The notes beneath the pieces were generated by a model that saw only the letters and a program-made list of their open reading frames with translations, was not told the DNA's origin and searched no databases. Positions 1-64,000 of a DNA stretch of 64,000 nt are shown piece by piece; positions within the stretch are counted from its first letter, which is position 1; each line of letters opens with the position of its first letter. The DNA comes from Planctomycetota bacterium (GTDB lineage Bacteria; Planctomycetota; UBA1135; UBA2386). The stretch is from contig OZ245006.1 of the NCBI GenBank assembly GCA_965223545.1, positions 5,632,001 to 5,696,000 on the forward strand, written 5' to 3'. The translations under genes were made by a program, and so were the position numbers.

Positions 1-1368
1 TGCGCCGCTGGCGCCGGCCTCCCGCTCCTGCCGGAACGAGCGGCCGTGGCGCGGCGGGCTTCTCCCGCGCGCGGCCCGCACTTCGCGCCGCGGGCGAAGC
101 GGCTGATCTACCTGTTTCAGAGCGGCGGCCCGTCACAGCAGGAGCTGTTCGACTACAAGCCGCTGCTGGCGGCGCGGCACGGTGAGGAGCTGCCGCCCAG
201 CGTGCGCGGTGACCAGCGGTTGACGACGATGTCGTCCAACCAAGCCGGGTTTCCGCTGGCGCGATCGGTCTACGAGTTCGCGCGAGCCGGCAGCAGCGGG
301 GCCTGGGTCAGCGAGCTCCTACCGCACACGGCGGCGATCGCCGACAAGCTGTGTTTCGTGCGCTCGCTACAGACGGAGGCGATCAACCACGACCCGGCGA
401 TCACGTTCTGCCAGACCGGCGCGCAGCAGGCCGGGCGGCCGAGTCTGGGCAGCTGGTTGGACTACGGGTTGGGCGCGGAGACCGCCGACCTGCCGGGGTT
501 CGTCGTCCTGATCTCCAAGAACAAGGGTGGCCAGCCGTTGTACGCACGCCTGTGGGGCAGCGGTTTCCTGCCGACGCAGCATCAGGGCGTGCAGCTGCGC
601 GCCGCGGCCGACCCGGTGCTGTACCTCAACGACCCGGCCGGGATGTCGCGCCGCCAGCGCCGGGCGATGCTGCGGCGGCTGACGCAGCTGATGCGGGAGG
701 ATGCGGCCCGGCGCGGCGACCCGACCGTCGAGAGCCGCCTGCGCAGCTTCGACCTGGCCTACCGCATGCAGGTTGCGGTGCCGGCTGCCACCGACCTGAG
801 TGCGGAGCCGGAGTCGACGTTCCGGCTGTACGGCGACGGGGCGCGCGACCCCGGTTCGTACGCCGCCAACTGCCTGTTGGCACGCCGGCTGATCGAACGA
901 GGCGTGCGCTGCGTGCAGCTCTACCACCAAGGCTGGGACCAGCACGGCTCACTGCCGGCGGCGCTGCCGCGACAATGCCGCGAGACCGACCGCGCGTCGG
1001 CCGCGTTGGTGCTCGATCTCGAGCGGCGTGGTCTGCTCGAGGACACGATCGTGCTGTGGGGTGGTGAGTTCGGGCGCACGAGCTATTGCCAGGGCAAGCT
1101 GGGACCGACCACGTACGGTCGCGACCACCATCCGCGCTGCTTCACCGTCTGGTTGGCCGGCGGCGGCTTTCGCGCGGGCGTCACCTGGGGGGAGACCTGC
1201 GAGTTCGGCTACAACGTCGTTGCCGATCCCGTGCACGTGCACGATCTGCACGCGACCCTGCTCTATCAGCTCGGCTTTCACCACAAGCACTTGACGTACG
1301 CGCACCAGGGGCGCGAGTACCGTCTGACCGACGTGCACGGCCGGGTCGTGCGCGGATTGCTGGCTTAG
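1..1368 (+). CDS. DUF1501 domain-containing protein (sulfatase-like superfamily), 5'-truncated by the window edge
   Basis: Motifs AKRLIYLFQSGGPSQ, HDPA, GWDQH, WGGEFGRT, RDHH and YRLTDVHG. The frame is open from base 1. Confidence 0.9.
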   Translation, partial: CAAGAGLPLLPERAAVARRASPARGPHFAPRAKRLIYLFQSGGPSQQELFDYKPLLAARHGEELPPSVRGDQRLTTMSSNQAGFPLARSVYEFARAGSSGAWVSELLPHTAAIADKLCFVRSLQTEAINHDPAITFCQTGAQQAGRPSLGSWLDYGLGAETADLPGFVVLISKNKGGQPLYARLWGSGFLPTQHQGVQLRAAADPVLYLNDPAGMSRRQRRAMLRRLTQLMREDAARRGDPTVESRLRSFDLAYRMQVAVPAATDLSAEPESTFRLYGDGARDPGSYAANCLLARRLIERGVRCVQLYHQGWDQHGSLPAALPRQCRETDRASAALVLDLERRGLLEDTIVLWGGEFGRTSYCQGKLGPTTYGRDHHPRCFTVWLAGGGFRAGVTWGETCEFGYNVVADPVHVHDLHATLLYQLGFHHKHLTYAHQGREYRLTDVHGRVVRGLLA

Positions 1369-2657
1369 AACTGCAGCCAGGCCTGGTTCGCCAAGTAGAG
1401 GCGGCTGGCGGTCGCGTCGAGACCGATGCCCTGCAACACCAGCGACAAGCCGGGAGGCGCGCCGATGGTCGCGCTGAACGTGCTCGGCAGGACGGCGACC
1501 GGCGTCGGCAGGGGCGACAAGCTCGCCGGGTCGACCAGCAGCCCGCCGAAGGGCAGGCGCAGGACGCTCTCGCCGAAGGCGAGCAGGGCGGCCCCGAAGA
1601 ATCCCGTCGGGCCAGTCACCGTGGTGGTCACCAGGCCCGTGACCGGGTCGCGGGTGACCTGGAGGCGGACCACCGCCAGCTCGTAGGCGCCGATGTCCGG
1701 CGCCCGCACGCCGTCCTGGTCGGAGTCGATCGAGCCCGGGTTGCCATCGGGATCCATGCGATACGGAACACTGGGTACGCCGAGGTCGATGGCCGGGCTG
1801 CTGGGCTGCAGGCGCAGATCGCCGCCCTGGCGGTTGACGAACTGCGGTGCAAACGAGTGGTTGCCGGGTGGTGCCCCGCTGAACGAGCCCGCCCACGGGA
1901 CCGCGCAGTTGAACACGTTGTTGGCGGTGAAGTTGAGGTTGCTGCTGGCGCCGCCGCGCGCGATGCCGTCGCGCATGGCGACGATCAGGTTGTTCTCGAT
2001 GCGCGAGCTCTGCGCGTCGCTCAAGATGCCCACGAAGTTCGTGCCACCGATCACGCCGGCGATGGTGTTGTTGAAGATCCGGTTCGGGCCGGTGTCCTCG
2101 AACTCGTTGATGGCGTCGTTGGCGAGATTCTGGAACGTGTTGTTGTGGATCGAGAAGCCGCTGACGTCCGGTGCCGAATCCCAAAGCACGATGCCGCGGT
2201 TGACGCCGTCGAACCGGCACCGGTCGATCTCGAAGTTGGTCGGGCTGCCGTTGGTCTCGATGACCCGCGTCCACCAGCCGGCCGTGTCGCTGTTGCGGAA
2301 CTCGAGGTTGGTCACACGGCCGCCGCTCGCCAGCGTTCCGATTTCGAATGCCGAGTTCGTGCTTCCGGCGAGGTCGACGACTACGGAGTCGATGCCGCGT
2401 ACGGTGATCCCGGTGTGGGCCACCGTCGTGCCGAGACCGATGGGCAGAGACTCGTTGGTGGCGCTGGGCCCGTAGGTCCCCGGCAGGATCACCACCGTGG
2501 CGCCGACGCTGGCGAGCGCGATGCCTGCCGTGATCGAGCGGACCGGCGCGGTCGGGGTGCCGGGGTTGCTGTCGTTGCCGTTGGTGGCGTCGACGAAGAT
2601 GTTCTGCGCGGGCGCGCAAGTCAGCGTGCACGCGACGGCGAGGAGCAGGAGACGCAT
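1365..2657 (-). CDS. Secreted right-handed beta-helix (DUF1565/pectin-lyase-like) protein with a C-terminal beta domain
   Basis: Signal peptide; IFVDATNGNDSNPGT..P start; PGTY; Asn-rich IxNNT repeats; DLRLQPSSPAIDLG...PDIGAYE motif. Confidence 0.8.
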   Translation of the reverse strand: MRLLLLAVACTLTCAPAQNIFVDATNGNDSNPGTPTAPVRSITAGIALASVGATVVILPGTYGPSATNESLPIGLGTTVAHTGITVRGIDSVVVDLAGSTNSAFEIGTLASGGRVTNLEFRNSDTAGWWTRVIETNGSPTNFEIDRCRFDGVNRGIVLWDSAPDVSGFSIHNNTFQNLANDAINEFEDTGPNRIFNNTIAGVIGGTNFVGILSDAQSSRIENNLIVAMRDGIARGGASSNLNFTANNVFNCAVPWAGSFSGAPPGNHSFAPQFVNRQGGDLRLQPSSPAIDLGVPSVPYRMDPDGNPGSIDSDQDGVRAPDIGAYELAVVRLQVTRDPVTGLVTTTVTGPTGFFGAALLAFGESVLRLPFGGLLVDPASLSPLPTPVAVLPSTFSATIGAPPGLSLVLQGIGLDATASRLYLANQAWLQF

Positions 2658-2855
2658 GGTGACCTCCGGTCAGACGTCTCATCATGGCGTCCTGGACCGG
2701 GGTTGGGAACGCCCTCGAGTCCCCCGCGGGCGGGGAGAGCGCCGCGGCGCGACGGTAGATTTGCGCAAGGCGCGCCAATCCATCAAGATCCCGAGCAACC
2801 GAGCTCGGCTCGATGACCAGAGGCCAGCAACGAGGAGCAGCAGATGGGTGGACGC

Positions 2856-3182
2856 ATGTCGAGCCGCGACCGGATCGCGCGCTTGCGCGAGGAGGCGGAG
2901 ATTGCCCAGCGGGAGCGCGACGAGGCCAAGCAGCGGCGTGAGGCCGAGCGGGCGACGGCTGCGCCGACCCGGCGCCGCCCGCCGGCGGCCAGCCAGTCCA
3001 GCGGCCGGACCAAGGTGGTGTGGACCCTCTGCGATTCCGCCGGCCGCAGTCTGCACCGCTACGCCTACCGAGATGAGGCCGTGGCCCGCGCCGAGGCGGA
3101 GCGGCTCAGCGACGAGACCGGCAAGACCCATTTCGTCAAGAAGGAAGACATTCCGTTCGACGTCGAGCCCGGCCCCGTGTGA
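2856..3182 (+). CDS. Hypothetical protein (charged N-terminal helix plus KVVW...HFV domain)
   Basis: Natural protein composition and codon usage; lies directly upstream of the helicase. Alternative start at 2844. Confidence 0.65.
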   Translation: MSSRDRIARLREEAEIAQRERDEAKQRREAERATAAPTRRRPPAASQSSGRTKVVWTLCDSAGRSLHRYAYRDEAVARAEAERLSDETGKTHFVKKEDIPFDVEPGPV

Positions 3183-3298
3183 CGCCGGCGGCGCGCCCCA
3201 CGTCCTGCGTCGCGGCGCTGGAACTCGACCGCCGGTCCGGATACGACGGGAGCGTGGCGGTCGAGGCCGTCGCTTGGCCTTGCCCTCCCGGCCCTTCG

Positions 3299-4447
3299 AT
3301 GCCCGATACCTTTGCCGCGCTCGGTTTGTCCGAGCCGATCGTCCGCGCCGTCTCGGCGCGTGATTACCGGACGCCGACGCCGATTCAAAAGAAGGCGATC
3401 CCGCACTTGCTGGAAGGGCGCGACCTGCTCGGCATCGCGCAAACCGGCACCGGCAAGACGGCGGCCTTCACGCTGCCACTGCTGCAGCGTTTGGTGGAGG
3501 CGCAGCAGCGTGCCTACGCGCGGCGGCCGCGATCGTTGGTGTTGACGCCGACCCGTGAGCTCGCGCTGCAGGTCGGCGAGAGCGTGCGCGCCTATGGTGC
3601 GGGCGTGCGGGTGAGGGCCGCGGTGATCTACGGCGGAGTCGGGCAGCGGCCGCAGGTCGAGCAGCTGCGGCGCGGGGTGGCGGTCTTGGTGGCCACTCCA
3701 GGGCGACTGCTCGATTTGCTGCAGCAGGGCCACGTCGCGCTCAGCAAGGTCGAGATCCTGGTCTTGGACGAGGCCGACCGGATGCTGGACATGGGCTTCG
3801 TGCACGACGTGCGGCGCATCATCAAGGAGCTGCCGCGCGAGCGGCAGTCACTGTTGTTCTCGGCCACCATGCCGCCCGACGTCGTCGCGCTGACGCGCGC
3901 CATCCTGCGCGATCCGGTGCGCGTGGAGGTCGCGCCACCGGCGACCACCGTCGAGCGCGTCGAGCAGAGTGTCTACTTGGTCGAGAAGCCCGACAAGCGG
4001 CCCTTGCTCACACACGTGCTCGGCGATCCGCGGATGCTGCGCACGCTGGTGTTCACCAGGACCAAGCACGGCGCCGACCGCGTCGCCCGTCATCTGCAGC
4101 GGCATGGCATCGGCGCGGTGGCGTTGCACGGCGACAAGTCCCAGGGCGCGCGCGTGCGGGCGCTCGAGGCGTTCCGCTCCGGTGAGATGCGGGTCTTGGT
4201 GGCCACCGACATCGCCGCCCGGGGTATCGACGTCAAGGACGTCACCCACGTGGTCAACTTCGACCTGCCGCACGTCGCCGAGACCTACGTGCATCGCATC
4301 GGCCGCACGGCGCGCGCCAGTCGGTCGGGGGTCGCGCTGTCGTTCTGCGACACCGCGGAGCGGCCGCTGCTGCGTGCCATCGAGAAGGTGACGCGGCAGC
4401 GGCTTGCGGTGGTCGCGGACCACCCGCACAAGTCGGGCCAGTCGTAG
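3299..4447 (+). CDS. rhlE: DEAD-box RNA helicase, RhlE-like, short C-terminus
   Basis: Q motif TPIQ, AQTGTGKT, PTRELA, TPGRLLD, DEAD, SAT, ARGID, HRIGRTAR. ATG at 3299 chosen. Confidence 0.9.
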   Translation: MPDTFAALGLSEPIVRAVSARDYRTPTPIQKKAIPHLLEGRDLLGIAQTGTGKTAAFTLPLLQRLVEAQQRAYARRPRSLVLTPTRELALQVGESVRAYGAGVRVRAAVIYGGVGQRPQVEQLRRGVAVLVATPGRLLDLLQQGHVALSKVEILVLDEADRMLDMGFVHDVRRIIKELPRERQSLLFSATMPPDVVALTRAILRDPVRVEVAPPATTVERVEQSVYLVEKPDKRPLLTHVLGDPRMLRTLVFTRTKHGADRVARHLQRHGIGAVALHGDKSQGARVRALEAFRSGEMRVLVATDIAARGIDVKDVTHVVNFDLPHVAETYVHRIGRTARASRSGVALSFCDTAERPLLRAIEKVTRQRLAVVADHPHKSGQS

Positions 4448-4449
4448 CG

Positions 4450-7400
4450 CTACTGCGCGACCACGTGCATGACGCCGTTCATGATGCGCCAGTGACCCGG
4501 GAACGTGCAGATGTAGGGGTAGTCGCCCGGCTGCGGGGCGATGAAGTCGAGCACCGCGGTTTGGCCGAAGTTGACCAGCTTGGTGGTCCACAGCACTAGA
4601 TCGGTCTCCGGCACGAAGTGCTTGGCAAAGCCGTTGGGGTCGGCGGCCATCTCGTCGGCTTTGGCACCGATCGTCTCCAGGCTGCCGGGCTTGGCGACGA
4701 GCAGGTTGTGCGGCATCGCGTCCTTGTTCTCGAAGATGATCTTCACCGGTTTGCCGGCGACGACCGTGAACTCCTCGATGTCCCAGCGCATCACCGCCGG
4801 GACCGCGCCCATGCGGATGACCTGGAGGTCGAGGTTCTCCAGCGAGTCGAGCATTGCTGCGGCCTCTGCCGCGTCGAGCGCGCCGGCCAGAGCGCGGCCG
4901 AGCTGCACGGTGCGTGCAAAGGCCTCACCGTCGCGTTGGGCAAACGGCGTCTCCGCCGCGAGCGTCGGCAGCGCGCGCGCCAGCTCCTGTGCCGCAGGCG
5001 TCGGCCAGTCCTCGGCCGGGATCCTCAGCATCGCTTCGATCGCGACGTCGCGGTGGTCGCCATCGCGGATCAGCGCGGCAAATGTGGTGAAGCGCTCCTT
5101 CGGGTGCGCGCGCAGTTGGCCCAGCGCCGCGACCGCCAACTGCTGCAGGTCGGCACCGCGCGGCAAGAACAGCGCGTCGGCGGGGATCTCCTCCTTGCCG
5201 AAGCCCGGACCTTGCCAGGACACGCGGAGCGTGTCGCTGCCACCGTTCTCGAAATAGGTGACCAGCAAGTCGTGCGCGCCGGCGCCCAGCTCGATGCTGC
5301 CTGCCTTCTCCAAGGCGCCGTGTAGACCATCGTTGTCGACGACCAACGCGCCATCGATGTAGACGCGCGAACCGTCGTCGGAGTGACTGAAGAACGTGTA
5401 GCGGCCTGCGCCGGGGACCTGCAGGCTGGCGTGGAGCTTGACCGCGAACCGGTCCACATCACCTGGTCCGACGCGGTGGGTCAGAGTGTCGACCTCGCCG
5501 GTGGCCACCGGGGTCATCGCCGCCAGGGTCGGCAGGGCGACGTCCGGAAAGCGGTCGGCCTCGTAGTAGGAGAACGCGACACCGGGCTGGACCGACTGCT
5601 CGTCATCGGCCAACGCGGCGGGAACTTCGTGAACCAGCGCGCGCAGCGCGGGATACAAGGCGTCGCGCAGCGCGGCCTCGGGCACCAGCTCGACGCCGCG
5701 CAGCAGGGCCTCCATGCCGATGCGCGACCGTTGCGCGTTCTGCAGCGCCGCAGCCACGCTGCCGCGTGCGCGGATGCCCGCCGCGCAGGCGGCGGCGCGC
5801 ACGCCGGAAGCCGTGGCCGTGGCGGTCAGTCCGTCGATGGCCGGCAACGCCCCGCCGAGCTCGCCGGTCTCCCACTCGGCGAGCAGGCGAGCCAGGTCGG
5901 CAGTGCTCGAAGTGCCGGGCGGGGCGCTGTCGAGCAGCTCGATCAGCTCTTGCAGTGGCGAGTGGCCGCGGGCCTCGGCCAGACCTTCGAGCCCCTGGTG
6001 GCGAACGGCCACCGGGAGGCCGTCGCGCTCGAGCAGCGCGCGGTGGACCGCTTCCGTTCTCGGCATCGCCAACAGTGCGTCGTTGTCGAGCTTGTCGAGG
6101 ACGTAGCGCACCCCGGCGGGGTTGTCGCGGCAGAAGCCATCACCAGCGGCGATCGCCGCTTGCCAATGGGGCTCGAGGCCGCGCACGGTCTCGGACAGCG
6201 CGTAGCGCAAGAAGCGATCGAGGGGATGCTTGGCCGCCAACAGCGCGATCTCCGCGGCTCGGCCGGACGGCACGAAGCTGCACGTGCGCACCGCTTCGAG
6301 GCGGACGCGGGGGTGCGGGTCCTCGGCGAGCACCGCCAGTCGATCGAGGAGGTCGGGGACCGCCGCGCGCCACGCGCAGAGTACCCGAACGGCCGCGGCC
6401 CGCGCGCGGGGGTCGGGGCTCGACAGGCATCGGTCCAGCCGCGCCGTATCGACGACGTTGTGCTGCTGGTGCAGCCACAGCGCCTCCAAGTGGTGGTGCT
6501 CGTAGTCCGTCGCGTCGGCGCTCGAGCCGTCCGCCCATGCGCGCACCGCGGCGATGACGCGGTCGGTGGGGCGGGCGCTCAGCTCGATCCGCGCGCGATA
6601 GCGGACGCGGTCCTCGCGCGAGGCCAATAGCCGGACGAGGTCCTCGACCCGTGCACCGGCAATCGGTTGCACTGGCGACAGCGGCCTGTCGTTGCAGGTC
6701 ACCCGGTAGACGCGGCCGTGGCTCGCGTCGCGGCTCGGATCGCGCAGGTTGTGCTGCATGTGGCCGATGATCGGGTTCTGCCAATCGAGCACGTAGAGCG
6801 CGCCATCCGCGCCGACCTCCAGGTCGACCGGCCGGAACCGCGGATCCGCCGAGTAGAGGATCGGATCCAATTCGGTGGCGGTGAAGCCGCTGCCCTCGTC
6901 CTGGAAGCGGTATTGGAGAATGCCGCGGAAGCCGATCACGTTGCCGACCAGCCAGTTGCCTTGCAGCTCTGGCGGAAAGTGCGCGCTCGACAGGATCTCG
7001 GTCGCCGGGCACGGTCGCGTGCGCTGCTCGTAGACGCGCGGCGCGCCGCGGTGCTTCAGCGGGAACTCGAGATACGTGGAGAACGAGGCGCCGAAGTACG
7101 GTTGCGCACCCGTGCCGTCGGTGACGAAGTCCTGCCCCCACCGGTCCCAGACGTGGCCGTGCGGGTTGGCGAAACCGTAGGAGGTGTAGATCTCGAAGCG
7201 GTGGGTGCGCGGCTCGTAGCGAAACACCGCGCCGTTGGCGACGCGTTCGACTCCGGTCCATGGCGTCTCGACTTGGGTGTGGTGGAACGTGCCCTCTTGA
7301 AAGTAGAGCGCGCCACCGGGGTCCAAGCAGAAGCTGTTGGCAGTGTGGTGGGTGTCCGCCGAATCGAGGCCGTGCAGAACGCGGGTGCGGACGTCGGCGA

Positions 7401-8754
7401 CGTCGTCGCCGTCGGTGTCGGCCAAGAACCACAGGTCGGGCGCCTGCGCCACGAAGACACCGCCGTATCCGAACTCGAAGCCGGTGGGGTTGTGCAGACC
7501 GTCGGCGAACACGATGCACCGGTCGGCGACGCCGTCGCGGTCCTCGTCGGGCAGGATCAGCAGCTTGTCGTTCATCGGCGCTTTGGGCTGCCAGTGGGGA
7601 TACGTCGGCCAGGCGGCGACCCAGAGCCGGCCGGCGGGATCGACCGCGCACTGCACGGGATTCACCAACTCGGGAAACCGCTCTTCCGAGGCGAACAGCC
7701 CGACGCTCATCCCCTCGTGCACGGTCATCTGCTCGATGGCCTCTTCGCCGCCGAGGTAGGCGTGCCGCCCGTCTTCCAGCTCGCCCGGGATGTTGGTGAC
7801 CACCGGCAAGAACGGCGGCGTGGAGCTGTCGTCGACGGTGTGGTCTCCGCCGCGGGCGCGAGCCCAGATCACTCGGTCGCGCAGCGCCGTCATCGCGTCG
7901 AGCACTTCGAGCTCGCGCAGCAGGACGTCGGCGTTGGTCTGCCCATCGACGAATTCGAGCTTGCCGCGGCCGCCGAAGATCGAGTAGCCGTCCGTCGTCC
8001 GGTAGCGGTGGAACCAGTGCCAGCTCTTGTCGAGCACTGCTGCCCGCAGCGCGTCGATGTCGGCGGCGCTCTCGCCGGCCGCCGTGCCGAACAGAGCCTG
8101 CTCGATGATCTCGGCGAGCCGGTGGTTGCCGGCGCTGTTGAGATGGATGCCGTTGATCGTCATCGGCTCCGCCTGCGCCTCGTAGAGGGCGAGAGTCGGC
8201 GCGAACAAGTCGACGAAGCGCGTGTCGGCCTCGGCGGCGACCGTCCGCATCGCCTCGGTGTAGTCGCGGAGCCGGTCGTTGTTGGCCCGTCCGTCCGGCA
8301 GATTGGGATCGCCCAGGTCTTCGTGCGCGATGGGCGAGAAGAGCACGACGCGCGGCGCGGCCACTCCGTCGTAGCGCTGTTTCGCGACGTGCGCCAGCCA
8401 GTCGGCCAGCGCCTGGCGAAAGGCCGGCAGGCCGGCCGTGCCGGCAAAGGACTCGCCGAAACCGAAGAACGCGAAGACGACGCTGGCGCGTTGCCGGGTC
8501 AGGTGCTCGTCGGGCGTGCCGAAGCCGCTCGAGCGCAGGCGCGTCGTCACTTCGTCGCCGGAGAAGCCCAAGTTGCGGATGACCAGCTGGTGGTTGGGGT
8601 GGCGGGCGTGCAGGCGCGTCTCCAGCCAACCGTCGTGCTGAAAGCGTTCCGCGGTGGTGTTGCCGACCAGGCAGATGCGATCGTCGGGCTGGAGCTGCAG
8701 AGGCCCTTGCGGGACGGTCGCCTGGAGAAGCAGAGTCAGGGCGAGAGTGTGCAT
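4450..8754 (-). CDS. Secreted PVC-type dehydrogenase-like multidomain protein: SGNH-like, beta-propeller, HEAT repeats, PA14, azurin/auracyanin-type cupredoxin
   Basis: RNLGFSGD and INGIHLN (SGNH-like); LFASE..PELVNP and FRPVDLEVGADGALYVLDW (propeller); SDDGSRVYIDG..NDGLHG (PA14); MPHN...YICTFPGHWRIM (type-1 Cu site). Confidence 0.85.
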   Translation of the reverse strand: MHTLALTLLLQATVPQGPLQLQPDDRICLVGNTTAERFQHDGWLETRLHARHPNHQLVIRNLGFSGDEVTTRLRSSGFGTPDEHLTRQRASVVFAFFGFGESFAGTAGLPAFRQALADWLAHVAKQRYDGVAAPRVVLFSPIAHEDLGDPNLPDGRANNDRLRDYTEAMRTVAAEADTRFVDLFAPTLALYEAQAEPMTINGIHLNSAGNHRLAEIIEQALFGTAAGESAADIDALRAAVLDKSWHWFHRYRTTDGYSIFGGRGKLEFVDGQTNADVLLRELEVLDAMTALRDRVIWARARGGDHTVDDSSTPPFLPVVTNIPGELEDGRHAYLGGEEAIEQMTVHEGMSVGLFASEERFPELVNPVQCAVDPAGRLWVAAWPTYPHWQPKAPMNDKLLILPDEDRDGVADRCIVFADGLHNPTGFEFGYGGVFVAQAPDLWFLADTDGDDVADVRTRVLHGLDSADTHHTANSFCLDPGGALYFQEGTFHHTQVETPWTGVERVANGAVFRYEPRTHRFEIYTSYGFANPHGHVWDRWGQDFVTDGTGAQPYFGASFSTYLEFPLKHRGAPRVYEQRTRPCPATEILSSAHFPPELQGNWLVGNVIGFRGILQYRFQDEGSGFTATELDPILYSADPRFRPVDLEVGADGALYVLDWQNPIIGHMQHNLRDPSRDASHGRVYRVTCNDRPLSPVQPIAGARVEDLVRLLASREDRVRYRARIELSARPTDRVIAAVRAWADGSSADATDYEHHHLEALWLHQQHNVVDTARLDRCLSSPDPRARAAAVRVLCAWRAAVPDLLDRLAVLAEDPHPRVRLEAVRTCSFVPSGRAAEIALLAAKHPLDRFLRYALSETVRGLEPHWQAAIAAGDGFCRDNPAGVRYVLDKLDNDALLAMPRTEAVHRALLERDGLPVAVRHQGLEGLAEARGHSPLQELIELLDSAPPGTSSTADLARLLAEWETGELGGALPAIDGLTATATASGVRAAACAAGIRARGSVAAALQNAQRSRIGMEALLRGVELVPEAALRDALYPALRALVHEVPAALADDEQSVQPGVAFSYYEADRFPDVALPTLAAMTPVATGEVDTLTHRVGPGDVDRFAVKLHASLQVPGAGRYTFFSHSDDGSRVYIDGALVVDNDGLHGALEKAGSIELGAGAHDLLVTYFENGGSDTLRVSWQGPGFGKEEIPADALFLPRGADLQQLAVAALGQLRAHPKERFTTFAALIRDGDHRDVAIEAMLRIPAEDWPTPAAQELARALPTLAAETPFAQRDGEAFARTVQLGRALAGALDAAEAAAMLDSLENLDLQVIRMGAVPAVMRWDIEEFTVVAGKPVKIIFENKDAMPHNLLVAKPGSLETIGAKADEMAADPNGFAKHFVPETDLVLWTTKLVNFGQTAVLDFIAPQPGDYPYICTFPGHWRIMNGVMHVVAQ

Positions 8755-8882
8755 GGGAGGCTTCGATCCGGGGCTGCGAGGACAGGGTCGCCGGCGAGGG
8801 CCGGGGACCGAGGGGCGGCGTCGAGGAACTTATCTGCGCCGGGCCCTTGCCTGCACCGCCGACGCGCTGAAAAACTGCGGGC

Positions 8883-10313
8883 TTGCGCGAGTTGGATGCG
8901 GAGTGGTTTCGCCGGCACGCACACGCGGCCGTCGACTGGATCGCCGATTACTTCGAGGGCATCGAGGAGCTGCCCGTGCGGGCGGCCGTACGCCCGGGTG
9001 AGGTCGCCGGCCAACTGCCCGATCGGCCGCCCGGGCAGGGCGAAGACATGGCGGCGATCTTTGCCGACTTCGAGCGGATCGTGTTGCCGGGGATGACCCA
9101 CTGGCAGCACCCGTCGTTCTTCGCCTACTTCCCCGCCAACGCGAGTCCACCGTCGGTGCTCGCCGAGCTGCTCACCGCTGCGCTGGGCGCGCAGTGCATG
9201 CTCTGGCAGACGTCGCCGGCCGCCAGCGAGCTGGAGGATCGCGTGCTGGAGTGGCTCCGGCAGATGCTCGATCTGCCCGGTGGAATGCGCGGCGTGATCC
9301 AGGACTCGGCCAGCAGCGCGACTCTCGTGGCGTTGCTGAGTGCGCGCGAACGCGCCACTGGCGGTCGCGGCAACCGGGACGGCCTCGCGGTGCTCGGTGG
9401 CGAGGGTGCCCGCCTGGCAGTCTACTGTTCTGCCGAGGCGCACTCGTCGGTGGAGAAGGCGGCGCGTGTTGCGGGTTTTGGCAGCGGCGCGCTGCGGCGG
9501 GTCGACACCGATGACGGGTTCGCCATGCGCGCCGACCGGCTTGCCGCCGAGATCGCCGCCGACCGCGCGGCCGGGGTGACCCCGGTGTGCGTGGTGGCGA
9601 CCCTGGGTGCGACCAGCACCGGCGCGCACGACCCGCTGGCCGCGATCGCCGAGGTTTGTCAGGTGCATGGGGTCTGGCTGCACGTCGACGCGGCGTGGGC
9701 GGGGAGCGCGCTGTTGTTGCCGGAGGAGCGCGGAATCGCCGCCGGTGTCGCCGGCGTCGATTCGTTCGTCTTCAACCCGCACAAGTGGCTGCTGACCAAC
9801 TTCGATTGCTCGGCGTACTTCGTGCGCGATCCCGCCGCGTTGGAGCGGGCGCTCGCCCTCGTGCCGGCCTATCTGGAGACGCCCGGTGCAAAGGTCACCG
9901 ACTACCAGAACTGGAGCGTGCCGCTCGGCCGTCGGTTTCGGGCGTTGAAGCTCTGGTTCGTGATCCGCAGCTACGGCGTCGACGGCTTGCGCGCGATCCT
10001 GCGGCGACACATCGAGTGGGCGCGCGAGCTCGAGCGCGACATCGCCGCGCATCCCGACTTCGAGCTGGTGGCGCCGCGCTCGCTCGCACTCCTGGTGTTC
10101 CGCTACGTATCTCCGGGCAAGTCGGTGCCCGCGATCGACGCGCAGAACGCCGCGCTGGTCGAGCGCATCAACGATGGCGGTGCCGCGTACCTGACCGCGA
10201 CGCGCGTGCGCGGCCGGATCGCGATTCGCCTTGCCATTGGTCAATTGCGCACGACGCGCGCGCACGTGCGCGCTGCATGGCATGCGCTCTGCGCCGCTGC
10301 GGAATCCGGGTAG
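8883..10313 (+). CDS. PLP-dependent group II decarboxylase (aromatic-L-amino-acid decarboxylase family)
   Basis: PGMTHWQHPSFFAYFP, SPAASELE, HVDAAWAG, PLP-lysine motif NPHKW, GRRFRALKLW. Confidence 0.9.
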   Translation: MRELDAEWFRRHAHAAVDWIADYFEGIEELPVRAAVRPGEVAGQLPDRPPGQGEDMAAIFADFERIVLPGMTHWQHPSFFAYFPANASPPSVLAELLTAALGAQCMLWQTSPAASELEDRVLEWLRQMLDLPGGMRGVIQDSASSATLVALLSARERATGGRGNRDGLAVLGGEGARLAVYCSAEAHSSVEKAARVAGFGSGALRRVDTDDGFAMRADRLAAEIAADRAAGVTPVCVVATLGATSTGAHDPLAAIAEVCQVHGVWLHVDAAWAGSALLLPEERGIAAGVAGVDSFVFNPHKWLLTNFDCSAYFVRDPAALERALALVPAYLETPGAKVTDYQNWSVPLGRRFRALKLWFVIRSYGVDGLRAILRRHIEWARELERDIAAHPDFELVAPRSLALLVFRYVSPGKSVPAIDAQNAALVERINDGGAAYLTATRVRGRIAIRLAIGQLRTTRAHVRAAWHALCAAAESG

Positions 10314-10459
10314 TTCCGTAAGCGTGTGCGTGCCTCGGACGGGGCGTGTCTCGAACACCGACAGGCCGGGGGACGACAGCGGTAAGGTACGGCGCTTGTT
10401 CTGGCTGCGGGTTCCCGGCTTCACCAGAACTTCACCTCACCTTGTCTCACCTCCCCCTC

Positions 10460-12754
10460 GTGCTCCGCAGCCCATCGGGACGCTCCCGGTCGGCGGTCGC
10501 CGGTTTGGCGATTGCCGCGGTGCTGGCGTGCGCCGGCTGCTCGCGGCCGCGTTGGGACGTCGCCGGCGTGCTGCCGCCGACCCCCCTGCCGCCGCCGCCG
10601 GCTGCGGTCGAGCAGCCGGGGTTGATCGCGCTCGGTGCAGGAGACGGCGAGCTGGTGGCGCATTGGACGGGGGCGAGCTCGGGACTCGATCTCGCGCTGT
10701 TCGCGGCGGACGACCTCGCGGCGGTCTATGCCGGCGCTCCGGCGGCGACCAACCTCGTGGGGGATCGCCAGCGGCTGACGGGCTTCACCAACGGCGCCGA
10801 CGTGTACTGCGGACTCGCGGTCCGCGCGCCGGGCGGCGGCTACGTGCCGGTGGGCGTCGTGTTGACCGCGCGGCCCGGCGCCCCGGTCTACGTCGATGCC
10901 GCGGCGTCGGCTGCCGTGGCCGATGGCCTGTCGCCGGCGACTGCGTTCCCCGACTTGATCGCCGCCGTTGCGGTCGCGCTCGGTCGCGGCGGTGCGAACG
11001 TCTGGGTGCGCGACGGTCAGTACCCGGTGCAGACCCAACTGCTGACCAGTGGTGTCCACGTGTACGGTGGCTTCGGTGCCGGTTTCGATCTCGGTGCGCG
11101 GCGTCCCGGCGCTGGCGACACAATCGCCACCGGGCAGGTCGGTCCGGCGATGTTCTTCGTCGCGGGGGGCACGGCAGCGGCGAGCCCGGCGGTGCTGGAC
11201 GGCTTTGCCGTCGACGGCTTGGGCGCCGTCAACGTCGGCGTCGACACCGACGGCACGCCGCTCGAGCTGCGCAGCGTGACGTTGAGCCGATGCCTCGACC
11301 GCGGCGTGCGCGTGCGTGCCGGCGACGACGTCGCGGCGCATCTGATCGTGGCCGGCTGTGTGGTCACTGGCAACGGTGCCGATGGCATGTCCGGCAGCGG
11401 CGCCTTGGCGCTGCGCGTGTTCGCCAGTGATTTCAGCGCCAACGTCCAGGAGGGTCTCGATCTCGATGACTTGGTGGCGCCCGCGACGGGCCTCGCCGTG
11501 CTCGAGGTCATTGCCAGCCGGTTCGCCCGCAACGGGGCCGAGGGCTTGGATGCCGATCTCTCCGCGCCGCCGGTGCCGGTGCCGGCGGGGGGTGGCTTCG
11601 CCGTCGCCGTGCGCGGCGCGCGCTTCGAGGACAACGCCGGCGACGGCTGTCTCATCGATCTCGAGTTCGAGGGCGTGCCCGGGCTGCGGGCCGACGTCCA
11701 CGTCGAGGGGACCGTGCACCGCGCCAACGGCGGCGATGGCCTGGCGCTCGACGTCGATGCTGCCGGTTCGTTCTTCGTCCACCGCGTCTTGGCCACGGCG
11801 AATCGCGGCGACGGGGTGCGCCTGAGCTCGGAGATCGAGCCCGGCCTGTTGTTGATCTCCTCGTCGGTCCTCGCCGGCAATCTGGGGGCGGGCGTACGCG
11901 CCACCGTCGGCAACGTCGCCTTCGCCGCCAGTCACTGTCTCGTCGCCGGCAACGGCGACGGGGGTTTGCGCAGCGACACTGTGGTTTCTTCGGCGGCCTC
12001 GACCTTGTTCTGGTTGCAGCCCGACGCGTCGGTTGGCGTCGAATCGCGTGCGGCTTTTGCCGGCGACGACCCCAACGAGACCGTGTTGGCGCACGCGCCG
12101 CTCGCCTACGGGGTCGTGGGCGCCGTCAACGGGGCGGTTTTGACGGCGGCGACCTCGTTCGGTGCGGCTGCCGGTGACGTGCTCGAGCTCTCCGACGACG
12201 GAGTTGCGCGCGCCGTGCTCGCGGCCTCCGGGTCGACGGTGACGTTGTCGAGCGGCCCGGGTGGGATCGCGGTGCCAGTCGCCGTTGCGCGGTTCGACGC
12301 CGGCCAAGGTGTCGAAGAAGACTATCGTCTGGCGGTGGGGTCTCCGGCTGCAGGCGCCGGCATGGCGGTACCTGGAGCGACGCCCGTCGATCCGGGGCCG
12401 TTCGGTGGCGCGGCCGGCGGGCTCGCGGGCTCCGTCGATCCGCTGCGCCCGGAGTTGCTTCGGCTCCGAACCATCGACCCACCGTTGTCGCTCGGCACGC
12501 CGCGCGGGCAGCCGCTGAACTTGACGTTCTCGGCTGCGCTGGCCTCGCCGCCAGTCGGCTCGGTGCGTGCCGTGGATGCCGCCGGCGTCGAGCTGCCGTT
12601 GGACCTCGACGTCGACGGCGCCGAGTTGCGCGCCACGCCGCGCGGTGGCGATTGGGGCGACCGGCCGCTGACACTCGAAATGCATTCCTCTCTGTCGGCG
12701 GCAGCCGGTCCCTCGTTGACCGTGCCCGTCGCTCTCTCTGTTCAACCCCGCTGA
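10460..12754 (+). CDS. Lipoprotein with FnIII-like N-terminus, beta-helix repeats and a C-terminal Ig-like domain
   Basis: Lipobox-like LACAGC; VYVDA...DGLSPATAF; repeated NxxDG/NxxEG turns. Start uncertain (ORF open from 10346). Confidence 0.7.
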   Translation: MLRSPSGRSRSAVAGLAIAAVLACAGCSRPRWDVAGVLPPTPLPPPPAAVEQPGLIALGAGDGELVAHWTGASSGLDLALFAADDLAAVYAGAPAATNLVGDRQRLTGFTNGADVYCGLAVRAPGGGYVPVGVVLTARPGAPVYVDAAASAAVADGLSPATAFPDLIAAVAVALGRGGANVWVRDGQYPVQTQLLTSGVHVYGGFGAGFDLGARRPGAGDTIATGQVGPAMFFVAGGTAAASPAVLDGFAVDGLGAVNVGVDTDGTPLELRSVTLSRCLDRGVRVRAGDDVAAHLIVAGCVVTGNGADGMSGSGALALRVFASDFSANVQEGLDLDDLVAPATGLAVLEVIASRFARNGAEGLDADLSAPPVPVPAGGGFAVAVRGARFEDNAGDGCLIDLEFEGVPGLRADVHVEGTVHRANGGDGLALDVDAAGSFFVHRVLATANRGDGVRLSSEIEPGLLLISSSVLAGNLGAGVRATVGNVAFAASHCLVAGNGDGGLRSDTVVSSAASTLFWLQPDASVGVESRAAFAGDDPNETVLAHAPLAYGVVGAVNGAVLTAATSFGAAAGDVLELSDDGVARAVLAASGSTVTLSSGPGGIAVPVAVARFDAGQGVEEDYRLAVGSPAAGAGMAVPGATPVDPGPFGGAAGGLAGSVDPLRPELLRLRTIDPPLSLGTPRGQPLNLTFSAALASPPVGSVRAVDAAGVELPLDLDVDGAELRATPRGGDWGDRPLTLEMHSSLSAAAGPSLTVPVALSVQPR

Positions 12755-12779
12755 AACATCTGTCGGAGCTTTGCTGAAG

Positions 12780-14498
12780 ATGCACTCATTCATTCGTCAT
12801 GCTGCTGGCACCGCGCTCGCGATCGCGGCGTGCGCCGCGATCGCGCGGGCCGGAGTGGTTTCCGGCCAGGTCGTCGACAACAACGGTGCCGGCGTGGTCG
12901 GCGCCACTGTCGATTTCGAGGGTGACTCCGTGGTCACCGGCACGGGCGGCTTCTTCGTCATCTCGATCAACGACGGCACCTACGACATGACAGTCGAGCC
13001 GCCGACCACCGCGCTGGCCCCGTTGCGGCAGCGCAACCTCCGCCTGGTCGGCACCGTCAACCTCGGCGTGATCCGGTTGGTGCGCGGTTTCGTGGTCTCG
13101 GGCCAGGTGCGCAATCAGGGCGGGCTGCCGGTCGTCGGTGGCAACATCGACATGATCGATCAGGCGACCGGCGAAGAGCTGTTCACGCCGAAGGATGGCG
13201 TGACCGCCACCGGCACGTTCTCGGTCGTTGTCCCGCGCGGCTTGTTTCGCGTCGAGGCCAAGCCGCCGGCGACCGCGGTGCTGGTCGCGCAGGCGATCGA
13301 CAACGTCGTGGTCAACAGTGCGGTTGGCGTCGGCACCATCGTGCTGCCGCCCGGCGTGCGCATGACCGGCACTGTCGTCGATGGTGGCACCAACGTCCCG
13401 ATCGCCAACGTCGATCTGGACGTCATCGACGCGGTGTTCGGGCGCGAGCTGGTGACCCCGCGCGACAACACCAACGCGCTGGGCCAGTTCTCGGTCGTCG
13501 TGCCGGTGAGTGGACTCTTGCACGTCCGCTTCGATCCGCCAGCGGGTGGCGCGGTGCAGGGGCTCGAGCGCTTCAACGTTGCCGTCAGCGGGCCGTTGTC
13601 GTTGGGCACCGTCCGTCTACCGCGCGGCTTTGCGCTCACCGGGCGCGTGCTGGACACCAGTGGTCAGCCGGTCGCGGGGGCAGACATCGACGTCGACACC
13701 GCCGCGGCGGGCATCCGCGTGTTCACGCCTCACGACAACACCGACGCCACCGGCAGGTTCCGCGTGCTGGTTCCGGCGGGCAACTACACCGTGAGCGTCG
13801 AGCCGCCGGTCAGCAGCGGCTTGGTCGGGGCGCGCAGTGCAGCGCTCAGCGTCAGCGCGGCCACCGCGGTGCCGTTGTTCAGCTTGCCCGCCGGCTCGCT
13901 CGTGCAGGGCACGATCACCGGACCGAGCGGTGGCCCCGAGGCCAACGTCGACATCGACGTGTTCGATCCAGCGACCGGCGTCGAGCTGGTCACCTCGGGC
14001 GACAGCACCGACTTCTTCGGCCGCTACGCGATGGTCTTGCCGAACGGCACTTGGGACGTCGGCGTGCAGACCGCGAAGGCGCGCCTGACGCGCTCAGCCG
14101 TCCTGCCAGCGGTCGCGGTCGCCGGACCGCGGACGCTGGACGTGTCGCTGGGTCGAGTGCCGGTCGGCGTGTTCCTCGGCACCAACGGCAAGCCGACGGT
14201 GGGCTCGGGCAACCCCGTGCCGATCACTCTGGCCTTGGCCTCCACTTCGGCGCAGACCGTGTCGACCGTGCTCAGCCTCTCGATGCATCAGCCGAACGGC
14301 AACTCGGTGGCCTTGATTCCGCCGTCGCCGTTCCCGGTGGCCGCCGGCACCGTGCTGGTCGCCGTCAACGTGCCGCTCGGGTTGCCGCCGGTGTTGCCGA
14401 GTCTGCTCGGCATGGAGTTCTCGCTCGAGCTGCGTCTCGACGAGCCCATCACCGGTGCCGAGATCGATCGCGACGAGTTCTCGTTCTTCATCCAGTAG
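12780..14498 (+). CDS. Secreted protein with tandem carboxypeptidase-regulatory-like (transthyretin-fold) repeats
   Basis: Signal peptide; about five repeats of the form SG.V.D..G.PV.GA.ID...G.ELxTPxDNT...G.F.V.VP.G. Confidence 0.8.
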   Translation: MHSFIRHAAGTALAIAACAAIARAGVVSGQVVDNNGAGVVGATVDFEGDSVVTGTGGFFVISINDGTYDMTVEPPTTALAPLRQRNLRLVGTVNLGVIRLVRGFVVSGQVRNQGGLPVVGGNIDMIDQATGEELFTPKDGVTATGTFSVVVPRGLFRVEAKPPATAVLVAQAIDNVVVNSAVGVGTIVLPPGVRMTGTVVDGGTNVPIANVDLDVIDAVFGRELVTPRDNTNALGQFSVVVPVSGLLHVRFDPPAGGAVQGLERFNVAVSGPLSLGTVRLPRGFALTGRVLDTSGQPVAGADIDVDTAAAGIRVFTPHDNTDATGRFRVLVPAGNYTVSVEPPVSSGLVGARSAALSVSAATAVPLFSLPAGSLVQGTITGPSGGPEANVDIDVFDPATGVELVTSGDSTDFFGRYAMVLPNGTWDVGVQTAKARLTRSAVLPAVAVAGPRTLDVSLGRVPVGVFLGTNGKPTVGSGNPVPITLALASTSAQTVSTVLSLSMHQPNGNSVALIPPSPFPVAAGTVLVAVNVPLGLPPVLPSLLGMEFSLELRLDEPITGAEIDRDEFSFFIQ

Positions 14499-14553
14499 CG
14501 CGTCGCATCGCCTGGCTTCGCCCGCACCAGACCCGTTCTACACCGGTTCCGAC

Positions 14554-15762
14554 ATGTCCCTCCGCCGAGAAACCCGCGCCCTGTTCTACAGCCACGACTC
14601 GTTCGGTCTGGGACACTTGCGCCGCACGCTGTCGATCGCCGCGGCGCTGGTCGAACGCAACCACAACGCCAGTGTCACCATCGTCACCGGCTCGCCGGCG
14701 CCCGACCTGTTCGACCTGCCGCCGCGTTGTGAGGTCGTGGTCATCCCGTGCATCACCAAGGACGAGGCGGGCGGCTATCGCCCGCGCCGGCTGCCGTTGT
14801 CGTTGGCGGAAGTCGTCGAGCTGCGTTCGGCGTTGATCACCGCCGCGGTGCGGGCGTTCCGGCCGCACATCATGGTGGTCGATCACACGCCGACCGGCCC
14901 CGGCGGCGAGCTGCTGCCGACCCTGCGGCGGCTGCGGCACGAGCAACTGCGCACCCGCGTCGTGCTCGGCATGCGCGACGTCATCGACGCTCCCCATCGC
15001 GTGCGGGCGCAGCTGGCGCGCGAGGGCGCGTTCGACGTCATGCGCACTCTGTTCGACGACATCTTGGTCTACGGTTCGCCCAGCGTGCTGGACGTCGCGG
15101 CCGCGTACGGCATGCCGCGCGATCTGCGCGATCGTGTGCGCTACACCGGCATCGTCTGTCCGCCGGGTCGGCGGCGGCGCTCGGCGCCCGCCGGGTCGCC
15201 CCGCCGTCTGCTGGCCTCGGCTGGCGGCGGCGAGGACGGCTTCGACCTGTTGCGCGGCGTCGTCGCCGCGGTCCGCGGACCAATGCGCGAGGTGGACCTC
15301 GAGCTGACGGTCGTCGCCGGGCCCCTGATGCACCCCGAGGAGCGCGCCGCGCTGGAGTCGGCGCGCCAGGGGGACGTGCGGATTCGCATTCTGCCCCGGG
15401 TCAAGTCGATGGCACCGCTGATCGATGGTGCTGACTTGGTGATCGGCATGGGTGGCTACAACTCGGTCTACGAGACGCTGCGCGCCGGCGTACCACAGCT
15501 GGTGATGCCCCGCACGCACCCGCGGCAGGAGCAGCTCGAGCGGGCCCGGCGACTGGAGCAGCTCGGCTTGCTGTCGTCGGTGTCACGGGTCGACGTCGGC
15601 GATCCGGCGGTGCTCGCCGAGGCCATGCGTGCTGCGATGGTCTGCCCACCGGGGCCGCCGTCGGCGGCCGGGCTGTCGCTGGATGGGGCGCAGCGCGCGG
15701 TCGAGATCATGCTGCAGCGGCAGCACAGCCGCCCCGAACCGATGGCGCGCTACGCGCACTGA
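14554..15762 (+). CDS. Predicted GT-B glycosyltransferase (COG4671-like)
   Basis: FYSHDSFGLGHLRR, VVDHTP, SAGGGEDG, MGGYNS, PR...EQ..RA. Confidence 0.85.
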   Translation: MSLRRETRALFYSHDSFGLGHLRRTLSIAAALVERNHNASVTIVTGSPAPDLFDLPPRCEVVVIPCITKDEAGGYRPRRLPLSLAEVVELRSALITAAVRAFRPHIMVVDHTPTGPGGELLPTLRRLRHEQLRTRVVLGMRDVIDAPHRVRAQLAREGAFDVMRTLFDDILVYGSPSVLDVAAAYGMPRDLRDRVRYTGIVCPPGRRRRSAPAGSPRRLLASAGGGEDGFDLLRGVVAAVRGPMREVDLELTVVAGPLMHPEERAALESARQGDVRIRILPRVKSMAPLIDGADLVIGMGGYNSVYETLRAGVPQLVMPRTHPRQEQLERARRLEQLGLLSSVSRVDVGDPAVLAEAMRAAMVCPPGPPSAAGLSLDGAQRAVEIMLQRQHSRPEPMARYAH

Positions 15763-15773
15763 CGGAGCTCGCC

Positions 15774-17006
15774 ATGCACGTCGGCTATGTCCTGAAGAAG
15801 TTCCCGAGGATCTCGGAGACGTTCATCCTCAACGAGATCCTCCAGCTGCAGCGGCAGAGCGTGCGCGTCACTGTGTTCTCGCTGTTGCCACCCAACGACG
15901 GGTTGTTCCACGCCGGTTTGAGCGAGCTGGTCGAGCCGGTGATCTATCTACCGCCGCGCAAGCCGACGCAGCTGCTCGAGCGCTGGCGCGACCTGGTGCC
16001 GTCGGTCCGTCCGCATGTCGCCGGCTTGTGGCGTGAGTTCGAGTCGATGCTGCTCGCCGGGCGCACCGACGTGTGGTCGGTGATGGCGTGGGGCATCGAG
16101 ATCGCGGCGCAGGCGCGGCAGCGCGGCATCGAGCATCTGCACGCGCACTTCGCCACGGTGGCGGCGCACACCGCCCGAGTGGCGCGGGCGGCGGGTGGTC
16201 CGCGTTTCAGCTTCACTTGCCACGCCAAGGACGTCTACCGAGAGGGCGTCGATGCGGCGCAGTTTGCCGCCTTGGTCGAGGCCGCGTCGACTGTGGTCAC
16301 GGTCTGCCAAGCCAACGCCGCACACATCGAGCAGAGCCTCGCGCCGGCGTCGTCGACTCCGATCCGCACCCTGTACAACGGAGTCGATCTCGAGCTCTTC
16401 CACCCGCGGCAGCGTCGGGTCGCCGCGCCACCGTTGGTGTTGGGGGTCGGCCGACTCGTGGAGAAGAAGGGGTTTCGCTTTCTGGTCGATGCGATGGCGG
16501 AGCTCCGCCGGGCCGGCCACGCCAGCCGCTGCGTCGTGGTCGGCGAGGGCGAGGAGCGCGCTGCCCTCGAAGCGCGCATTCGCGACACCGGTGCGCCGGT
16601 CGAGCTACGGGGTCTCGCCGCGCAGGACGAGGTCCGTGCCCTGATGAGTCGGGCCACCGCGCTGGCGCTGCCTTGCGTGATCGGCGCCGACGGCAATCGC
16701 GACGCGTTGCCGACGGTCTTGTTGGAGGCGTTGGCGATGGGCCTGCCGGCGGTCAGCACGCCCGTCGCCGGCGTCGAGGAGATCTTCGACGGGGGTGAAT
16801 GCGGTGTGCTGGTGCCCTGTGGCGACAGCGGCGCCTTGGCCAGTGCTCTACGCGAACTCGTCGACAACCCCGATCGGCAGGCTCAGCTCGCCGCGGCCGG
16901 CCGGCGCCGCGCCGAGGTTGAGTTCGACCTCGGCCACAACGTCGAGACGCTGCGTTCGTTGTTCGCGACGGCGGGCGTCGAGCGGTGTGGCACGGAGACC
17001 GCGTGA
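15774..17006 (+). CDS. GT4 glycosyltransferase (WcaL-like)
   Basis: FPRISETFILNEI, HAHFA, HAKDVY, VGRLVEKKG, DALPTVLLEALAMG. Confidence 0.9.
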   Translation: MHVGYVLKKFPRISETFILNEILQLQRQSVRVTVFSLLPPNDGLFHAGLSELVEPVIYLPPRKPTQLLERWRDLVPSVRPHVAGLWREFESMLLAGRTDVWSVMAWGIEIAAQARQRGIEHLHAHFATVAAHTARVARAAGGPRFSFTCHAKDVYREGVDAAQFAALVEAASTVVTVCQANAAHIEQSLAPASSTPIRTLYNGVDLELFHPRQRRVAAPPLVLGVGRLVEKKGFRFLVDAMAELRRAGHASRCVVVGEGEERAALEARIRDTGAPVELRGLAAQDEVRALMSRATALALPCVIGADGNRDALPTVLLEALAMGLPAVSTPVAGVEEIFDGGECGVLVPCGDSGALASALRELVDNPDRQAQLAAAGRRRAEVEFDLGHNVETLRSLFATAGVERCGTETA

Positions 17007-18178
17007 TGAGCGCGACGTCGCCGAGCATCGCCTACGTGTGTCAGGATCGGGGCATTCCGATCGACGGCAGCAAAGGCGCGGCCGTGCACTTTCGCCAGAT
17101 GGCGGCGGCGCTGCGCCGGCAGGGGGCGGTGCTCGACGTCTACGCCGCGCGTGCCGACGGGCGCGCGCGCGATGCGGTGCACGTGCTCGACGTCGAGCGG
17201 TGCGCCGGGATTCCGGGCGAGCTCGCTCAGCTCGCGGCCAACGCCGAGATGTCCGCCGCACTGGAACGCGGCGGCCGTCACGACGTGGTCTACGAGCGCT
17301 TCTCGCTGTTTGCCGCGGCCGGGTTGGCGCACGCCAAGCGCAGTGGGATTCCGCTGTTCCTCGAGGTCAACGCACCGCTCTGGGAAGAGGCTGCGCAGTT
17401 CCGCTCGCTGCACTTGGCGGACACCGCGCGGGGCTTGGCGCTGGACGTGTTGCGCGCCGCCGACCGTGTGCTCGTGGTCTCGGCGGCGTTGGCCGAGCGG
17501 CTGCAGGCGGCCGGCGTCGAAGCCGGCGCGCTGCGCGTGCTCGGCAACGGTGTCGACGCCGCCGCGTTCGGTGCGGCCCGGCCGGCGCCGCGGCCGGCGC
17601 AGCTCGAGGGTTTGCCGGTTGCCGTGTTCGTCGGCTCGCTGAAGCCGTGGCACGGCGTCGAGTTTCTGCTGCGCGCGCATGCCCGCGCGCAGGAGCAGGT
17701 GCCCTTCGGGTTGTGGATCGTCGGCGACGGACCGATGCGCGGGGCAGTGCGGGCGGCGGCCGCCGTCGATGGCGGCCGGGTGGCGTTCGCCGGCGCGGTC
17801 GCGCACGAGCGCATCGCCGAGATCCTGGCGGCTGCCGACGTGTCGATTGCGCCCTATCCAGCCGCCGCGCCCGATTACTTCTCGCCGCTGAAGGTGGTGG
17901 AGGCGATGGCGGCACGATGCCCGCTGGTCGCGAGCCGGACGCGCTGTGTGGTCGATTCACTGCGCCCGGATGCGGTGCACGAGCTGTTCGAGCCCGACGA
18001 TGAGGCATCGTTCGTCGCCGCGATGCAGCGTGCGTTGTCGCGCTTGCCGGCCGCTCGGGTGCAGGGTGTGCCCGACGGGATGGCGTGGGACGACAACGCC
18101 CGCTCGGTGCTGGCGATGATCGGCGAAGTCGCGGCGCCGTGTGACGGCGGGCACCTGCCTTCGGAGGCGGGCGCATGA
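17006..18178 (+). CDS. GT4 glycosyltransferase
   Basis: GSKGAAVH, YERFSL, EVNAPL, FVGSLKPWHGV, YFSPLKVVEAMA; TGATG overlap with the upstream gene. Confidence 0.9.
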   Translation: MSATSPSIAYVCQDRGIPIDGSKGAAVHFRQMAAALRRQGAVLDVYAARADGRARDAVHVLDVERCAGIPGELAQLAANAEMSAALERGGRHDVVYERFSLFAAAGLAHAKRSGIPLFLEVNAPLWEEAAQFRSLHLADTARGLALDVLRAADRVLVVSAALAERLQAAGVEAGALRVLGNGVDAAAFGAARPAPRPAQLEGLPVAVFVGSLKPWHGVEFLLRAHARAQEQVPFGLWIVGDGPMRGAVRAAAAVDGGRVAFAGAVAHERIAEILAAADVSIAPYPAAAPDYFSPLKVVEAMAARCPLVASRTRCVVDSLRPDAVHELFEPDDEASFVAAMQRALSRLPAARVQGVPDGMAWDDNARSVLAMIGEVAAPCDGGHLPSEAGA

Positions 18179-19464
18179 CCACCGTGTGCCCGCTGCCCTG
18201 TGGTGCCGAGGCAAGCTTTGCCGTGGCGGTCGACCCGGAGCGGGTGCGCGGCTGGATCGCCGAGCACCTGCTGGCCGACCGTCACTTGTTGGCGTGCGAA
18301 CCCCTGAGCCTGCGCTACAAGGGGGGCGACGGGGCCACGGTGTGTTGGTCGGTGCGCTTCGACGGGGACGGCGGCGTGTGCGACACGTTTGTGACGGTGC
18401 GGTGGGCCGACCCGCTGCGCTTGGCCCGGGAAGCGCAGCGCCTTGGGCGCCGCGCGTCCGACGTGACGCCGGGAGTGCGCGGCTGGGCCCTTCTCGACGA
18501 GGTTCTCCTCGTCGCGTTTCCCATCGATCGGATCCTGCGCGACTTGCGGCGGGTCTGTCGTCCGTCGAGCGCGCGTACCATGATCGCCAAGCACTTTCCG
18601 GATGTGGTCGCGCCGGGCTATCGGATCTCGAAGCGGCGCAGCCGCATGGTCGTGGCTCGCTACGAGCCCGAACGGCGCGCGCTGCTGCGCTGGCGGCTGG
18701 TCACCGTCGATGCTGCGTTGCAGCGCGGACCGGGTGCCGAGGTCGCGGTGCGCCTGCAGGGCGCGCCGATCGCGCGCCAGGCCGCGGCCGCTGGCGACGC
18801 AGCGCGGGCCACCGGAATCGACACGCCGCGGGTCGTGGTCGTGCACGACCGGCTTGCGCTCGAGTCGGTGCTGGCCGGCCACCCGGTCGCCGATGCCCCG
18901 GCCTGGGCGGAGCGCGCTGGCCATCAGCTGGCCCGCCTGCATGCCGCCGCTCCGCCGATGGCCCTGCGTCGGCACGGGGCCTTGGCCGAGCTCGACCGGG
19001 TGCTGCGGGTGGTCGGGGATTTTCGGCGCTTGGACTCGGGGCTGGCCGGCCGCGCGGCGACGATCGCCGACCGGTTGTCCCGCTGGGTGCCGACCACCGG
19101 CGACGATGCGGTGCTGTCGCACGGTTGTTTCGACGTCGACCACTGGCTCGACGTGGCGGGCAATCTGGCGATCGAGGGCTTCGATCGCGCCGCGTTGGCG
19201 CATCCGGCCTGGGACTTGGCGATGGCGTGGGCCGGGAGTCGTGCGCGGGATCCGTCGGTGGCCGAGGCCGTCGCCGACGCGTTGTCTGAAGGCTACCGCG
19301 GGGCGTCGACGGCAGCGATGCCGGCGGCGCGCGTGTTGGGTTGGTATCGGGCGTGCGCGGCGATGCGGCTGGCGCTGCGCCCGTTTCAGGAGCTGCGGCC
19401 GGACTGGCCGGAACGCGCGGCGTCGATGCTCGATTCGGCGGCCGCGCAGCTGGAGGTGAGCTGA
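18175..19464 (+). CDS. APH/choline-kinase-fold protein with degenerate catalytic motifs (probable pseudokinase)
   Basis: LARLH; HGCF in place of HGDx; EGFD in place of IDxD; HPAWDLA; FPxD and RYEPERR family motifs. Confidence 0.7.
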   Translation: MTTVCPLPCGAEASFAVAVDPERVRGWIAEHLLADRHLLACEPLSLRYKGGDGATVCWSVRFDGDGGVCDTFVTVRWADPLRLAREAQRLGRRASDVTPGVRGWALLDEVLLVAFPIDRILRDLRRVCRPSSARTMIAKHFPDVVAPGYRISKRRSRMVVARYEPERRALLRWRLVTVDAALQRGPGAEVAVRLQGAPIARQAAAAGDAARATGIDTPRVVVVHDRLALESVLAGHPVADAPAWAERAGHQLARLHAAAPPMALRRHGALAELDRVLRVVGDFRRLDSGLAGRAATIADRLSRWVPTTGDDAVLSHGCFDVDHWLDVAGNLAIEGFDRAALAHPAWDLAMAWAGSRARDPSVAEAVADALSEGYRGASTAAMPAARVLGWYRACAAMRLALRPFQELRPDWPERAASMLDSAAAQLEVS

Positions 19465-20591
19465 TGGCAACAGGTGATGTGCAGCTGGAGAGCGACACCG
19501 ACCGGCGGGCCGGTGCGCGCGGCGCCGCGGATGTGAAGCGTCTCATGCAGGCACTCGAAGCCGAGCGCGGTGGTCATCCCACGCTGCTGCGGCGTGCCCG
19601 CGACGGCCGGTTGTTGGCGACCGTACGGCCGCCCGGTGAGTCGCCCCGTGCCTATACGATCGCCGAGAGCGGGCGCCGCGTCCGCGTCGAGCGGCTCGAG
19701 CCGGAGCGGGACACCGCGCTCGCGGGTGCCGCTCTGCTGGCGGACCCCGAGCGGCTCGCGCTCCTACTGGGCGGCCACGCCACGGTGCGTGCCGTGCAGC
19801 TGGTCGCCTACCGGCCCGCCAAGCGCGCCGTGGCGCGGGTCGAGTTCGAGCACCGTCCTGCCTGCTACCTCAAGCTGCTGTCGGCGCGTGGCTATCGGAG
19901 CGCGGTGGAGACCTTCGCGAGCTTGCCGGCGCAGGCGGGCGAGGCGCGCCTGTCGCGGCCGTGGAAGCTGCTCGACGACCAGTGCGCTTTGGTCGCCGAC
20001 GCCGTTGGGGGTGTTTCGGTCAACCAGCTACTTTTCGAAGGCGCACAGATCGACGCGCTCGCGCTGCTCTGCGCGATCGACGACTTCACGCGGGCCGTGC
20101 CCAGCGATCCTCTGGCGAGCCGCACCGTCGAGGACGAGCGCGCCTCGGCGTTGACCATGTTGAGCCGCGGGGCGGCGTGGCACGGCGAGCTCCGCGGGTT
20201 AGCGGACGTGGTCGCGGCCGTCGCCCTGCCAGTGCTCGATCGCCGCGGGCTGTTGCACACCGATCTGCACGACAAGCAGGTGTTCGTGCACGGCGAGGGG
20301 ATCTCGCTGATCGATCTCGAGGGCTGTGCCATCGGTGACCCGCGCATCGACCAGGTCAACTTCGTCGAGCACTGTGCGCTGCGCGCGCAGCAGGGTGCGG
20401 CGGCTGCCGGCGAGCTGGCGCGACGGCTGGCGCGCGCATGGCGCATCGACGACGGCCTGCGCATGGCCGCGCTGCGCGGACTGGTGCGGGCGCGACTGGC
20501 GGGCGTCTACGCCCAGCGACCGGGCCACGAGCGGCTGGTCGCCGAGCTGGCGCGCGGTGCCGCCGAGCTGCTGAGCGGAGCACGGTCATGA
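19464..20591 (+). CDS. APH/choline-kinase-fold phosphotransferase
   Basis: YRPAKRAV, YLKL, HTDLHDKQV, LIDLE, GDPRID; TGATG coupling. Confidence 0.75.
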   Translation: MATGDVQLESDTDRRAGARGAADVKRLMQALEAERGGHPTLLRRARDGRLLATVRPPGESPRAYTIAESGRRVRVERLEPERDTALAGAALLADPERLALLLGGHATVRAVQLVAYRPAKRAVARVEFEHRPACYLKLLSARGYRSAVETFASLPAQAGEARLSRPWKLLDDQCALVADAVGGVSVNQLLFEGAQIDALALLCAIDDFTRAVPSDPLASRTVEDERASALTMLSRGAAWHGELRGLADVVAAVALPVLDRRGLLHTDLHDKQVFVHGEGISLIDLEGCAIGDPRIDQVNFVEHCALRAQQGAAAAGELARRLARAWRIDDGLRMAALRGLVRARLAGVYAQRPGHERLVAELARGAAELLSGARS

Positions 20592-21610
20592 CCTGTCCCG
20601 AGAGCTCCGATCGCAGTCCGATTCTCTTTGCGGTCGGCTGTCCGCGATCGGGGACCACCTTGCTGCAGCGCATGTTGGATGCGCACCCTGCGTTGACCGT
20701 CGCCAACGACACGCACTTCATCACGCGCGTGCTCGAGCGTGGCGCCCCCGAGCGGGTGCAGGCGGCGATCGCCGGCGTGCCCGTGCCGTTGACCCCGACT
20801 CTGGTTCGCGCGGTGAGCGCCTACCACCGGTTTCCGCGTCTCGGCTTGTCGGCGGCCGACGTCGCCGACGTCGCCCGTGGTTGTGCCGACTACGCGGCGT
20901 TGGTCCGCGGGCTGTATCGGCTCGTGGCGAAGCGCGCCGGCGTGCGATGGGCGGGCGAGAAGACTCCGGACTACGTGCGTCGGCTGCCGCTGCTGCACGG
21001 TCTGTTTCCGCAGGCGCGCAGCGTGCACATCGTGCGCGACGGGCGGGACACCGCGCTTTCGCTGCTCAACTGGTCCAACTCCGGCAAGGGTCCGGGTCGG
21101 CTGCGCTATTGGAACGTCGATCCGGTCGCCGTTGCGGCGATGTGGTGGCAGTGGCAGGTCGAGAGCGGGCGCCGCGACGGCGGTGCCCTCGGCGCCGGCC
21201 GGCATCTGCTGTTGCGCTACGAGGACCTGGTCGCCGACCCGGAGACCGGAGCCGCGCGCCTGTGCGACTTTCTACAGTTGCCCCCTGCCGCCGAGATGAC
21301 GGAGTACCACCGCGGCAAGCAGCGGCGGGTGGAGGGGCTCTCCGCCAAGAGCCAGTGGTTGCCGCCGACCGCGGGGTTGCGGGACTGGCGTGTGCAAATG
21401 GAGCGCGACGACGCGCGGCTGTTCGACGCACTGTGCGGCGATACGCTGGATGCGCTCGGCTACGAGCGCGCCGACCCAGGCGGGGTCTCGCCAGCGGTCG
21501 CCGCGCGCGCGGCGCGGGCGCGCCGCTGGTGGCGCGCTTGGCGCGTGCGTCGCCGGCGCAAGGAGCGCTGGCGGGCGCCGGCGATCGACGGTTCCCGCTC
21601 CGCATCCTGA
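20588..21610 (+). CDS. PAPS-dependent sulfotransferase
   Basis: 5'-PSB motif GCPRSGTTLL, EKTP, 3'-PB motif VRDGRDTALS, RYEDLVADP. Confidence 0.9.
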   Translation: MTCPESSDRSPILFAVGCPRSGTTLLQRMLDAHPALTVANDTHFITRVLERGAPERVQAAIAGVPVPLTPTLVRAVSAYHRFPRLGLSAADVADVARGCADYAALVRGLYRLVAKRAGVRWAGEKTPDYVRRLPLLHGLFPQARSVHIVRDGRDTALSLLNWSNSGKGPGRLRYWNVDPVAVAAMWWQWQVESGRRDGGALGAGRHLLLRYEDLVADPETGAARLCDFLQLPPAAEMTEYHRGKQRRVEGLSAKSQWLPPTAGLRDWRVQMERDDARLFDALCGDTLDALGYERADPGGVSPAVAARAARARRWWRAWRVRRRRKERWRAPAIDGSRSAS

Positions 21611-21686
21611 TCGAATGGCGGTGGATCGCCGGGCCTGTCGGCGGTCTCGGGGCTGCAGTCGAGGATGGTCGTCGTCGGTATCGTCG

Positions 21687-23327
21687 TCAGCGCGATGTCG
21701 CGCGCAGCCCGTTGCTCGCGGCGAGGCCGAAGGGCGCGGTCGGGTCGGCAAACCAGTGCTGGAACCAGACGCGCGCACCGACGGGGAGCCTCGGCCAGCG
21801 CAGCCGGAGGTCCAGGTCCCCCTTGCCGTTGATCGGCAGACCGCCGACGACCGCCTGCGGAAAGGGAACCAAGGCACCGCCCAGCACCGGCAGCTGCCAT
21901 GGTGCCGCGCCGATGATCAACATGCTGCGCGCGCCGGGCGCCGCGCTGCGTAGCTGCAGAGTCACGAGATTGCCAGAGGTCGCGGTGCCGCGCCCCGACA
22001 GCGCCGCGGCGCGCGTCGCGTTGACGCGGCCGCCGACGTCGGCCCACGGCGACGGGCTGCGCAAGGCGAGCAGAGTGTTGCCGGTGCCGGCGGCGATCAG
22101 GGTGCCGTCGCGCGCCAGCGCGGGTCCGCCGATGTTGATGTTCGGCACCGGCAGCGACCAGCGCAGGCTCAGGTCCCGATTGAAGGACCACAGCCTGCCG
22201 CCGGCGAAGCCGCCGTTGGAGACGAACAGCCTGCCATCGGCGTCGACGACGAAGCGGGGCTTCTCGGCGCCGAGCGGGGCCGTCGTCGTCGCCCGCACAG
22301 CCCCGGTGCGCGGGTCGAGCGCGGCGAGATGGCCGTTCGGCTGCTGCATGTAGACCGAGCCATCGCGGCCGACCGCGAACTCGGCTGCAGTGCTCCACTG
22401 CGCGGGCACGCGCCAGCGCTGCACGAAGGCGCTCCCGGTGTCGGCGAATGCGTAGAAGTAATCCACGGGCGCACTGTTCTGCGTGCGGTTGAGGTAGACG
22501 GTGCCGTCGGGCCCGACCATCGGCGCGTTCTGGATGGTGTAGCCGGGCATCACCGGGCTCTGGTAGAGGAACGCGCCAGTCGCCAGGTCGAACCGCTTGA
22601 GCACGTTGCCGCCGGTGGTGGCGTCGGCGACGTAGACCGCGCCCCCGCTGGTGCCGGCGCGCAGCGCGGCTCCGCAGTTGCCGCTGACCGAGCCGTTGCG
22701 CGGTGCCGACCATACCGTGCTGCCGTCGCGCGCGCGGATGCGCCAAATGGTGCGAAACGAGGCGACCACCAGATCGCCGTTCGGCGCGAACACGACGCCG
22801 TCGTAGGCGCCGGCGTCGATGGTCGCGCGCGAGACCCACACCAGCGCGCCGGTGTGTTGATCGAGCGCGTGGATGCGTGCGCGCACCGACGCGCCGTTGC
22901 CCGAGCGGGAGGCGTAGACCCGACCATTGCTGGTGCCGAGCAGCCAGGTCGTCCATTCGCCGTTCGCGTAGGGAACGTGGTGCACCCAGAGTTCGGCACC
23001 CGAGCGCACCTCGTGGCAGACGACGGGGGAGCCGTTGGGCTCGCCTGCCGGGGCGAGTCCCGACTGACGCACGACGAACACGCGGCCGTTGTCGATGACC
23101 GGCTGCCAGGCGATCACCGAGGGTCGCGATCCGGACCAGACGGCGCGGGCCGATAGCGGGCCGAACGCGTTGTTCTGGCCGTTGCGACCGGCGTTGCCGC
23201 CGGAGTTGGGCCAGCCCTGTGCCAGGGCCGGAATCGTGAGCGCGCACCACACCAGTGGTGTGCGCCATCGCGTGGGGCAAGCGGTGAGCACGGGGCGGGA
23301 TGATAGTCGTCCGCGCCGCGGCCTCAA
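21687..23327 (-). CDS. Secreted PQQ-like beta-propeller protein with a C-terminal beta domain
   Basis: WPNSGGNAGRNG start; ALDxxTGxxxW repeats; P.VGPDGTVY. Start uncertain. Confidence 0.8.
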   Translation of the reverse strand: MRPRRGRLSSRPVLTACPTRWRTPLVWCALTIPALAQGWPNSGGNAGRNGQNNAFGPLSARAVWSGSRPSVIAWQPVIDNGRVFVVRQSGLAPAGEPNGSPVVCHEVRSGAELWVHHVPYANGEWTTWLLGTSNGRVYASRSGNGASVRARIHALDQHTGALVWVSRATIDAGAYDGVVFAPNGDLVVASFRTIWRIRARDGSTVWSAPRNGSVSGNCGAALRAGTSGGAVYVADATTGGNVLKRFDLATGAFLYQSPVMPGYTIQNAPMVGPDGTVYLNRTQNSAPVDYFYAFADTGSAFVQRWRVPAQWSTAAEFAVGRDGSVYMQQPNGHLAALDPRTGAVRATTTAPLGAEKPRFVVDADGRLFVSNGGFAGGRLWSFNRDLSLRWSLPVPNINIGGPALARDGTLIAAGTGNTLLALRSPSPWADVGGRVNATRAAALSGRGTATSGNLVTLQLRSAAPGARSMLIIGAAPWQLPVLGGALVPFPQAVVGGLPINGKGDLDLRLRWPRLPVGARVWFQHWFADPTAPFGLAASNGLRATSR

Positions 23328-23344
23328 CGTTGCGGGTGCGGCAT

Positions 23345-24019
23345 TCAGCGCGGCCGGTTACCGCCGGGCGGCCGGTGGCGGATGATCTCGCCGTCGACCA
23401 AGAACAGGACGTCCTCGGCGATGTTGGTGGCCTGATCGGCGATGCGCTCGAGGTTGCGGGTGGCCGACAGCAAGTGGGTGGCGCGCTCGATGTGGGAGGG
23501 GTCGGCCTCCATGGTGACGCGGAGCTCGTCGAACATCTGCCGGTGGAGCGAATCGACCGCGTCGTCGGCGGCGAGCACCTCCCGCGCTCGGGACGTGTCG
23601 CGCTCTACCAGCGCCGTCAAGCTGGTGCTGACCATGGCCCGCACGCGGCGGACCATCTCGGGTACGTCGCGGGGGCCCGGCAGGGGGGGGTGATCGGATA
23701 GGTAGAGAGCGCGGCCGGCGATGTTGGCGGCGAGGTCGCCCATGCGCTCGAGGTCGTTGTTGACCTTGAGCATTGTAACGATGAACCGTAAGTCGGCGGC
23801 CACGGGCTGGTGCAGGGCGAGCGTCTTCAGGCACTCCTCCTCGAGCGCGACCTCGCGCCGGTCGATCTCGTCGTCGCCGTCGATCACGGCGCGGGCGGCC
23901 GCCGCGCGCCGTTCCAGCAGGGCACCGGTGGCGTCGTGGATGGCGTTCTCGACCAGGGAGCCGATCTCCAGGATGTCCCGCTTGAGGCGGTCGAGATCGC
24001 GCAGGAGGTGTTTGGTCAT
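23345..24019 (-). CDS. phoU: Phosphate signalling complex protein PhoU
   Basis: QPVAADLRF, NDLERMGDLA, LERIADQATNIAEDV. ATG at 24019. Confidence 0.95.
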   Translation of the reverse strand: MTKHLLRDLDRLKRDILEIGSLVENAIHDATGALLERRAAAARAVIDGDDEIDRREVALEEECLKTLALHQPVAADLRFIVTMLKVNNDLERMGDLAANIAGRALYLSDHPPLPGPRDVPEMVRRVRAMVSTSLTALVERDTSRAREVLAADDAVDSLHRQMFDELRVTMEADPSHIERATHLLSATRNLERIADQATNIAEDVLFLVDGEIIRHRPPGGNRPR

Positions 24020-24192
24020 CTTGGCGGGGGGTGATGGTCGCGTCGCGTGGTGGTGGTCGGGCGGGAATGTAGGGGCGAAATTTAAAGGGACCCCAGCGGG
24101 AGGTGTGAAGACTCTCGCGCCCCGCGTCTCGCTGGACTCACCGATCACAGCGTGAGTTAGGTCGTGGGGGAAGATTGAGCACAACCTGTGGA

Positions 24193-24231
24193 ATTCACGA
24201 ATTCTTTATCTAAAATTCATACATTCTTCCC
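24193..24231 (+). promoter_or_regulatory. Pho-box-like array of four 11-bp-period direct repeats upstream of the porin gene
   Basis: TTCAC at 24194, TTTAT at 24205, TTCAT at 24216 and TTCCC at 24227, in an AT-rich patch. Confidence 0.7.
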
Positions 24232-24329
24232 TATTGCCGCCGTGCGCATCCTCCTAGCCTCCTCGCCAGTCGTCCGGTCGTTGTGACGCGACCCCAACGG
24301 CGACCAACCTCGACAGGAAGGGATTTCCC

Positions 24330-25595
24330 ATGACGAAGACTCTCGGATCCGTGGCAGCAGTGTTGGCGACGGCATCGGTCGCGTGGGCCGGAGGCGAAGG
24401 CAATGGCAAGGGCGGCAAGCCGGCTCCCAAGGCCGACAGCCCCTCTCCGCTGACAGCCCCGCAGGACCCCGCCACCACCATCAAAGCGGCGTCTGGCAAG
24501 GGGTTCACCATCTCGAGCGGTGACGACTTCTCCATCAACATCGCCAATCGCCTGCAGCTGCTCTGGCGCTACACCGACAGCGACGGCGGTCAGGACGTCA
24601 ACAGCTTCCGCATCCGCCGCGCGCGGACCGCGATGAAGGGGCACGTGTTCGACCCGCGCGTCCAGTACAAGCTGCAGCTCGACTGGGCTTCCAGCACGCG
24701 CATCAAGGATGCGTGGGTGCGCTACGTCGCGTGGGGCGAAGAGGACGCCGGCCGCGTCGGCTTCCGCCTCGGCCAGCAGAAGACGCGCCACGGCAAGGAG
24801 GCCGAGGGCACTTCGGGTGCGCTGGACCACACCACTCGCTCGCTGGCGTCGCGCACCTTCGCCGGTGTGCGCGCCACGGGCCTCTGGATCGAGGGCGCCC
24901 ACGCCGACGACAAGCTGCACTGGGAAGCCGGTGTGGCCAACTCCGACACCGCGGGTGCTTCGACGGCGGTCGAAGGTGGCGCCGACGGCGCGCGCAACCG
25001 CGACAACGAGCTGAACTACTTCTTCGGCATCTCGTTCGATCCGTTCGGCGACATGGGCGGCGAAGACCTGGGCTCGAAGAGCTACAAGCAGGGCGATCTC
25101 GGCCACACCGAGAACGCGCTCTGGACCTTCGGCTCGAGCATCATGGTCGGCAACCATCAGACCGCCGCCGGTGCGGCCGATGTCGAGACCGTGTCCTGGA
25201 ACTTCAACACCGCGGTCAAGGTCGCCGGCCTGCACGCTCTCGGTGAGGTCTTCCTGCGCACCGACGATCAGACCGCTGGCCCCGAGGCGGACGCCACCGG
25301 TTTTGCGGTCGGCGCTTCCTACACGATGCCGAAGCCCGAGGACTACGCCGCGCAGTGGTCGTTCGCCGCGCGCTACTCGCTGGTCGACTACGACGACGCG
25401 CCGGTGCTGTTGCTGGATCCCTCGCTGGGTGGCGCCGCGGGCGACGTCAGCGAGATCAACGGCACGGTGACCGCGTACTACCGCGAGCATCGCATGAAGA
25501 CGCAGATCGGCTACACCTTCCAGACGGCCGAGCCCGCGGGTGGCGCCGATGTCGATACCCACCAGATCGACGTCATGTTCCAGCTGATGTTCTGA
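24330..25595 (+). CDS. Phosphate-selective porin (OprO/OprP-like)
   Basis: Signal peptide; FRIRRAR..KG, KLQLD, IKDAWV and GQQK motifs; C-terminal Phe; located in the pho cluster. Confidence 0.8.
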   Translation: MTKTLGSVAAVLATASVAWAGGEGNGKGGKPAPKADSPSPLTAPQDPATTIKAASGKGFTISSGDDFSINIANRLQLLWRYTDSDGGQDVNSFRIRRARTAMKGHVFDPRVQYKLQLDWASSTRIKDAWVRYVAWGEEDAGRVGFRLGQQKTRHGKEAEGTSGALDHTTRSLASRTFAGVRATGLWIEGAHADDKLHWEAGVANSDTAGASTAVEGGADGARNRDNELNYFFGISFDPFGDMGGEDLGSKSYKQGDLGHTENALWTFGSSIMVGNHQTAAGAADVETVSWNFNTAVKVAGLHALGEVFLRTDDQTAGPEADATGFAVGASYTMPKPEDYAAQWSFAARYSLVDYDDAPVLLLDPSLGGAAGDVSEINGTVTAYYREHRMKTQIGYTFQTAEPAGGADVDTHQIDVMFQLMF

Positions 25596-25675
25596 GGCGG
25601 CCGCTCGCGCGGCACCCGGTGTCGCGCGGTGCCTGGCGAACCGCCGCACTGCCGGTGGTTCGCCGCCGGGATCGC

Positions 25676-27454
25676 CTACGGGCGTTCCGGTGAGAGCGGC
25701 AGCCACACGCGAAACGAGCTGCCCACGCCCAGCGTGCTGTCGACGGAAACGCGTCCCGAGTGCGCAAGCACGGCGTGCTTGACGATCGAGAGACCGAGTC
25801 CGGTGCCGCCGAGCTCGCGCGATCGGGCGCGGTCGACCCGGTAGAAGCGCTCGAAGATGCGCTCTTGCTGCTCCGGTGCCAGTCCGACGCCAGTGTCGTC
25901 GACGCGCAGCAGGGCCTCGCCGCCGTCGACCGTCAGGGTCACGTGGACCGAGCCGCCGGCCGGGGTGTACTTGAGGGCGTTGCCGAGCAAGTTGTCGACC
26001 AGTTGGCGCAGCATCTCGGCATCGCCGAACACCGGCACGGGATCCGGCGGAAGATCGGTGGCCAGCGTCAGGTCGTTGTCGTCGGCGCGCGTCGCGAGCA
26101 GCTCCACCGAGGCCCGCACCGGCGTGCGCAGGTCGAGTGGTCCACGACGCGGCCCGAGTCCCTGCGACTCGATCCGCGAGAGCGTCAACAAGTCGGCGAC
26201 CAGAGCGGATAGACGGTGGGAATGATCTTTGATCTTGAGCAGGAAGCGCTCGCGAACCTCGGGAGGTGCGTCGCGGTCATCGAGCAGAGTCTCGACGAAG
26301 CCACGGATCGAGGTCAGCGGCGTCTTCAGCTCGTGCGAGACGTTGGTGACGAAGTCCCGCCGGACCTGCTCGAGCCGCCGTTGTCCGGTGATGTCGTGCA
26401 GCACGACCACCGCGCCGGCGATGTGCCCCACGGCTTCGCTGCGAAGAGGGGTGGCGTGCAAGGACAGGCTGCGCGCGCCGTCCCGTCCCGAAAGGGTGAT
26501 CTCGTCGCGGGCTTCGCGGGTTCCGCGGATCACCCGTTCCAGCAGCTGCCAAACCGGCTGCACTCGGGTGATGTCCCACAGCGTCCGACCGGTGACTTGC
26601 CCCGCTTCGATGCCGAGCGCGCGGCGCGCCTCGTTGTTGATCTGCACCACCCGCATCTCGCGGTCGACTGCGACGACGCCCTCGACCATGCTGCCGAGAA
26701 TTGCGAGCGCCTCGCGCCGCTCCCGGTGCAGGGTCTCGCCCCGGCTACTGAGCTGGTCGGCGATGCCGTTGAGGGTGCTGCCCAAGCCGCCCAGCTCACG
26801 CGTGGCGTCCGCGGGGACGCGGGCTTCGTGGTCGCCGGCCGCCAGGCGGTCCGCGACATGGCCGATCAGTCGCAGTCGTCGCTGTCGGCGCCTGATCACC
26901 ACGGCCACGATTGCCATGGCCCCGGCCGTGCACGCCAAGACGCGCCAGGCTAGCGCGGCTTGGCGGCGACGGGCCGCCGCTTCGATCGAGGCGATGGCGC
27001 GTCCGGCGCGAACCGTTCGATTCTCCGTGCCGTCCGGGTCGGTGACCGACTGCGCGACGAACAGCCCTTCGCCGCCGAGCTGTGGGCTGAACCGGCGGTA
27101 GACGGAGGACGAGCCGGGCGACCGGCGCCGCTCGCTGGCCGTCGCCGGTGCCGGCAAACCGGGACCGGGGGATTGCGCCGTGACCACTCCGTCGGCGTTG
27201 AACACACACAGCGCGACGTCCAGCTGTCTGGAGGCGTCGGCCAGCGCCGCCGACAGGTCGTCGCCCGCGGGGGTTCGCGCGGCCAGCGCCGCCAGCCAGT
27301 GCGCGCTGGCGCGCAGCTCGGCGGTCGCCGCGTCGCGCTGATCGTCGGCGATCGCCGCCGCCTGCCAGGCGAGCACGAACCCACCGCAGCCGGCGATCAC
27401 ACCGAGCATGATGGCGGAGAACTGGCTCACGGCGGGGGAGGCGCTGCCGCGCAC
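25676..27454 (-). CDS. phoR: Sensor histidine kinase PhoR (2 TM, HAMP, PAS, HisKA, HATPase)
   Basis: SMVEGVVAVD, FVTNVSHELKTPLTSI, NLLGNALKY, FERFYRVD, GGTGLGL. Confidence 0.9.
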   Translation of the reverse strand: MRGSASPAVSQFSAIMLGVIAGCGGFVLAWQAAAIADDQRDAATAELRASAHWLAALAARTPAGDDLSAALADASRQLDVALCVFNADGVVTAQSPGPGLPAPATASERRRSPGSSSVYRRFSPQLGGEGLFVAQSVTDPDGTENRTVRAGRAIASIEAAARRRQAALAWRVLACTAGAMAIVAVVIRRRQRRLRLIGHVADRLAAGDHEARVPADATRELGGLGSTLNGIADQLSSRGETLHRERREALAILGSMVEGVVAVDREMRVVQINNEARRALGIEAGQVTGRTLWDITRVQPVWQLLERVIRGTREARDEITLSGRDGARSLSLHATPLRSEAVGHIAGAVVVLHDITGQRRLEQVRRDFVTNVSHELKTPLTSIRGFVETLLDDRDAPPEVRERFLLKIKDHSHRLSALVADLLTLSRIESQGLGPRRGPLDLRTPVRASVELLATRADDNDLTLATDLPPDPVPVFGDAEMLRQLVDNLLGNALKYTPAGGSVHVTLTVDGGEALLRVDDTGVGLAPEQQERIFERFYRVDRARSRELGGTGLGLSIVKHAVLAHSGRVSVDSTLGVGSSFRVWLPLSPERP

Positions 27455-27455
27455 C

Positions 27456-28145
27456 TCAGTCCTTGAAGCGATAGCCCATGCTGCGCACGGTCTGGATCAG
27501 GTCCCGGCGGTTGCCGAGCTTCTGCCGAATCGCGCGGACGTGGACGTCGATGTTGCGGTCCAGCACCACGGCGGTCTCGCCGATCACCCGACTCAAGAGC
27601 TCGCCGCGGCTGAAAACACGGCCGGGGTGTGCGGCGAGAAAGTGCAGCAGGCGAAACTCGGTGGGCGTGAGCTCGAGCGGTTCGCCGCCGAGCACGACTT
27701 CGTGCCGCACCGAGTCGATGACGAGCTCGTCGCGAATGATGCGTTCAGCCGCACTCCGCTCGTCGCGCAGCGGCCCGCGGCGCAACACGGCCTCGACGCG
27801 GGCCAGCAGGGCGCGTGGGCTGAACGGTTTGGCGACGTAGTCGTCGGCGCCGACGCCGAGACCGAGCACGATGTCGCTCTCCTCGGCCTTCGCGGTCACC
27901 ATCACGACTGCGATGCCGCGAGTGACTGGATCGCGCTTGAGGCGGCGGCACAGCTCGATGCCGTCGACGCCGGGAAGCATCAGGTCGAGGATCACCAAGT
28001 CCGGCGCCTCGCGCCGGGCCTGAAGCAGGCCCCGCTCACCGTTGGGCGTGCTCTTCACTCGATACCCCTCGCGCTTGAGGTTGTACTCGATGAGCTCCCG
28101 AATGTCGTCGTCGTCTTCGATGACGAGGATCGTCTCGCGTTTCAC
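27456..28145 (-). CDS. phoB: OmpR/PhoB-family response regulator
   Basis: ILVIEDD, LDLMLPG, GADDYVAKPFS, LTPTEF, RNIDVHV, TVRSMGY. GTG start at 28145. Confidence 0.9.
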   Translation of the reverse strand: MKRETILVIEDDDDIRELIEYNLKREGYRVKSTPNGERGLLQARREAPDLVILDLMLPGVDGIELCRRLKRDPVTRGIAVVMVTAKAEESDIVLGLGVGADDYVAKPFSPRALLARVEAVLRRGPLRDERSAAERIIRDELVIDSVRHEVVLGGEPLELTPTEFRLLHFLAAHPGRVFSRGELLSRVIGETAVVLDRNIDVHVRAIRQKLGNRRDLIQTVRSMGYRFKD

Positions 28146-28235
28146 TGGTCTGTCGTTGGGCTTGCTCGGTGCGACGGCTCTTGCAAGGACGGCTCGGTCG
28201 CCACCCAAGGCCTTGGAGAGGTTAGATCGCGCTCG

Positions 28236-28263
28236 ATGAAGATACCGTGAAGGCCGCGTGAAA
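28236..28263 (-). promoter_or_regulatory. Pho-box-like triple direct repeat upstream of phoBR
   Basis: ATGAAG at 28236, GTGAAG at 28247 and GTGAAA at 28258 on +, exactly 11 bp apart; reads YTTCAY toward phoB. Confidence 0.7.
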
Positions 28264-28279
28264 CGCTGGCACCGGATGG

Positions 28280-28351
28280 CTTTACGCCGTCTTCGCGACT
28301 TGCTTCGCCGATCACATGCCTTCTTAACGGCAGTGCTCATCGGATCTTCAT
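28280..28351 (+). promoter_or_regulatory. Weaker Pho-box-like half-sites upstream of pstS
   Basis: CTTTAC 28280, CTTCGC 28291, CTTCGC 28303; CTTAAC 28323, GCTCAT 28335, CTTCAT 28346 (11-12 bp spacing within each trio). Confidence 0.45.
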
Positions 28352-28416
28352 GAACCGGGCCTACGGTCCCGCCAGCTCGGCCGCCCACTGCGGCCCTCCT
28401 AGCGAGAAAGTGACCC

Positions 28417-29439
28417 ATGATTCGTTATCCAAGTGCACTGTTGGTTTCCTGCGCGGCGACGTTGACCGCGACGTCTGCCGAGGCACAGGTCAAGGTCGAC
28501 CCGCGCTTGCCCGCCTACGAGCGCTCGGATGCCGGCATCTCCGGCAGCATCAAGAGCATCGGCTCGGACACGATGAACAACCTGATGACCCTCTGGGCCG
28601 AGGGCTTCCAGGCGATCTATCCCAACGTGGAAGTCGAGATCGAGGGCAAGGGGTCCTCGACTGCGCCGCCGGCGCTGATCGAGGGCACGTCCACCTTCGG
28701 ACCGATGAGCCGACCGATGAAGTCCGAAGAGAAGGACAAGTTCGAGGAGGCGTTCGGCTACAAGCCGGTCGAGCTCGGCACCTCGATCGACATGCTCGCG
28801 GTCTACGTCCACAAGGACAATCCGATCGCGCAGCTCGGTCTCTCCCTGCAGCAGGTCGACGCGATCTTCTCCAAGACCCGCAAGGGAGGGGCTGGCGCCG
28901 ATATCACCACCTGGGGCCAGCTCGGGTTGACCGGCGAGTGGGCCGACAAGCCGATCAGCCTCTATGGCCGCAACTCGGCGTCGGGCACCTACGGCTACTT
29001 TCGTGACAAGGCGCTGTTCAAGGGCGACTACAAGGACGAGGTCAAGGAGCAGCCCGGCAGCTCCTCGGTGGTGCAGGGTGTCGCCAGCGACCGCTACGGC
29101 ATCGGCTACAGCGGCATCGGCTACATGACCGCCGATGTGCGGGCACTGCCGCTGAGCAAGTCTGAGAGCGGCCGCAAGGTGGCGGCGACGCCCGAGAACG
29201 CCAACAGCTACCCGCTCAGCCGGTTCCTGCTCTTGGCGACCAACTACAAGCCCGGCAGTCGGCTCGACCCTCTGCGCCGCGAGTTCATCCGGTTCATCTA
29301 CAGCCGCCAGGGCCAGCAGGTGGTCGTCAAGGATGGCTACCTGCCGCTGTCGCTGCCGCTGTGCCAGAGGGCTCTCGCCGAAGTCGGCCTGACCCTGTCC
29401 GCCGATGTTGGCGCGGTCGAGGCCGCGTCCGGACGGTAG
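28417..29439 (+). CDS. pstS: Phosphate ABC transporter substrate-binding protein
   Basis: GSDTM, GKGSSTA, GPMSR, GRNSASGTY, YPLSR. Confidence 0.95.
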   Translation: MIRYPSALLVSCAATLTATSAEAQVKVDPRLPAYERSDAGISGSIKSIGSDTMNNLMTLWAEGFQAIYPNVEVEIEGKGSSTAPPALIEGTSTFGPMSRPMKSEEKDKFEEAFGYKPVELGTSIDMLAVYVHKDNPIAQLGLSLQQVDAIFSKTRKGGAGADITTWGQLGLTGEWADKPISLYGRNSASGTYGYFRDKALFKGDYKDEVKEQPGSSSVVQGVASDRYGIGYSGIGYMTADVRALPLSKSESGRKVAATPENANSYPLSRFLLLATNYKPGSRLDPLRREFIRFIYSRQGQQVVVKDGYLPLSLPLCQRALAEVGLTLSADVGAVEAASGR

Positions 29440-29445
29440 CCGCGC

Positions 29446-32082
29446 ATGGGCGAGGGGTTCGTCCGCTACCGGCGTGCCAAGCACGGGCGTGCCTCGGTAC
29501 GGGTTGCCGAGGTCGTCTCCCGCGCGTTCATCACGCTCGGCGGGATGGGCACCATCGTCGCTGTCAGTGGCGTCCTCCTCTTCTTGCTGTGGGTCGTCAA
29601 AGACCTGTTCTCGGCGGCGGAGTTCGGCGACGTGCGGGCGATTGCCGACGTCGGCCGCAGCCGGATCATCGGTTGTGACGAGTATCGCGTTGTCGCCTGG
29701 CAGTTGGACCAAGGTGGCCGGCTGCGGGTCGTCGCGATGCACGACGGCGAGGTTCTTGCCGAGCATTCGCTTGGCGAGGGCGCCGCGCTGACGGCGGTCG
29801 CTCCCGTGCCGGCCGCCGCGCGACCGAACTCGCGGCAGGCGCGCACCGATCTGTCGCTCGGCTTCGACGATGGCACCGTGCACGTCGTCGAGCTGGTCTT
29901 CACGACGGAGTACTTCGAGGCGGATGAGGTGCCCGCCGCGGTCCGCTCGCTCGGCGAAACCGACGCCGTGGCGTGGGCTGGCGGTGTGGTGCAACGCACG
30001 CCGAGCCGCCAGTTCCGCCGACAGACGCTGGCTGTCGCTGCCCGACCAGCGCTGCAGGTTTCCGGGCCCGTGCGTGCGCTGCACCGCGGGCAGGGCCCCG
30101 ACGGCCCGTTGTTGGCGGTGCTGTGGCAGCGCGGGCAAGAGGCGGTCGCGGGCGTGGCGGTCGGCGAGATGCAGATCGACTTCGGTACCGGAGAGGAGCA
30201 GCTGGCTTGGACCGAACCGGCCGAGTTCGCCTTGCCCGACGACCTCGCTCCCAGCACCGTGCTGGTCACCGACGCCGGCGGCAACGCCCTCGTCCTCGGC
30301 GGCGATGGCGACAGCGTGCGCTTCTCGATTCGAGATCCGGCAGCGCCCGCGGTGGCGGAGCGCGTCGACCTGCTGCCGGACGATGGCGTCGTCGTGTCGG
30401 CGACCGGCTTGCTGCTCGGCGACAGCACGCTTCTGGTGGGTGGTGACGACGGCAGTGTGCGCGGCTGGTTCTTGCGCAACGACGCCGCCAACGAGGTCGA
30501 TGGCACCGCTCTGATCGAAGGCCACCGGATGCAGCTCGAGGGCGGCGCCGTGCGTTGCTTTGCCACCTCCGAGCGCGAACGCATCTTCTTGGCCGGCGTC
30601 GACGATGGCGCCGTGCACGCGCTGTTCATGACCTCGGAGCGGTGGATGGCCGCCGCGCGCGTGCCCGGCGGCACCCGCCCGGACGCGGTCGCCATGGCGC
30701 CGAAGAACGACGGCATCCTCGCCGCGCACGACAATGCCGTCTCGTACTGGCACTTCGATCCCAAGCACCCCGAGATCACCGCGCAGACCCTGCTGGGCCG
30801 GGTGCACTACGAGCGCTATCCGGAGCCCGACTACGTTTGGCAGTCGTCCAGCGGCAACGACGACTTCGAGAAGAAGTTCTCCCTCGTGCCCCTGATCTTC
30901 GGCACCGCCAAGGCCACCGTGTACTCGATGGCGTTCGGCGCGCCGTTGGCCTTGCTGGCGGCGATCTACACGTGCGAGTTCCTCAGCCGGCGGGCGCGCG
31001 CCCGGATCAAGCCGATCATCGAGATGATGGCGAGCCTGCCGTCCGTCGTGTTGGGCTTCCTCGCCGCTCTCGTCATCGCGCCATTCGTCGAGCAGGTCGT
31101 GCCGTCGGTGCTGTGCTCGTTCTTCACCGTGCCGTTTGCCTTGCTGCTCGGTGCCAATCTCTGGCGGTTGCTGTCGCGCGATTCGGCGTTGCGGCTGGAT
31201 GCCTGGCGATTGCCGCTGATGGGGCTGACCTTGCTCGGCGGCCTGCTGGTGGCGGCGCTGCTCGGTCCAGCGATCGAGCGACTGTTGTTTGCCGGTGACG
31301 TGCGGGCGTGGTTGGGCGGCAACGCCGGCTCCGGGCGCAGTGGCTGGTTCGTCACGCTGCTGCCGGGCGCGGCGCTGGTCGTGACCTTCTGGGTCGTGCG
31401 TTGGGTGCATCCCCGGCTGCATTCATGGAGCGGCTCGACCGGCGAGGGGGCGCGGCATCTGCTCGCATTCGTCCTCGCGAGCGGCGTGACGCTGGGGTTG
31501 GCGTGGCTGTTGGCCGTGCTGATCTACGATGGGCCGTCGTTCATCGGCTGGGGCCGCCCCGACCTGCGGCACGGGTTGAGCATCGGCGGTTTCGACCTGT
31601 CACCGATCGCGACCTACGACCAGCGCAACGCGATGATCGTCGGTTTCGTGATGGGGTTCGCCGTGATCCCGATCATCTACACGATCGCGGAGGACGCGCT
31701 GGCGAGCGTCCCCGAGCACCTGCGCGCCGCGTCGCTCGGCGCCGGTGCGACCCAGTGGCAGACCGCGACCCGCATCGTGATCCCGACGGCGATGAGTGGC
31801 TTGTTCTCCGCCGTCATGATCGGTCTCGGCCGCGCCGTCGGCGAGACCATGATCGTGCTGATGGCGGCTGGCAACACACCCGTGCTGTCGATGAACGCCT
31901 TCAGCGGCTTCCGCACCTTGTCCGCCAACATCGCCACCGAGTTGCCCGAGGCGGCACGCGACTCGACGCACTACCGCACGCTGTTCCTCGCTGCTCTGGT
32001 CCTGTTCGCCATGACCTTCTTCATCAACACGTTGGCGGAGGCGGTGCGGCTGCGCTTTCGCAAGCGGGCGTTCGAGCTGTGA
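29446..32082 (+). CDS. pstC: Phosphate ABC permease PstC, long form with an extracytoplasmic WD40-like domain
   Basis: PLIFGTAKA, KPIIEMMASLPSVVLGF, AEDAL, LGAT.WQT, GRAVGETM. Confidence 0.9.
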   Translation: MGEGFVRYRRAKHGRASVRVAEVVSRAFITLGGMGTIVAVSGVLLFLLWVVKDLFSAAEFGDVRAIADVGRSRIIGCDEYRVVAWQLDQGGRLRVVAMHDGEVLAEHSLGEGAALTAVAPVPAAARPNSRQARTDLSLGFDDGTVHVVELVFTTEYFEADEVPAAVRSLGETDAVAWAGGVVQRTPSRQFRRQTLAVAARPALQVSGPVRALHRGQGPDGPLLAVLWQRGQEAVAGVAVGEMQIDFGTGEEQLAWTEPAEFALPDDLAPSTVLVTDAGGNALVLGGDGDSVRFSIRDPAAPAVAERVDLLPDDGVVVSATGLLLGDSTLLVGGDDGSVRGWFLRNDAANEVDGTALIEGHRMQLEGGAVRCFATSERERIFLAGVDDGAVHALFMTSERWMAAARVPGGTRPDAVAMAPKNDGILAAHDNAVSYWHFDPKHPEITAQTLLGRVHYERYPEPDYVWQSSSGNDDFEKKFSLVPLIFGTAKATVYSMAFGAPLALLAAIYTCEFLSRRARARIKPIIEMMASLPSVVLGFLAALVIAPFVEQVVPSVLCSFFTVPFALLLGANLWRLLSRDSALRLDAWRLPLMGLTLLGGLLVAALLGPAIERLLFAGDVRAWLGGNAGSGRSGWFVTLLPGAALVVTFWVVRWVHPRLHSWSGSTGEGARHLLAFVLASGVTLGLAWLLAVLIYDGPSFIGWGRPDLRHGLSIGGFDLSPIATYDQRNAMIVGFVMGFAVIPIIYTIAEDALASVPEHLRAASLGAGATQWQTATRIVIPTAMSGLFSAVMIGLGRAVGETMIVLMAAGNTPVLSMNAFSGFRTLSANIATELPEAARDSTHYRTLFLAALVLFAMTFFINTLAEAVRLRFRKRAFEL

Positions 32083-34148
32083 CCGCGCCCCTGCGAGACC
32101 AGCTGGCGTCCGATCCAGCGCTGCGGCCGGGTCGGCCGGGCGTGGCTCGGCGCCGCTCGACGTCCACCATGCGGGCGCGCGGCGAGCCGATGCTTTGGCT
32201 GACCGGCGGCGCGCTGGTGACGTGCTTTGCGATGGTGATCGGGTTCCTGCTCTGGGTCGCTGCGGTCGGCCTGGGGACGTTCTGGCCGTCGCCCATCGTG
32301 CGGGTCGTGACCGGCGACGGTGCGGTGTACATGGGCGAGCTGGCCAAGCACGAGCGCTACCGAGTCGCGCAGGAGGTGATCGACGGGCTGCCCGCCGAGT
32401 CGGCGGCGCGGGCCGCCGCCGAAGCCGCGGAGAACGAGGGTGAGATCGGCCGCGGTTTGCTGCGCAGCGGCAACTTCGATCTGACCGGCACCCATTTCCA
32501 CTGGGTGGATGACTTTCGCGTCGTCGAGCGTGACGAGCCGCAGTGGGCGTTGGTGGTCGAGCGCCTCGAGTGGGGGCGCTTCTACGGTTTTCCCGAGGCC
32601 TACGCCATCGTGACACCCCGGCGCGTCGCCCCTGGCGGGAGTGAGCCGGTCGCCCTCGAGCAGCAGCTCGCGGATCTGGAGCTCGCCGACGGGGCGGAGG
32701 CGGGAGTGCTGGTGGAGCGCAGAGACGGAGGTGAGCGAACCGAGCGTTTGCTCACTGTCGCCGAGGTCTCACCGAGCGAGCGAGTGCTCGGCGTCGCGGC
32801 AGTCTGGCGCGGTGCCGACGCGGCGTGGCGAGCGTTCCAGGAGCACCACGCGGCGGTCCGCGATCTGTGGCACTCCAAGCAGTCGTTGGCGAGCGGCGAG
32901 GGTGGGGTGATCCAGCGCCGCTTGCGCGATGCGGCGATCGAGTTGCGCGCCGCCGAGCTGGAGCTGGAGCCACCGGCGCCATGGGTCGCGGCCTATCAGC
33001 GTCTGGACGATGCACGCCGCGAGCGCGATCCGCAGCTGATCGAGCAGTGCAGCCAGCGTCTGGCGGCTGTCGAGCAGGAGCTCGGTGCGCCGTCGCCCGA
33101 GTTCCTCGCTGTGCTGGAGCGGCTGGAGCGCGAACGCGCGGCGGCGGGGCGTGATCACGAGGACCTGCGCCAGCAGGTGCGAGACATCGAGGCCGAGATG
33201 GAGCGGCACCGGCTCCTGCTGACCACGGCGACGGCGGGGCAGGAGAAGCTGCTGAGTAGCTACGAGATCGTCCGGGCATACCCCGCCAACCAGCTGGGCC
33301 TGGGCGAATCGCTGGCCGTCTATGGCAGCCGGTGGTGGGAGTTCGTCAGCGACGAGCCGCGCGAATCGAACTTCGAGGGTGGCGTGTTCCCGGCGATCTT
33401 CGGCACCGTGCTGATGACGCTCATCATGTGCATCCTGGTGGTGCCGTTCGGCGTCTTGGCCGCGCTCTACTTGCGCGAGTACGCCAAGGCCGGTCCGGTG
33501 ATCTCGATGGTGCGCATCGCGGTCAACAACTTGGCCGGTGTGCCGAGCATCGTCTTCGGCGTCTTCGGGGTGGGGTTCTTCTGCTACATCGTCGGCAGCA
33601 GCATCGACGAGCTGTTGTTCGCCGCTCGACTGCCCGAGCCGACGTTCGGTACCGGGGGGTTGTTGTGGGCGTCGCTGACGCTGGCGCTGTTGACGCTGCC
33701 GGTGGTCATCGTGGCGACCGAAGAGGCCCTCGCCGCCGTGCCGAAGTCGATGCGGGAGGGCAGCTACGCCTGTGGTGCGAGCAAGTGGCAAACGATCCGC
33801 CGCATCGTGCTGCCGAGGGCGATGCCGGGGATCATGACCGGTGCCATCCTGGCCATGGCGCGTGGCGCGGGCGAGGTGGCGCCGTTGATGTTGGTCGGGG
33901 CGGTCAAGCTGGCACCGAAGCTGCCGCTGGACTTCGCCGATCTACCGACGTTCGGTGTCGATCGCAGCTTCATGCACCTCGGCTATCACATCTACGACCT
34001 CGGCTTCCAAAGCCAGAACTCCGAGGCCGCCAAGCCGATGGTCTACACCACGACTCTGCTGCTGATCGCCATCATCGCGTTGCTCAACCTGACCGCGATC
34101 TGGCTGCGGGGTCGCTTACACCGGCGTTTCGTCGCCAACCATTTCTGA
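32079..34148 (+). CDS. pstA: Phosphate ABC permease PstA, long form with a helical extracytoplasmic insert
   Basis: [48 protein letters not shown] overlap with pstC. Confidence 0.9.
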
Positions 34149-34263
34149 TGTGTCGTTCGCGCTATCGTCCACGAGTCGGGTCTGTTCGACCCAGAGGTTG
34201 CCAACCGTGTCGACCGCTTCCGTTCCCGTCCCCAACCGACCGCGCCGCCGCGCCGAGTCCGCG

Positions 34264-35091
34264 ATGAGCGACAGTCGACTCGAGCCGATTTCCGGCGAGG
34301 CCGTGGCCGCCGACACGCACGTCGAGCTCGCTGCCGAAGAACACGTGCTGGAGATCGAGCGCTTCAATCTCTGGTACGGAGACAAGCAGGCGCTGCACGA
34401 GGTCGGAATGGGCGTGCCGCGCGGCAAGATCACCGCGTTGATCGGTCCGTCGGGCTGCGGCAAGTCGACGTTGCTGCGCTCGGTGAACCGCCTCAACGAT
34501 CTGATCGACAGCGTGCAGGTGAGCGGCGAGATGCGGCTCAACGGCGACTCGATCTACGGGTCACGGGTCGACGTCATCGAGCTGCGCAAACGGATGGGAA
34601 TGGTCTTTCAGAAGTCCAATCCGTTTCCATTGAGCATCTTCGAGAACGTGGTCTATCCCCTGCGCATCGATGGCGAGCGCGACAAGGCCGTGCTGCAGGA
34701 CGTTTGCGAGCGGGCGCTCCGCGGCGCGGCGCTGTGGGACGAGGCCAAGGACCGGCTCCACGATAGTGCGCTCGGCCTCAGCGGTGGCCAGCAGCAGCGA
34801 CTGTGCATCGCGCGGGCGATCGCCGGCGATCCCGAAGTGCTGTTGATGGACGAGCCGTGCTCCGCCCTCGATCCGATCGCGACCGGCAAGATCGAGGAGT
34901 TGATGGAGCAGCTCCGCGGGGACTACACCATCGTCATCGTCACCCACAACATGCAGCAGGCGTCGCGATGCAGTGACTTCACGGCGTTCATGTACCTCGG
35001 TCGGTTGATCGAGTACGGACCCACCGAGGCGATGTTTACGCGGCCTCACCTCACCGAGACGGAAGACTACATCAGTGGCCGATTTGGCTGA
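34264..35091 (+). CDS. pstB: Phosphate ABC transporter ATP-binding protein
   Basis: [46 protein letters not shown]. Confidence 0.95.
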
Positions 35092-35106
35092 TCCAACGAG
35101 AGCGAC

Positions 35107-35586
35107 ATGATCACGACCCTCCATGGCTCATTCTCCGGGGGCCTCTTGCTGGCCTGCTGTCTGTCGTTTGCCGCGTGCGAGACCGCCCGGGTCGGCGCCG
35201 CCGAAGCCAGCGCCGCCGAAGCCACCGCGGTCGATGCCGCGCTGTTCGCCGTGCCGGGGTTCGAGGTCGCCATCGAGGACGGTCGGCTGTGGGTCACCAA
35301 GCCGGGCCAGCAACGCAGCGACAAGGCGGTCACCCTGCCAGGAGCCGGTCCCGATGGTCGCACCGTGCGGGCCGTGGACCGAGAGACCGCTCTCGAGTAC
35401 CTGGCGTCGCGGTCGGGATTCGACGTCCGCATCGAGGACGGTCGGCTCTGGATCACGCGCGATGGCCAGCAGCGTTCCGACAAGCACGTCACCAAGGTCG
35501 GCGCCGGGCCGTTGCGGACGACGATCAAGGCCGTCGATCGCGAGACTCTCGACGCGTATCTCGAGGCGCTGGGCCGGGATCGCTGA
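35107..35586 (+). CDS. Lipoprotein with two tandem 53-aa repeats, last gene of the pst operon
   Basis: Lipobox FAAC; repeat GF.V.IEDGRLW.T..GQQRSDK.VT..GAGP...T..AVDRET...YL twice. Confidence 0.8.
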   Translation: MITTLHGSFSGGLLLACCLSFAACETARVGAAEASAAEATAVDAALFAVPGFEVAIEDGRLWVTKPGQQRSDKAVTLPGAGPDGRTVRAVDRETALEYLASRSGFDVRIEDGRLWITRDGQQRSDKHVTKVGAGPLRTTIKAVDRETLDAYLEALGRDR

Positions 35587-35674
35587 GTGCGCGGCGGAAG
35601 CACGCGGCCGTTGCCACGGTGATGACGGCCCGGTGCTTGCCAGTCGCGTGGCGAGCGCGCACTCTACGCGCGTC

Positions 35675-36280
35675 ATGCCGCCGAGTTCCCGAGATCGCCG
35701 CACCGAGATCGACAGCGCTGTCGCCGGTGAGGCAGAGCTTCTCGAGCGGCTCCTGCGCGAGGCGGAGCCCGAGCTTCGCCGGGGGCTTCGCGTCGATCCG
35801 GTGTGGAGTCGCAGCCTGGACGTCGATGACGTGCTGCAGGTGACGTGGTTGGAGGCGTTCTTGCGCATCGGTGGTCTCGAGCAGCGCACGTGGCCCGGCT
35901 TCTGCGCCTGGCTGCGGCGCATCGCCGAGAACAACTTGGTCGATGCCGTGCGCGCGCTCGAGCGCGACAAGCGCCCCGACCCGCGCCGCCGCGACACGCG
36001 CGGACCACAGGGTGAGTCGACGCGGACATTGCTCATGGCAATCGCCGGCGAGCAAGCCACCGCCGGGAGCCAGGCCGCGTTGGCCGAGGAGGTCGCGCGC
36101 ATGCGCGCCGCGATCACCCGGCTCCCCAAGAGCTACCGCACCGTGATCGAAGAAATGGACCTCGCCGAAGTACCCGTGCGAGAGATGGCCGAGCGACTCG
36201 GCCGCAGCACCGGCGCCGTGCACATGCTGAGGTCCCGCGCACACGACCGCCTCCGCGAACTCCTCCTCCGCGGTGAGTGA
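35675..36280 (+). CDS. ECF RNA polymerase sigma factor (planctomycete-type)
   Basis: Region 2 DDVLQVTWLEAF and FCAWLRRIAENNLVD; region 4 LPKSYR...EMAERLGRSTGAVHMLRSRA. Confidence 0.85.
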   Translation: MPPSSRDRRTEIDSAVAGEAELLERLLREAEPELRRGLRVDPVWSRSLDVDDVLQVTWLEAFLRIGGLEQRTWPGFCAWLRRIAENNLVDAVRALERDKRPDPRRRDTRGPQGESTRTLLMAIAGEQATAGSQAALAEEVARMRAAITRLPKSYRTVIEEMDLAEVPVREMAERLGRSTGAVHMLRSRAHDRLRELLLRGE

Positions 36281-36282
36281 AG

Positions 36283-36347
36283 GTAGGGAGCCTGGCTCCG
36301 TACCATCACTTGGCTGCCGGGTGATGAATCGGAGCCTGGCTCCGTAC
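36283..36347. repeat. Tandem REP-like palindromic repeats between convergent genes
   Basis: GGAGCCTGGCTCCGTAC at 36287-36303 and 36331-36347; the first is preceded by GTAG; the spacer CATCAC...GTGATG is itself an inverted repeat. Confidence 0.7.
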
Positions 36348-36361
36348 GTGCGCTTGCGAGT

Positions 36362-36745
36362 CTAGGTGTGGGTGGGGAGGTGGTCGACCAGGGCGGCGGC
36401 GATGCCTGCGCGGACGCGGTGCTCGAGATCGGAGGCGGCTCGGCGTTGGAGGGTGTCGAGCTCGTCGTCCAGGCCGGCGAGCGCCGCCTGGAGCTCGCTC
36501 AGGTCGCGCTCGAGGGCGGCAATGTCGTCGTCGATGCTCTGGCAGACGAGTCGCACGTCGCGCTCGGTGGTGGCGTGGCCCTCGAGCTGCAGGAGCCGCA
36601 GGGCGCCGTTCCAGTGCTCGCGGTCCTCCAGCGTCTGGGTCAGCCTCTGCTGCAATGCCTGCAGCTCGGCGTGGTAGCGCCGGCGCAGGTCGCGCAGGCG
36701 GGTCTTGCTGATCGGTGAGGGGGAAGGAGTCGGGATCCTGTTCAA
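36362..36745 (-). CDS. Hypothetical coiled-coil protein
   Basis: Heptad-rich L/E/Q/R/D sequence in natural composition. Start uncertain (TTG 36745; ORF open to 36868). Confidence 0.55.
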   Translation of the reverse strand: MNRIPTPSPSPISKTRLRDLRRRYHAELQALQQRLTQTLEDREHWNGALRLLQLEGHATTERDVRLVCQSIDDDIAALERDLSELQAALAGLDDELDTLQRRAASDLEHRVRAGIAAALVDHLPTHT

Positions 36746-36885
36746 GGGTCTTCTCGGTTTCGGACGCGGCCGATGTGTGCGTCCAGGACGCTGGCAGATC
36801 GTCCGGTGGGTTGATGAAGTGAAGTGTGTCGGCCGGTTAAAGATTGGCGGTCCCGCCGCTGCGACCACTCCTTAGCCTTGGGTGA

Positions 36886-38664
36886 ATGCGAGATCGCGCG
36901 GCACGCACGGCGAGTTCCGCCCGGCTCCCGTCGCGTTGGCCCCGGCGGATCGCGTTGCTCGTCGCCGGCGTCTCCGTATTGCTCGTGGTGGGCTGGCTGG
37001 CGGCTCCGGCGGTGGTGGGATGGGTCGTGCGCTCGCAGCTGGCCGCCGCCGGTTGGCCGCGGGCGGCGATCGGCGAAGTGCGGCTGACCACGGCGAGCCT
37101 GGAGCTGCGGGATCTCGATCTCGGCCCCGACCTCGGCTGCCAGGTCGGAGCGGTCCGGGTCGAGTTCTCGCCGGCCCAGCTGTGGGCGCGGCGCGTGGGA
37201 CGGGTCGAGGTGCGCGGCTTGGCTCTGGTCGCCGCCCGCGGTGCCGATGGCTGGCAGCTGGCGGCGCTGTCGGGGCGCGAGGGCACGGCTTCCGAGCCCC
37301 CGCCGGCGAGCGGCACGCTGCCTCAGTGGCTGGTCGACGCGCCGCTGGATGCGTTGGAGATCGCCGGCGCCGCGCTCGAGCTGCGCGCCGACGAGGCCGT
37401 GCAGCGCGTGCGGTGGCACGGGGCGGTGACCGCGCCACAGGCCGGACGACTGACCGCCGACTTCGAACTCAGCGGGGTGGGCCTGACGTCGGAGCTGCGG
37501 CTCGGGTTGGAGGTCGCGCCGACCGCTGCCGAGGGCGAGTGGTCGGTCGCGGTGCGCGCCGCCGAAGATGCGCCTCGCCGGGTCGCGGGCCGGCTGCAGG
37601 GTGATCTCTCCCTGCGCGCGGCACCGGGCGGAATGCAGGTCGAAGTCGGCGGCAAGGGCCGGGATCTCTCGGTGGCGCGGACCACGGCGACCCCCGTGGC
37701 CGTCGATGGGGTGTCGCTCGAGTTCACCGCCCGCGCAGAGCACGGGCTCGCCGAGGCGGAGGTGCGGCTGCAGACGGATGCCGGCGGCGCGCGGCTCCCC
37801 ACCGGCCACACCGCGCACGGCGACCTGCGCATCTCCTATCGCAGTGCCGGCTCCGCGGGTGGCCCTGCGCCACCGTTGCAGCTGTGGCTGGCGGCCGGCG
37901 AGGTCCGCGACGCCGGCGGAGAGACGGTGGCCGACGCCATCGAGGGCGAGGTCGCGTTCTCCTCGCTCCAGCCGCTGCGCTCGGCGCCGGCGACGTTCAC
38001 GTGGGCGGCGCTCTCGATGGGGGAGCTGCGCACCGTCGACGGCGAGCTGTCGATCGAGGTCGAAGGCGCGGACCGGTTGGCCGTGCGCTCGCTGCTGTGC
38101 GGGCTGGCGCCACACGGGGTGATTGTGCTGACGCCGTTCGAGCTGCGGTTGCCCTCGCCGACGATCGCCACCCGCGTCGAACTCGAGGAGGTGCCGCTCG
38201 ACGGCTGGCTGCAGCTCCTCAGCCGCGGCAAGGTGCGCGGTGAAGGCACGCTCACCGGCGGCATCGACGTCGAGGTGCGCACCGAGCCTCGCTTGGCGCT
38301 GGCGTTGGGCGACGGGCGCTTCGAGGCGCGCGGTGGTGGTTCGTTCGAGGTCGACGACTTGGCGGCGGCGCGCGATGTGCTCACCCAGCAGCTGGCCGCC
38401 TCCGGCGAGCAGGTCGACGACGCCGTGCGCCGTGCGATTCTGGACAGCCTGGCCGAGTTCGACTTCGACCGGCTGAGCTTCGAGATCGTGCCGGATGCGC
38501 CCGAACGCGTGTTGCGCGTGCAGACCGCGGGCCGCGGCCGTACAGTGGGCCGCGAGCTGGATCTGACCGTGAACTTCCGGGGCTTCGAAGCACTGGTCGA
38601 TCTGCTCTTGGAGTTGAAGCTCGGCTGGGATCGCATGACCACGCTCACCGGCCCCAACAAGTGA
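36886..38664 (+). CDS. ydbH: YdbH-like AsmA-family intermembrane lipid transport protein
   Basis: N-terminal TM anchor, beta-rich body, C-terminal G.G.LTG...G.F...GGG...L.EF.FD.L...GRG...L.VNF; synteny with ynbE and ydbL. Confidence 0.75.
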   Translation: MRDRAARTASSARLPSRWPRRIALLVAGVSVLLVVGWLAAPAVVGWVVRSQLAAAGWPRAAIGEVRLTTASLELRDLDLGPDLGCQVGAVRVEFSPAQLWARRVGRVEVRGLALVAARGADGWQLAALSGREGTASEPPPASGTLPQWLVDAPLDALEIAGAALELRADEAVQRVRWHGAVTAPQAGRLTADFELSGVGLTSELRLGLEVAPTAAEGEWSVAVRAAEDAPRRVAGRLQGDLSLRAAPGGMQVEVGGKGRDLSVARTTATPVAVDGVSLEFTARAEHGLAEAEVRLQTDAGGARLPTGHTAHGDLRISYRSAGSAGGPAPPLQLWLAAGEVRDAGGETVADAIEGEVAFSSLQPLRSAPATFTWAALSMGELRTVDGELSIEVEGADRLAVRSLLCGLAPHGVIVLTPFELRLPSPTIATRVELEEVPLDGWLQLLSRGKVRGEGTLTGGIDVEVRTEPRLALALGDGRFEARGGGSFEVDDLAAARDVLTQQLAASGEQVDDAVRRAILDSLAEFDFDRLSFEIVPDAPERVLRVQTAGRGRTVGRELDLTVNFRGFEALVDLLLELKLGWDRMTTLTGPNK

Positions 38665-38885
38665 ACACGGAGTGTCCCTTGCGAATGTTGTCGCCGCTCA
38701 GCACAGCGCTCTTGGGAATCGGGTTGCTCGCCGGCGCGTGCACGTCGCACGAGGTCGAGTTCAAGCCGATCCATCTGACCATCGACATCAACCTGCGCAT
38801 CCAGCAAGAGCTGGACGACTTCTTCGACTTCGAAGAGGAGCTGGATTTGCCCGAACCCACCGGCACCGAAGGAGGTCGGTCATGA
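38661..38885 (+). CDS. ynbE: YnbE-like lipoprotein
   Basis: Lipobox LAGAC; KPIHLTIDINLRIQQELDDFF. Confidence 0.8.
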   Translation: MNTECPLRMLSPLSTALLGIGLLAGACTSHEVEFKPIHLTIDINLRIQQELDDFFDFEEELDLPEPTGTEGGRS

Positions 38886-39352
38886 CCCGGATCGCCACAC
38901 GACTCGCGCTGTTCATGTTGCTGGCGTCGGTTGCGGTCCCCGCCGCAGCGCAGAGCCCCGAGCGCACGCCGGACCAAATCCTCGCCGAGCTCAAGGACAC
39001 CATGGCGGAGCGCTACCCCGTGCTCGCCAAGCTGAAGGCCGCGGCCAAGGTCGGCGAGACCTACGAGGGTTTGGTGGGCGTCGTCAAGCCCGAGTTCGCC
39101 AAGCAGTCGACCAAGCCCGGCACCGAGGGGGCGCCGACCATCGGCCAGGTCGTCGACGCCGAGAACAAGGACCGGCGCGCGCTGTTCGCGGCACTGGCCA
39201 AGAAGACCGAAGTCGCCGTCGCCGAAGTCGCCAAGCAGAACGTGCTGCGGAACTTCAAGCGGGCGAAGCCAACAGAGTATCTGTTGGTGCGCAAGGGCAC
39301 GTGGATGCGAAAGCAAGACTTCGACGCCGCGCGCAAACGCAAGAAGAAGTGA
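38882..39352 (+). CDS. ydbL: YdbL/DUF1318 family protein
   Basis: Signal peptide; LK....VGE...G.V, VDAENKDRRALF..LAK, G.W; ATGA coupling. Confidence 0.85.
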   Translation: MTRIATRLALFMLLASVAVPAAAQSPERTPDQILAELKDTMAERYPVLAKLKAAAKVGETYEGLVGVVKPEFAKQSTKPGTEGAPTIGQVVDAENKDRRALFAALAKKTEVAVAEVAKQNVLRNFKRAKPTEYLLVRKGTWMRKQDFDAARKRKKK

Positions 39353-39376
39353 GCGCGGCGCGCGCGGCGCTCCGCC

Positions 39377-40099
39377 TCAGGAGCCCGCGTCGAGCGTGCG
39401 CGCGCGCACCCGCAGGGCGCTGACGCGCGGCGCCGGCCGCGCCGCGCGCGGCCACGAACGCGGCACGGGCGTCGTGCCGGTCGACCGACTGTCCACGCAT
39501 CGCCAGAGCCACCGCGCGGCTTCGTTGCGGCCGAGGCCGATGCGGGGCGTCCAATGGGCGGCGCGGACCCGCGGCGCGGACTCGATCCAGATTCCGGCGG
39601 GCACGCAGAGCCGGGTACCGTCTCGGTCGAGGTCGATGCCCATGGCGGCGCACAGCTTGCCCGGACCGTTGGCGAGCTCGCGATCGAGGGCGCCGGCGCG
39701 CAGCAGTCGGCTGCGCTGGGAGGACGGTGTCGAGTCGGCGCGCGCTGCGCGCATCTGCGCCAGTCCGGAGACTGGCTCGATCGCGCGCAGCAGCACCGCG
39801 GTCCCCTCCGGGCCAGCGGTGACGTTGGCGCAGTGGTGGTTGCCGTAGGTGAAGTAGACGTAAATGTGGCCGGCGGGACCGAACATCGTGGCGCACCGCG
39901 CGGTCGGGCCACGGTATCCGTGCGCGGCCGGGTCGAGCCGGCCGGCGTAGGCCTCGGTCTCGACGATGCGTCCCGCCAGCCGCTGCTCCCCCTGCTGCAC
40001 GACGAGGTGCTGGCCGAGGAGGGCACGCGCCAGCCGCAGCACCGGCTGCTCGAAGAAGTCGGGCGCGAGGCTGCGCGCGGAGTTCGGCATGCGCCACAC
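39377..40099 (-). CDS. mpg: DNA-3-methyladenine glycosylase (MPG/AAG family)
   Basis: GRIVETEAY, MFGPAGHIYVYFTYG.HHC, AVLLRAIEP, NGPGKLC, TPRIG. Confidence 0.9.
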   Translation of the reverse strand: MWRMPNSARSLAPDFFEQPVLRLARALLGQHLVVQQGEQRLAGRIVETEAYAGRLDPAAHGYRGPTARCATMFGPAGHIYVYFTYGNHHCANVTAGPEGTAVLLRAIEPVSGLAQMRAARADSTPSSQRSRLLRAGALDRELANGPGKLCAAMGIDLDRDGTRLCVPAGIWIESAPRVRAAHWTPRIGLGRNEAARWLWRCVDSRSTGTTPVPRSWPRAARPAPRVSALRVRARTLDAGS

Positions 40100-40135
40100 G
40101 ATACGGCGTCGCGCGGCGTCGCCGGGAGAGGGCCG

Positions 40136-40258
40136 TCAGCCGAGGTCGAGGGCGAAGCCGACGACCAATGCCAGCGCGAGCGCGCCGACCAAGAGGGCTC
40201 CGGGGCCGGCGGGTGCCGGCGCGAGGCGCGCGCGCAGGGAGAAATAGTGGTGCAGCAT
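40136..40258 (-). CDS. Possible 40-aa single-TM peptide
   Basis: MLHHYFSL...GALLVGALALALVVGFALDLG; hydrophobic C-terminal half; co-oriented with mpg. Confidence 0.35.
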   Translation of the reverse strand: MLHHYFSLRARLAPAPAGPGALLVGALALALVVGFALDLG

Positions 40259-40382
40259 GTCGTTGCCCGTAGACGAACGACGGGGCTCGGCATTCCCGAT
40301 TCGGCAAAAAGGGAGCCGGCTGGGACCGGCGCGGGTGGTCGGCTTGCCGGCGCCGGAGGCGCCCGAATAGAGTACGAGGCGC

Positions 40383-43300
40383 ATGCCAAGCTCCCTGCCG
40401 CGGTCGGTTCCGTTCGCGGTGTTGCTGTTCGCGACACCGGCATTCGCTCAGTTGTCCGAGTTGCTCGAACCGGTGCGATGGCGCGAGGTCGGGCCGTACC
40501 GAGGCGGGCGCGTCGCCGCGGTCTGCGGTCTGCCGGACGATCCTCAGACGTACTACTTCGGCGGCTGTGGGGGCGGCGTGTGGAAGACCACCGACGCCGG
40601 CCGCAATTGGCGCTGCGTGTCCGATGGCTTCTTCGGTGGTTCGATCGGCGCGGTCGCCGTGGCGCCGTCCGATCCCAACGTGGTCTACGTCGGCGGCGGC
40701 GAGAAGACCGTGCGCGGCAACGTGTCGCACGGCGACGGTGCGTGGCGCTCGGACGACGCCGGCCGCACGTGGCGGTCGATCGGGTTGGCCGACAGCCGGC
40801 ACATCTGCCGGATTCGCGTGCACCCGAGCGATCCCGACGTGGCCTATGCGGCGGTGTTGGGGCATCTGTTCGGCGACAACGCGGAGCGCGGCGTGTTCCG
40901 CACCAAGGATGGCGGCGCCAGCTGGCAGCGCGTGCTGCACGTCAACGACCAAGCCGGAGCGGTGGATCTCTGCATGGACCCGACCAATCCGCGCGTGCTC
41001 TACGCGTGCATGTGGCGCGTGCTGCGGACGCCGTACTCGCTGGAGAGCGGCGGCGAGGGCTCGGGGATCTGGAAGAGCACCGATGGCGGCGACGAGTGGG
41101 TCGAGATCGGCGGCAACCCGGGCTTGCCGACGGGCACGACCGGTATCAGTGGCATCTGTGTCTCGCCGACCGACCCCGACAACGTGTACGCCATCGTCGA
41201 AGCCGAGAAGGGGGGCGTCTTTCGCTCACGGGACGCGGGCGAAACGTGGACGCGAGTCAACGACGACCGGTCCCTGCGTCAACGCGCGTGGTACTACACC
41301 CGGATCTACGCCGATCCGGCCGACGCGGAGGCCGTCTACGTTCTCAACGTGGGCTTCCACCGCTCGGTCGACGGCGGCCGGACCTTCCGGCGCATCCGCA
41401 CACCGCACGGCGACAACCACGACCTGTGGATCGCGCCGGACGATCCGCGGCGGATGGTGCAGAGCAACGACGGCGGCGCCAATGTGAGCGAGGACGGCGG
41501 TGCGTCGTGGACTGCTCAGGACAACCAGCCGACCGCGCAGGTGTACCGCATCTCGGTCGACAACTCGTTTCCCTATCGCATCCTCGGCGCGCAGCAGGAC
41601 AACTCCGCGTTCCGGATTCGATCGCGCGGCGCCAGCGGCGGCGGCGTTGGAGTGCGCGATTGGGAGCCGACGGCGGGCGGCGAGAGCGGGCACATCGTGG
41701 CCAAGCCCGACGACAACGACATCGTGGTCGGCGGCAGCTACGGGGGGTTCTTGACCTGGCTCGACCACCGCACGCGGGAGCGCCGGGCGGTCAACGTCTG
41801 GCCCGACAACCCGATGGGTTGGGGCGCCGCGGACCTGCGCTACCGCTTCCAGTGGAACTTCCCGCTGTTCTTCTCGCCGCACGATCCCGACGTCCTCTAC
41901 GCCGCCGGCAACGTCCTCTTCGTCAGCCGTGACCTGGGCGCCAGCTGGCAGCCGATCAGTCCCGACCTGACCCGCGACGACAGCAGCCGCTTGGGGCCGT
42001 CGGGTGGGCCGATCACCAAGGACAACACCGGCGTCGAGTACTACTGCACGATCTTTGCCGCCGCCGAGTCCGCGCTCGAGCCGGGCCTGCTGTGGGCGGG
42101 ATCCGACGACGGCCTGCTGCACGTCTCCCGCGATGGCGGCGAACGGTGGCAGAACGTGACGCCGCCCGGCCTGCCGGAGTGGGCGCAGATCAACAGCATC
42201 GACGTCGACCCCTGGCGGCCAGGCGGTCTCTACGTCGCGGCGACGCGCTACAAGTCGGACGACTTCCGTCCGTACCTGTTCGCGACCGCCGACTACGGAG
42301 CGAGCTGGCGCGAGATCGTCGCGGGGATCGAGCCCGATCACTTCACCCGCGTCATCCGTGCCGATCCGGCGCGCGAGGGCTTGCTCTACGCCGGTACCGA
42401 ACGCGGGGTCTACGTGTCCTTCGATGACGGCGGCGTCTGGCAGTCGCTGCAGCTCGACTTGCCGGTGGCGCCGGTCACCGATCTGCAGGTCGCGCACGGC
42501 GACCTGATCGTCGCCACCCAGGGTCGCGGGATCTGGGTGCTGGACGACTTGGCGGTGGTGCACCAAGTGTCGCCGCGTGGGATCGCCGAACCGGTCGCTC
42601 TGCTGCAGCCCGAGCCCTGCTTCCGCCTGGTCACCGGCAGCCGTCGTCCGGCGCGCGGCGACGTCGAGCGGGCTTCGCCGGCGTCCGGCGCGGTGTTGTA
42701 CTACTGGTTGGCGGAGGAGCTCGAAGCCGACGCCGCGCTGACCCTGGAGATCCGCACCGCGGGTGGCGAGATCGTGCGGACGCTGCGGCGCGCGCGCGAT
42801 GAGTCCGAGACCGAGGACACCGAAGCCCGCGGCGCGGCGCGGCGGGATGCCGTGTTGGCGGCCGGCGCCGGATTGCACCGGGTCGAATGGGACCTGCGCT
42901 ACGGGGATGCGGAGGGGTTTCCGGGCATGGTGCTCTGGAACCGCCGCCTCACCGGACCCATGGCAGTGCCCGGTATGTACACGGTCCACTTGACGGCCGG
43001 CGAGCACCGCGCCGAGGCGGAGCTCGAAGTGCGCGCCGACCCGCGCTCTGGGTCGACGCCGGAGCACAGGGCAGCCCAGCTGCAGTTCTCGCTCGAGGTG
43101 CGCGACAAGCTCACCGAGACCCATCGGGCGATTGCGCGGTTGCGCACTGTGCGCAAGGGCATCGCGGCGTTGCTCGCGCGCGCGGATGGCATCGCCGACG
43201 GCGACGGCGTGCGCGACGCGGCGACCGCGCTGCGGGACGCGCTCACCGGGGTCGAGGAAGCGCTCTACCAGACCCAGAGCAAGAGCGCGCAAGACCCGCT

Positions 43301-43535
43301 CAACTTCCCGATCCGTCTCAACGACAAGCTGGCGGGTCTACTCTCGCTGGTGTCGACCGGCGATCGGGCGCCCACTCGGCAGGCGCTGCAGGTGCGCGAC
43401 GAGCTCGTCGAGGCGATCGATGCCCAGCTGGTGGTGCTCGACGGGCTGTTGTCGGAGCGCCTGCCCGAGCTCAACCGCCAAGCGGGGGCGGCGGGAGTGC
43501 CGGCAGTCGATCCGGCGGCGCCCGAGTCGAAGTAG
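40383..43535 (+). CDS. Secreted BNR/Asp-box (Vps10/sortilin-like) glycosyl hydrolase-like protein
   Basis: WREVGPYRGGR; many S/T-x-D-G/A-G-x-x-W Asp boxes; HGDNHDLW; RFQWNFP; C-terminal helical tail DPLNFP. Confidence 0.9.
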   Translation: MPSSLPRSVPFAVLLFATPAFAQLSELLEPVRWREVGPYRGGRVAAVCGLPDDPQTYYFGGCGGGVWKTTDAGRNWRCVSDGFFGGSIGAVAVAPSDPNVVYVGGGEKTVRGNVSHGDGAWRSDDAGRTWRSIGLADSRHICRIRVHPSDPDVAYAAVLGHLFGDNAERGVFRTKDGGASWQRVLHVNDQAGAVDLCMDPTNPRVLYACMWRVLRTPYSLESGGEGSGIWKSTDGGDEWVEIGGNPGLPTGTTGISGICVSPTDPDNVYAIVEAEKGGVFRSRDAGETWTRVNDDRSLRQRAWYYTRIYADPADAEAVYVLNVGFHRSVDGGRTFRRIRTPHGDNHDLWIAPDDPRRMVQSNDGGANVSEDGGASWTAQDNQPTAQVYRISVDNSFPYRILGAQQDNSAFRIRSRGASGGGVGVRDWEPTAGGESGHIVAKPDDNDIVVGGSYGGFLTWLDHRTRERRAVNVWPDNPMGWGAADLRYRFQWNFPLFFSPHDPDVLYAAGNVLFVSRDLGASWQPISPDLTRDDSSRLGPSGGPITKDNTGVEYYCTIFAAAESALEPGLLWAGSDDGLLHVSRDGGERWQNVTPPGLPEWAQINSIDVDPWRPGGLYVAATRYKSDDFRPYLFATADYGASWREIVAGIEPDHFTRVIRADPAREGLLYAGTERGVYVSFDDGGVWQSLQLDLPVAPVTDLQVAHGDLIVATQGRGIWVLDDLAVVHQVSPRGIAEPVALLQPEPCFRLVTGSRRPARGDVERASPASGAVLYYWLAEELEADAALTLEIRTAGGEIVRTLRRARDESETEDTEARGAARRDAVLAAGAGLHRVEWDLRYGDAEGFPGMVLWNRRLTGPMAVPGMYTVHLTAGEHRAEAELEVRADPRSGSTPEHRAAQLQFSLEVRDKLTETHRAIARLRTVRKGIAALLARADGIADGDGVRDAATALRDALTGVEEALYQTQSKSAQDPLNFPIRLNDKLAGLLSLVSTGDRAPTRQALQVRDELVEAIDAQLVVLDGLLSERLPELNRQAGAAGVPAVDPAAPESK

Positions 43536-43557
43536 ACCGCCGGCCCGCGCAGACCGA

Positions 43558-44091
43558 CTACCGGGCTTTGGATGCATCACCCAGGGGCGCCGCGTGCCAG
43601 TGGAACACGCGCATGCCGGGTTCCGCATCGCCCCCATCGGTCCACCGCAGCAGCGCCGTCGCCCGCAGCGCGACGCGCTTCGCGTCGGCGCCGCGGCCGT
43701 AGTGCCGCTCGAGCTCGACCACGGCAAACGACAGGTCGCCGCTGGGGCACGCGGCGCGGATCGAGCGCACCTCGGTGCGCAGCGGCTCTCGTGCGCGTCC
43801 ATCGCCCGCCGTCGCCATGGCGGCGATCGCGTCATCGAACAACGCGGGCTGCGGATCTTCGATGCTGGCCAAGGCACCGTCGTCGTCCAGGGTGAACGCG
43901 TCCCCCGGCGCGGGCGCGAGCCGCGCCGCCAGCGCTTCCGCGTCGCCGCGATCGATGGCCGCGAGCCAGTCGCGCACCGCCTCGATCACGGTACCGGGCC
44001 CCGGCGGCGGCGCCGTGCGAGCGGGCGGCAACAACGTGACGGAAGAACCCAACAGGGCGAGAGCAGACAGCAGGCAGTGTGACTTGCGCAT
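43558..44091 (-). CDS. Secreted NTF2/SnoaL-like protein
   Basis: Signal peptide; W..AI..GD.EAL; C-terminal LRATALLR...MRVFHWHA. Confidence 0.65.
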   Translation of the reverse strand: MRKSHCLLSALALLGSSVTLLPPARTAPPPGPGTVIEAVRDWLAAIDRGDAEALAARLAPAPGDAFTLDDDGALASIEDPQPALFDDAIAAMATAGDGRAREPLRTEVRSIRAACPSGDLSFAVVELERHYGRGADAKRVALRATALLRWTDGGDAEPGMRVFHWHAAPLGDASKAR

Positions 44092-44124
44092 ACCACGCGT
44101 CAGTCGTTCCCACCCCCGCACCCG

Positions 44125-45639
44125 TTAGCGCTTCACCGAGCGCCGCACGAACACATCGTGGTGCGGGTGGCGAGCGGCGAGCGCGTAGGAGCCCCATTCG
44201 GCGGCGAGAACGGCGTCGCGGTGCAGCCAGTCGAGTACGTCGAAGCGCGGGTCGTCGACGAAGCCGAGCGGCGGGCGGCGGACCAGGACCACGCCGGGGG
44301 GCGCGTGCTGCCAGTCGGCGCGCAGTGCCTGGCGCAGCGCGCGATGCGGCCAAGGCTCGGTGCCGTCGGCCGCGGCCTGGCCTGCGGTGCCGGCGAGGGG
44401 CCACAGGCAGCCGAAGCGGCCGGCGAGGGGGATGCCGGCCAGGGTCAGCGCGGGAAACGCCGGCGTGAGCTCGGTGTCGAGTGGCAGAACGGAGCGGCCC
44501 CGCGCCACTGCTGCGATGGCGTTGGCTTCGAGCGCCGCGTGGCGCCACGGCTTCTGCCAACGCAGGCCGATCCCGTTCGGTTGTCGCTCCAGCGCCGCCA
44601 ACCCGCAAGCGCCCGCGATCGCGATCGCGGCCGCGCGCGCGGCGCGAGGCGAGAGCGCCCGTGCCAGCTGTCTTGCCGCCGCCAGCCAAGCCACGCCGAG
44701 GGCAGGCAAGTAGTGGTAGGCAAATCCTTTGTGCTGGACCATCGCAGCGGCCAACAGCAGGCCGGCGAAGCCCGCCAGGGTCCGGCTGCCGGGGCTGCGG
44801 TGGCGCTGCGGCCAGCCGGCAGCCGCCAGCGCCAGGGCTGCGGCCGTCCAGGCGCGCGGGTGGCCGACCACCTCGGCCCAGCCGGCGTCGTATCCACCGT
44901 AGGAGTGCCAGGCCAGCGCCGCGGTCTCCCACAGGCCGGCGCGCATCTCGGCCGGCAGCAGGAGAACGTGCCCCGCGTACGCCGCGAGAACGCCGGCCGC
45001 GGCCGCGTGCTCGGCACGGCAGGGCACGGCCCCTGCCCACCGCCGGACCGCCCAGGCAACGCCGAAGGCGGCGACCAAGATCGGCTTGAGCGCGACGCCG
45101 AGACCGGCGAGGGCACCGATCGCGATCCGTTGCGGCAGCGGAATGCGCGGCGATGCCACGGTCCAGCGCAGCGCCAGGGGCACGACTGCGATCAGCGTCA
45201 AGTGCTCGCGCTGGGCGAAGTCGGCTCCCGGCAGAGCGGTGACGATGGCGGCCACCGCTACCATCACCGCGCACCGGCGCCACGCACCAGGCTCGGCGCG
45301 GCGCAGGATCGAACCAGCGAGCAGCAGCGAGACCAGTCCCGCGGCCAGAACCGCTGCGTGGACGACCGCCGCCACCGGCAGGCCGCTGGCCGCGGCAAGC
45401 CACGCCGGCAGCGCGGACAGGTAGACGATCAGCGGCGGATTGACGTCGACCACGTCGACGTAGAGCGTCGCGCCGTCGAGCCAGCGGCCGGCGACGTGCG
45501 CGAACCAGGCCGCGTCGTGGTTCAGGGTCCACGGCGGCGCCAGCCGAGGCGCCGCGCCGATGACCCAGACCGCCCACGGAAGGGCCGCAGCAAGCGCGGC
45601 CCCCGCTCGTTCAGTTGCCGGAGCCTTCGCCGCCGCCAC
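44125..45639 (-). CDS. Polytopic membrane protein, GT-C-like glycosyltransferase
   Basis: First loop NHD...G..LYVDVVDVNPP; FAQREH; LKP; QHKGFAYH; about 10 TM segments. Confidence 0.6.
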   Translation of the reverse strand: MAAAKAPATERAGAALAAALPWAVWVIGAAPRLAPPWTLNHDAAWFAHVAGRWLDGATLYVDVVDVNPPLIVYLSALPAWLAAASGLPVAAVVHAAVLAAGLVSLLLAGSILRRAEPGAWRRCAVMVAVAAIVTALPGADFAQREHLTLIAVVPLALRWTVASPRIPLPQRIAIGALAGLGVALKPILVAAFGVAWAVRRWAGAVPCRAEHAAAAGVLAAYAGHVLLLPAEMRAGLWETAALAWHSYGGYDAGWAEVVGHPRAWTAAALALAAAGWPQRHRSPGSRTLAGFAGLLLAAAMVQHKGFAYHYLPALGVAWLAAARQLARALSPRAARAAAIAIAGACGLAALERQPNGIGLRWQKPWRHAALEANAIAAVARGRSVLPLDTELTPAFPALTLAGIPLAGRFGCLWPLAGTAGQAAADGTEPWPHRALRQALRADWQHAPPGVVLVRRPPLGFVDDPRFDVLDWLHRDAVLAAEWGSYALAARHPHHDVFVRRSVKR

Positions 45640-46177
45640 TCTCGCCTTCCGCCGGCGCCGGCTTCAGCGGGACGTGGACGCCCATGTTGCCGAATGCGAT
45701 GGTCAGCAGAGCCTCGTTCGCCTCGGCAGCCGCTCCGAGCGCGATGTGCATGCGCGTGTGCTTGTGCTCGGTCTCCTTCAGTGCCAACCGCCAGACGATC
45801 GGGTCGCCACCATCGTCGCCCTTCGGCTTGAGGTTCAGCAGCCACGCGCCGCGCTCGTGCAGGGTGAAGTACATGTCGTACTCGCCCGCCGGCACTTTGC
45901 GGCCGGCCGCCACCAGCGGGATGCTGGTGTGGACCGAGCCCATCGGGCGCCGCTGGGCGGCTCCGTTGATGCGCTCGCGCAGCTGCTCGTTCTCGGTGGC
46001 GTTCATCCACTGGCCTTCGCCGAAGTGGATCGCGGTGTAGCTCAGTGCCAGCTTCGACTCGTCACTGAACTCGATCGATTGGCTCACGGTGGGCGCGTTG
46101 CTGTTGATGCTGCCGCCGACTTGCGCGGTCAGAGGAAACGCGAGCAGCAAGGTCGTCGCGAGGGGGAGGATTCGCAT
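45611..46177 (-). CDS. DUF2911-like secreted protein
   Basis: Signal peptide; VSQ...LSY; G.KVPAGEY.MY; W.L.L; L.IAFG. Confidence 0.6.
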   Translation of the reverse strand: MRILPLATTLLLAFPLTAQVGGSINSNAPTVSQSIEFSDESKLALSYTAIHFGEGQWMNATENEQLRERINGAAQRRPMGSVHTSIPLVAAGRKVPAGEYDMYFTLHERGAWLLNLKPKGDDGGDPIVWRLALKETEHKHTRMHIALGAAAEANEALLTIAFGNMGVHVPLKPAPAEGESGGGEGSGN

Positions 46178-46383
46178 TGGTGGTTCCTTCGGTTCTATTG
46201 GAGGGTCGAGACTCTGTCAGCGCCCACGAGGGGCAGTCGCGCCAGAGTACGCCGCGCGCACGGAGTGTCCACTGGACAATCGCCGTGAGGCACCACGGCG
46301 GCGCGAGCAACTCGGGAACCTGTCCCAGTAGCACCCCCAATGCCGTGCGCTGCCTTCCCGCGGCCCTCTGTTACGATGGCACC

Positions 46384-47730
46384 ATGGTGCTTCCCCGGTC
46401 GATGCTCGCCCTGGCGGCTCCCACGCTGCTCCTCGCCTGTGGCGAGGCCTGGATCACGGGCGATCACTCCTACATCAACGACAACGGTGCCCGGATCACC
46501 ATCTCGCAGCGCCGGGGAGAACGCACGCGCCGCGCCGAGCTGCTGCGGCTGCCGGGGGCGGAGGACCGGCTGCGCATCGAGCAGCTGACCGTCGAGGGTG
46601 GCACCCTCGACGAGCGCCTCGCCTGGCTGTGGGAGATCCTCGACGGCGACACCGTGCTGGTCACCGGGGCCGGCGAAGAATGGCCGCACCCCGACCGGGT
46701 GTTGCTCGACAGCTGGCAGCTGCGATTGCAGAGCGGTGACGCGGCGCCGGCGGACGTATTGGCGGGCTGTGGCGCGATGATCCGCGTCGACAGCCGGGCC
46801 GCGCTGTTCGCCGCGGCGGTGGCGGCCGCGCCCGACGCCGAGAGCACGCAGCGGCTCGCCCTCGGCTGTCAGTCGGCGTTGTGGGCGCCGCGCCAGGGCG
46901 GCCTGGAGCCCGCTGGGTCGGCGGCGCGCGCCGTGGTCCGCTGTGCGCAGGAGCTGGCGGCCTCGCCGCACGTCAACCGTGAGATCGGCGACGTCGCGGC
47001 GCGGTGGGTCTCCTTCGTCGACAGCTCGAGCCGGCAGCGCGAGCTGTTGACGGCGCTGGTCGGCGTCGCCTCGCCGGCGGCGATCGCCGCGGCGACGACC
47101 TCGATCTCGAGCAGCAACAACCAGCGAGAAGTGCTGCTCGAGCTCGCGCGGCAGCCGACCTTGGACGGAGACGCGGTGGCAGCGATCACCGCGGCCATTG
47201 CCGAGATCGACTCGTCATCGGCGCAGCGGGATGTGCTGCTCGCCCTCGTCGGCCGCGCATCCGCACAGCAACTGCTGTCGGCCGCGACCGAGATCGACAG
47301 CGGCAACAGGCGCGCGGACGTACTGCGGGCTCTGGCCGCGCAAGACCCCCTGCCGAAGGCGGACGCCGACGCATTGGCGGCGGCGAGCGCGACCCTGTCC
47401 TCTTCCAGCGCTCGTCGTGAGCTGCTGCTCGGGCTGATCGGCACCGCCGACCCGGCCGCGGTGCTCGCGGCGGCGCGTGAGATCGACAGCAGCCACCGCC
47501 GTGGCGAGGTGCTGCGCGCTCTGGCCGCGACGCCGGATCTGTCGGTCGACGTCGCCGATGATCTGGTGCGCGCCAGCGGCGGGCTGACGTCCGCGGAGGA
47601 GACCGCGGTGCTGCGTGCGCTGATCGGCCGGGCGTCGACGGATGTGTTGATCGAAGCCGCCGCCGAAGTCTCGTCGAGCCGAGACCGCGCATCGTTGATG
47701 GAGGCGATCGCGCGGCGCGGCCAGCGCTGA
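46384..47730 (+). CDS. Lipoprotein with a C-terminal alpha-solenoid of alternating 29/34-aa repeats
   Basis: Lipobox LLLAC; eight units beginning (I/V/L)(D/S/T)S followed by xVLxAL-type helices. Confidence 0.75.
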   Translation: MVLPRSMLALAAPTLLLACGEAWITGDHSYINDNGARITISQRRGERTRRAELLRLPGAEDRLRIEQLTVEGGTLDERLAWLWEILDGDTVLVTGAGEEWPHPDRVLLDSWQLRLQSGDAAPADVLAGCGAMIRVDSRAALFAAAVAAAPDAESTQRLALGCQSALWAPRQGGLEPAGSAARAVVRCAQELAASPHVNREIGDVAARWVSFVDSSSRQRELLTALVGVASPAAIAAATTSISSSNNQREVLLELARQPTLDGDAVAAITAAIAEIDSSSAQRDVLLALVGRASAQQLLSAATEIDSGNRRADVLRALAAQDPLPKADADALAAASATLSSSSARRELLLGLIGTADPAAVLAAAREIDSSHRRGEVLRALAATPDLSVDVADDLVRASGGLTSAEETAVLRALIGRASTDVLIEAAAEVSSSRDRASLMEAIARRGQR

Positions 47731-47821
47731 GTTCGGCCGCACGACGCCGTACTTCGCCCCTCTGGCGGGAAGCGCTTCACCCGGCACTGGCGGCGCGTCG
47801 ATGTAGCCAAGGCGTCCCTCG

Positions 47822-50314
47822 GTGGTTGTGGCGTGGCACGCCCGGTCTGCCATCGCTACGCTGCGCCACCCTGCTGTCCAAACCCACAGTCCCTTGAGCC
47901 AAGATCGAGCGGCGCCGCTGGCGGTCTACGCGGGCTTGTTCCTGACCGCGTTGTCCACGCTGATGTTCGAGATCCTGTTGACCAGGATCTTCAGCGCGAC
48001 GACCTGGTACCATTTCGCGTTCATGGCGGTGTCGGTCGCCATGTTCGGCATGACCGTCGGCGCTCTCGTGGTCTACCTGCGGCCGCAGCTCTACACGGTC
48101 GAGCGCGCGCCGGCGCAGCTGGCGACCTCGACGCTGGCGTTCGCGCTGGCGATCCCGCTGAGCTTCCTGGCGCTGCTGTGCATTCCGTTCGAGGAGTCGA
48201 TCACCGTGGTCGGCATCTTCTCGTTCGCGTTGACGTATGCGGTGATCGCGGTGCCGTTCTTGTTCAGCGGCATCGCGGTGTGCATCGCGCTGACGAAGTT
48301 CCCCCGCCAGGTGAGCTCGCTGTACGCCGCCGACCTCGCCGGCGCGGGCATCGGTTGCATCGCGCTGTTCCAGACGCTGGAGAGCACGGATGGCCGCACC
48401 GCGGTGTTGGTGGTCGCCGCGTTGGCCGCGCTCGGCGCCGCGGTCTTCGCCATCGGCGCGCGGCGGCCCGTGCTCGCGGTGGTCACCGCGCTGATCTGCG
48501 CGGGCTTGGGCTGGCTCTCCTACGACCACCACCAGCGCACGCTGCGCGGCGAGCCGCCGATCCAGTTCGTCTGGGCGAAGGGCGGCAAGACCGCACCGGT
48601 GGATTTCGAGCGCTGGAACTCGTTCTCCCGCATCACCGTGCAGAAGGTCGCCGGCCTCGAGCCGTCGCCGCCGCTCGGGTGGGGGATGAGTCCGGCGCTG
48701 CCCGACGACTACCGCATTCGGCAGTACGGACTGCTGATCGATGGCGTGGCCGGCACGCCGATCACGGAGTTCGACGGTGAAGACACCGCCCCGCTCGAGT
48801 TCCTCAAGTGGGACGTCACCAACGTCGCGCACTACCTGCGCGACGACGCGGTGGTCCTGGTGGTCGGCGTGGGCGGCGGGCGCGACCTCTTGTCGGCGCT
48901 GGTCTTCGACCAGAAGGAGGTGATCGGCGTCGAGCTCAACGACAACATCCGCTCGGTGTTGGTCGACGAATTCGGCGACTTCGCCGGCCACCTCGACCAG
49001 CACCCCAAGGTGCGCTTGGTGTCGGACGAGGCGCGCAGCTACATCGCGCGGCACGACGAGCGCTACGATTTGCTGCAGATCTCGCTGATCGACACTTGGG
49101 CCGCCACCGCTGCCGGCGCGTTCGTGTTGGCCGAGAACGCGCTCTACACGATGGAGGGCTGGGGGATCTTCCTCGATCACCTCGAGCCACAGGGGCTGCT
49201 GACGGTCTCTCGTTGGTACGGCAACTGGCCGGGCGAGCTGTACCGCATGGCCGCGCTGGCGGTGGCCGCGCTGCGCGCGCGCGGCGTCGCCGAGCCGCAC
49301 CGCCACCTGGCCGTGGTCAAGAGCGCCACCGTCGGCAACCTGATCGTCGGCCGGGATCCGCTCAGCGACGAGGATCTCGCCACCCTGGCGCGCGAGGCCG
49401 AACGCATGCAGTTCACCCTGCAGCTGCAGCGCGGCGAGAGCCCGGATCCGATCCTGCAGCAGATCGCCGTCGGCGAGGAGGTCACCGACTTCGGCACCGG
49501 GCTGCGGCTCGACCTGTCGCCGCCGACCGATGACCGGCCGTTCTTCTTCAACATGCTGCGGCTGGACGACGCCATCGAGATGTTGCGGCCGGAGGCGATC
49601 CTGGAGCGCGCGCGGCAGCCCAAACGCGCCTTGGAGGCGAACCTCAAGGCGGTGTTGATGCTGGCCGTGCTGCTCGGCGTGGTGGTGGTGCTGACTTTGC
49701 TCTGCGTCGGTCTGCCGCTGCTGCTGACGATCCGCCAAGTGCCGTGGCTGCGCGCCGGTCCGTTGTTCCTGTTCTTCGCCGCGATCGGCTTCGGCTTCAT
49801 GCTGGTGGAGCTGTCGCAGATGCACCGGCTGATTCTGTTCTTGGGGCATCCGACCTACGGTTTGACAGTGGTGCTGTTTGCGCTGCTGCTGTCGAGCGGC
49901 ATCGGCAGCCTGCTGTCGCGCCGCTTCGACGACGTCGCGCGGGCGGGGCCGCGCGTGCTGCTCGCGCTCCTCGTCCTGCTGGCCGCGTTCGGCTTCGGCA
50001 CGCCGGTGCTGGCCACGCATCTCGAGTCGGCGATCAACCCGGTGCGGATCGGCGTCGCCATCGCGCTGCTGTTTCCGCTCGGCCTGTTGATGGGCATGGC
50101 GTTCCCGCTCGGGCTGCGCCTGGCGTCGCGCCGGGCGGAGTCGCTGACGCCCTGGCTGTGGGGCGTCAACGGGGCGACCTCGGTCTGCGCCACCGTGCTC
50201 AGCACCGCGATCGCGATGATGGCCAGCATCTCGGCGGCGTTCTGGGCCGGCGTCGCGTGCTACGTCGTCGCCTTGCTGGCGTTCATTTGGGCGCGGGCTA
50301 TGGCTCCCCGATGA
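47822..50314 (+). CDS. Membrane protein with a central spermidine-synthase-like class I SAM-dependent transferase domain
   Basis: TM block with EILLTRIFS and LYAADLAGAG; WNSFSRI; VLVVGVGGGRD; VELN; DEARS; ENALYT; PTDDRPFF; C-terminal TMs with WGVNG. Start uncertain. Confidence 0.8.
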   Translation: MVVAWHARSAIATLRHPAVQTHSPLSQDRAAPLAVYAGLFLTALSTLMFEILLTRIFSATTWYHFAFMAVSVAMFGMTVGALVVYLRPQLYTVERAPAQLATSTLAFALAIPLSFLALLCIPFEESITVVGIFSFALTYAVIAVPFLFSGIAVCIALTKFPRQVSSLYAADLAGAGIGCIALFQTLESTDGRTAVLVVAALAALGAAVFAIGARRPVLAVVTALICAGLGWLSYDHHQRTLRGEPPIQFVWAKGGKTAPVDFERWNSFSRITVQKVAGLEPSPPLGWGMSPALPDDYRIRQYGLLIDGVAGTPITEFDGEDTAPLEFLKWDVTNVAHYLRDDAVVLVVGVGGGRDLLSALVFDQKEVIGVELNDNIRSVLVDEFGDFAGHLDQHPKVRLVSDEARSYIARHDERYDLLQISLIDTWAATAAGAFVLAENALYTMEGWGIFLDHLEPQGLLTVSRWYGNWPGELYRMAALAVAALRARGVAEPHRHLAVVKSATVGNLIVGRDPLSDEDLATLAREAERMQFTLQLQRGESPDPILQQIAVGEEVTDFGTGLRLDLSPPTDDRPFFFNMLRLDDAIEMLRPEAILERARQPKRALEANLKAVLMLAVLLGVVVVLTLLCVGLPLLLTIRQVPWLRAGPLFLFFAAIGFGFMLVELSQMHRLILFLGHPTYGLTVVLFALLLSSGIGSLLSRRFDDVARAGPRVLLALLVLLAAFGFGTPVLATHLESAINPVRIGVAIALLFPLGLLMGMAFPLGLRLASRRAESLTPWLWGVNGATSVCATVLSTAIAMMASISAAFWAGVACYVVALLAFIWARAMAPR

Positions 50315-52217
50315 ACGTCGCGTAGTCCTCGCCCAGCTCGAGCCAGACCCAGTCCGCTGCGTGGTGCGTGGCGGCAAACGCGGGCGGCAAGCCGGCGCGT
50401 TCGGTGACCAGCGTGCCGCCCTCGATCAGCACCGGCATGCGCAGGCTCAGATCGATGGCGGCCGGCAGCACGAGGTCGGTGGCCACGAACCGGTTCTCGC
50501 CGGTCTCCGCGCGCAGCCAGTCCGCGATCGCCACGCGGCCGCCGTCGGTCTCGGCATCGGCGCCGTTGTCGCAGATCGCGGTCACGTAGCCGCCGGCCGA
50601 GAACAGACTGATGCGGTAGCTCGGCGCGCGCGGCGCGCCCAGCACGAACGCCGGCGCCACTGCGCCGCCGTGGATCGCGGTCAGGGCGTTCGCGTCCAGT
50701 ACCATGGCCTGCTCGAGCCGCGCCTCGAAGGTCGGCCGGCGCTCCGGTGGCAGCAGGCCGACGCCGGTGCCGCCGCGCAGCAGGCTCAGGGTGGCGCCGA
50801 ACGGCAAGCCGCGGCGTTCGCCGTAGGCGAGCTGGTTTGCGCGCGCGCTCGGATCGAGGGGCCGCAGTGCGTAGGTCGCGTGGCGTCCGTCGCCGAACGG
50901 TGGCTGCAGCAGCCGGTCGACGCCGACGTGGAACAGCACGGTCGTGTTCTTCTCGTTGCCGCGCGGCAGGCCCCAGATCAGCACCGGTCCGGGGTCGAGC
51001 GTGGCCGCCTCGGCGGAGATGAAGCGGTGCGTGCGTTCGGCCGCGGTGAACGACTCCGCGTAGTCCGCGCGCAGCTCGAGGTGCGCGGCCGCGGTGAGTG
51101 CCAGCGCCGGCAGTGCCGTCCACCAACCGCCGCCGGCCAGCACCACGGCGACCGGCGCCAACGGCAGGCTGAACAGCCGTGCGTTGTGGGCGTAGTCGGC
51201 GCCGGACCACAGCGTCGCCGAGGGGGCCACGCTGCAGAGATACAGCGCGAGCAGTCCCGGCAGCGACCAGGCACCGAAGCGTCGCAGCAGCAAGAAGGCG
51301 CCGATCACCGCGGGGGCCGCCCCGAGCCACCACCAGTCGAGGGTCTCGGGCGGGATCCCCAGCTGGGCGGTCGCGTCCTCGGTGCACAGAGCAGCTGGGT
51401 TGAGCAAGCGGCCGGTCCAACGCGCCAACCCCCACACGGCGTCGACGGGCTGCCAGCTCGCCGCGGTGTAGCCGCCGACGAAGCGGTCGAACAGGGCGAG
51501 CCGTAGGGCGAAGTAGGCGCCGACCACCAGTGCCAGCGGAACCGCGGCGATGAGACCCGCCCGCCAGCGCCGCGCTTCGGCTGCCGAAAACGCCAGCAGA
51601 GCCGCGGCGGCCGGGGCGACCACGGCGATTTCCTTGCAGCACAGCGCCAGCGCCAGCGCCAGCGGCGCGATCCAATGACCCCGTCGCGCGCCGTCCGCGG
51701 CGCGGACCACGCACCACAGACACAGCAACAGCCACGGCTCGCAGAAGCCGGCCGTGCGGCCCGAGGCCCACAGCACGACGCCGGCGTGGATCGCCGAGGT
51801 GCCCCACAAGAGGCCGGCGGCGAAACCGACCGCACTGCCGAAGAAGCGCGCCGCCAGCTTGCCGAGCAGCATTGCCGAGAGCCCGCAGCACACCGCGTTG
51901 GTGAAGTGCGACAGCCACGGGTTGGCGCCAGCGGCCAGCTGCTCCAGCGCGAAGCCCAAGCTGACCAGCGGCCGGTAGAACCAGACCGCGCCGCGCGCGT
52001 CACACCAGTTGTCGGCGAAGTCGCCGGCGGCGCGGCCCAGCTCCGTGCTGTGGTGGAGGATGACCCAGTCGTCGGACAGCCAATAGGTCGAGAGTGGCCA
52101 CCACGCCGCGGTGACCAGCACCATGAGCAGCCACGGCCAGCGCAGCCGCGGCGGCTCGCTCGGCTCGCGGTCGAAGCCGTACGACGGGGGCGGGTAGAGC
52201 GGCGAGGTCCAGCTCAA
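50298..52217 (-). CDS. GT-C-fold membrane glycosyltransferase-like protein
   Basis: First loop YWLSDDW, FYRPL, H..N, W.SGR, ALCCKE. Start placed at TTG 52217 because the longer ORF overlaps fabZ. Confidence 0.7.
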   Translation of the reverse strand: MSWTSPLYPPPSYGFDREPSEPPRLRWPWLLMVLVTAAWWPLSTYWLSDDWVILHHSTELGRAAGDFADNWCDARGAVWFYRPLVSLGFALEQLAAGANPWLSHFTNAVCCGLSAMLLGKLAARFFGSAVGFAAGLLWGTSAIHAGVVLWASGRTAGFCEPWLLLCLWCVVRAADGARRGHWIAPLALALALCCKEIAVVAPAAAALLAFSAAEARRWRAGLIAAVPLALVVGAYFALRLALFDRFVGGYTAASWQPVDAVWGLARWTGRLLNPAALCTEDATAQLGIPPETLDWWWLGAAPAVIGAFLLLRRFGAWSLPGLLALYLCSVAPSATLWSGADYAHNARLFSLPLAPVAVVLAGGGWWTALPALALTAAAHLELRADYAESFTAAERTHRFISAEAATLDPGPVLIWGLPRGNEKNTTVLFHVGVDRLLQPPFGDGRHATYALRPLDPSARANQLAYGERRGLPFGATLSLLRGGTGVGLLPPERRPTFEARLEQAMVLDANALTAIHGGAVAPAFVLGAPRAPSYRISLFSAGGYVTAICDNGADAETDGGRVAIADWLRAETGENRFVATDLVLPAAIDLSLRMPVLIEGGTLVTERAGLPPAFAATHHAADWVWLELGEDYATFIGEP

Positions 52218-52240
52218 GGTGTCATGCCATGCCTGCGCCC

Positions 52241-52720
52241 TCAGATCGGGACGCCCATCAGCTCCATCTCGAACACCATCTTGTTGTCGACGAACGCCTG
52301 CGCCGGATAGCGCGCGATCCGATTGTTCTGCAGCCCGATCTTGGCGACGAAGTGGACGCGGCACGGCGGCGTCACCACTCCGCGGAAGCGGGCACCATCG
52401 ACGCCCGCCAGACCGATGAAGCGCTCGGGCGGCCAACCGCCGTGCTTGCGCTTCATCAGCAGCGCCGACACCTGCGCGCAGCCCTCGATCATCAGGACGC
52501 CGGGCATGATCGGGCGGCCCGGGATGTGGCCGCGGCCCCACCAGGGGTTGGCGTCCCAGTCCTTGTAGCCGACGACGATCTCCTCCTCGAGGTCGAGGAA
52601 GCAGATGCCGTCGATCAGCTTGAACTCGTGATCGTGCGGCAACTGAACGCGCAGCTCCTCCTCGGTGACCAAGTCCTCGGTGAGATTGAGCTGGCTGAGG
52701 TCGACGAGCGGACGCTGCAT
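52241..52720 (-). CDS. fabZ: 3-hydroxyacyl-ACP dehydratase (FabZ/FabA hotdog fold)
   Basis: LPH..EF.LID, GHIPGRPIMPGVLMIEGCAQ, ARFRG.V.P. Confidence 0.8.
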   Translation of the reverse strand: MQRPLVDLSQLNLTEDLVTEEELRVQLPHDHEFKLIDGICFLDLEEEIVVGYKDWDANPWWGRGHIPGRPIMPGVLMIEGCAQVSALLMKRKHGGWPPERFIGLAGVDGARFRGVVTPPCRVHFVAKIGLQNNRIARYPAQAFVDNKMVFEMELMGVPI

Positions 52721-52815
52721 TTGGGCCAAGAGCTTAGCCGCGCAGCCCCGCGCCCTCCAGCCGCCGCTGCCGGCGAAGCGCTTCTCGCCGCCCCCGCGCG
52801 CGGGCCGCGGCGCGG

Positions 52816-53895
52816 TCAGCGGGTCGGCCGCAGGATGATGTGCACCGGCTCGGGCAGCTTGCCCTCGGCGATCGTCACCCGGCGCGTCACCGGGCCGAAG
52901 CGGTCGGCGCGCACGTCGAGCTGGTACGAGCCGTCGAGGACGTTGTCGAGGTGGCACACGCCGCCCCAGTTGGTGGTGCCCTCGTACTCGCGCAGCTGGA
53001 GCGAATCGGTGGCGAGCAGCTTGACCGAGGCGCCCTCGATGCCGCGCAGGCCGAACTCGACCCGCACCTCCAGCTGCTTGCCGGTGTGCACTTCGACCGT
53101 GGTGCTGCGCACGCCGGCGTGCATCTGCACGTGGACGCGCTGCGGGTCGTTCATCGGCGCGTTGAGGCTGCCCACGCGCACGTCGTAATCGCCGCTGAGC
53201 ACGGTCTCGAATACGGCGGAGCCGAAGCCATCGGTCTGCTCCCGCAGTGTGCGCCGCCCGCGCGGCTCGCCGACCGGCACCAGGAACACAGGCCGCTCGG
53301 TCACCGGCAGCCGGCGCTGATCGCGGAGCAGCACGCTGAACGGAATGCCCTCGGTGATCGCCAAGGTGACGTCGGCGATCGGCTGCTCGGGCGTTGGCCG
53401 GGCGAACTGGCGGCTGCCGTTCACACCCTCCGCCCACGCGCGCACCATGTAGCCATACTCCGAGAATGGAATGTCGCCGTACGTGAACTCGGGCGTGCGC
53501 CGGCCGAGCTCGAGCACGTGGGTGCGGGCGTAGGCGGCTTCCGGCGGATCCCCCGGGCCGGCGATCGCTTCCTCGATGGTGACGTAGATCGACCGCAGCT
53601 TGCCGACCACCTCGGCGGACAGGGCGACGTGTCCCCGAATGGTGGCGCTGGTCGCGTCCGCGGCCTGTTGGCGCAGCGGTTCTGGCGTCGTCTCCTCGGC
53701 GGCAAGGGCTGCCGGCGCGGTGCGGTCATCGCTGAGCGGAGTGCTCTCCTCCGCCGGCTCCGCCGCCGCCACCGGCCCCATCGCGACCGGCAGCGGCTCG
53801 CGCTGGCTGCTGCCGAACGCGTCGGCGCCGACCCAGGCCGCGGCGGCGCAGAGGGCTGCGCCCGCGCCGAGCAGGATGAGGTGCTTGGGGTTCAC
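52816..53895 (-). CDS. Membrane-anchored protein with carboxypeptidase-regulatory-like repeats
   Basis: N-terminal TM; TDGFGSAVFETVLSGDYDV and TNWGGVCHLDNVLDGSYQL repeats. Confidence 0.75.
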   Translation of the reverse strand: MNPKHLILLGAGAALCAAAAWVGADAFGSSQREPLPVAMGPVAAAEPAEESTPLSDDRTAPAALAAEETTPEPLRQQAADATSATIRGHVALSAEVVGKLRSIYVTIEEAIAGPGDPPEAAYARTHVLELGRRTPEFTYGDIPFSEYGYMVRAWAEGVNGSRQFARPTPEQPIADVTLAITEGIPFSVLLRDQRRLPVTERPVFLVPVGEPRGRRTLREQTDGFGSAVFETVLSGDYDVRVGSLNAPMNDPQRVHVQMHAGVRSTTVEVHTGKQLEVRVEFGLRGIEGASVKLLATDSLQLREYEGTTNWGGVCHLDNVLDGSYQLDVRADRFGPVTRRVTIAEGKLPEPVHIILRPTR

Positions 53896-54061
53896 GATCG
53901 TGATCTCGCGGAGAGGGGGACTGGGGAATAGTAACCCGCCGGTGCCGAGTCACCGCCGCGGTCGGCGGTGCCGCGGCGCGGACCCCTCGGTGCCATTGCG
54001 TGCTTCGCCGCCCGTGATGGGCAAAACCGACCCGCGCGCGGGAACTGCCGTCCGAGCGCGC

Positions 54062-54067
54062 TACAAT
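54062..54067 (+). promoter_or_regulatory. Candidate sigma70 -10 element of the GTPase operon
   Basis: TACAAT ends 19 nt before the ATG at 54087; no clear -35. Confidence 0.35.
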
Positions 54068-54086
54068 TCTCCCGCTCCCCGCTCCC

Positions 54087-54590
54087 ATGGCCGCCGCCGA
54101 TCCGCTCCCGCCAGATCCCTCCGCGCCCCGGCCCCGTCTCGAGCCGTCCGGTGGGGGATTGCCCGGGGACGACGAGCTGGCGCGGATCCGTGAGATCCTG
54201 GTCGGGGCGGCGCTGCGCCAGGTGAACGCGCGCTGCACGGTCTTGGCCGACCAGCTCGACGCCGGCCTGCGCGCGCTACGCGAGGACGTCGACCAGCGGT
54301 TGCGCCGCCTGGAGACGTCCGTCGAGCAGCGCTTGACGCAGCGCGACCGGGATCGGCAGGCCGTCGACGAGCGCGTGCGCGGTGAGCTGGCCGATCTGCG
54401 CGCCGCCTGGCGGCGCGAGCTCGAGGCCACGACCGAGCGCCTCGGCCGAGACGCGGCCTCCGCGATCGACGGGCTCCGGTCGCAAACGCTGGGGCGCGCC
54501 GATCTCGCCGCATTGCTGGCCGAGCTCGGCCAGCGGCTGGGCGACCGCGGCGACGAGGCCTCCGCCCGTGGAGAGCCCGGTGAGCGCTGA
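54087..54590 (+). CDS. Coiled-coil protein, first gene of the Rab-like GTPase operon
   Basis: ELARIREILVG, long heptad region, C-terminal R..LAALLAELG..L; 11-nt overlap with the next gene. Confidence 0.8.
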   Translation: MAAADPLPPDPSAPRPRLEPSGGGLPGDDELARIREILVGAALRQVNARCTVLADQLDAGLRALREDVDQRLRRLETSVEQRLTQRDRDRQAVDERVRGELADLRAAWRRELEATTERLGRDAASAIDGLRSQTLGRADLAALLAELGQRLGDRGDEASARGEPGER

Positions 54591-56274
54591 ACGCAACGGG
54601 GCGGGTGGGGTCCCGCCGGCCGAGCTGGCCGAGCTCCGCCGCCTTCTCTTCGGCAAGGAGCACGAGGGGCTCGATGAGCTGCGCGCGCGGTTCGGCGATC
54701 GGGAGCGGTTCGCGGAGGAGTTGGCGGGGCTCTTGCCGGAGCTGTTGGCGCGCCGCGAGCAGCCCGACGCGCGCCTCGGTCGCGCCCTGTCGCCGACCTT
54801 CGAGATGCTGCTGCGGGAGTCCGCCCGCCGCCATCCGGAGGTGATGCGCGACGCGGTGTTCCCGATTCTCGGGCCCGCGATCCGCAAGGCGGTCAGCGCG
54901 GCGATCGCCGGGTTGGCGCAATCGATCAATCGCACCCTCGAGGAGACGGTGTCGGTGCGCTCGATGCGGTGGCGCTTCCAGGCGTGGCGCACCGGCCGGT
55001 CGTTCTCCGACATCGTGCTGCTGCACAGCCTGCTCTACCGGGTCGAGCAGGTGTTCTTGGTTCACCGCGAGAGCGGTCTACTGCTGGCGCACGTGTCCGC
55101 GCAGGACGCGCCGCCGACCGCCCCCGACTTGGTCTCGGGAATGGTGACGGCGATCGGCGACTTCGCGCGCGACTCGCTTGGCTCCGGCGATGGCGAGCTG
55201 TCCAGCTTCCGCGTCGGCGACTTGACCATGCTCGTCGAGGGCGGGCCGCATGCCGTCGTCTGCGTCGCGGTGCGCGGCGTGCCGCCGGGCGACCTGCAGG
55301 CGCTGTTGGTGGAGACCGTCGAAGACGTGCACCGCGAGCTCGCCTCACCCCTGGCGGCCTTCGACGGCGACGCCACGGCGTTTCGCCGTGCCGAGCCGCT
55401 GCTCGAGCGATGCCTGCGCCAGCAACGCCGCCCGACGCGGCGCAGCCCGGTGGGTTGGGTGCTGATGGGCTCCGCCGCCGCGGCGCTCGTGGTGGGAGCG
55501 GTTTGGTGGTGGAGCCAGCGCTCCGCGCGCGACGCGCTGTGGCAGTCCTACCTGGAGCGGGTCGCGCAGGAGCCTGGCCTCCTGGTGGTCGACCAGCAGC
55601 GCGACGCCGGTGTCTATCGCTTGGTCGGGCTGGCCGATCCGCTGGCCGCCGATCCCGCGCAGCTGCTCGCCGACGCCGGTCTCGACCCGGCGCGGGTGTC
55701 GATGCGTTGGGAGCCGTACGCGGCGGCGGCATTCTTGTCGGCGCGGGCTCGCCGATTGCTCGAGGTGCCCGACAGCGTGCGGCTCGACGTGCGCGGCCAG
55801 ACCCTGGTGCTCACCGGCCACGCCGCGCCGCAGTGGGTCGCGGAGGCCGAGCGGCGCGCCCCGCTGCTCGGTGCGACCGACGTCGACAGCAGTGGTCTGG
55901 TGAGCGTCGATCTCGACGAGCTGCGCGTCTACCAAAAACGCGCCAACGCCCTGGTGCCCGCGTTCGGCGACGGCGTGACGGTTCTCGACTACGAGCGGCT
56001 ACGGCCGGTGGCCGATCTGTTGGCAGCCGCCGAGCGCTTGGCTCGTCAGGCCGGTGGCGGGCTCGCCGTAACTGTGTCGGGCTATGGCGACACCGGTGAC
56101 GCCGAGGCCGTCGCGTTGGTCACCGCGCGGCGGCGGGCAAACTTCGTGCGGCGCACCTTGGAGGAGTTGGTCGAATGGTCGGCAACCGTCTTCGAAGCGG
56201 AGGCGCGCGGCGATTTCGGCGGCGCGGGCAGCGTGCGGTTCGAGCTGCAATGGCGAGCGGAGGCCGGGCGGTGA
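54580..56274 (+). CDS. Membrane protein: helical N-terminus, longin-like domain, TM, BON-like region, degenerate OmpA-like domain
   Basis: YRVEQVFLVHRESGLLL...DLVSGMVTAIGDFARDS; TM at about 55450-55515; VTVSGYGD...RRANFVRRTL. GTG start at 54580. Confidence 0.8.
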   Translation: MSAERNGAGGVPPAELAELRRLLFGKEHEGLDELRARFGDRERFAEELAGLLPELLARREQPDARLGRALSPTFEMLLRESARRHPEVMRDAVFPILGPAIRKAVSAAIAGLAQSINRTLEETVSVRSMRWRFQAWRTGRSFSDIVLLHSLLYRVEQVFLVHRESGLLLAHVSAQDAPPTAPDLVSGMVTAIGDFARDSLGSGDGELSSFRVGDLTMLVEGGPHAVVCVAVRGVPPGDLQALLVETVEDVHRELASPLAAFDGDATAFRRAEPLLERCLRQQRRPTRRSPVGWVLMGSAAAALVVGAVWWWSQRSARDALWQSYLERVAQEPGLLVVDQQRDAGVYRLVGLADPLAADPAQLLADAGLDPARVSMRWEPYAAAAFLSARARRLLEVPDSVRLDVRGQTLVLTGHAAPQWVAEAERRAPLLGATDVDSSGLVSVDLDELRVYQKRANALVPAFGDGVTVLDYERLRPVADLLAAAERLARQAGGGLAVTVSGYGDTGDAEAVALVTARRRANFVRRTLEELVEWSATVFEAEARGDFGGAGSVRFELQWRAEAGR

Positions 56275-56771
56275 AGCAGCTGAAAGTGTGCATGCTCGGC
56301 GCATACGCCGTCGGCAAGACCAGTCTCGTCTCTCGCTTCGTGGCCGGCGTGTTCTCCGAGCGCTACATCACCACGATCGGCGTCAAGATCGACCGCAAGG
56401 ACGTCGTCGTCGCCGATCACCACGTGCGGCTCGTGCTCTGGGACATCAACGGCGAGGATCGCTTCATCAAAGTGCAGCCGTCCTATGTCAAGGGCGCCAG
56501 TGCCTGTCTGCTGGTGGCGGACCCGACCCGCGGGGTGACGCTCGACGTGGTCGAGGACCTGCGCCGCCGTGCCCGCGATCACGCCGGCGACGTTCCCATG
56601 CAGGTCGTGCTCAACAAGCACGACCTGCTCGATGCCTGGGCCTTCGACGAGGATGCGGCGCGGGCCCGGTTCGGCGACCTCGAGGTGTGCACCACCAGCG
56701 CCAAGACCGGCGCCGGGGTCGAGGACATGTTCTGCGGGCTCGCGCGGCACTGCGTCGGCGGCGTGGGCTGA
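56271..56771 (+). CDS. Rab-like small GTPase (Ras superfamily)
   Basis: G1 GAYAVGKT, G2 TTIGV, G3 WDING, G4 NKHD, G5 TSAK; GTGA overlap with the upstream gene. Confidence 0.92.
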   Translation: MKQLKVCMLGAYAVGKTSLVSRFVAGVFSERYITTIGVKIDRKDVVVADHHVRLVLWDINGEDRFIKVQPSYVKGASACLLVADPTRGVTLDVVEDLRRRARDHAGDVPMQVVLNKHDLLDAWAFDEDAARARFGDLEVCTTSAKTGAGVEDMFCGLARHCVGGVG

Positions 56772-56889
56772 AGCGAATGCGGCGGTCGCGGCGCCGCGAA
56801 TCGCCCGCTCAATCGGATTGGTACTGGCCGGCGCGGCCGATGGGCCGTAGGCACGGCGTCCCCTTCTCTTTTCCGAGGCGTACTGGTCC

Positions 56890-58812
56890 ATGCGTACCCA
56901 CCCAGTCCTGTCGCTCGTGCTGGCACTGCCGCTCGGCGCCCAGCCGCAGCTCGAGCGGCCGATTCCCTATCCGCTGCCACGAGATGCCGCTTGGGCCGCC
57001 GCGGTCGAAGCCGGAACCCGCACCGATCACGGTTCGCCGGGTGCCGCCTACTGGACCAACCGCGCGCACTACCGCTTGCGCGCCAGTCTGGATCCGGCGA
57101 CCGCGCAGGTGCGCGGCGAGGCCGAGATCACCTACCAGAACCGGTCGCCGCATCCGATCCGCACTCTCGTCGTGCACCTTCGCCAGAACGCACACAAGGA
57201 GGGCGCGCTCCGCAATCGCTACCTCGAGGTCACCGGCGGCGTGCAAGTCGAGGACGTGCGCGTCGGCGGTCAAGAGGTGCGGGACGGAGCGGCGCGCGGC
57301 GCGCGCGTCGAGCGGGGTGACGCCTCGATGCGCACGCGCGGCACCCTGATGTCGATCCGGCTCGCCGAGCCGCTGCCGCCGGGCGGCGAGACGCAGCTGT
57401 CGATGCGCTGGCAGTACCGCGTGCCGCGTCGCGGCGCGCCGCGCAACGGTCACGACGACCACCACACCTATTACCTCGGCTACTGGTATCCGCAGCTGGC
57501 CGTGTTCGAGGACGTCGCCGACGACTGGGTGGCGGAGCAGTACTTCAGCAACGCCGAGTTCTACATGGGCTACGGCAGCTACGACGTCGAGTTCAGCGTG
57601 CCCGCCGGGTGGCTCGTGCGGGCCACGGGGACGCTGCAGAACGCGGACGACGTGCTCACCGAAACCGCGCTCGAGCGCTTGGCCCAAGCGCGGGCCGGGC
57701 GCGACATCGTGCGCGTCATCGACGAAGACGATCTGGAGAACGGGCGAGTGACGCGCATGGATCGCGGCGACACGCTCACCTGGCACTTCAAGGCGGAGGA
57801 TGTGCGCGATTGCGCGGTGAGCATCTCCAACCGCTACGTCTGGGACGCGACCCACGCCGTGGTCGAGGCGGGTGCCGACGGCACGGCGCCGCGGAAGGCG
57901 ATGATCCACGCGGTCTACCGGCTCGACTCCGACTCGTTCGCCAAGGCGGCGGAGTACGGGCGCCACACCATCGAGTACATGTCGAAGCTGCTCACGCCGT
58001 ATCCGTGGCCGCACATGACGGTGTGCGGTGGCGTCATCGGCGGTGGCATGGAGTTCCCCATGATGACCATTTGCGGCAGTGGCAGTGCCGGCCTGGTCGC
58101 CCACGAGCTGATCCACATGTGGTTTCCGATGCTGGTCGGCACCAACGAGAAGGCGCGCGCGTGGCAGGACGAGGGCTTCACCAGCTTCTTCACCACTCTC
58201 TGCACGGCGGCACTCCGCGAGCGGCCGGAGTCGGCGTCAGGTGCGCTGCGCGGCTACCTGCGCGGAGCGGCCCGCGGCGAAGCCGCGCCGTTGATGCGTC
58301 ACGGCGACCGCTACCCCAACCGTGGGGTCTACGGGTTCGCCTCCTACTCGAAGAGCGCCGCGGTGCTGCACCAGCTGCGCGACCTCGTCGGTGATGACGT
58401 GTTCTTCGCGGTGTTCCGCCGCTATGTCGAGGAGTGGACGCACAAGCACCCCTATCCCGCCGACTTCTTCAACGCGTTCTCGCACGGCGCCGGCCGGGAC
58501 TTGAGCTGGTACTTCCGCACTTGGTACTACGAAACCTGGCAGCTGGACCAGGCGATCGAGTCGGTCGAGCAGAGCGGCGACGCCACGGTGGTGCGCGTCG
58601 CCGACATGCGGCGTGCCACCTACCCCACGATCGTCGAGGCCCGGTTTGCCGACGGCCGCGTGGAAACCGCCGAGATCGCCGTCGAGCACTGGTTGTCGGG
58701 GAAGCGCACGGCCGAGGTGCGGTTCGGTCCCGGGGTCGAGCGGGTCGAGCTCAACCCCGACCGGGCCACGCTGGACTTGTCGGCGGAAAACAACGCCTGG
58801 CCGCGGGAGTGA
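56890..58812 (+). CDS. Secreted M1-family metallopeptidase
   Basis: Signal peptide, GGMEFP, HELIH...DEG, YSK, KHPYPADFF. Confidence 0.9.
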   Translation: MRTHPVLSLVLALPLGAQPQLERPIPYPLPRDAAWAAAVEAGTRTDHGSPGAAYWTNRAHYRLRASLDPATAQVRGEAEITYQNRSPHPIRTLVVHLRQNAHKEGALRNRYLEVTGGVQVEDVRVGGQEVRDGAARGARVERGDASMRTRGTLMSIRLAEPLPPGGETQLSMRWQYRVPRRGAPRNGHDDHHTYYLGYWYPQLAVFEDVADDWVAEQYFSNAEFYMGYGSYDVEFSVPAGWLVRATGTLQNADDVLTETALERLAQARAGRDIVRVIDEDDLENGRVTRMDRGDTLTWHFKAEDVRDCAVSISNRYVWDATHAVVEAGADGTAPRKAMIHAVYRLDSDSFAKAAEYGRHTIEYMSKLLTPYPWPHMTVCGGVIGGGMEFPMMTICGSGSAGLVAHELIHMWFPMLVGTNEKARAWQDEGFTSFFTTLCTAALRERPESASGALRGYLRGAARGEAAPLMRHGDRYPNRGVYGFASYSKSAAVLHQLRDLVGDDVFFAVFRRYVEEWTHKHPYPADFFNAFSHGAGRDLSWYFRTWYYETWQLDQAIESVEQSGDATVVRVADMRRATYPTIVEARFADGRVETAEIAVEHWLSGKRTAEVRFGPGVERVELNPDRATLDLSAENNAWPRE

Positions 58813-58837
58813 CCGCAGTCGTAGCAATCGACGGGCT

Positions 58838-59536
58838 CTACGCCGGCCGCTCGCGGAAGTCCAACCGCCCCCGCGATCGCCGCCACCCGCCCTTCAGCAG
58901 CCAAGTCCGCGCCCGCACCGTCGGCCGCGCCACCGGCTCCGACAGCTCCACCTCCTCACGCCACCCGTCGAACCAAGGCCCCGACGAGTAGACGTCGATC
59001 GCCTGCCGCGGCCGCTGCCGGTGGTGCCAAGCATTCTGCAGCACATACACCAACGCCCGCCGCACCTCCGTCGGCGAGCGCAGCACCCGCTCGTGAAACC
59101 GCTCGGCGAACACCCGCCCCGAGCGCCCCCAGAGCTTGTTCAACCCCCGCGCCATCCGCACCAACAGCCCGGTCATCCCCCGCGTCAACGCCTCCCGGTC
59201 CTTCGCCTCCACCAGCAAATGCAAGTGATCGCGCTGCACCGAGAACTCCACCAACCGAAACCCGAACCGCCCACACCCCGCCCGGATCCGCTCCACCAAC
59301 ATCCAGTACGTCCGCGCATTCCGCAGACTGGGCAACCCCCGACACAACCGCACCGTCAAGTGTAGGGGATACCGCGCCACCAACGCCCCCCGCGCCAAGT
59401 GCGGCACCGTCTCATCACTCACCTTGGGCCGCCCAGCCCCCTCCCGAGCCCCACCCCACTGCCGAAACGGCAGCTCGCCCTGCGCCACCCGACGGCGCCG
59501 TCCACCGCGCCGCGCTTGAACAGTCTTGTTCGTCAT
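58838..59536 (-). mobile_element. HUH/Y1 tyrosine transposase (RAYT/IS200-like)
   Basis: WGGAREGAGR, PLHLT.R, HUH motif DHLHLLVE, G.VFAERFH, Y1 motif YVLQN, YSSG.WF; strong strand skew. ATG at 59536. Confidence 0.85.
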
Positions 59537-59858
59537 TTGAATTAGCGACCTTATGAAACAGGAAGTGAACATGCAAGAACGCGACAAGAAAACCGGTCGG
59601 GAGGGCCGCCGACCGTGGCGGAGCTGAGGCGAATGCGCACGACTCCGCGACAAACGCCCCGTCTTGATTCCGCGACCTTCAGTTCAAGCCACGCACCCAA
59701 GCACGGCCCAGGACGACCCGCCGCCCGCAGGTCTGGATCCGGAGGCCGAGGGAGCGCGCACGCAGCACGCCCCAGGGCTTCCACCACCCCCAGCTCCAGA
59801 GCTGAAGGCTCGCCTTGGCACGCGAGCGCCGGAGGTTTGGAGAGACAGTGTCTCCTGG

Positions 59859-61097
59859 CTAGCGGCGTCCGTCGCCGACGAGCGCGCGCTCGATCTTGGT
59901 GAGTTCGCGTGCGAAGATGCGCTTGAACGTGCTGGCTTGGCCGCGGCCGGCTAGCGCGTCGCGCAGATACTGGGTGAAGCGGTCGCGGTAGGTGCCGCCG
60001 GCGCCGGTGAGCATGTGGTGGAACAGGGCGTAGCTCTGCGCGTATTTCAAGCGCTGTTTGGATGATGCGCCGTAGTCCGAGCTGTTGAAGTTGAGGACGC
60101 GTTGCAGGCTGTAGGGATCGCGACTCTCCGCCACCAGCGCCAGGTGGCCGCGATGGACGCGATCGGGGCGCAGGGTGGCGATGCCCGGCCGCACCGGCAC
60201 GATGACCGTTTCCATGTGCTCGGCGAGGGCTTCATCGAGCCACGGGGGCAGGCGGCCGCGGCCCGACCGGGAGCCGCCGGCCAGGTTGTAGAGCACTGCG
60301 TGGGTGGCCTCGTGGAACAGCGCAAACGGTCGCCCGTCGCCTTGCATCCAGGTGTAGAGCACGTTCTCGGATTGCGAGAACCAAGCGCCGACGTTGTTGC
60401 TGGCGCTGGGGAACTGCTCGCGGTCGCCGTACACGTAGCAGGTCGCCGGCGTCAGTAGCTCGTCGAGTTCGAGCTCACGCTGCCAGAGCTCGTAGAACCC
60501 GGCGTAGAAGTACTCGAGCTCGAACAGCACGCGGATCGTCGTCGCCAGCCCGCGATCGCAGCGCACTTCGAAGTGTTCCGAGCGCAGCTGCCAGGCGTCG
60601 TTCCAACGCATCCGGCGCTCCTCGACGACGGCGAGGGGCAGCCAGCGGCCGGCGACCGGCAGGCGCCAGCCGTTGCCGGTGTCCCGGTGGCCGAGGCGCT
60701 CGTTGGCTTCTGGATGGTCGGGGTCGAGCAGCAGGATGCGGTAGCAGAGCAGCCGGGCCTCGTGCTCGAGCCGGCCGGTATCGCACTGCTCGACCAGCTC
60801 CAGCAGCTGCGCGGCCGAGGCCTGGTCGGTGCGACGCAAGGCGGTGAGAAGCTGTCGATGGTGTTGCGCGACGCTGTCGATGGACTGGATACGGTCACGC
60901 GGAATCGTTCGCACGCGGGACCCCACCTGTACCCGCACGGCGTCGGCTTCGACGCGCAGGACCCGGCCCTCGACCGCGCTTCCCCGGGTCAGAGTCACCG
61001 TGTCGCGCTGGTCGCCAGCCTGCGCCACGAGAGCCGCGCAGCACAACAGAGAGATCGGGGTCATCGGTGGGTTGCGAAGCGCTTGCTTCGCTGTCAC
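59859..61097 (-). CDS. DUF1570-like secreted gluzincin-type protein
   Basis: DTVTL..G..VEG start, LRSEHFEV, HEATH, PPWLDEALAE, YAQSYAL. Confidence 0.8.
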   Translation of the reverse strand: MTAKQALRNPPMTPISLLCCAALVAQAGDQRDTVTLTRGSAVEGRVLRVEADAVRVQVGSRVRTIPRDRIQSIDSVAQHHRQLLTALRRTDQASAAQLLELVEQCDTGRLEHEARLLCYRILLLDPDHPEANERLGHRDTGNGWRLPVAGRWLPLAVVEERRMRWNDAWQLRSEHFEVRCDRGLATTIRVLFELEYFYAGFYELWQRELELDELLTPATCYVYGDREQFPSASNNVGAWFSQSENVLYTWMQGDGRPFALFHEATHAVLYNLAGGSRSGRGRLPPWLDEALAEHMETVIVPVRPGIATLRPDRVHRGHLALVAESRDPYSLQRVLNFNSSDYGASSKQRLKYAQSYALFHHMLTGAGGTYRDRFTQYLRDALAGRGQASTFKRIFARELTKIERALVGDGRR

Positions 61098-61153
61098 GGG
61101 GATTCTAGCGTGGCAGCGGGTTCCTCAGGTGACGGTCCAGCCCCAGGAGTGCG

Positions 61154-61543
61154 ATGGGTTTCATCCAAGAGTTCAAAGAGTTTGCGGTCAAAGGAAACAT
61201 GGTCGACATGGCGGTCGGCATCATCATCGGAGGTGCTTTCGGCACGGTGGTGAAGTCGCTGGTCGACGACCTCCTCATGCCCCCGCTCGGCTACCTGACC
61301 GGTGGAGTCGACTTCTCCGATGAGAAGCTGACCCTCGGCACCGACGAGCCGGTGGACATCACCTGGGGCAACTTCGTCAACAACCTGATCGCGTTCCTGA
61401 TCGTCGCGTTTGCGGTGTTCCTGCTGGTGAAGGGCATCAACGCGCTGCGTCGGGAAGAGGAAGAGAAGCCGGCGGCGCCGCCGGAGCCGAGCGACGAGGT
61501 CAAGCTGCTGACCGAGATTCGCGACGCGCTGCAGAAGGGCTGA
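61154..61543 (+). CDS. mscL: Large-conductance mechanosensitive channel
   Basis: [35 protein letters not shown]. Confidence 0.97.
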
Positions 61544-61619
61544 GGCCTGCTGCGCCCCTTTGGCGGTGAGGGCAACCACCGCGGAATCGAGCGCCGGCGC
61601 GGGCAAGGCCGCGCGCGCT

Positions 61620-61782
61620 GAAGAATGCCGAGTGGACGGCCCGCCGGTTGCGGCTTTGGGAGAACCTGTCCGCCGTTCAGGTGAGGGAACGACGAACGAT
61701 CGGGGCTCCCAAGACTGTCAGAAAAGATCTGGTTCACCCTCGGCCGCAGCCCGGTGAACCGCCCACTCAGCAAAGCTCTCTG
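61620..61782 (-). ncRNA. ssrS: Probable 6S RNA
   Basis: Long closing stem (GCUGAGUGGGCGG with CCGUCCACUCGGC, UGCGGC with GCCGCA, GAACC with GGUUC), a central bubble, and the motif order GAACCA...GGGAGC...CACCUG...CAGGUUC. Confidence 0.65.
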
Positions 61783-61905
61783 ATCGACGCACCGAGGTGC
61801 TGCCGATGTGAGTGCAGACATCTAAGCCCGCCGTGCGAGGGGCGACCATCGGGCATGCTGCGCATTCCCGGCTCAGGGATCTCCGGATTCCGTCCCGAGC
61901 GACAT

Positions 61906-62556
61906 TCAGTCGAGCGTGGTGAGTCCCACGCGAATGGCGAACTTCGTCAGCTCCGCGACGCTGCGGATCTCGAGCTTGTTCATGATGTTCTGCCGGTGGG
62001 TCTCGATGGTCTTGGCGCTGACGTGCAGGGTGGCGGCGATCTGCTTGGTGGACTTGCCCTCCGCCAGTAGCTGCAGCACTTCGCGCTCTTTGGGCGTCAG
62101 AATCGACGCTGGCCCGTCATCGGCGGTCTTCTGTAGCTTGCGCACGTAGTCATCGACGACGACTCCGGTGATTCCAGGGCTCAGGTAGACACCACCGCGC
62201 ATCACCTCGGTGACCGCGGTGGCGAGCTCGTCGAAGGCGCAGTCCTTGAGCAGGTAGCCGGTGGCCCCGGCCTCGAGCGCGCGGCCGACGAAGCTGGCGT
62301 CGGAATGCATCGACAGGGCGATCACGCGCGTGCGGTCGTGATCGCGGCGTAGCTGCCGCGTGGCTTCGATGCCGTTGAGCTCGGGCATCGCCACGTCCAT
62401 CACGACGAGGTCGGGCGTCAGCTTCTTCGCCAGCGCGACCGCTTCGCGGCCGTTGGTCGCTTGACCGACGACTTCGTGCCCGGCACTCGTCAGCAGGGTG
62501 CGCAGGCCGTCGCGCAGGATCTGGTGGTCGTCCGCCAGCAGGATGCGAATCGTCAT
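61906..62556 (-). CDS. NarL/LuxR-family response regulator
   Basis: ILLADDH, MDVAMP, GYLLK, LTPKEREVL...KTIETHR. ATG at 62556. Confidence 0.95.
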   Translation of the reverse strand: MTIRILLADDHQILRDGLRTLLTSAGHEVVGQATNGREAVALAKKLTPDLVVMDVAMPELNGIEATRQLRRDHDRTRVIALSMHSDASFVGRALEAGATGYLLKDCAFDELATAVTEVMRGGVYLSPGITGVVVDDYVRKLQKTADDGPASILTPKEREVLQLLAEGKSTKQIAATLHVSAKTIETHRQNIMNKLEIRSVAELTKFAIRVGLTTLD

Positions 62557-62584
62557 CGGGGCTCCTTTTGGTGCACAGTACAGT

Positions 62585-63724
62585 TCAATCGGAAAGTGGA
62601 ACGTGAATCGTGATGCGGGTGCCGGCGCCGGGCTGCGAATCGATCTCGAGCTGGCCGCCTGCGGTCTCGATGCGCTCGCGGACGCTGAACAGGCCGAAGC
62701 CGCCGCGCCGCGGCGCATCCGGGTCGAAGCCCTCGCCGTCGTCCTCGACCGTGACCCAGAGGCGCTCGTCGGCGCGCCAGGTGCGCACGCCCGCGCGGCT
62801 GGCGCCGGCGTGCTTGACCACGTTGTGCAGCACCTCGCGCACCGCTTGGAACACCAGCGAGCGGGTCGCCGGCTGTAGCGGTTTGGCGGTGCCGTCGTCG
62901 CCGTAGTCGGTGTGGATGCGGTCGCGCGCGCCGACCCGCTCGACCAGGCTCTGTAGTGCGGCCTCGAGGCCGAGCTCGTGCAACAGCGGTGGTGCCAGCT
63001 CGGCAGTCAGGTCGCGCGTCAAGGCGATGGTCTCGTCGAGCAGATCGCGCACCGTGGCGAGGCGATCGCCTTGCTCGGCACCGGCTGCCGATTGCCCGAG
63101 CCAGCCGATCTGCAGCTTGGCCAACGCCAGGTTCTGGCCGATGCCGTCGTGCAGCAGGGCTGCCAGTCGGTTGCGCTCGCGATGCTCGGCGCGGGTGACC
63201 GCTTCAGTGAGCTGGCGCAACTCGTCCTGGTAGGCGACGAGCCGTGCGTGCACGCGCCGGCGCTCGGCGATCTCTGCCTGCAGCCGCGCGTTGGTCTCGA
63301 TCAGCGCGGCGGTGTGCTCCCGCTCGGACTGCTCGAACTCGAGGCTGCTCTCGCGCGCCGTCTGCAGGATGGCGTGCAGCTGCTCGTGCGCGCGGTCGGC
63401 CAGCGCCAGCAGCACTAGCCGCCGCTCTGGAGTGCGGACCGCGATCGCTTCGAGGTGGCACGGCCGCTGCTCTCGGTCGTCCTGCGTCCACTCCCCGGAG
63501 CGGACGGAGCGGACTTCACCGCCGCTCCAGACGGCTTTCGCCTCACCGAGAAACTGCGCCAAGTAGGGCAGCTCCGCCGCCAGGTCGACGCGGTCGCCGT
63601 CCAGCTGGGGCATGCGCGCGAGCAACGCTTCCGGCAGGGGGCGGACGGGCCGGTACCATGGGCCACCCAGCGGCGCGAAGGCCGCCAGCCCCAGCGCGGA
63701 GATCAGCTGGTCTTGGGAGTGCAT
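62585..63724 (-). CDS. Cytoplasmic HisKA_3-type sensor histidine kinase
   Basis: ERNRLAALLHDGIGQ, EVLHNVVKHA, DDGEGF, GFGL; no TM segment. Confidence 0.9.
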   Translation of the reverse strand: MHSQDQLISALGLAAFAPLGGPWYRPVRPLPEALLARMPQLDGDRVDLAAELPYLAQFLGEAKAVWSGGEVRSVRSGEWTQDDREQRPCHLEAIAVRTPERRLVLLALADRAHEQLHAILQTARESSLEFEQSEREHTAALIETNARLQAEIAERRRVHARLVAYQDELRQLTEAVTRAEHRERNRLAALLHDGIGQNLALAKLQIGWLGQSAAGAEQGDRLATVRDLLDETIALTRDLTAELAPPLLHELGLEAALQSLVERVGARDRIHTDYGDDGTAKPLQPATRSLVFQAVREVLHNVVKHAGASRAGVRTWRADERLWVTVEDDGEGFDPDAPRRGGFGLFSVRERIETAGGQLEIDSQPGAGTRITIHVPLSD

Positions 63725-63914
63725 CGGTCGTTGCTTCGGTGAGCCGGCGCGCTAACCGGCGGCGGGCGTAGTGTTCAGGGGGCGAGGGCGTTTCCGGCAA
63801 GATCGGGAATCGCGAAGCCGGGTTTCCAGAGCTCTGCGGATGCGCCCGAAATGTCGGGGATCTTATCAGTGGGTCATGCTCGTAACCCCGCTCCAACCCG
63901 GGGACCCAAGACCC

Positions 63915-64000
63915 ATGACAGCAACCGAAGTCGTGTGTGGCGTGTGTGGAGGGCAGCACCAAGTGCCCTTGACCACCGGGTCCTACACTTGTCCGCGCCG
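63915..64000 (+). CDS. Possible 5' end of a zinc-ribbon protein, cut by the window edge
   Basis: MTATEVVCGVCGGQHQVPLTTGSYTCPR...; CxxC plus a later Cys. Confidence 0.3.
   Translation, partial: MTATEVVCGVCGGQHQVPLTTGSYTCPR

Follow-up and report, generated by a model that had tools for sequence, protein, structure and literature searches.

Three overlapping genes in the window (the whole stretch of 64,000 nucleotides analysed here) encode a small helical protein (A), a single-pass membrane protein (B) and a Rab-like GTPase (C). Their arrangement raises two questions, namely which system these genes belong to and what the GTPase controls. The open reading frame coordinates (Table 1) agreed with the overlaps described in the original prediction, i.e. 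11 nt between A and B, and GTGA between B and C. A purine-rich GGAG/GGAGG sequence was located 6-7 nt 5' of the start codons of B and C. A 568-aa form of B is also recorded in the protein database, and its length would agree with initiation at a GTG four codons further upstream (54567-54582 of the window); the purine-rich motif favours the start at 54580. No match to a sigma-70 promoter was obtained at the locus, and one terminator-like site was seen as against 1.1 expected. The module had been described as one of three genes. All three are real, but a fourth and a fifth gene, both lying outside 54087-56771, had been missed.

Table 1. Features of the Rup locus and of the displaced two-component genes, in positions of the window
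Feature	Position	Strand	Description
Gene A (DUFY)	54087-54590	+	167 aa, soluble, helical, likely coiled-coil
Gene B (DUFX:OmpA)	54580-56274	+	GTG start, 564 aa, single-pass membrane protein
Core domain of B, residues 150-284, predicted longin	55027-55431	+	Family conservation, weak sequence scores
Predicted transmembrane helix of B, residues 291-309	55450-55506	+	KD window 1.88
Degenerate OmpA-like C-terminal domain of B	55942-56259	+	Pfam, family profile
Gene C	56271-56771	+	GTG start, 166 aa, Group 1 Rup small GTPase, G3 without Gln
NarL/LuxR-type response regulator	61906-62556	-	28 nt after the kinase
HisKA_3 histidine kinase, fourth component	62585-63724	-	379 aa, soluble, His192, Rup-associated input domain

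Analysis of protein C revealed a Ras-superfamily G domain (Pfam PF00071, E 5.7e-29), and all five G motifs claimed for it could be read in the sequence (G1 GAYAVGKT, G2 T35, G3 DING, G4 NKHD and G5 SAK). The G3 motif carries Glu (E62) at the position of the catalytic Gln, which is present in 4/74 relatives. The reported absence of a CC/CXC prenylation tail was also confirmed, as the last five residues contain no Cys and there is no hypervariable tail. Thus, protein C has neither the prenylation cysteines nor the G3 Gln of eukaryotic Rabs. When compared with the PDB, the 60 best of 798 matches were all members of the Rab family. The alignment with RabF1-F5 that had been put forward held in part: 14/27 residues of these segments are identical to the Rab strings used earlier, a count made with no Ras, Rho or Ran control, and this is above the family mean of 11.9/27 over 74 aligned rows but short of the full set. 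On sequence, the agreement amounts to Rab-likeness rather than to a complete RabF set. Among GTPase relatives with organism names, the two best are labelled Planctomycetota, and are 60% and 57% identical to C; the host is thus probably a planctomycete. A phylogeny had been suggested as a check, and in a quick tree of prokaryotic GTPases other than Roc, C and all 73 bacterial relatives formed one branch with an SH-aLRT support of 99. This branch takes in genomes of Nostoc, Anabaena and Nitrospira, which are the same genera as in Table S2 of PMC4316618, represented by other strains. The genome's own MglA and 32 archaeal-type rows stood apart from the branch.

We checked whether the three genes travel together in other genomes, as the original prediction had asked. 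A single-sequence locus search gave no match, while an alignment profile of B retrieved 576 loci from Cyanobacteriota, Acidobacteriota, Nitrospirota, Gemmatimonadota and others. The best 80 of these 576 loci, ranked by similarity to B and including kin that are not independent, were taken as the sample. The synteny was upheld in this sample, where the DUFY gene was directly upstream of B in 73/77 testable loci and the GTPase gene was directly downstream in 67/72. The DUFY profile had been built from 61 of the same loci, themselves found with gene A; in three of the four misses the DUFY gene was present but lay outside the coordinate rule for adjacency. Gene A matched the profile of the 61 upstream genes with an E value of 2e-18, over profile positions 36-95 and 121-201; relative to the family profile, it lacks about 35 residues in its middle part. 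The coiled-coil character assigned to protein A found support in an amphipathic periodicity of 3.67 residues, with 4/2000 shuffles as high; the pattern is that of an amphipathic helix, and the coiled coil itself is likely. A short motif shared by the N-termini of A and B was not significant (hhalign probability 1.9%). Two same-family relatives (L089 and L090, from genomes G030 and G017) possess two DUFY genes in an altered gene order, and in their B proteins the match to the profile stops at about position 450, short of the OmpA-like part.

Such a neighbourhood is already on record. Group 1 Rup was catalogued computationally in 2014 (Wuichet and Søgaard-Andersen, Genome Biol Evol 7:57, PMC4316618), so that novelty of the module is not supported. 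According to PMC4316618, Group 1 Rup GTPases are without the G3 Gln and adjoin a coiled-coil gene and a DUF-TM-OmpA gene, while the fourth gene codes for either a kinase or a c-di-GMP enzyme, whose N-terminal region contains an invariant Gln. In Table S2 of that paper, 22/27 Group 1 rows follow the order DUFY>DUFX>Rup, 16/27 with OmpA, and no planctomycete is included among these 27 rows; the examples named are all3030, Ava_0879, NIDE0273, mll3243 and sce5816. Protein C is likewise a single-domain protein with eukaryote-like G1-G5 motifs, its 166 aa fall in the range of 150-240, and it is not coupled to mglB. Its G3 begins with Asp as in Rup and carries E62 in place of the catalytic Gln; neither an MglA-type G3 nor an adjacent mglB is present, and the MglA of this genome falls far outside the clade. 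Its neighbours are a DUFY coiled-coil gene and a DUFX-TM-(OmpA) gene, in the published order. The quick tree placed it in the Group 1 clade (support 99), and elsewhere in the window an output protein is encoded whose N-terminal domain bears a Gln. Judged by these sequence features, the three genes and the displaced kinase are a Group 1 Rup system of PMC4316618. The present copy differs from the published description in having a HisKA_3 kinase with a NarL regulator, situated 5.8 kb away on the opposite strand, and in its degenerate OmpA-like domain. Beyond a NarL-type output and a host that is probably a planctomycete, it adds little. The term 'Group 1 Rup' was found in one paper only of the literature searched, subscription journals being mostly outside its scope.

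The fourth component was identified using a profile of the Rup-associated input domain, which had been built without the sequence of the window. The profile gave one strong match in the genome (E 1e-30; next 0.07), to the kinase listed in Table 1, and the idea that the fourth gene is missing from this genome was rejected on the basis of this match. The input domain comprises the N-terminal 130 residues of the kinase and bears the conserved Gln121. No membrane segment and no other sensory domain were found in the kinase, and the NarL/LuxR-type regulator encoded after it is likely to be its cognate partner. Four genes separate the GTPase from the kinase pair, namely those for an M1 peptidase, a Y1 transposase-like protein, a DUF1570 protein and a probable mscL, and none of them had a match in the corresponding regions of same-family relatives. 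The second of these (58838-59653, minus strand) is like Y1/REP-associated tyrosine transposases, and no repeat family of note was seen flanking it. The 129-aa product of 61154-61543 (minus strand) resembles MscL and had no Pfam or NCBIfam match. In four of five same-family loci, the kinase (37-47% identical) and the regulator (61-74%) lie about 2 kb or less from the Rup genes; in the fifth, the contig ends at the GTPase gene. One of these relatives, G009, has the same convergent layout as the present genome with a 1-kb gap.

Either of two domains of similar appearance is found at the start of the genes that follow the GTPase in other loci, and both types have a conserved Gln in their final helix; the profile described above is that of the second type. 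The two subtypes align weakly (hhalign 13.6%, E 0.002), and Pfam returned nothing consistent for the input domain. Gln121 was found in 45/45 rows with a residue at this position, and we infer that it is the invariant Gln of PMC4316618, from which the idea of a Gln supplied in trans also comes. The input domain was present within the fetched flanks in 61/80 loci (best 80 of 576). Of the 19 loci without it, 12 had a PP2C-type gene and six ended within 650 nt of B. In the PP2C loci (L004, L007, L018, L025, L027, L034, L038, L049, L057, L073 and L076 of Gemmatimonadota, and L055), the phosphatase gene occupies the fourth position, B and the GTPase are kept, and the input domain is absent from the fetched DNA. 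Therefore, the Gln in trans is not universal. Among the 44 input-domain proteins, 21 were scanned and included 13 histidine kinases, two HD-GYP proteins, two sigma-54 activators, one GGDEF-EAL protein, one SpoIIE protein and two without a match. Fusion of one domain to so many unrelated output enzymes is as expected of a swappable input.

We also counted the components in 301 genomes of the phylum, bearing in mind that G000 and G011 match by construction and that kin are not independent. The GTPase and B were each found in 13 genomes, with 12 genomes having both. The input domain was detected in 12, every one of them among the 13 GTPase carriers, and in none of the other 288 genomes. Since the input domain is confined to GTPase carriers, transcription rather than membrane remodelling is the likely output. 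The module was present in 5/36 same-family genomes. At another site (G137:C54:116267-121547), two GTPases and two input domains were found around a single B gene.

The only membrane-length hydrophobic segment of B is its predicted transmembrane helix at residues 291-309, with basic residues on the N-terminal side. The region before it (150-284), which had been described as longin-like, is the conserved core of a family for which there is no Pfam model. Hydrophobic moments of this core fit helices at 183-199, 240-250 and 267-280, and these helices, together with strands assigned by eye, agree with the order of elements that PMC3747258 gives for longins. All sequence scores, in contrast, were below threshold. 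These were an Atlas score of 0.77-0.84 to archaeal clusters, some of them named longin or adaptor small chain (one source), Pfam Robl_LC7 in 2/74 and 6/61 members (best E 0.015), and Pfam Fuz_longin_1 in 1/74 members. Profile searches of the PDB with the core gave no longin or roadblock entry, and Pfam gave nothing consistent on 24 further homologues of the core. The longin-like assignment is thus consistent with the order of predicted helices and strands but not carried by any score, and a longin fold of residues 150-284 is likely. Longin domains do not occur in prokaryotes according to the 2013 review PMC3747258, and no description of a bacterial longin in a Rup system was found in the literature searched, subscription journals being mostly outside its scope. 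One protein, P0244 (2171 aa), contains three copies of the core domain, each preceded by helical repeats and a CARDB-like domain.

On the other side of the membrane segment, a region that is probably BON-like precedes the OmpA-like domain. The OmpA-like nature of B is clear in the family, whose profile matched solved OmpA-like domains of the PDB with an E value of 1e-13, but weak in the present copy, which scored 15.7 bits against a Pfam cut-off of 27.2. D504 and R519 of the motif are kept, while G507, N512, L515 and R550, at positions each conserved in 66-73 of 74 family rows, are lost. The residues equivalent to D504 and R519 have a role in binding the cell-wall peptide.

The core domain of B was also detected in 59 archaeal-type metagenome loci (L093-L151), where it occurs at gene ends and in tandem genes, up to four. 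An archaeal origin would follow from one homologue labelled Thermoplasmata archaeon. One or two related Rab-like GTPases are encoded in 33/59 of these loci, mostly just downstream of the core-domain genes, and many of the 26 loci without a GTPase are short contigs. Fusion of the core domain to a GTPase was considered and rejected, since 0 ORFs were shared. Neither DUFY nor the input domain was found in any of the 59 loci. The archaeal-type GTPases retain the G3 Gln in 38/39 matches, one match being incomplete. Retention of the Gln where the input domain is absent fits a need for Gln in trans in the bacterial form only. The original prediction had the membrane protein regulating the GTPase. Gene linkage makes this role likely for the cytoplasmic domain of B, since the bacterial trio is linked and 33/59 archaeal-type loci pair the core with related GTPases.

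With slightly more than even confidence, we propose that the envelope protein B controls the GTPase through its predicted longin domain, and that the GTPase in turn switches the kinase and its NarL-type regulator. The biochemical steps that we infer would run as follows. B would span the inner membrane, its BON/OmpA-like part lying on the outer side, and would report the state of the envelope or position, and A would scaffold the helical N-terminus of B. At the membrane, residues 150-284 would serve as the docking site of the GTPase, substituting for a lipid anchor, and would most likely charge it with GTP, in the way that longin platforms act on Rabs. The GTP form would bind the N-terminal domain of the kinase, where Gln121 would stand in for the absent Gln of G3, and the input domain would then be both effector and off-switch. 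The coiled coil following the input domain would set the kinase activity, leading to phosphorylation of the regulator and a change in transcription.

The same parts could be wired in another way, with the B domain acting as a GAP, like MglB for MglA, or with the kinase upstream and the GTPase as the output. MglB-type platforms do act as GAPs (PMC3521125, PMC10933270, PMC3747258), roadblock/longin partners can serve either as GEFs or as GAPs (PMC10933270), the GTPase of the actinobacterial conservon is treated as an output in PMC4316618, and the PP2C loci keep B and the GTPase with no input domain seen. However, a kinase with a cognate DNA-binding regulator, and with no other sensory or membrane domain, needs an input, and the input domain precedes many unrelated output enzymes. 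On this evidence, we consider the other wiring unlikely.

It is less likely still that in this lineage the module is in decay or has ceased to read the cell wall, with B a mere membrane anchor and the kinase pair independent. All five frames are open, D504, R519, Gln121 and all the G motifs are kept, and G009 shares the convergent layout across its 1-kb gap. These observations speak against decay, whereas the four residues lost from the OmpA-like motif, the two same-family relatives with B matched only to about position 450, the four unrelated genes that split off the kinase and the occurrence in 5/36 same-family genomes would be in keeping with it. The role in planctomycete membrane remodelling or polarity suggested originally appears very improbable and was not borne out, for although the best solved relatives of the GTPase are Rabs and its envelope-anchored partner has a likely longin domain, the GTPase occurs in 13/301 genomes of the phylum yet is spread over several other phyla, is linked to signalling enzymes and, as judged by the ORF clusters, to no membrane-shaping gene that recurs beside it, and shares the genome with a separate MglA that has two Roadblock genes.

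The relay from B through the GTPase to the kinase, as proposed here, can be compared with known systems. MglA-MglB of Myxococcus and the Cvn conservon likewise combine a small GTPase with a (likely) roadblock/longin-fold partner, and a histidine kinase is also present in the conservon. Unlike MglB, which is a free dimer, the partner domain here is fused into a membrane protein. The Roadblock-MglA-Roadblock cluster of this genome (G000:C1:5282676-5284800) lies 400 kb from the Rup genes, and its MglA is extended at the C-terminus by a long segment with a hydrophobic stretch at its end. Eukaryotic Rabs with longin GEFs (TRAPP Bet5/Trs23, Mon1-Ccz1) resemble the present pair in a Rab-like G domain and a likely longin platform. 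In contrast to these Rabs, protein C matches half of the RabF residues, has no G3 Gln, CC/CXC or hypervariable tail, and has a two-component pair as its output. The prenylation tail is also absent from archaeal Rab-like GTPases (PMC4915359, PMC10933270). In Asgard archaea, GTPases cannot be matched to their regulators from gene order (PMC10933270).

A bolder reading, to which we give rather less than even credence, is that DUFX is a prokaryotic longin that loads a Rab-like GTPase, that this pair is conserved from bacteria to Thermoplasmata-type archaea, and that the GTPase gates a kinase through a Gln-finger input. The module is widespread, with the B core domain found in 5461 clusters at 50% identity. 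As the operon pairs a GTPase with its likely regulator and has a soluble kinase and regulator as the read-out, GEF, GAP and output assays would be easy to set up. If true, the bolder reading would make this system a complete GTPase relay from the cell wall to transcription, and would offer a model, encoded in an operon, of how longin-Rab regulation arose.
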